Virus record (IMG/VR): IMGVR_UViG_2740892442_000009
Reading direction: 5' to 3' (one strand)
DNA length: 5,775 nt
Source of the DNA: a virus
Taxonomy: Duplodnaviria > Heunggongvirae > Uroviricota > Caudoviricetes
The translations under genes and the position numbers were made by a program. Numbering within the stretch: the stretch's first letter is position 1; every line of letters begins with the position of its first letter. Shown one piece after another: positions 1 through 5,775 of this stretch. A model generated the notes under the pieces. That model was given only the letters and a program-made list of their open reading frames with translations. It was not told the origin of the DNA and did not search any database.

Positions 1-1590
1 CCAGGCATTACAGGTGATGCGCGGCTCCGTGCCGCCAAAGCCGTCCGGCACCGACTGGTCGCAGTACTGGCCGATGACATACAGCGCCCATTTATCCACA
101 TCCGACGCACCAAGACGTTTTCCCATGCCGTAGCGCGGATGGGTCAGCATATCCCACAGACACCAGGCCATGTTGTTGCTGTATGCTGGCTTAAACGTTC
201 CGTCCCAGATACCGCTGTATTGTCGCGTCTGCGGGTTATAGTTCGACGGCACCTGCAGAATGCGCCCGCGAAGATGATAATTACGACTCACCTGCTGGCT
301 GCCGAACTGCTCCGAGTCCACCTGTACGCCGACCAGTGCCGTGTTCGGGTAGCACTGTTTCACATCGATGATTTCGGTGTATGACGACCAGAGCGTTTTG
401 TTCTGCAGCTGGTCTGTGGTGCTGTCCGGCGTCATCCTGCGCATCCGGATATTAAACGGGCGCGGCGGCAGGTTATCCACCACCACCGAGGCCAGATACT
501 GCGAGGTGGTTTTGCCTTTAATGGTGATGTCTTTTTCCGTCACCCAGCCACCGTTACGCTGTATCTGAACCAGCAGGCGGACTTCCGACGGATTCCGGTC
601 CCCCTTTGAGGTGGTTTCCACCAGTGCCTGCACACCGAAGGTAAAGCGCAGACGGTCGATGTTTGCAGACGTGATGGTCCGGGTAATCGGCGTGTCGTAC
701 TTCACTTCCGTACCCAGCACCGTCTCGGAGCCGGAGGATTCAAATCCCTCCGGCGGTGTCTGCTCCTGCTCACCGGCCCGGAACACCACCGTGACACCGG
801 AGATATTGGTATTCCCCTCCCCGCCATGCATGATCTCCACCATGCGCTGCGTCATTCGGACAAATCCATTTTCAATAGCCTGCTGATAATCAATGATCAC
901 CAGCGCCGACTCCTCGAAAAGGCACTGAATTTCAGCGGGGGCATGAGCGTAATAGTCCGCAATTCTGCTGAAATTAAACACCGTGTGACGTTCTGCCGCA
1001 CACAGGAGGAATTTCTCAATATCAGGATCAAGGGACGCCGAACGTATCCGGCTGATCAGCTCCTGAGTTTTCGTATCGTCGTACAGTTCACTGATATCCG
1101 GTTTACCGCCCGACGGCTCATAAACAGGCGTATCAATTTTCGTCGTATACGGCTCCTCCTTATTTCCTATACCGGGCAAAACATCCGTCAACAGTTCATC
1201 AATTTCTGTCGGGCCGAAGCCTGTCAGGGAGACATCAAAATCAGCATTGATTAGGACCGACAGCTCCATCCGCAACAGATCTTCATCCCAGCCAGCATTC
1301 ATCGGTAGGCGATTATCTGCCAAGCGGTACGCCTTTTTCTGCTCATCCGTCAGGCCAGACAGAACAATGACCGGAACAGAATCCATTTTGAGCATTTCAG
1401 CCGCCATAACACGACCGTGACCCGCAATAATTTCGCCCTTTTCGTCAATCAGCACCGGATTAGTCCAGCCGAATTGCTTAATACTTTCTACCAGTTGTGC
1501 CACCTGCTCAGTACTGTGCGTCCTGGCGTTGTGCGCATACGGTGACAATTCTTGTAATGGGCGATAGACTATCTTTAATTTCTCGCTCAT
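1..1590 (-). CDS. Chimeric ORF (5' end complete, 3' end runs off the window): ParB-like N-terminal nuclease-domain protein fused in frame to lambda J-like tail tip / host-specificity protein
   Basis: ATG at 1590..1588 (minus) with a weak SD (AAGG, 1598..1595). I translated the minus strand by hand and found an uninterrupted frame of 530 codons to position 1. The N-terminus (MSEKLKIVYRPLQELSPYAHNARTHSTEQVAQLVESIKQFGWTNPVLIDEKGEIIAGHGRVMAAEMLKMDSVPVIVLSGLTDEQKKAYRLADNRL...) has the hallmarks of the ParB N-terminal domain, followed by a WDEDLL...TGFGPTEIDELL linker seen in phage ParB-domain proteins. From about codon 258 (EGNTNISGVTVVFRAGEQEQTPPEGFESSGSETVLGTEVKYDTPITRTITSANIDRLRFTFGVQALVETTSKGDRNPSEVRLLVQIQRNGGWVTEK...) it matches my recollection of phage lambda J from roughly residue 55 onward. 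The six plus-strand ORFs in the track at 139-1254 are antisense to this frame. Confidence 0.8.
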   Translation of the reverse strand, partial: MSEKLKIVYRPLQELSPYAHNARTHSTEQVAQLVESIKQFGWTNPVLIDEKGEIIAGHGRVMAAEMLKMDSVPVIVLSGLTDEQKKAYRLADNRLPMNAGWDEDLLRMELSVLINADFDVSLTGFGPTEIDELLTDVLPGIGNKEEPYTTKIDTPVYEPSGGKPDISELYDDTKTQELISRIRSASLDPDIEKFLLCAAERHTVFNFSRIADYYAHAPAEIQCLFEESALVIIDYQQAIENGFVRMTQRMVEIMHGGEGNTNISGVTVVFRAGEQEQTPPEGFESSGSETVLGTEVKYDTPITRTITSANIDRLRFTFGVQALVETTSKGDRNPSEVRLLVQIQRNGGWVTEKDITIKGKTTSQYLASVVVDNLPPRPFNIRMRRMTPDSTTDQLQNKTLWSSYTEIIDVKQCYPNTALVGVQVDSEQFGSQQVSRNYHLRGRILQVPSNYNPQTRQYSGIWDGTFKPAYSNNMAWCLWDMLTHPRYGMGKRLGASDVDKWALYVIGQYCDQSVPDGFGGTEPRITCNAW

Positions 1591-1602
1591 ACAGCCTTGC
1601 TT

Positions 1603-1644
1603 TATGAATAAAACGCACCCCAGCAGCCAGTGCTACTGGGGGCG
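1603..1644 (-). terminator. Rho-independent terminator downstream of trkG
   Basis: On the minus strand: CGCCCCCAGTAGC / ACTG loop / GCTGCTGGGGTGCG (about 13 bp of GC-rich stem with one bulged base), immediately followed by TTTTATTCAT. The plus strand has no T-tract after the hairpin, so it is unidirectional for the minus strand. Confidence 0.6.
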
Positions 1645-1727
1645 GAGGTGTTGCTGGTAAAGTTAGGTATTGGATCAATGAGTGAGTCAATATAATATTA
1701 AACTCACAATTATAAATCAGCCATATA

Positions 1728-3184
1728 TTAGGAGCGCCAAAAAAAAACTGAAAACAATATAATAACAGGATAAATTTCAAGGCGACCAAGAATCATAGCT
1801 ATGCACATTAAATATTTTGCAATGTCATTAAGCACTCCGAATGACGATGCAGTAGCCCCAAAACCTAATCCCATATTATTAATACATGCAGCCACTGTTG
1901 CAAATGATGTAAGAAAATCATATCCCATACCATTTAACACCAGTATAAAAAACACCGTGAAGAGAGTATAAAGAAAAAAGAAACTCCATACAGACCTCAT
2001 TACACGATCTGTAACTATCTTCCCTCCTACATTTACACTCAACAACGCTCTGGGATGAGAAAGCTGATTTATCTCGTGTTTGCTTTGTTTGAAAAGTATA
2101 AGAAATCGAAGTGACTTAATTCCACCACAAGTTGAACCTATACATCCCCCAAAGAAACTTGACAACAGCAAAAACACTATCGTGTGCGTGGGCCAGTTTG
2201 CATAATCTTGCGTAGCTAAACCATTATCAGTGAGCATGGAGCTGGCAAGAAAAAACGAATGAATAAAACTTCCATGCAAGTCATACATACCTATATGCCA
2301 GACCTGGAAAGAGGTAACAATGATCACCACTAAGGCTATTAACAGAAAGAAACGAAGTTCAATATCTCTGATTAAAGGTTTTATCGTTTTTCTGCTAATA
2401 ACAATATACCAAAGAGTAAAGTTGAAAGCCGATAGCAGGGAAAAAGCACCAGCCACCAGCTCAACCAAATAGTTATTAAAATATCCGATACTCTCGCTAT
2501 GAGTTGAGAAACCACCAAGCGAAACTGTGGAAATCCCGTGACAAATAGCATCAAACAAAGGCATTCCTGCAAGTCTATAACAGACAATACAAGCAATACC
2601 TAATAAAGAATAAGTTATCCACAGTGTCCGTGACGTATCGGCCAGGCGGGGAGTGAGTTTGTCATCCTTAAATGGCCCCGGCATTTCTGACTGATAAAGC
2701 TTTGCACCACCAATACCCAATAATGGCAATACTGCAACCGCCAGAACAATAACTCCTAAACCACCTATAAAATTTAACTGTGACCGATAGTACAAATATG
2801 CCCGAGGTAATGAACTAACATCATCAATTACAGTTGCTCCTGTTGTTGTTATTCCAGAAACCCCTTCAAACAGAGCATCAATGAACGTTAAATTAAGTTC
2901 TGAGTCAATCCATAAAGGGAATGCACTAATAACAGAAAACAAAATCCAAAACATTACAATTATAATAAACCCATCACGGTACGTAATTGAATGCCAGATT
3001 TCTTAGTTGTATACCACGCTCCGCCACCAATGCAAAAAAATATAACGAAAGTTATAAAGAAAACGAACAGGCTTTTTTCTTTATAAAACAATGCTACAAC
3101 CATTGGTGGCAACATTGAAAGACTATAGAGCCAAACCAGGAACCCACACATATGAGTAACAACTCTTACATGAGATGTATTCAT
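1728..3184 (-). pseudogene. trkG: TrkG/TrkH-family potassium uptake protein, disrupted by a 1-bp frameshift (prophage moron)
   Basis: Two same-strand ORFs in different frames. ATG at 3184..3182 gives MNTSHVRVVTHMCGFLVWLYSLSMLPPMVVALFYKEKSLFVFFITFVIFFCIGGGAWYTTKKSGIQLRT and then terminates (VMGLL*, stop at 2962..2960); the track's TTG start at 3202 is 6 codons upstream. The second frame (408 aa, 1728..2954) is open upstream of its ATG and reads RDGFIIIV-MFWILFSVISAFPLW..., continuing the same multi-pass membrane protein. Joining the pieces gives 69 + 8 + 408 = 485 aa, the length I recall for E. coli TrkG. One base appears to be missing from a G-run at plus 2978-2979 (ACGGT where ACGGGT would restore the frame). 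The region is markedly AT-rich relative to its flanks. Confidence 0.8.
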
Positions 3185-3201
3185 ATCTAAATATTCTTTC
3201 A

Positions 3202-3240
3202 ATTATAACCACCTTGCTGCAATATTATGATTATACTGTA
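3202..3240 (-). promoter_or_regulatory. Candidate sigma-70 -10 elements upstream of trkG in the AT-rich intergenic region
   Basis: Two perfect TATAAT hexamers on the minus strand (plus 3232-3237 and 3202-3207), 18-50 bp upstream of the trkG ATG. No convincing -35 partner, so this is a weak call. Confidence 0.25.
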
Positions 3241-3321
3241 TAAAATTTAACTCCTCTTAGATCTTACTTCACTGTTCCTTATGAAACAATCATCAAAATG
3301 AATCATATTGTAGTTAAGATT

Positions 3322-3786
3322 TTACTTTAAACACTGTTCGGTTATGTATTGCTGAGCACCTTCAAGTTGGGCCTGCATCATTACCAGTCGTTCCCGGAGG
3401 GTGAAATAATCCCGTTCAGCGGTGTCTGCCAGTCTGGGGGAGACTGCATTATCCACGCTGGAGGTGGCGGTGGCTTCACGCACTGACTGACAGACTGCTT
3501 TGATGCGCAACCGACGACGACCAGCGGCAACATCATCACGCAGAGCATCATTTTCAGCTTTCGCATCAGCTAACTCCTTCAGGTATTTTGCATCGAGTGC
3601 AGCAACATCACGCTGGCGTATCTGCATGTCAGTAATGATTGCGGTCGCCTGGTTGAGTTTTTCCGTCACATTATCGCGTTGCGCTTTGTAGGTAATGGCA
3701 TTATCACGGTAATGATTAACAGCCCATGACAGGCAGACGATGATGCAGATAACCAGAGCATAAATAATCACGGCAACTCTGCTCAC
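3322..3786 (-). CDS. Rz: Rz i-spanin (inner-membrane spanin subunit)
   Basis: The translation (…[37 protein letters not shown]…[90 protein letters not shown]) closely resembles lambda Rz: N-terminal TM helix followed by coiled-coil. I place the start at GTG 3786..3784, which overlaps the endolysin TGA stop (GTGA), mirroring the ATGA coupling in lambda and giving 154 aa. The track's start at 3801 is a TTG. Confidence 0.8.
3381..3566 (-). CDS. Rz1: Rz1 o-spanin (outer-membrane lipoprotein), fully embedded in Rz in the +1 frame
   Basis: ATG at 3566..3564 preceded by a strong SD (AAGGAG, 7-nt spacer). The product [61 protein letters not shown] has a lipoprotein signal with a lipobox Cys and a proline-rich mature part, and is near-identical in pattern to lambda Rz1. 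Confidence 0.85.
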
Positions 3787-4316
3787 TGCTCTATCCCCCA
3801 ACAGGCTAATGCGCTCTCCTGATCACGACGAATAACCTGACCGTAACAGTTATTTGAACGAAGGCGGCAATCGCGCCCCCTGTCCTTAATCCACCAGCGA
3901 ATCGCCTCGCAGGCACCTTTACGATCACCTGCATTCAGCCGCTTATAAAATGTCGACGGAAAACACTTAGCGGGGCCAATGTTATAGGGACAAAATGACG
4001 CGATACCCGCTTTTTGTGGTTCGGTCAGTGTTACTTTAATATTGCGATCCACCCATGCCAGCGCCTTATCACGCTCAATGGCATTAACCTGATCGCATTT
4101 TTCCTTCGTCAGCCTCATTCCCGGTATGACGGGCTTACCATCCACCATTGTGGCACCACGACAGATGGTCCATATACCGGAACCATCGCGGTATGCCGTT
4201 GTGTGGTTACCTTCTTTTTCATCCAGAAACTGGTCGAGAATATCAGGCGCAGGCGCACCGACGGCAATCAGTGCCAGAACGGCAGCCGACAGGCCGTATC
4301 TGATTTTTGCGTTCAT
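3783..4316 (-). CDS. R: Phage endolysin, GH24 (T4-lysozyme-like) with N-terminal signal-anchor-release (SAR) domain
   Basis: 177 aa. N-terminal weakly hydrophobic Gly/Ala-rich segment ([18 protein letters not shown]) typical of a SAR domain. Catalytic E-x8-D-x5-T triad present ([16 protein letters not shown]). It resembles the 177-aa R lysozymes of Stx-type lambdoid phages as I recall them. No canonical SD upstream of the ATG (…GATAAATATCCATG). Confidence 0.9.
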
Positions 4317-4421
4317 GGATATTTATCAGGATTTATCGGTTTCTGAACCCTGGATATGTTTATCTGTCCCGGCCTGTTGAATCAGGCAAGGAATAGTTAA
4401 ATACAATAGAGAGGATTATTT

Positions 4422-4694
4422 ATGGACAATAGCACCATTTCTCTACAGGAGTTGCTCGACTGCATTTCCAGGCTTCGGGATGATGTAAATGCCCTTACTG
4501 TCGCATTTTCATATCTGGCATTCTCAATTCCCAAGGAACAAATGCAACCAACACTGGCATCGCTCCAGCTTGAATCACTCAACCCCAAATGGTCCCAGCA
4601 ACAACAAAATTCTTTCAAGTGGCTGGCGGTATTACTGGAAGAAAAATATGCTGGTGAAATTACCATTTCGGCGGAGTCTTCAGTGAACCAGTAA
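4422..4694 (+). CDS. Hypothetical 90-aa protein, the only plus-strand gene candidate; convergent with and overlapping the 114-aa ORF
   Basis: ATG at 4422 preceded by a strong SD (AGAGAGG at 4408-4414, 7-nt spacer). The translation is protein-like, helical and acidic (MDNSTISLQELLDCISRLRDDVNALTVAFSYLAFSIPKEQ…) with no signal peptide or TM segment. A TTGAAT / TACAAT pair lies upstream but with poor spacing. I do not recognise the family. Confidence 0.45.
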   Translation: MDNSTISLQELLDCISRLRDDVNALTVAFSYLAFSIPKEQMQPTLASLQLESLNPKWSQQQQNSFKWLAVLLEEKYAGEITISAESSVNQ

Positions 4695-5004
4695 TTCTTC
4701 CCGGCAGTTTTCCTTTGTAGGTTATCCGCACACCCTGCGCCTCTAAAATTATGGGGCGCTTTTCCGGTGACTGCTCATCCCCTTCACATAACCCGGCAGC
4801 AACATCCAGGAAGACCTGTCTGATGCTTCTTCTGGCTGCTGCCTCATAAAACTCCAGCGCGGCACCTTCAACACGGTCCAGCGAGATGTCCAGGTCTAAA
4901 ATTTCACCGTCAAAGCGTTTTTTGTCCCGTAACGCTAAAGTTACCGTAACTTTATTCTCAAAATTGCGGATCCCTTTCACAATCAGTTCATAGTTTTGAG
5001 TCAT
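4660..5004 (-). CDS. Hypothetical 114-aa phage protein between holin and endolysin (position analogous to ydfR in the Qin prophage; family unverified)
   Basis: ATG at 5004..5002, four nucleotides after the holin TAA stop (5011..5009), with a strong SD (GGGGAGAG) inside the holin 3' end, indicating translational coupling. Soluble, charged protein (MTQNYELIVKGIRNFENKVTVTLALRDKKRFDGEILDLDISLDRVEGAALEFYEAAARRSIRQ…). Confidence 0.65.
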   Translation of the reverse strand: MTQNYELIVKGIRNFENKVTVTLALRDKKRFDGEILDLDISLDRVEGAALEFYEAAARRSIRQVFLDVAAGLCEGDEQSPEKRPIILEAQGVRITYKGKLPGRITGSLKTPPKW

Positions 5005-5008
5005 TGAA

Positions 5009-5215
5009 TTACTCTCCCCGTGCAGCCTTACGCTTATCTTCTTTAATCTTGAAATAAAGATTTGTCAGATACGTCAACAGGCCAAACACCAGACTACCCA
5101 GCACACCTATTGCTGCCCACTGTGAGGGCGTGACTCTATCGAGCAACTGTAAAAACCAGTAGCCAGCACTGCCTGCGGAGGTGCCATAGGCGACACCTGT
5201 TGTTAACTTATCCAT
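5009..5215 (-). CDS. S: Class II holin, phage-21 S-like pinholin
   Basis: 68 aa ([68 protein letters not shown]) with two TM segments and a charged C-terminal tail. It is near-identical in pattern to the phage 21 S68 pinholin as I recall it, and pinholins partner with SAR endolysins like the one present here. Confidence 0.9.
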
Positions 5216-5275
5216 GGATTAAGGACCACCAGCCCAAGCTCAGGCACCAGAACAGGTCTAAGTAATACCCGCACG

Positions 5276-5548
5276 TTACCTCCAGATCCGTTGCTGGAAA
5301 GTGCGGGACGGACGTGGTGGGCGTTCGGAATAAGGCAGCCTGACAGAGATTATCCAGTGCCGATAGTCGAGACTGAGAGCTTTCTTAACCTCGAACCCGC
5401 GCCTGCGGTAAGAATGAATCAGCCATTCGGCCTGTTCTTCAGTACATGGTGGGTGTTGGTACCAGTCGGTTTTAAATGCGTGTGAACGCCGCTCATGCCG
5501 GATGGCAAGGTCGGTATCAGAATTGTGAAATTTGGTTTTGTGCGCCAT
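5276..5548 (-). CDS. Hypothetical small basic protein (90 aa) upstream of the holin
   Basis: ATG at 5548..5546 with a weak purine-rich SD (AGAGAAAACAG). Basic, His/Arg-rich product (MAHKTKFHNSDTDLAIRHERRSHAFKTDWYQHPPCTEEQAEWLIHSYRRRGFEVKK…). It sits between a terminator and the holin, where lambdoid phages commonly carry cargo genes. Unrecognised family. Confidence 0.45.
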   Translation of the reverse strand: MAHKTKFHNSDTDLAIRHERRSHAFKTDWYQHPPCTEEQAEWLIHSYRRRGFEVKKALSLDYRHWIISVRLPYSERPPRPSRTFQQRIWR

Positions 5549-5620
5549 CTGTTTTCTCTGCTGGCGCAGCAGGTGTCAGGTGTTCAGGCTGACGTGCGAA
5601 TTGTAAACCAGAATGCCAGG

Positions 5621-5647
5621 AAAAAACAAAACCCGCCGAAGCGGGTT
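5621..5647 (-). terminator. Rho-independent terminator on the minus strand, upstream of the lysis cassette (possible tR'-like late terminator or terminator of the upstream gene)
   Basis: Minus strand reads AACCCGC-TTCG-GCGGGTT (7-bp stem, tetraloop) followed by TTGTTTTTT. The plus strand has no T-tract after the hairpin. Confidence 0.55.
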
Positions 5648-5775
5648 AAGTGCGGGTGCGTTGAGGATGCCTGACACATCAGAGGTGGCGAGGGATTTCT
5701 CCCCCGCCAGGTCTCTTACTCCTCAGGTTCGTAAGCTGTGAAGACAGCGACCTCCGTCTGGCCGGTTCGGATTCA

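Follow-up and report, generated by a model that had tools for sequence, protein, structure and literature searches.

Here we analyzed a stretch of 5,775 nucleotides, referred to as the window, which corresponds to the late region of a decayed lambdoid prophage of the Rac type in Escherichia coli. The gene order expected of a Rac-type prophage (kil-sieB-ydaF…ydaT-ydaU-ydaV, lysis genes, trkG, ynaK) is present in the annotation of L001, which is collinear with the intact Rac-like phage L005. The window is 100% identical to E. coli TUM10008 (NZ_CP135658.1) over positions 1–1800, with one missing base across all 5775. On the minus strand it encodes, in order, the holin essD, YdfR, lysozyme, Rz/Rz1, the trkG moron, an intrinsic terminator, and a chimeric ParB::J ORF. 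The trkG gene is disrupted by a frameshift, with GG at 2978–2979 in place of the GGG of TUM10008 and K-12. Downstream of trkG, a GC-rich stem-loop (stem 1641–1618) followed by a T-run (tail TGCGTTTTAT) is predicted to be an intrinsic, rho-independent terminator. Its T-run ends at about 1608, 17 nt ahead of the ATG at 1590. The first-pass annotation had placed this end about 14 nt before the ORF and took the spacing to leave no room for a dedicated promoter. The close spacing does not result from the deletion described below; intact phages share the same native layout, with a late gene of the late operon following the trkG moron. A tblastn search of 25.8 kb around the gene with one type of Q antiterminator, taken from L005, gave no homologue, so expression of ParB::J by read-through may plausibly be low. 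Coordinates of all features are collected in Table 1.

Table 1 Features of the window, followed by deletions in other Rac-type prophages placed on the genome of phage vB_EcoS-683R6.
Feature	Position	Strand	Remarks
Chimeric ParB::J ORF, partial in window	1..1590	-	Full ORF 4020 nt (1339 aa) in TUM10008
Lambda-type tip attachment protein J part	1..815	-	Lambda J residues 57–328, including the FNIII-A domain
HS2 position (…AAACAGTGCTA/CC…), J residue about 212	345..352	-	Intact in window; coordinates read from sequence
Deletion junction	816..819	-	Microhomology GAGG common to the ParB 3' (GAG)n tract and J codons 56–57
ParB/Srx-like part (ynaK family)	820..1590	-	Codons 1–257 of a 263-codon gene; by sequence comparison
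Shine-Dalgarno-like AAGG	1595..1598	-	4 nt upstream of ATG; read directly from sequence
Intrinsic terminator of trkG (predicted)	1608..1641	-	10-bp stem, 7 GC pairs, 4-nt loop, T-run
trkG moron, upstream of ParB::J fusion	1728..3185	-	Frameshifted in window
ET729 deletion	left 20852, right 38502		vB_EcoS-683R6 coordinates; right end further inside J
PSJ-23 deletion	left 21480, right 37949		vB_EcoS-683R6 coordinates; right end in gene I
Z142-3 deletions	left 20920, right 38366		vB_EcoS-683R6 coordinates; 56-bp island (32391–32446)
ETEC O6:H16 strains deletion	left 20438, right 38367		vB_EcoS-683R6 coordinates; left end mid-ParB

The ORF beginning at the ATG at 1590 is open to the left end of the window, a distance of 530 codons. 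Its residues 1–257 match PHROG 620, “ParB-like partition protein” (2.4e-88, match over residues 1–250), and are 97% identical to the free-standing 263-aa “ParB” gene of induced Rac-like phages; against Pfam ParB_N (PF02195) they score 26.0 bits, with a cut-off of 26.3. Residues 258 onward align with lambda J residues 56–328 in the window (PDB 8iyk_J, E = 1e-185). Both halves are thus as first proposed, a ParB-type start and a switch to lambda J at about residue 55. All six J Pfam domains are present (FNIII-A, Phage-tail_3, Ig_J, Ig_J_second, Phage_Tail_Tip, and Ig_GpJ_C; E-values 5e-25 to 3e-43). Like lambda J (PDB 8IYK and related entries), the chimera contains the J domains through the C-terminal receptor-binding domain. 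Unlike lambda J, it lacks the native N-terminus (residues 1–55), carries 257 foreign N-terminal residues in its place, and has no partner tail genes; the DNA upstream of the J part is ParB rather than gene I. In phages with a ParB/Srx late gene by the terminase (PHROG 620), the homologue lies between the lysis genes or trkG and terS and is followed by a PF20691 (TAGT) gene. The window's copy lacks the TAGT neighbour, its own stop, and only the C-terminal …EE(E)YA tail (the last ~6 codons): the reference protein ends …HGGEEEYA, whereas the chimera continues into J after …HGG(E).

In a BLAST comparison with six related loci, ParB homology ends at window position 816 and J homology begins at 819. 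The ParB side has 97.5–98.7% nucleotide identity up to 816 with loci carrying full-length ParB (phages L004 and L005; prophages L002 and L003), and the J side has 97–98% identity from 819. The join reads …ATG CAT GGC GGG GAG GGG AAT ACC… (junction peptide …EIMHGGEGNTNISGVTVVFR). It connects ParB codon 257/258 to J codon 56 in frame and leaves the ORF open, and the earlier placement at about 817–826, codon 257–258, was right to within a few bases. The GA at 818–819 is the crossover core in nearly all junctions found at this position of J, hereafter J55. In the intact phages vB_EcoS-613R10 and vB_EcoS-683R6, trkG and the same terminator are followed by ParB (263 aa), a TAGT/GREB1-like gene, a small ORF, terS, and terL, and then by portal, coat, and tail genes, ydaY, tape measure, M, L, K, I, and J. 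In vB_EcoS-683R6 coordinates, the window joins 20779 to 38367 with 17,587 bp lost, which bears out the view that the terminase-to-tail genes are missing through a large internal deletion. Two observations that would have spoken against a deletion, a J family in which the N-terminal 257 residues are a normal part and intact relatives with no structural genes between the two loci, were not made: terminase, portal, coat, and tail genes lie between them, and because ParB and J are distant, separate genes in the intact phages, the N-terminal part is not a natural part of J. Nor is the junction an assembly artefact, since it recurs in a complete genome, on 25 contigs, in an IMG/VR contig, and in a metagenome contig. 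A deletion origin of ParB::J is supported by these comparisons. The (GAG)n tract of ParB, which takes part in the window's junction, is itself junction-prone, with many other junctions located there. For this single event, a plain microhomology-mediated deletion and a site-directed break cannot be told apart.

The Rac prophage of K-12 (trkG-ynaK-ydaY-ynaA(tmpR)) belongs to the same family as the window. It has the same trkG-terminator-ParB-like arrangement, and its loss of packaging and head genes likewise starts inside the ParB-like gene. Unlike the window, it breaks at ynaK codon ~85 and continues into ydaY, a tail chaperone remnant; J is absent and there is no ParB::J fusion. K-12 does not, then, carry the same junction in separate frames, as had been considered, and a stepwise derivation of the window from the K-12 arrangement was rejected on account of this different junction. 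Three different left ends, those of the window, Z142-3, and the ETEC O6:H16 strains, reach J at the same base (Table 1). In Z142-3, the 56-bp island is kept between two deletions, the second of which likewise ends at J55.

The exact junction was found in one of 5426 complete genomes (TUM10008), an identical 1339-aa protein is present on 25 contigs in a large protein collection, and the junction recurs in contig L141 of IMG/VR and in metagenome contig L149. What these records share is a lineage allele whose ORF has remained open. In L149 the full 4020-nt ORF is open and differs by 8 substitutions, all within codons 609–670 and 6 of them synonymous, which looks like one gene-conversion patch. 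An ORF that stays open over 4 kb in independent samples could reflect either recent origin or selection. The ParB::J fusion itself is ordinary prophage decay, and judging from the sequence its product is most likely a functionless remnant, since no other head or tail-shaft genes remain, J residues 1–55 are gone, and transcription could come only through read-through of the trkG terminator. We consider it highly improbable that the chimera is instead maintained by selection as a working protein, such as a J fragment tagged with a ParB domain and acting in exclusion or as a tailocin-like part. The open 4020-nt frame in both TUM10008 and L149, the mostly synonymous differences (6/8), the occurrence of the allele on 25 contigs, and the Shine-Dalgarno-like site upstream would all fit such a role. 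Against it, differences clustered like a single gene-conversion patch carry little information on selection, and many of the sister J55 junctions lose the reading frame or are truncated. The tail partners K, I, L, M, and H are also missing, and terminator read-through is the only visible transcription route.

While the chimera appears inert, its J-side end does not stand alone. The J breakpoint …CAGT GA/GGGGAAT… (the slash marks the joint) recurs, exact to the nucleotide, with no fewer than 13 further left partners and with 2 right partners. This amounts to 15 or more independent deletions, spread over unrelated strains and over prophages of the Rac, lambda, and DLP12 types. The position in J given by the first-pass annotation is kept, now as a recurrent, nucleotide-precise breakpoint rather than a chance position. 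Left-partner junctions read partner…GA/GGGGAATACCAA…. In complete genomes the partners include lysozyme (BA92), terL at codon ~99 (ES2), and tape measure (Z1323CEC0012), and BE2-5 and other DLP12-type prophages join a second tape-measure site to J55. The 271 aa across the junction, a query that sees junctions upstream of J55 equally well, were searched against proteins and yielded in-frame fusions that switch exactly at /EGNTNISG from mid-ParB, an S49 prohead protease (two sites), L, capsid E, Rac coat, and RusA. Of the 10 distinct N-terminal fusion points among the matches listed, 7 coincide with this codon boundary and only three lie elsewhere, at J residues 3, 39, and 93; by our own calculation, the probability of such a coincidence under a uniform spread over ~280 nt is about 1e-13. 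Five of the fusions from the protein search were confirmed in DNA. Junction DNA was seen for 12 left partners besides that of the window, with RusA seen at the protein level only. Ascertainment was uneven, as several J55 junctions surfaced through queries beginning at J55.

J55 also serves as a retained left end. The left-retained cases ending …CAGTGA/ are L132 and L171; the joints read …CAGTGA/AACG at an internal J deletion in ETEC4075 and …CAGTGA/TCGG where J is joined to sitA in L171. The GA is native at the crossover in the window's own partner and in 13 of 14 other partners. The exception is S49-b. With no GA of its own, this partner must have received it from J, so that the J end sits at GAGGGG…. 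Every IMG/VR copy of the right-hand 30-mer of J55 is preceded by GA. Natural J alleles with GAT GGG or GAA GGT in place of GAG GGG also exist. A search of titles and abstracts in the open-access literature found no description of a breakpoint hotspot in J.

A second hotspot, HS2, lies 470 bp downstream of J55. Among the matches listed in the protein set, at least 10 different right-hand partners are joined directly after the J sequence …IIDVKQCY/, including Lom (two sites), Tfa, Stf, distal J, and a primase. The query spanned the J55–J212 segment and only events keeping that segment were visible, but this query bias does not explain the exact coincidence of the HS2 endpoints. HS2 has no GA/TC core. 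A shared motif, ACAGTG, was rejected because it precedes the two sites at different distances and HS2 also works in an allele reading ACAGGG. No convincing motif is common to J55 and HS2, and this speaks against a single, simple enzyme with sequence specificity. The possibility that the J55–J212 segment is a mobile element was likewise dismissed, its ends sharing no terminal inverted repeats by eye.

The explanation that we regard as very probable overall is a 17.6-kb illegitimate deletion through GAGG that left a probably inert chimera and whose J end used a nucleotide-precise hotspot, by a break or exchange with a 2-nt GA overlap. The comparisons show that the deletion took out packaging, head, and tail genes and joined codon 257/258 of ParB, the full-length form of K-12 ynaK, to J codon 56 across the 4-nt GAGG, with the frame kept by chance to give the 1339-aa ORF. 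They also show that its J-side end is one use of …CAGT GA/GGGGAATACC…, where many independent deletions in different prophage types begin or end, with GA kept on whichever side remains. We infer that J DNA is broken or exchanged at …CAGT^GA^GGGG…, leaving a 2-nt GA overlap, after which minimal microhomology links it to its partner. Candidate agents include a sequence-specific nuclease or nickase, a recombinase acting through a 2-bp core, and fork run-off. Among prophage nucleases, one candidate is the GIY-YIG family gene at 2576–3064 of L210. Int- or Cin-promoted recombination at secondary sites produces fixed-end deletions that are like the J55 junctions. Deletions next to IS elements that involve IEE similarly have one end fixed to the nucleotide, a variable other end, and little or no homology at the joint (PMC9943667). 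Unlike these mobile-element and recombinase deletions, J55 carries no element and no true recombination site.

Several causes of the hotspot were tried and rejected. For a self-targeting scar of CRISPR I-F, the 32 nt upstream of the GG at J55 would form a suitably placed protospacer, but no matching spacer was found in either orientation; no array in the 5426 genomes gave a repeat-spacer-repeat match above ~86% identity. Hairpin-stalled slippage is not indicated by the DNA folds at the two hotspots, which are unremarkable (z scores -0.3 to -1.4), with a weak 7-bp stem and 30-nt loop at J55 and a 6-bp stem at HS2. Neither hotspot marks the boundary of a conserved block, as nucleotide diversity across 125 distinct J alleles has no step at either one. 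To our knowledge, none of the Chi sites, EcoP15I, Eco57I, other type IIS/III spacings, a cos-like sequence, or the gyrase consensus fits by eye.

Three broader alternatives to a hotspot-directed deletion were weighed. Ordinary replication slippage or microhomology deletion between the purine-rich ParB (GAG)n tract and J GAGGGG, with the hotspot being an ascertainment effect, is in our judgement unlikely. It would be in keeping with the 4-nt microhomology at the window junction, the many other junctions in the ParB 3' tract, the Rac deletions that end elsewhere (further inside J in ET729, in gene I in PSJ-23, in ydaY in K-12), and the recovery of several J55 cases with queries that start at J55. 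What it does not account for is that 7 of 10 distinct N-terminal fusion points among the matches listed share one codon boundary (about 1e-13 if uniform), in a search equally sensitive to upstream junctions. The microhomology is moreover usually just GA, two events keep the same point as a left end, and there is neither a hairpin (z -0.3 to -1.4) nor a homology boundary at the site. A Pin/Gin-type serine invertase of the same prophages, acting through its 2-bp core on a J55 quasi-site and partner pseudo-sites sharing GA, is an improbable source of the junctions. Related loci do contain a genuine pix/gix-type site with a TC/GA core (L003 4286–4311, and L008), and core identity is found in that GA is native at the window's partner and 13 of 14 others and is retained on both sides; J55 itself agrees with the half-sites at 12 of 24 positions, a score within the top 2.4% for GA sites of the late region. 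Yet about 40 other GA sites score equal to J55, and two 12-bp half-sites resembling TTNNCNNAAACC are not found, the partners matching at 2–10 of 24 positions, as does random GA background. In addition, S49-b lacks GA, HS2 lacks a GA/TC core, and two quasi-sites would need to recombine without any true site.

The third alternative is that an IS once sat at J55 with a 2-bp target duplication and was excised in a manner dependent on its transposase and IEE, followed by resection of one flank, the other staying intact, and microhomology end joining. The PrimPol IEE is reported from more than 30% of E. coli assemblies. It joins ends by microhomology of 2–6 nt, and its deletions, which span sizes between a few bases and over 40 kb, adjoin excised elements of the IS3, IS1, and IS30 families (PMC9943667). 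This offers a mechanistic parallel to deletions fixed at one end (PMC9943667), though IEE requires an IS at the site, and GA retained on both flanks resembles a 2-bp duplication. We nevertheless think this origin has little chance of being correct. No IS-bearing J55 allele was found; there was no IS30-J55 joint in the 5426 complete genomes, in a search that the J half seeds regardless of the IS30 end. All right flanks in IMG/VR are preceded by GA, with no IS end before it, and none was seen in the JGI metagenomes. Searches for insertions at J55 with the patterns VGA/, B/GGGG, and HA/GGGG in IMG/VR, and with RGA/ in JGI metagenomes and in GTDB representatives, brought up nothing beyond SNP alleles and junction types already known, and the pattern …CAGTGAH returned SNP alleles and one new junction, the sitA joint in L171. 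A progenitor behind at least 15 events in several prophage families should also remain visible.

In the usual picture of prophage decay, deletions strike at random and are then sifted by selection. We tentatively raise the possibility, on balance a doubtful one, that lambda-type J genes of E. coli contain at least two nucleotide-precise sites, at codon 55/56 (…CAGT GA/GGGGAAT…) and at about residue 212 (…CAGTGCTA/CC…), that are hit repeatedly by an unrecognised DNA-breaking or strand-exchanging activity which drives the inactivation and domestication of lambdoid prophages. If a defined activity does cause the breaks at J55 and HS2, it would constitute a directed route to disabling these prophages. 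It might then be a weapon in phage-phage or phage-host conflict, with ParB::J as one of its scars. The value of follow-up accordingly lies in the recurrent J breakpoint and not in the ParB::J chimera, a textbook decay scar. The counterpart of the chimera in TUM10008 is annotated as intact gpJ, “phage attachment tail tip protein J” (WP_241380650.1), and this RefSeq naming of a 1339-aa chimera can mislead predictions of prophage completeness and host range.

A second recurrent breakpoint in J lies after the sequence …IIDVKQCY, at window 345-352, where the DNA reads …AAACAGTGCTA/CC… (the slash marks the break). At least 10 distinct right-hand partners are joined at this site, including Lom (at two sites), Tfa, Stf, distal J, and primase, and the same breakpoint was also found in a J family of 80% identity and in the ACAGGG allele. 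The lom gene itself has a reused right-hand endpoint, …RY/EFTDTLG, which is fused to two J left ends, QCY and RQY (proteins P0035, P0019, and P0104). Since this lom endpoint is shared by two left ends, recurrent endpoints may not be confined to J. The left side of the ParB::J junction, the 3′ end of the ParB-like gene (window 816-835), is a variable (GAG)n or poly-Glu tract ending in either …HGGEEEYA or …HGGEEEEEYA. In other strains, at least five further unrelated sequences are fused to this tract (proteins P0122, P0126, P0128, P0129, and P0132), indicating that the left end of the junction is also deletion-prone.

In the near-identical E. coli genome TUM10008, sitABCD (locus L001, 1670-5119) directly adjoins the tail-fiber end of the prophage, and in IMG/VR contig L171 a deletion fuses J codon 55 to the interior of sitA. 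The DLP12-type prophage of BE2-5, which itself has a junction at J codon 55/56, carries a gene for a 163-aa GIY-YIG family nuclease (locus L210, 2576-3064) between its lysis genes and a terminase remnant. This nuclease is a possible candidate for a J-cutting activity.

Several J fragments of public assemblies (P0001-P0006, P0046, and P0055) contain internal tandem duplications of 10-100 residues in the FNIII-A region, a sequence pattern that suggests frequent template switching in that part of J. When the fusion copies of TUM10008 and metagenome contig L149 were compared, all eight differences fell within 184 nt, in codons 609-670, as expected for a gene-conversion patch from another J allele.

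Immediately 5′ of terS, intact Rac-like phages carry a 310-aa gene with a match to Pfam TAGT, and the ParB-like gene overlaps it. In distant phages the ParB homolog likewise adjoins genes annotated as glucosyltransferases. The ParB-like gene and its TAGT-matching neighbor may form a DNA-modification module rather than serve a partition function.

On the minus strand, trkG has GG at window 2978-2979 where TUM10008 and the K-12 Rac prophage have GGG (…ACGTACC-GTGATGGG…), a difference that breaks the window gene into two ORFs of 80 and 408 aa. Either the window comes from a sister isolate with a true frameshift, or the shorter G run is a homopolymer error of the sequencing. The window lysis cassette is complete, with holin, YdfR-family, lysozyme, and Rz/Rz1-like genes.

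Coordinates of the lysis-region ORFs and of the neighbor of the ParB-like gene
Feature	Location	Strand	Remark
Holin essD	window 5009-5215		lysis cassette
YdfR-family gene	window 4660-5004		lysis cassette
Lysozyme	window 3783-4316		lysis cassette
Rz	window 3322-3801	minus	Rz1-like ORF embedded
Rz1-like lipoprotein ORF	window 3381-3566	minus	nested inside Rz
90-aa ORF	window 4422-4694	plus	convergent
310-aa TAGT-matching gene	L004 (intact Rac-like phage) 18785-19717; L137 2447-3379		Pfam TAGT (PF20691) match; NCBI name 'GREB1-related'

Follow-up and report, generated by a model that had tools for sequence, protein, structure and literature searches.

Does a prophage-borne trkG gene that is broken in two by one missing base record the loss of a potassium transporter, an unusual way of making one, or an error made between template and deposited sequence? 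This question is raised by the window, by which we mean the whole 5,775-nt stretch of DNA analyzed here, where two adjacent ORFs stand in place of a single trkG gene. The original prediction called trkG frameshifted and left the choice between pseudogenization and a homopolymer error open. Its anatomy was right, and the frameshift is a true description of the deposited sequence, but it is probably not a property of the organism. The evidence favors a sequencing error: an Ion Torrent PGM source, a relative with GGG at the site, a count of 0 among 5426 complete genomes, and recurrence of the same deletion in PGM data from E. coli K-12 MG1655.

Anatomy and family of the split gene

The features that define the lesion are as follows.

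1728 to 3184, minus strand: trkG, which in a Rac-like prophage remnant encodes a Trk-system K+ transporter; interrupted here, and 485 codons long with the base restored.
2960 to 3184, minus strand: ORF of the N-terminal fragment; 69 native residues, then out-of-frame VMGLL and a TAA stop.
1728 to 2954, minus strand: ORF of the 408-aa remainder; its start is native Met78, and it is deposited as KZO73569.1.
2978 to 2979, plus strand: GG run with one G missing; GGG in an otherwise identical complete genome.

The N-terminal ORF starts with the ATG at 3184 and reads MNTSHVRVV...KKSGIQLRT before it leaves the native frame through VMGLL and ends at the TAA at 2962-2960, its 74 codons being 69 native and 5 out-of-frame ones. 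Extended to an upstream TTG, as in the ORF listing, it has 80 aa. Followed backwards from the ATG at 2954, the second frame yields EIWHSITY-RDGFIIIV-MFWI; it is bounded by the TAA at 3005-3003, and both trkG frames are open together over 43 nt (3002-2960). On the gene strand, ACC CGT has become ACC GT at the lesion. Putting the base back produces a single ORF of 485 aa (69 + 8 + 408). A continuous ORF that joins residues 1-77 to the core is absent from the window, which offers 74 and 408 aa instead, and is present in E. coli TUM10008, the closest complete relative. The proposal that the two minus-strand ORFs are consecutive pieces of one TrkH-family gene is borne out by the reading frames and by the profile matches described below, and the RDGFIIIV(M)FW segment that had been placed upstream of the second ATG is recovered when the frame is read back. 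The second piece had also been described as lacking a Shine-Dalgarno (SD) sequence of its own, and the 25 nt before its ATG (CCGTGATGGGTTTATTATAATTGTA) indeed contain nothing SD-like, which makes it unlikely that the 408-aa ORF is translated.

We next consider what kind of protein the restored gene would encode. Both the 408-aa piece and the restored 485-aa protein match the Pfam TrkH family (PF02386; 444.6 and 479.4 bits, respectively, against a cut-off of 27) and the NCBIfam model TIGR00933 (417.2 and 416.1 bits, cut-off 331.15). The 408-aa ORF retains the entire TIGR00933 core (model positions 1-391), and the 74-aa piece weakly matches the TrkH equivalog model NF008020 over positions 2-70. 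The restored protein scores 451.8 bits against NF008020, below that model's cut-off of 866; what the window encodes is not TrkH but its paralogue, an ordinary TrkG. Among proteins of known structure, Vibrio parahaemolyticus TrkH (PDB 3PJZ, 4J9U) aligns with residues 7-485 of the restored protein (E = 2.6e-122), whereas KtrB (PDB 4J7C, 7ZP9, 8K1S) aligns to TrkG only from residues 80-84 on (E = 1e-5 to 6e-10). The 74-aa fragment therefore corresponds to an N-terminal segment of TrkH-type proteins that KtrB does not have. This segment is the two-helix D0 domain reported by Cao et al. 2011.

The KtrB alignment brings up one alternative, in which the split is real and functional and the 408-aa piece is translated from Met78 as a KtrB-like TrkG without the two N-terminal helices. 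The whole TIGR00933 core does lie within this ORF (417 bits vs 331), and KtrB itself demonstrates that transporters of this superfamily can exist without the N-terminal segment. The ATG at 2954 has no SD-like sequence, though, and the first core helix would lose eight residues, RDGFIIIV; moreover, every argument that we give below for the deletion being an artifact, as it likely is, applies here equally. On these three grounds a functional TrkG lacking D0 was rejected, and we give the idea next to no credence. KtrB is distantly related to TrkG, its partner is KtrA, not TrkA, and its likeness to the truncated 408-aa ORF is incidental. Were the deletion nevertheless real, the 408-aa ORF would keep the conserved core minus those first eight residues of the first helix.

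Source contig, closest relative and allele frequency

The window and contig JUDY01000107.1 from the draft assembly of E. coli RCE04 (GCA_001630845.1) are the same 5775 bp in opposite orientations, and the window is thus one complete contig; the 408-aa product KZO73569.1 comes from this contig. In a megablast search of 5426 complete E. coli genomes, the only full-length cover of the window was found in TUM10008 (NZ_CP135658.1). The corresponding stretch there spans 5776 bases, one more than the window, and all 5775 window bases are identical. The sole difference is one extra G in TUM10008, which reads CACGGGTACG where the window reads CACGGTACG (2978-2979). It had been predicted from the frames that one G was missing from the plus-strand run at exactly this place, and the TUM10008 record has GGG there. 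PGAP annotates the trkG of TUM10008 as intact (485 aa, WP_024211319.1). The check that had been proposed for the frameshift was to look for GGG and an intact 485-aa ORF on resequencing; TUM10008 has both and stands as a proxy for, rather than a resequencing of, RCE04. It is a different isolate, from Japan, while RCE04 comes from the clinic of PMC5517970. We also considered that the window might be an altered copy of the TUM10008 record, given the one-base difference; this was ruled out, as the window equals the deposited contig JUDY01000107.1.

Taken at face value, the contig says that RCE04 truly and recently lost one G of GGG and with it a dispensable prophage K+ transporter. The deletion does stand in the deposited sequence, and since TUM10008 is a different isolate, a mutation private to RCE04 is conceivable. 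TrkH, Kdp and Kup are known from E. coli K-12 and would cover K+ uptake without TrkG. Genuine decay would nonetheless be expected to leave other traces, and the 5775 bases show no further degenerative change when compared with the intact TUM10008. To see whether relatives share the lesion, we queried genomes with a 43-mer centered on the site, with which the intact allele shares no 28-base word. This GG 43-mer occurred in 0 of the 5426 complete E. coli genomes, taken irrespective of sequencing platform, so no relative among them has inherited the lesion. The control, a 44-mer of the GGG allele, was present in 1520 of the same 5426 genomes, 1506 of them at 100% identity and K-12 MG1655 included. 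An exact 32-mer of the GG allele had no match in GTDB species representatives or in JGI metagenome contigs.

The control count bears on the same reading from the other side: trkG is accessory, and a real loss of it would be unsurprising. Further cases of a trkG disrupted near its N-terminus have been deposited as well, in a run of seven T at codons 48-50. A T6 allele of this run occurs in a Logan contig of SRR12849861 (691-696) and in one complete DH5alpha assembly (NZ_CP045741.1, 3503643-3503684), and a T8 allele in a Logan contig of SRR32281394 (2491-2498). Both alleles give the 408-aa remainder too. In a collection of 15 billion proteins (NCBI, ENA, JGI and Logan), the exact 408-aa product of the K-12 allele is found on 248 contigs, the longest of 5.28 Mb. 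This number, which can be counted in favor of pseudogenization, indicates that calls of an N-terminally disrupted or truncated trkG are not rare.

Separately, the intact trkG 44-mer was found at 15 places on plasmid records, so the gene also occurs outside Rac-like prophages of the chromosome.

The same counts bear on recoding. The original prediction saw no slippery heptamer at the break and concluded that there is no programmed frameshifting. The first statement was mistaken, as one such heptamer is present.

2966 to 2972, minus strand: G GGT TTA heptamer (X XXY YYZ); a chance feature that the upstream frame reads in phase, within the 43-nt overlap.

After the deletion the upstream frame runs AT G GGT TTA TTA TAA, and restoring the frame would take a -1 shift. 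A slip on G GGT TTA would yield a 485-aa product with the substitutions R70V, D71M and F73L. One could thus suppose that the gene is truly GG and that ribosomes slipping by -1 on G GGU UUA make full-length TrkG, for which the in-phase heptamer, its position within the overlap and a 0-frame stop one codon later would all be suitable. The phase of the heptamer, however, is a creation of the deletion: in all 1520 genomes that have the segment intact, it falls in another phase of a continuous ORF. The usual stimulators are missing as well. The 80 nt downstream are no better folded than shuffled sequence (MFE -11.4 kcal/mol, z = -1.06, equalled by 34 of 200 shuffles), and the 20 nt upstream hold no GGAGG-like or otherwise SD-like element. 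The shifted arrangement is found in 0 complete genomes and in none of the GTDB representatives or JGI metagenomes. A G run of this length is too short for transcriptional slippage. With no stimulator and no conservation of the heptamer phase or of the arrangement, a programmed -1 frameshift site was rejected, and the second statement of the original prediction survives; we regard recoding as having a negligible chance of being correct.

Recurrence of the deletion in Ion Torrent data

The assembly JUDY00000000, to which the contig belongs, is that of E. coli RCE04, which came from a patient with Crohn's disease and was sequenced on the Ion Torrent PGM with a 318 chip and a 200-bp kit and assembled with MIRA 4 (PMC5517970). 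Its authors point out that Ion Torrent homopolymer errors lead to artificial frameshifts in CDSs, and that a correction tool reduces artificial indels only ~2.5-fold (PMC5517970). That residual artificial frameshifts are reported by those who made the assembly speaks against a genuine loss of trkG. A class of error with the appropriate properties has been described by Bragg et al. 2013, who found "high frequency indel" errors on the PGM at a rate of ~1 per 1000-2000 bp of reference, with frameshifts in assemblies as a result (PMC3623719). The strand-asymmetric high-frequency indels fell in homopolymers of 2-3 nt in 82% of cases and were mostly deletions of C or G (PMC3623719). Most high-frequency indels were specific to a run, and a subset was shared between runs beyond chance (PMC3623719).

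Homopolymer length does not look like what sets the trkG site apart. The window contains 88 runs of at least 4 bases, runs of 7 and 9 nt among them, and none differs from TUM10008. The trkG deletion therefore fits a site-specific error rather than one driven by homopolymer length. The sequence TACGTAC beside the site resembles the PGM flow order, and an effect of flow order is offered here as a guess.

The same deletion is found in other data sets. The Logan assemblies of at least three runs, SRR515926, SRR915701 and SRR765913, contain exact copies of the 74-aa and 80-aa fragments, VMGLL tail included. The contigs of these three runs have the Rac context of K-12, with ynaK, ydaY, a tape-measure remnant and lom, and they carry the K-12 trkG allele, 13 SNPs from the allele in the window. 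Compared with MG1655, they have 0 mismatches over 4239 nt (SRR515926), 2616 nt (SRR915701) and 1204 nt (SRR765913), and one gap each, at the trkG site. MG1655 records carry GGG at this site, and the trkG of K-12 is intact. One and the same base is missing in two allelic backgrounds, and each time its absence is the sole difference from an intact reference.

The origin of one of these runs is documented: SRR915701 is an Ion Torrent PGM run on a mixture of K-12 MG1655 and human DNA (PMC3810253). The assembly of this run equals K-12 except for the gap, which means that the deletion appears in PGM data from a template known to be intact. SRR515925, the accession adjoining SRR515926, is listed as MG1655 Ion PGM reads (PMC4915045), and we infer that SRR515926 is from the same submission. 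A literature search for the platforms of SRR515926 and SRR765913 returned no documentation other than that of the neighboring SRR515925. Overall, at least two independent PGM data sets show the deletion, and the true number is probably four or five.

Because the identical deletion appears in a PGM run of MG1655, in which the allele is a different one and the gene is intact, the factor shared with RCE04 is the platform and not descent. This is one reason why we judge a true inactivation of trkG in RCE04 to be improbable, despite the dispensability of the gene. Recurrence could in principle have a biological cause. GGG would then be a real deletion hot spot, struck separately in K-12 stocks and RCE04, and low-level in-phase slippage on G GGU UUA would yield a full-length variant (R70V, D71M, F73L), making the allele leaky rather than null. 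Two allelic backgrounds would suit such a recurrent mutation. It was set aside, as the runs and the assembly trace to PGM data, one of them from MG1655, and we see it as very improbable.

A site-specific Ion Torrent under-call is very likely the source of the split in trkG, which would then be an artifact of base calling and assembly. According to this model, the PGM would reproducibly under-call the three-base G/C run at the trkG site as two bases. The under-call would survive the MIRA consensus and the correction applied by the authors, and one G would be lost from the contig, creating a false frameshift. The RCE04 organism itself most probably carries an intact 485-aa TrkG, as does the otherwise identical prophage remnant of TUM10008. 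This reading draws on what was observed, namely which contig the window is, the platform behind it, a one-base difference, an allele that no complete genome searched carries, and the same deletion in PGM data from MG1655; from these we infer that the RCE04 reads themselves carry the deletion error. The frameshift is best filed as not being a real feature.

The deposited 408-aa "TrkG" (KZO73569.1) and the missing N-terminal fragment are accordingly both probable products of platform error, and KZO73569.1 should not count as evidence of trkG decay in Crohn's-associated E. coli. Beyond this strain, the trkG site is a modest but repeatable case of Ion Torrent dropping a base, in a context-specific way, from a run of only three, and the loss survives consensus assembly in independent data sets. 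Such a case is useful wherever pseudogenes or variants are called from drafts of the PGM era or from runs of this kind that were assembled automatically. Should the deletion prove real after all, it would amount to the ordinary loss of a dispensable prophage cargo gene.

Prophage context and comparison with known systems

Several features of the surrounding prophage remnant are worth describing in their own right. A chimeric minus-strand ORF starts at 1590 and is cut off by the left end of the window; in TUM10008 it carries the annotation "gpJ" (1339 aa). Its first ~260 codons are ynaK, of the ParB/Srx family (ParB_N at residues 23-90), and from ~residue 288 it continues in frame into the domains of tail tip protein J, with the junction near window position 810. 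Other genomes are homologous to the window only down to 810-813 and then continue with TAGT/GREB1-like, terminase and portal genes. It follows that the head and tail module was lost through a deletion reaching from the end of ynaK into J. Among the 5426 complete genomes, the ynaK-J junction is common only to TUM10008.

On the other side of trkG, a 61-aa ORF (3381-3566, minus strand) is embedded in another frame of an Rz-like "lysis protein" gene (3322-3801). It has a lipoprotein signal and a proline-rich stretch, the pattern of an Rz1/RzoD o-spanin. The ORF is unannotated in the RefSeq record of TUM10008; rzoD is annotated in K-12. The contig ends inside the J-like tail gene on its left, and on its right it reaches two bases into the end of a Hok/Gef family gene. 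These end genes probably explain why the PGM assembly broke into a 5.8-kb contig here, if they recur in the other prophages of RCE04, as expected.

Base composition also changes across the remnant. From 1600 to 3400, trkG and the intergenic region upstream of it form a block of ~35-41% G+C between flanks of ~49-60% G+C, consistent with the AT-rich trkG block being cargo acquired from elsewhere. TrkG has been described as a K+ transporter of low affinity that acts together with TrkA and whose gene was inserted into Rac with its own promoter (PMC5811629).

The closest known system is the TrkG of the K-12 Rac prophage (WP_001097895.1). Its gene occupies the same position after the prophage lysis cassette and has 485 codons, as does the restored window gene. 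AT-richness is likewise common to both, the trkG of the window having 37.7% G+C vs 47.0% for the window as a whole. The two alleles differ by 13 SNPs in a 1.7-kb alignment, in addition to the one G that the window lacks at 2978-2979. The downstream context differs more extensively, with the ynaK-J fusion in the window and ynaK-ydaY-ynaA-lom in K-12. As for the error, it resembles the described class of PGM high-frequency indels in being a single G/C deletion, in a 3-nt run, in PGM data, with a frameshift in the assembly as its outcome. It departs from that class in recurring across runs, the indels described there being mostly run-specific.

Follow-up and report, generated by a model that had tools for sequence, protein, structure and literature searches.

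In phage 21, the holin gene S21 and the endolysin gene R21 are adjacent, and S21 has two translation starts, one for an antiholin of 71 aa and one for a holin of 68 aa. The S21/R21-type cassette has become the textbook model of lysis timing. A second described arrangement is the essQ-ydfR-rrrQ-rzpQ/rzoQ cassette of the Qin prophage, found also in H-19B, BP-4795, mEp460 and Stx2 phage 86, where an S21-type holin gene is followed after a 4-nt gap by ydfR, an R21-type lysozyme gene and the spanin genes. The stretch of DNA investigated here (the window; 5,775 nucleotides, IMG/VR record IMGVR_UViG_2740892442_000009) stems from a Rac-like prophage of E. coli TUM10008 and carries its lysis genes on the minus strand, with the S21-type holin gene and the R21-type SAR endolysin gene set apart by a gap of 692 bp (positions 4317–5008). 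An earlier reading of the window from its letters alone (the sequence-only reading) had described an insertion of about 700 bp holding two additional genes, and both genes as well as all other features it claimed were found at the coordinates it gave. The gap is however not a single insertion but consists of two layers: ydfR, a standard piece of a very common cassette architecture, and an antisense gene encoding 90 aa, which lies at the ydfR 3' end on a segment of its own, about 280 bp long and present in some alleles but not in others. Full-length matches to profile families were obtained for both ORFs (PF07041, phrog_406 and phrog_2411), which is beyond chance, and searches against Pfam, PHROG, NCBIfam and PADLOC placed neither protein in a well-characterised family. 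No known RNA family was found within the interval. Rather than a one-off insertion, the cassette with both genes represents a variant that is common among lambdoid lysis cassettes, and we consider it probable that the interval represents two stacked accessory genes of such cassettes, neither of them part of the lysis machinery, with the 90-aa gene being moron-like.

The flanking genes resemble those of phage 21. The holin (positions 5009–5215, minus strand; 68 aa) belongs to the same family as S21, the class II or pinholin family (PF04971, E=4e-35, 120 bits; phrog_9876/phrog_20 holin), and is named 'phage lysis protein EssD' by PGAP. An in-frame TAA is found two codons upstream of its ATG (5215), and the upstream second in-frame start for a longer antiholin form is absent from this allele; the 71-aa form is therefore impossible and, in contrast to phage 21, only the 68-aa form can be produced here, while 71-aa forms are present in relatives. 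The endolysin (positions 3783–4316, minus strand; 177 aa; PF00959, E=1e-23; phrog_7) has the E35/D44/T50 spacing of R21 and, as read from its translation, a Gly/Ala-rich N-terminal SAR-like segment, and is 90% identical to RrrQ of K-12. The cassette is completed by the Rz i-spanin (positions 3322–3801, minus strand; PF03245, E=1e-48) and the Rz1 o-spanin embedded in Rz (positions 3381–3566, minus strand; PF06085, E=1e-18). A further difference from phage 21 is that two genes intervene between holin and endolysin. The sequence-only reading had also remarked that the endolysin gene lacks a canonical Shine-Dalgarno (SD) sequence, which is true: none of GGAG, GAGG and AGGA occurs in the 30 nt preceding the start codon (...CAGAAACCGATAAATCCTGATAAATATCC-ATG). 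This is not due to the insertion but general to the endolysin leader, which is A/T-rich, includes two GATAAAT repeats and is identical in alleles with and without the cassette.

The gene following the holin gene (positions 4660–5004, minus strand; 114 aa) is a member of the YdfR (DUF1327) family (PF07041, E=8e-42, residues 1–112, 141.8 bits compared to a gathering cut-off of 25; phrog_406, E=5e-66), and its product is named 'YdfR family protein' in RefSeq. The earlier guess that it corresponds to ydfR of Qin was correct, also in view of the matching gene order essQ-ydfR-rrrQ, and so was its coupling to the holin gene, with an ATG located 4 nt past the holin TAA and a GGAG 7–9 nt upstream, within the last holin codons. 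In the window, in Qin and in phages alike, ydfR is placed between the S21-type holin gene and the lysozyme gene of a lambdoid late operon; it would be transcribed as part of this operon, its translation being coupled to the holin stop codon. Of 5426 complete E. coli genomes, 4349 contain DNA similar to ydfR, with 80% or more of the gene present in 1906 of these, and YdfR is encoded in 101 phage records, among them H-19B, BP-4795, Stx2 phage 86 and mEp460. Compared to Qin, not only the lysozyme but also the N-terminal domain of YdfR is well conserved, with 59 of residues 1–74 identical to K-12 YdfR (80%), whereas the C-terminal 40 residues differ. Furthermore, Qin YdfR has 103 aa and a different C-terminal part, and its stop codon overlaps the start of rrrQ, whereas the 114-aa protein of the window is followed by a 343-nt spacer with the antisense gene.

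YdfR is basic (pI 8.8) and has no TM or SAR-like segment, with a maximal 19-residue Kyte-Doolittle mean of 0.69 compared to 1.72 for the holin. An AF2 model suggested a soluble fold, with a moderately confident β-β-β-α-α N-terminal domain and a C-terminal part of low confidence. No similarity to an antiholin or lysis regulator was found in Pfam, PHROG or structure searches, and neither YdfR nor the protein encoded at positions 5276–5548 matched any PADLOC model at E up to 1. In the literature on DUF1327/ydfR and on genes located between holin and endolysin, a study from 2026 on RNase E (PMC13232886) was the sole source of functional information. There, residues 1–72 of K-12 Qin YdfR were mapped as the RNase E interaction surface, the catalytic half of the enzyme (Rne 1–598) was pulled down with YdfR, and RNA co-purified, although the authors could not exclude that the RNA was retained by a contaminating protein. 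Overproduction of YdfR in K-12 changed few transcripts, and the protein is listed as cytoplasmic (PMC13232886). The conserved N-terminal domain of about 74 residues would be the part binding the catalytic half of RNase E in the Qin homolog, and judged by this conservation the allele of the window would bind RNase E as well. Because the N-terminal domain of the Qin homolog binds RNase E and co-purifies with RNA, YdfR is by analogy most likely a protein expressed late that modulates the decay of host RNA or the processing of late mRNA, and less likely a partner of the holin or endolysin. As a binder of the RNase E catalytic half, K-12 YdfR (PMC13232886) resembles the RNase E- or degradosome-targeting phage proteins T7 gp0.7 and phiKZ Dip as well as RapZ, a host protein binding the N-terminal half of RNase E, which suggests a phage-encoded modulator of RNA decay.

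The second layer was delimited by alignment with phage PhiR40_1, which is without it. The core of the presence/absence segment covers positions 4382–4664, about 280 bp, and includes the greater part of the 90-aa gene; its ends can be placed only to within a few bases, and positions 4343–4381 also differ between alleles with and without the segment. The gap between ydfR and the lysozyme gene is accordingly 343 bp in the window compared to 63 bp in PhiR40_1. The segment joins ydfR at its last 2–3 codons, so that YdfR ends in ...PPKW with the segment and in ...PPESQP without it, and has a GC content of 42.4% (4382–4664) compared to 47.8% for ydfR and 51.5% for the lysozyme gene. The same junction carries a 63-bp spacer in other alleles, or an in-frame extension of YdfR by 62–69 aa. 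These C-terminal extensions of the long YdfR forms showed no similarity to the segment, which is hence not an inverted copy of them. The segment was detected at 1355 places in 1221 of the 5426 complete E. coli genomes, corresponding to about 16% of the 8617 ydfR places in these genomes, and in 3 of the 101 YdfR-bearing phage records. This is suggestive, but only suggestive, of an enrichment of the antisense gene in resident prophages over isolated phages, as a few Stx-phage lineages account for most of the phage records, which limits the comparison.

The 90-aa gene itself (positions 4422–4694, plus strand) is convergent with ydfR, whose 3' end it overlaps by 35 nt, and matches phrog_2411 from end to end (E=3e-59, residues 1–90 on profile positions 1–90 of 90). 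The SD proposed for it in the sequence-only reading is in place, with GAGG at positions 4411–4414, 7 nt before the ATG. The product is known in RefSeq as WP_000370551.1, 'hypothetical protein', and 39 of 40 sampled DNA-level matches were annotated by PGAP under the same name. The family comprises 64 protein clusters, mostly 90 aa long and a few of them frameshifted. At the DNA level the frame was intact in 31 of 34 alleles, with three nonsense alleles and no indels, in a set of loci gathered mostly via the 90-aa protein itself and hence favouring intact copies. Variable sites were distributed over the three codon positions as 29/22/49 (chi-square p=0.003) and the minimum numbers of changes as 36/22/65 (p=8e-6), and dN/dS was around 0.2–0.3 (0.29; pairwise values 0.13–0.66). 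The ORF is thus kept as a reading frame across diverged alleles and is, judged by this pattern of variation, a real protein-coding gene under purifying selection.

A minus-strand ORF of 89 aa, which the sequence-only reading had not mentioned, mirrors the 90-aa gene (positions 4397–4666), and its ATG overlaps the ydfR stop codon (ATGGTAA). As a candidate for a real gene coupled to ydfR it was rejected, being broken or startless in most clades and having the wrong codon-position pattern. In the commonest clade a stop codon ends it at codon 23, another clade has the stop at codon 63, and others lack its ATG; its variable sites are more frequent at position 2 than at position 1, the opposite of a coding frame. 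The apparent dN/dS of this non-conserved shadow ORF is as low as that of the plus-strand frame (0.21) because the two frames have their third codon positions in common.

The 90-aa protein (10.2 kDa) is acidic (pI 4.4) and soluble, without a TM or SAR segment (maximal 19-residue Kyte-Doolittle mean 0.88; holin 1.72). It was modelled by AF2 as a three-helix bundle with a disordered tail of 10 residues (pLDDT 81.8). No match to the protein was found in Pfam, NCBIfam or PADLOC (E up to 1) or among PDB sequence profiles, a Pfam scan of 12 diverse family members gave nothing below E=0.02, and structure searches returned no specific or informative fold match. The most divergent E. coli-type allele of the family had no match among viral contigs.

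Relatives of the 90-aa protein with 28–47% identity were found in other Enterobacterales and genera, among them Yersinia, Citrobacter and E. ruysiae, outside of ydfR contexts. They share the motif ELL..I..LR..VN.L.VAFSYLAFS...E...TI.AL.FES.N, and the three distant relatives scanned (P0187, P0193 and P0195) all matched phrog_2411. The Citrobacter relative lies antisense just upstream of a cassette of lambda-S holin, CHAP endolysin and spanin, and another in a different phage lies antisense just upstream of terminase genes, with any lysis cassette falling beyond the contig end. One distant relative is convergent with a small gene and overlaps its 3' end, and in one genome the relative is a stand-alone chromosomal gene. 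Closer to the window, an intact copy of the 90-aa gene was found beside iha, with no detectable YdfR, holin or lysozyme; the 105 nt upstream of the gene are 73% identical to this copy, while dS is about 1.2. At one locus the 90-aa gene, holin and endolysin are kept and ydfR is cut to its last 40 codons, and at another the order holin, ydfR and 90-aa gene is followed by a different lysis cassette. The 90-aa gene thereby occurs independently of the lysis genes, and intact copies where no lysis genes were detected and relatives elsewhere argue rather against a role specific to lysis; no support was found for the lysis-timing role which the sequence-only reading had offered, as speculation, for the insertion. 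Some link to lysis or to late transcription is still conceivable, because three of the five contexts outside ydfR are in prophage late regions, the Citrobacter one abutting a lysis cassette.

Signals which could serve the expression of the 90-aa gene were found on both sides of it. A candidate weak sigma-70 promoter, TTTATC - 17 nt - TATGTT (positions 4332–4360, plus strand), agrees with the consensus at 7 of 12 positions, and both hexamers are conserved in the iha-linked copy, which has no detectable endolysin gene. It was not called in a consensus scan of the plus strand, which found no promoter and no canonical terminator. Every one of the 171 segment-bearing loci has the -10-like GATATGTT box, with single-base variants in two rare alleles, while 78 of 79 loci without the segment, which represent essentially one clade, instead had GACAGGTT or close variants of it (GGCAGGTT in one) and the 79th had an unrelated leader. 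An alignment of 29 distinct upstream sequences further showed a conserved TACAAT box (positions 4402–4407) followed by the SD AGAGAGGA (positions 4408–4415; together 4402–4415, plus strand). The box reads TATAAT in the iha-linked copy; as a -10 box it would leave a leader of only about 8 nt, cutting into the SD. Downstream, a candidate terminator hairpin, GCGCCTC-(9 nt)-GGGGCGC followed by TTTT (positions 4737–4763, plus strand), starts 42 nt past the stop codon of the 90-aa gene, within the ydfR codons for EKRPIILEAQ. The 51-nt fold at positions 4725–4775 is strand-specific, with -18.9 kcal/mol and z=-3.1 on the plus strand compared to z=-0.95 on the minus strand, and the T-run is short (only 4). 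The iha-linked remnant, which has lost any detectable YdfR, retains a homologous hairpin. As a cassette-specific element the hairpin was rejected, being equally present in ydfR alleles without the segment.

Taken together, the 90-aa gene resembles a moron. The cassette that carries it on the opposite strand, along with a ribosome-binding site for it, is low in GC, about 280 bp long and located at the last ydfR codons. The segment is present in some and absent from other closely related phages at one defined junction, its base composition (42.4% GC) is unlike that of the flanking genes, the gene faces against the direction of the late operon, and it stays intact even at sites where lysis genes can no longer be detected around it. 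In view of the presence/absence pattern, the orientation and the survival without lysis genes, independent expression of the gene is most likely, probably from the resident prophage, with a promoter and terminator that may be its own; the protein would most likely act by binding a host or phage protein. A known moron of lambdoid phages that is read against the late operon is bor of phage lambda, which adjoins Rz and encodes a lipoprotein; its phenotype is known and its promoter has been mapped. Like bor, the 90-aa gene is a small gene located by the lysis genes, oriented against late transcription, patchy in its presence and lower in GC than its neighbors. In contrast to Bor, the 90-aa protein is soluble, acidic and helical and has no signal peptide, its promoter and terminator are candidates only, and the gene lies within the cassette and overlaps the 3' end of a neighboring gene.

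Among the alternatives to two accessory genes, a rather unlikely one is that the pair constitutes a regulatory module acting on lysis and late mRNA, in which an antisense RNA would silence leaky expression of S-ydfR-R in the lysogen and YdfR would tune the transcript via RNase E. The antisense RNA would be fully complementary to the 343-nt untranslated spacer and the ydfR 3' end, and silencing would come about through RNase III cleavage of the RNA duplex formed or through transcriptional interference, while YdfR, acting on the stability of the same transcript through RNase E, would set the holin-to-endolysin ratio and thereby lysis timing. Such a module would be in line with the 90-aa gene being in E. 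coli nearly always found within the lysis cassette, convergent with and overlapping ydfR, with the distant relatives that overlap a convergent small gene or abut a different holin gene, and with an SD-less endolysin gene located far from the preceding stop codon, where Qin has overlapping ydfR and rrrQ. It would also fit the binding of RNase E by K-12 YdfR (PMC13232886), and as no canonical plus-strand terminator was found, antisense transcripts might enter ydfR and the holin gene. However, codon positions, dN/dS and the relatives with 28–47% identity show that selection acts on the protein and not on an RNA alone, intact copies exist without lysis genes to regulate, and related phages function with a 63-bp spacer and the same SD-less leader.

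It is likewise unlikely that YdfR is a direct lysis protein, an antiholin-like factor or regulator of endolysin release that replaces the missing 71-aa antiholin, with the 90-aa protein as its antagonist. The position of ydfR between the holin and endolysin genes and its coupling to them in thousands of prophages, the second start missing from this holin allele, and a link of ydfR to envelope integrity from a genetic screen, as far as it is cited in PMC13232886, would all agree with this role. On the other hand, YdfR lacks the membrane or SAR-like segment and the database similarities that such a protein might show and is cytoplasmic according to PMC13232886, alleles with a 71-aa holin carry ydfR too, and ydfR is reduced to its last 40 codons at a locus where holin, endolysin and 90-aa gene remain. 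Quite improbable, in turn, is a two-part control module for the late lysis transcript made up of ydfR and the convergent 90-aa gene, where YdfR would either bring RNase E to the S-ydfR-R mRNA or block it there and the antisense unit would provide an RNA complementary to the S-to-R spacer, a protein antagonist of YdfR, or both, so that the lysis genes would be silent in the lysogen and the holin-to-endolysin ratio set after induction. The proposal that the plus-strand ORF arose by chance, or shadows a minus-strand gene transcribed together with the lysis genes, can be regarded as already refuted: the ATGGTAA overlap, the equally low apparent dN/dS and the three nonsense alleles and few frameshifted clusters might speak for it, but the minus-strand ORF is broken or startless in most clades where the plus-strand frame keeps its 90 codons, position 2 is least variable in the plus-strand frame only, distant protein relatives exist in unrelated contexts, and AF2 folds the 90-aa protein with confidence.

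The reading of the interval as two stacked accessory genes leaves the current view of lysis unchanged. It does show that most natural E. coli copies of the S21/R21-type cassette hold an extra gene, ydfR, and that about one sixth of those add an antisense gene. The antisense ORF is here established as a genuine gene with relatives beyond Escherichia and surviving without detectable lysis genes, and as it is carried by common laboratory strains (the BL21 lineage, with BLR(DE3)/NEBExpress, ATCC 8739 and ST131 EC958) it represents a defined target. The active phage Chlobot (PP925838) shares the layout of the window. The practical gain lies in annotation, with a real gene, a shadow ORF to ignore and a variable slot at the ydfR 3' end, and the link between YdfR and RNase E (PMC13232886) provides a testable idea for the role of ydfR. 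Should the two-part control module after all prove true, it would add to lysis control a layer not described before, which about one fifth of E. coli genomes would carry.

Apart from one base out of 5775, the window matches the E. coli TUM10008 chromosome (NZ_CP135658.1) exactly, and the prophage at this locus is of a Rac-like lambdoid type. Its minus strand encodes an S21-type holin (5009-5215; PF04971, E=4e-35), the 114-aa ORF (4660-5004; DUF1327, phrog_406), a lysozyme-type endolysin (3783-4316; PF00959), and Rz with an embedded Rz1 (3322-3801 and 3381-3566), after which come trkG and then the tail-tip gene J. The sequence-only reading had described a holin and an endolysin held apart by two ORFs that it did not confidently recognise, and all elements were found where it had placed them, with a separation of 692 bp. 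The proposed coupling of the 114-aa ORF to the holin was borne out, as its start lies 4 nt past the holin stop, with a GGAG 7–9 nt upstream, within the last holin codons. The 90-aa ORF on the plus strand (4422-4694), which shares 35 nt with the 3' end of the 114-aa ORF, does have its own Shine-Dalgarno sequence (GAGG 7 nt ahead of the ATG), and the endolysin leader (CAGAAACCGATAAATCCTGATAAATATCC-ATG) contains no Shine-Dalgarno core. As read from the translation, the lysozyme has the R21 arrangement E35/D44/T50, preceded by a Gly/Ala-rich N-terminal segment; it shares 90% identity with K-12 RrrQ.

Two direct GATAAAT repeats are found in the endolysin leader (4321-4343 in plus-strand coordinates, the gene being on the minus strand), and one E. 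albertii allele carries a third, imperfect repeat, GATAAAC; the GATAAAT repeats may act as an A/U-rich translation enhancer. Related holin alleles have an upstream start giving a 71-aa form. This start is missing in the window allele, where an in-frame TAA two codons upstream of the ATG (5213-5221, minus strand) permits the 68-aa form only. Just upstream of the holin gene is a second uncharacterised 90-aa ORF (5276-5548, minus strand; phrog_1212, E=4e-36), overlapped in antisense by a 59-aa ORF (5495-5674, plus strand) that is also annotated by PGAP. Upstream of the late and lysis genes, 5626-5707 (minus strand) resembles the Hfq-binding sRNA isrK in Rfam, though below threshold (27 bits, gathering score 50, E=0.007), and ends in a strong intrinsic terminator (hairpin 5630-5647, AACCCGC-TTCG-GCGGGTT with a T-run); this element may represent the prophage's short PR'-tR'-type leader RNA. 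The right edge of the window holds the start of a Hok/Gef family gene. On the other side (1-3801, locus L001) the prophage is truncated, with terminase and head genes absent between Rz/Rz1, trkG and J; a related rzpR-trkG junction exists in K-12 Rac. A GGG run at 2980, inside trkG (1728-3202, minus strand), has one G fewer than in NZ_CP135658.1, which splits the gene into 80-aa and 408-aa ORFs; RefSeq gives an intact 485-aa TrkG.

The guess that the 114-aa ORF is ydfR proved correct (DUF1327, 141.8 bits, E=8e-42; phrog_406, E=5e-66; 'YdfR family protein' in RefSeq). The cryptic K-12 prophage Qin has the same order, essQ-ydfR-rrrQ-rzpQ/rzoQ, and an identical 4-nt gap behind the holin gene. Of 5426 complete E. 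coli genomes, 4349 contain ydfR-like DNA, at 8617 places in all, and 1906 hold at least 80% of the ydfR length. Among 50,697 phage records, 101 encode YdfR, for instance H-19B, BP-4795, Stx2-converting phage 86, mEp460 and numerous Stx1a and Stx2c phages. The lysis cassette is thus 'split' in the sense that ydfR does separate holin and endolysin, but given these counts the arrangement is not unusual and represents a normal, very common architecture. The sole functional study of YdfR found in the literature (PMC13232886, RNA Biol 2026) concerns the K-12 protein, which emerged from a two-hybrid screen and binds the N-terminal catalytic half of RNase E via a surface inside YdfR residues 1-72. The same study reported a pull-down of Rne 1-598, co-purification of DNase-resistant nucleic acid, and few altered transcripts when YdfR was overproduced (PMC13232886). 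The window and K-12 proteins share 80% identity over exactly residues 1-74 and are unrelated beyond residue 74. Extrapolated from its K-12 homologue, the best-supported mechanism for ydfR would be late-infection modulation of RNase E or RNA.

The ydfR alleles part ways directly past the conserved ...GSLKTPP (in Qin, past residue 74), and at least four alternative C-terminal ends follow: a short ...ESQP end and a 63-bp spacer in phage PhiR40_1; ...KW and then the antisense cassette in the window (4660-4672, minus strand); an in-frame helical extension of 62–69 aa, giving 176-aa and 183-aa forms; and a different C-terminal part in Qin, where the ydfR stop overlaps the rrrQ start. These ends were read from the window, from proteins P0072, P0087 and P0091, and from L262:4058-4366. 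Judged by these sequences, the junction looks like a recombination hot spot. When aligned with PhiR40_1, the window contains an extra segment of roughly 280 bp (~4382-4664) with a GC content of 42%, compared to 48–52% for the flanking genes; the 39 nt to its left likewise differ between alleles with and without the cassette. The final ~nine codons and stop of the 90-aa ORF are shared ydfR sequence in reverse, which agrees with the disordered tail (residues 81-90) in the predicted model.

The plus-strand 90-aa ORF is a gene, kept as a reading frame as seen from intact alleles, codon-position pattern and distant relatives. A homologue search returned 64 clusters, the full-length ones nearly all 90 aa with 70–98% identity; where an organism was named, the sources were Escherichia, Shigella and E. 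albertii, and one short partial labelled Pseudomonas sp. Among 171 fetched loci, 34 distinct DNA alleles were found, none with an indel and 31 intact. In the part not overlapping ydfR, variable sites at codon positions 1/2/3 numbered 29/22/49, and dN/dS for the ORF was 0.29 when pooled (0.13–0.66 pairwise). An equally low apparent dN/dS was obtained for the mirror 89-aa ORF on the minus strand (4397-4666), whose ATG overlaps the ydfR stop and whose third positions are common with those of the plus-strand frame. As a gene, this ORF was rejected: the commonest clade has a stop at its codon 23, another clade has one at codon 63, and others lack its ATG, while the plus-strand frame remains 90 codons across these clades and is the only one in which position 2 is least variable. 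Of the two, the plus-strand ORF is thus the gene and the minus-strand one its shadow. A profile search of 1.84 billion representative proteins added distant relatives (28–47% identity, 81–97 aa) with a common core motif; the three scanned (P0187, P0193, P0195) all match phrog_2411, and a genome scan located relatives in Yersinia massiliensis, Citrobacter meridianamericanus and Escherichia ruysiae.

The antisense cassette occurs at 1355 places in 1221 of the 5426 complete E. coli genomes (~16% of ydfR places), carriers including BLR(DE3), NEBExpress, ATCC 8739 and ST131 EC958, and in only three phage records (Chlobot, vB_EcoS-783R2 and phiSTEC1575-Stx2k). The 90-aa gene is variable in position and does not need lysis genes. 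One copy (L173, NZ_CP178659.1, 2517-2789; WP_000370415.1) lies ~300 bp from the siderophore receptor/adhesin gene iha, amid IS remnants, with 75% DNA identity, 63% protein identity over 82 residues, 90 intact codons and an AGGAG site. Neither YdfR, holin nor lysozyme was detectable at this locus, where only short DNA traces of the former lysozyme start and the ydfR hairpin are left. For 72 genome records the best cassette match falls in the same 60–80% identity band, and some of these may be of the iha type. Elsewhere, ydfR is cut to its last 40 codons with holin, 90-aa gene and lysozyme intact (L165/L166), holin, ydfR and 90-aa gene precede a different lysis cassette of holin_8, holin_3_7 and M15 peptidase (L172), or IS66 replaces the lysozyme side in an Stx phage (L171). 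Relatives lie antisense directly upstream of a lambda-S holin, CHAP endolysin and DUF2514 spanin cassette in Citrobacter (L265), antisense upstream of terminase genes (L257), or as a lone chromosomal gene adjoining a metal ATPase (L259). The gene faces against the late genes in the E. coli cassettes, Citrobacter, L257 and the Yersinia locus, orientation being judged only for phage contexts with neighbours classifiable as late genes.

The C. meridianamericanus prophage late region with the 90-aa relative also encodes a pertussis-toxin S1-like ADP-ribosyltransferase (L265 4945-5847), upstream of the holin and of the 90-aa relative. IS hits on the small cassette region are repeated (L174 1233-2446 and L170 3201-4429): in one strain the 90-aa gene is interrupted at codon 13 by an IS3-family element, in E. 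albertii another element separates the holin gene from ydfR, and IS66 abuts the cassette in the Stx phage.

A consensus scan called neither promoter nor terminator for the 90-aa gene, and those proposed here are candidates. Over the 105 nt upstream, the window and iha copies share 73% identity, and their synonymous divergence is ~1.2 substitutions per site; in the iha copy this conservation is not explained by an endolysin gene, since none is detectable there. A candidate promoter, TTTATC-17 nt-TATGTT (4332-4360, plus strand), is kept in both copies. The GATATGTT box is present at 171/171 cassette loci, with single-base variants in two rare alleles. In its place, 78 of 79 cassette-less loci have GACAGGTT or close variants, and the 79th has an unrelated leader; diversity among these 79 loci is low. 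A conserved plus-strand TACAAT box (TATAAT in the iha copy) lies 15–20 nt upstream of the ATG; used as a -10 hexamer, it would encroach on the ribosome-binding site. Downstream, a candidate terminator hairpin with a TTTT tail (4737-4763, plus strand) gave z=-3.1 against shuffles, compared to z=-0.95 on the other strand. It is kept in the iha remnant. Since ydfR alleles without the cassette carry it too, it may simply result from the EKRPIILEAQ codons. Suitably spaced promoter- or terminator-like sites occur in some relatives, with counts at chance level.

The anatomy is settled as a common lambdoid lysis cassette that includes ydfR and, at the ydfR 3' end, an optional low-GC cassette bearing an antisense gene. 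The 90-aa gene fits a moron, given that it is present or absent at one junction, faces against the late genes, differs in composition, is under purifying selection and survives without lysis genes; it would be expressed on its own and act through protein binding. A role in lysis timing, as speculated in the sequence-only reading, or in antisense control of the holin-to-endolysin (S-to-R) transcript, would be less probable, and nothing positive was found for either. Both genes carry existing annotations ('YdfR family protein' and 'hypothetical protein') and belong to PHROGs; they therefore form no new kind of system, and the two-gene interval is an under-studied but ordinary arrangement.

Follow-up and report, generated by a model that had tools for sequence, protein, structure and literature searches.

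The stretch of DNA analyzed here (the window; 5,775 nucleotides of the Caudoviricetes record IMGVR_UViG_2740892442_000009 from IMG/VR) harbors a plus-strand gene of 90 amino acids (aa) at positions 4422 to 4694, with its ATG at 4422 and its TAA at 4692 to 4694, which is embedded among lysis genes located on the minus strand. In the order of the minus strand, this gene is preceded by those specifying a phage-21-type class II holin (EssD-like, 68 aa; 5009 to 5215; Pfam PF04971, PGAP essD) and a 114-aa YdfR protein (4660 to 5004), and is followed by those for the endolysin (a phage lysozyme of 177 aa; 3783 to 4316; Pfam PF00959, phrog_7) and Rz/Rz1. The 90-aa gene converges on ydfR, and the two share their 3′ ends across positions 4660 to 4694, a region which represents codons 80 to 90 and the stop codon of the former on the plus strand, and the last 11 codons and the stop codon of the latter on the minus strand. 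Both the convergence and the 35-bp overlap, which had been described in an earlier reading of the window from its letters alone (referred to below as the sequence-only reading), are borne out by the ORF coordinates. The assertion that all other genes lie on the minus strand was not confirmed, as PGAP calls a second plus-strand ORF at 5495 to 5674, the product of which is a full-length match to phrog_2947 (E = 1e-44). The placement of the gene inside the late-operon transcript holds with regard to its antisense position among lysis-operon genes, whereas the late transcript itself is putative for this window. The locus forms part of a Rac-like defective Escherichia coli prophage in which no antiterminator (Q) is annotated within 6 kb upstream, and a terminator scan identified a strong terminator-like hairpin on the minus strand (5647 to 5630) upstream of the holin gene.

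The ORF at 4422 to 4694 is a genuine, conserved small protein-coding gene. It corresponds to a coding sequence called by PGAP (WP_000370551.1), and its product matches the phrog_2411 profile over its entire length (E = 3.1e-59; residues 1 to 90 on profile positions 1 to 90 of 90). No stop interrupts the frame in any of 15 distinct full-length copies, it is open in every divergent lineage, its variable sites are distributed as 23, 16, and 43 across the first, second, and third codon positions, respectively, and its pN/pS of 0.26 (Nei-Gojobori) is indicative of purifying selection; conservation of the frame, which the sequence-only reading had put forward as a matter to be checked, was therefore confirmed. 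Singleton nonsense mutations were observed in 3 of 96 copies (IMG/VR and genomes combined), and the gene is thus dispensable in some prophages. Within the 35-bp overlap, which corresponds to the disordered tail of the 90-aa protein, itself poorly conserved, the variable sites (4, 6, and 5 by codon position) display no bias.

It is scarcely credible that this ORF is instead a non-coding “shadow,” the real gene, if any, being the 89-aa ORF at 4397 to 4666 on the minus strand. This latter ORF, which we rejected as a gene, is oriented with the operon, its ATG is situated 1 nt ahead of the ydfR stop codon, and its pN/pS is the same as that of the plus frame, an equality which is an artefact because the third codon positions of the two frames coincide. 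As Nei-Gojobori dN/dS is unable to pick the coding strand, ORF integrity, BLOSUM scores, and out-of-context homologues were used instead. Stops interrupt the minus-strand ORF in three of the four most divergent lineages (L084, L092, and L088), whereas the plus-strand ORF is open in all. Replacements in the minus frame are radical (mean BLOSUM62 score, −1.05) where those in the plus frame are conservative (+0.20). Moreover, it lacks a Shine-Dalgarno sequence and a family match (Pfam, PHROG), and it is the plus-strand protein, rather than the minus-strand product, that is kept in remote homologues and in a plasmid copy.

The 90-aa protein (10.2 kDa, pI 4.4, GRAVY −0.20) is acidic and soluble with no transmembrane segment, and its AF2 model (mean pLDDT, 82.8) predicts a three-helix bundle, composed of helices at residues 8 to 34, 38 to 52, and 59 to 76, with a disordered tail at residues 81 to 90. 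No match to the protein was obtained from Pfam, NCBIfam, or PADLOC, the 2023 library of the last of these predating the Tai paper (2024) and possibly omitting Tai, and a structural search with the model returned no significant match. A tblastn search against 50,697 phage records retrieved three E. coli phages only, among which phi80 was not found; on this basis, and in view of a mass of 10 kDa compared to ~26 kDa (tagged), the protein was rejected as a homologue of the tail-assembly-inhibition (Tai) defence proteins, such as phi80 Orf63. A type I toxin-antitoxin or cis-antisense RNA locus was also considered and discarded, given the acidic product without a transmembrane segment, the coding nature of both strands, and the absence of an Rfam match.

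The gene is carried by a cassette of 472 bp (4327 to 4798), located between the endolysin start region and approximately codon 69 of ydfR. When the window was compared with the Qin prophage of E. coli K-12 by blastn, homology was confined to positions 3783 to 4326 and 4799 to 5139, with clean breakpoints; Qin (essQ-ydfR-rrrQ) lacks the plus-strand gene and contains 92 unrelated bp at the place of the cassette, and the search for a cassette remnant in K-12 gave a score equal to that of shuffled sequence. The GC content of the cassette (45.3%) does not contrast with that of the flanking lysis genes (45.6 to 51.5%), so composition gives no sign of foreign origin. Among 5,426 complete E. coli genomes, ~1,130 (about a fifth) carry the gene, nearly full-length, and the cassette is present in only that number of the ~5,150 genomes which possess the flanking lysis genes. 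The 90-aa gene is mobile as a unit and invariably runs opposite to the lysis genes: in 95 E. coli-type loci, it opposes the endolysin gene in 94 and the holin gene in 92, the remainder being truncated contigs. An intact Q-holin-ydfR-ORF-endolysin order was found elsewhere, with Q situated upstream in intact phages. The cassette thus combines patchy presence among close relatives and sharp boundaries, as in a moron, with an opposite-strand gene that has genes of a single operon on either side, as in a non-contiguous operon.

Arrival of the cassette has also altered the neighboring gene. The 114-aa product matches DUF1327/YdfR (PF07041; E = 8e-42), with residues 1 to 112 aligned to profile positions 1 to 92, while K-12 YdfR covers positions 1 to 93 of 93. 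Only the N-terminal DUF1327 domain (about aa 1 to 69; 4799 to 5004, minus strand) is shared with K-12 YdfR, and the substitute C terminus (about aa 70 to 114; 4660 to 4798, minus strand) is encoded by the cassette. This 46-aa segment scores just 13 bits by itself (E = 0.1); the DUF1327 match therefore rests on the N-terminal ~70 residues, and the 114-aa protein is a chimera with a replaced C terminus. The 35-bp overlap exists because the original 3′ end of ydfR was supplanted by the cassette, so that the ydfR frame now reads cassette DNA to a stop located inside the tail of the plus-strand gene. The minus frame of the substitute C terminus is open in six of six divergent copies (pN/pS, 0.54), and its use as a query for free-standing small proteins returned only YdfR fragments at contig ends.

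Upstream of the plus-strand gene, a conserved non-coding 5′ region (GATTTATCGGTTTC...CCTGGATATGTT; 4330 to 4360, plus strand) constitutes a candidate promoter, with a −10-like TATGTT at 4355 to 4360 and a weak −35-like TTTATC at 4332 to 4337. This region is homologous to that of the L098 and L229 copies, which encode proteins of <40% identity and have unrelated neighbors (alignment A6), and it may function as a promoter; a scan for the sigma-70 consensus upstream of six copies, including that of the window, yielded nothing convincing above threshold. A predicted leader stem-loop (4360 to 4400, plus strand; core stem GCCUG at 4372 to 4376 and CAGGC at 4383 to 4387) starts at a GTCCCGGCC box, which reads GTTCCAGCC in other copies. 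Its fold of −15.6 kcal/mol (z = −1.95) is a weak signal, and a stronger hairpin is present in other E. coli-type copies. The leader is followed by a Shine-Dalgarno sequence, AGAGAGG (4408 to 4414, plus strand), the GAGG core of which (4411 to 4414) lies 7 nt ahead of the ATG, and GAGGATTATTTATG at this site is invariant across all E. coli-type copies. The leader hairpin of remote members possesses an invariant loop, GATGGCTGATTAAC; scanning IMG/VR with this 14-mer gave more than 120 matches, nearly all due to chance, with a family member downstream in only three. Rfam returned no match for the window or for six remote loci, and ARAGORN detected no tRNA-like element in the leaders.

Downstream of the gene, 43 nt past its stop codon, a hairpin followed by UUUU (4737 to 4765, plus strand) represents a candidate weak intrinsic terminator. 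It consists of a 7-bp stem (4737 to 4743 and 4753 to 4759), a 9-nt loop, and the U tract at 4760 to 4763, and it folds better on the plus strand (−16.4 kcal/mol, z = −3.3) than on the minus strand (−11.9 kcal/mol, z = −1.2), while its z score in a 101-nt context is only −1.6. A generic terminator scan placed it below threshold. Divergent copies preserve the stem, one change in L088 even improving its pairing, while the loop is variable, a pattern which is ambiguous because the ydfR coding sequence occupies the other strand. The weak hairpin and TTTT reported by the sequence-only reading are thus present, and their strand specificity is consistent with the suggested role as a terminator of the plus-strand gene, albeit one with only four U residues.

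The protein belongs to a family recorded as phrog_2411 and, in UniProt, as “Ybl58,” of which 64 homologues were found. An exhaustive profile search uncovered relatives of 81 to 97 aa in Klebsiella, Atlantibacter, and Sodalis which retain a conserved core at 25 to 43% identity (family alignment), and the remote relatives all match phrog_2411 (E = 6e-9 to 1e-19). A copy on an IncF plasmid is 63% identical, with homology that begins at about its start codon and does not extend past its stop codon. Phage-borne homologues at other positions adjoin late genes, either in the interval of tail genes M and L or next to terminase genes, in both cases reversed, and further homologues are plasmid borne or reside at non-phage chromosomal sites. 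Such tail, terminase, plasmid, and chromosomal locations demonstrate that the family is not lysis specific. One chromosomal copy lies ~85 bp behind the dinI terminator and would therefore need a promoter of its own. The cassette is also carried by isolated, plaque-forming phages, including an Stx2k-converting phage, and hence does not prevent lysis; its carriers include E. coli TUM10008 and the phages Chlobot and phiSTEC1575-Stx2k. A search for related loci recovered none among genome contigs with query P0068 and two only among viral contigs with query P0069, and a literature search on “Ybl58” found no papers. The gene studied here is a full-length, high-scoring member of PHROG 2411, “Ybl58,” and WP_000370551.1, records which contain neither a function nor the details given in this study on orientation, cassette limits, leader, and genomic surroundings.

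Taken together, it is probable that the ORF at 4422 to 4694 represents a reverse-oriented “moron” (phrog_2411/“Ybl58”), housed on a 472-bp cassette in the ydfR-endolysin gap of a phage-21-type lysis cassette and forming part of a “non-contiguous” late operon. The cassette would then supply a conserved 5′ region that includes the leader and the Shine-Dalgarno sequence, the coding sequence, and a hairpin-U4 element predicted to fold well only on the plus strand. By analogy with phi80 taiEcA and with the behavior of morons, the 90-aa gene may have a promoter of its own that drives its transcription in the lysogen, at which time the late operon would be silent, and its reversed orientation would spare the endolysin and spanin genes from this transcription. 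Upon induction, Q-antiterminated late transcription is expected to cross the plus-strand gene in the antisense direction and to dampen it, rather than vice versa; as this prophage is without an annotated Q, such an effect of late transcription may not pertain to it. The predicted cytoplasmic protein of ~10 kDa most likely works through binding to a partner protein and benefits the lysogen, be it in defence or in host modulation.

A backward accessory gene in a lysis cassette is a known kind of arrangement, and the present gene is thus regarded as a candidate accessory gene rather than a new mechanism. The lambda gene bor, a lipoprotein gene downstream of Rz, likewise adjoins lysis genes and is oriented against the late operon. 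It and the “morons” of HK97 and HK022 were reportedly described by Barondess and Beckwith in 1990, by Juhala and coworkers in 2000, and by Cumby and coworkers in 2012. Like these, the 90-aa gene is a small accessory gene of the late region which is absent from the same spot in close relatives, and it shares with bor a location beside lysis genes and against the late-operon strand. It differs from bor in that its product has neither a signal peptide nor a lipobox and in that it lies between ydfR and R, overlapping a late gene; furthermore, morons have their own signals, whereas the promoter and terminator of the present gene are putative. Convergent-promoter interference and cis-antisense control are known in temperate phages from pR/pL of coliphage 186 and from oop and paQ of lambda, which resemble the current locus in their face-to-face units and, putatively, in their overlapping transcripts. 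However, these are dedicated regulators acting at the lysis-lysogeny switch or on Q, while the present unit encodes a conserved protein whose family is positionally free. The closest parallel, and the single case of such a layout that has been examined experimentally, is taiEcA of phi80, which is reversed inside the Q operon, is constitutively expressed in the lysogen, and is lowered when Q is expressed (He et al., Nat Commun 2024, PMC11364771). Beside it lies a small gene, atiEcA, for an antagonist by which the effector is bound (PMC11364771). In both loci, a reversed accessory gene interrupts the Q-dependent late operon of a lambdoid phage of E. coli and is accompanied by a small gene on the late strand, and some remote homologues of the 90-aa protein are, like tai, encoded just upstream of packaging genes. 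Conversely, the proteins are unrelated, the present gene is positioned inside the lysis cassette, and the defence, antagonist, and expression of phi80 Tai have been studied, the present gene being known here from its sequence. Orientation-dependent defence systems, as exemplified by phi80 Tai/Ati, have now been recognized among the backward small genes of prophage late operons. While the practical consequence of the finding is modest, the unit is real, mobile, and self-contained, rather than an antisense artefact or a lysis regulator, and is consequently a concrete candidate for functional screening.

The sequence-only reading had raised convergent transcription or antisense RNA interference as a possible means of lysis control. 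Taken as the main role of the locus, with the ORF itself being secondary, this would mean that plus-strand transcription runs into the late lysis transcript, or acts antisense to it, and thereby tunes endolysin and spanin expression and the timing of lysis. The geometry of a reversed unit with a 3′ overlap, lodged between holin/ydfR and endolysin/Rz, is compatible with this proposal, as is the hairpin-U4 element, which suggests a defined plus-strand transcript, and measurements in phi80 have revealed cross-talk of a late operon with a reversed gene lying inside it; in that phage, however, it is the reversed gene that falls. Selection acts on the protein sequence, the plasmid copy comprises the coding sequence only, and homologues occupy non-lysis positions and sites outside phages, observations which speak against this role. 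A transcript originating near 4360 to 4415 would also point away from R and Rz and overlap neither, being antisense only to the 3′ end of ydfR; it would become antisense to the holin gene only upon read-through, which the hairpin-U4 element would limit. In addition, no consensus promoter was detected, whereas late transcription modified by Q is, as in lambda, strong and terminator resistant, and the cassette is retained by plaque-forming phages. Antisense or convergent control of the endolysin and spanin genes is therefore not upheld and is considered quite unlikely.

Similarly unlikely, in our estimation, is a two-component module of the Tai/Ati type, in which the plus-strand gene would specify a lysogen effector (e.g., anti-phage) and the minus-strand segment a late antagonist, with their expression coupled reciprocally by the 3′ overlap. 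Aside from the phi80 tai/ati precedent of a small adjacent, effector-binding antagonist, this proposal draws on the cassette itself, which reaches 104 bp beyond the plus-strand stop codon and contributes a segment that is in frame with two different YdfR N-terminal domains (pN/pS, 0.54) and is found in every one of the 95 E. coli-type loci. In four remote lineages, moreover, a late-strand ORF of 60 to 85 aa converges on the homologue with a 3′ overlap of 7 to 20 nt. These partner ORFs are, however, not detectably homologous to each other (pairwise BLAST) or to any PHROG or Pfam family, and comparison with the YdfR C terminus gave an HMM E value of about 5, ranking 6 to 7 of 1,586 segments. Plasmid and chromosomal copies are without a partner ORF, and where genes are as tightly packed as in a compact genome, convergence on a neighbor will follow from any reversed insertion. 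A motif perceived by eye in the partner ORFs and the C terminus of YdfR-114, KG.L...TG.L, failed in HMM, pairwise BLAST, PHROG, and Pfam analyses; the similarity may simply reflect homologous DNA, because it is confined to ~10 residues which overlap the tail of the plus-strand gene. The fullest version of the proposal, to which we attach equally little likelihood, would have the cassette act as a mobile two-gene “non-contiguous” module of lysogen effector and lytic antagonist (fused to YdfR here and a free 60- to 85-aa ORF elsewhere), switched on and off reciprocally by transcriptional interference, with the GATGGCTGATTAAC-loop leader adding post-transcriptional control.

As regards the chimeric neighbor, residues 1 to 72 of K-12 YdfR form an RNase E-binding surface (PMC13232886), and YdfR-114, in keeping ~69 N-terminal residues, retains nearly all of this 72-residue segment.

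The plus-strand ORF at 4422-4694, which opens with an ATG at 4422 preceded by a GAGG Shine-Dalgarno sequence at a distance of 7 nt and closes with a TAA at 4692-4694, specifies a product of 90 aa and is, on comparative sequence evidence, a real gene, protein coding and subject to purifying selection. It is also already annotated, being listed by PGAP as the hypothetical protein WP_000370551.1, matched over 90/90 positions by the existing PHROG family phrog_2411 (E 3e-59) and named 'Ybl58' in UniProt. The segment is present near full length in approximately 1,130 of 5,426 complete Escherichia coli genomes, with DNA identity classes ranging from 100% down to 87%, in addition to a plasmid copy at 74%. 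Conservation of the frame, which the sequence-only reading had put forward as a check, was borne out: the plus frame is stop free in all 15 distinct full-length copies, and its replacements are conservative (mean BLOSUM62 of +0.20) as opposed to radical in the antisense frame (-1.05). Variable sites are distributed 23/16/43 by codon position and the Nei-Gojobori pN/pS is 0.26; both measures are identical for an 89-aa shadow ORF lying exactly antisense to the gene (4397-4666, minus strand), because the third codon positions of the two ORFs coincide, and they are therefore of no use in choosing the frame. The shadow ORF was rejected as a gene, since its frame is broken by stop codons in three of the four most divergent lineages (L084, L092, and L088), its replacements are radical, and the plasmid copy retains the plus ORF. 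Singleton nonsense mutations in 3 of 96 copies indicate that some prophages can do without the gene.

When 1.84 billion representatives were searched exhaustively with a profile, only 18 clusters emerged; they include relatives of preserved length (81 to 97 aa) which are mutually 25 to 43% identical in the family alignment and share the conserved core ELLD.I..LR..VN.L..AF.YL.F...ES.N. All of the remote relatives, which are from Klebsiella, Atlantibacter hermannii, and Sodalis ligni, match phrog_2411. An AlphaFold2 model built on the 18-sequence alignment (mean pLDDT of 82.8) predicts a three-helix bundle (helices at residues 8-34, 38-52, and 59-76) and a disordered tail (81-90). Conserved leucines 11, 18, 25, and 32 are at heptad spacing, and the product is an acidic (pI 4.4), soluble protein devoid of a signal peptide. 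Pfam, NCBIfam, and PADLOC provided no match to it, nor did a structural neighbor search return anything significant, and its most likely role, which is a guess, is protein binding to the benefit of the lysogen.

Of 95 E. coli-type loci, 94 have the gene in the orientation opposite to that of the endolysin gene and 92 in the orientation opposite to that of the holin gene, the remainder being truncated contigs. Isolated phage Chlobot carries it with Q upstream, while in the Stx2k-converting phage phiSTEC1575-Stx2k it is followed by a different holin/endopeptidase set. In the latter phage (L232 2165-3803 and 4069-4392), a class II holin gene, ydfR, and the DNA cassette holding the gene precede a second lysis set, composed of two holin-family genes and an M15 peptidase gene which replace the lysozyme gene; another reversed accessory gene, encoding the anti-adapter IraM, is located between stx2 and the holin gene. 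Remote members run counter to the late genes between tail genes M and L (L098-L100, L107, L228, and L229) or, again reversed, lie beside the small terminase gene (L101 and L102). Others are chromosomal and non-phage, in Sodalis ligni (L097) and between dinI and bssS on two metagenome contigs (L105 3001-3279, and L106). A 92-aa homolog with 63% aa identity is encoded by the IncF plasmid p4422IncF (L085; NZ_CP076283.1, 3007-3285), directly downstream of an autotransporter gene, beside IS remnants and outside any phage, its homology to the prophage copies extending from about the start codon to just past the stop codon. UniProt likewise holds plasmid-borne 'Ybl58' entries. Given these tail, terminase, chromosomal, and plasmid sites, the family is not tied to lysis genes, and the recurrent trait of its phage-borne copies, judged from gene order, is a reversed orientation inside the late operon.

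This architecture corresponds to a known kind, namely, a reverse-oriented moron or "non-contiguous operon" within a lambdoid late operon, for which there is recent experimental precedent. In phi80, taiEcA is reversed and interrupts the Q-dependent late operon, its product being constitutive in the lysogen and lowered upon Q expression, while atiEcA, a small adjacent gene on the late strand, encodes the taiEcA antagonist (PMC11364771). Like taiEcA, the 90-aa gene is an accessory gene reversed inside the late operon. By analogy, a promoter of its own would drive it in the lysogen, its orientation would keep the endolysin and spanin genes from being expressed through that promoter, and upon induction late transcription would cross it antisense and dampen it. 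The gene represents a reasonable candidate for functional screening.

The sequence-only reading had instead proposed that the ORF lies antisense to a late lysis transcript and might control endolysin and spanin expression, a role which the comparative evidence does not support. A plus-strand transcript would head away from the endolysin gene (phage lysozyme, 3783-4316, minus strand) and from Rz/Rz1 (3322-3801 and 3381-3566, minus strand); the only sequence to which it could be antisense is the 3' end of ydfR or, if it proceeds past the hairpin-U4 element downstream, the phage-21-type holin gene (5009-5215, minus strand). Collision effects on late transcription may nevertheless occur. The late transcript itself is not established in this prophage, as no antiterminator Q is annotated within 6 kb upstream and a strong, terminator-like hairpin is present on the minus strand at 5647-5630; other genomes, and isolated phages as well, do have an intact Q-holin-ydfR-ORF-endolysin order.

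A non-coding 5' region travels with the gene, as there is clear homology between 45 nt at 4330-4360 (GATTTATCGGTTTC...CCTGGATATGTT) and the sequence 5' of the gene in L098/L229 (GATATATCGCTATC...CCTGGTTATGTT), even though the proteins of these loci are <40% identical to that of the window and are encoded between tail genes M and L. This region contains a -10-like TATGTT (4355-4360, plus strand), after which come a GTTC(C)AGCC box and then a hairpin, and a second -10-like element, TACAAT, is located at 4402-4407. Both fell below threshold in a consensus promoter scan, which identified no consensus promoter upstream of the scanned homologs. The copy between dinI and bssS begins approximately 85 bp past the dinI terminator and must, therefore, have its own promoter; this distant member (P0076, 92 aa) is oriented as its neighbors within the conserved enterobacterial pyrC-dinI-bssS-solA region. 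The downstream hairpin-TTTT is exactly where the sequence-only reading had placed it, at 4737-4765; it lies 43 nt past the stop codon, within the cassette, and has four U only. Folded alone, it reaches -16.4 kcal/mol on the plus strand (z = -3.3) against -11.9 on the minus strand (z = -1.2); it is unremarkable in a 101-nt context (z = -1.6) and was not called by a generic terminator scan. Divergent copies keep the stem while the loop varies, a G.U pair becoming A-U in L088, but this conservation is ambiguous owing to overlap with the ydfR coding sequence.

The 35-bp overlap with the 114-aa DUF1327/YdfR-family gene (4660-5004, minus strand), whose coordinates (4660-4694) had been given correctly, finds an explanation in the cassette. 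K-12 Qin carries essQ, ydfR (103 aa), and rrrQ in that order; the ydfR stop and the rrrQ start share 4 nt, and a plus-strand gene is lacking. Homology between the window and K-12 covers 3783-4326 and 4799-5139, and the window-specific 472 bp at 4327-4798 stand where K-12 has 92 unrelated bp. K-12 YdfR matches the entire DUF1327 profile (1-93 of 93; 180 bits), whereas the C-terminal 46 aa of the 114-aa protein alone score merely 13 bits. These scores and breakpoints indicate that the annotated "YdfR family protein" is a chimera, consisting, as read from the sequence, of a DUF1327 N-domain (approximately aa 1-69; 4799-5004) and a C terminus read from cassette DNA, which is a minor annotation point. 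The N-domain retains nearly all of the 72 residues that bear the RNase E-binding surface in K-12 YdfR, a fragment of which length binds the RNase E catalytic domain, and the C terminus replaced by the cassette is described as a helix directed away from the domain (PMC13232886). The cassette-read frame is open in 6/6 divergent copies under weak constraint (pN/pS 0.54), and the cassette-derived ydfR segment occurs in all 95 E. coli-type loci. The overlap arises because this frame ends at its first stop, inside the 3' tail of the plus-strand gene, and, covering codons 80-90, it affects the disordered, least constrained part of the 90-aa protein. In L092 (744-920; also L089-L091) the cassette is present without the ydfR N-domain, and only a short remnant of the cassette-encoded C-terminal frame (…IEANNVQITFSGKLPGRITGSL…) persists behind a stop codon; the overlap is, therefore, not obligatory.

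Four remote lineages also possess a small late-strand ORF (60 to 85 aa) converging on the homolog with a 3' overlap of 7 to 20 nt (L098 4261-4476, L101 4248-4436, L103 1068-1325, and L107 687-869, minus strand). That such pairs form a two-gene module like Tai/Ati is improbable and did not hold up on sequence comparison, as the partner ORFs lack detectable homology among themselves or to any family and have no detectable relation to the C terminus of the chimeric YdfR (HMM E about 5), by-eye likeness to which is restricted to residues overlapping the plus-strand gene tail. They could reflect chance, compaction, or cognate partners. A leader hairpin in the remote phage copies did hold up as a sequence-based lead. 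These copies (L098 3970-4000, L229, L101 3960-4000, L103 790-820, L224, and L107 425-455) carry a near-invariant 14-nt GATGGCTGATTAAC some 20 nt ahead of the start codon, forming the loop of a hairpin whose stem sequences differ yet still pair. Across six sequences with four independent stems, compensatory changes occur in 5 of 8 pairs and 81% of cells are paired; none of 500 shuffles reached the observed score, and slid controls were much lower. The loop encloses a mini-ORF, ATG GCT GAT TAA, a GTTCAGCC box lies upstream, and some copies have a second, variable hairpin. The motif is absent from the window, and the hairpin has no Rfam match.

The window itself, which belongs to a defective Rac-like prophage, matches E. 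coli TUM10008 (NZ_CP135658.1) at 99.98% identity, a single 1-nt indel apart. The sequence-only observation was right in its essentials, with one error: contrary to the claim that every other gene is on the minus strand, PGAP also calls a 59-aa ORF at 5495-5674 on the plus strand (WP_001112736.1; full-length match to phrog_2947, E 1e-44). It forms a second convergent pair with the 90-aa hypothetical gene at 5276-5548 (minus strand; phrog_1212), overlapping the 3' end of the latter by 54 bp, and the hairpin at 5647-5630 falls inside it. A Hok/Gef gene lies just past the right end (L001 7474-7572). The truncated gpJ tail-tip gene (1-1589, minus strand) abuts trkG (1727-3184, minus strand), which in turn abuts the spanin genes, and the packaging, head, and other tail genes of a complete lambdoid late region are absent between the lysis cassette and the gpJ fragment. 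The indel is a deletion in a GGG run of trkG at 2977 (CACGGGTAC to CACGGTAC), and the resulting frameshift leaves ORFs of 80 and 408 aa in place of the 485-aa TrkG; trkG could thereby be a genuine pseudogene, or the deletion could be an error of sequencing or assembly.
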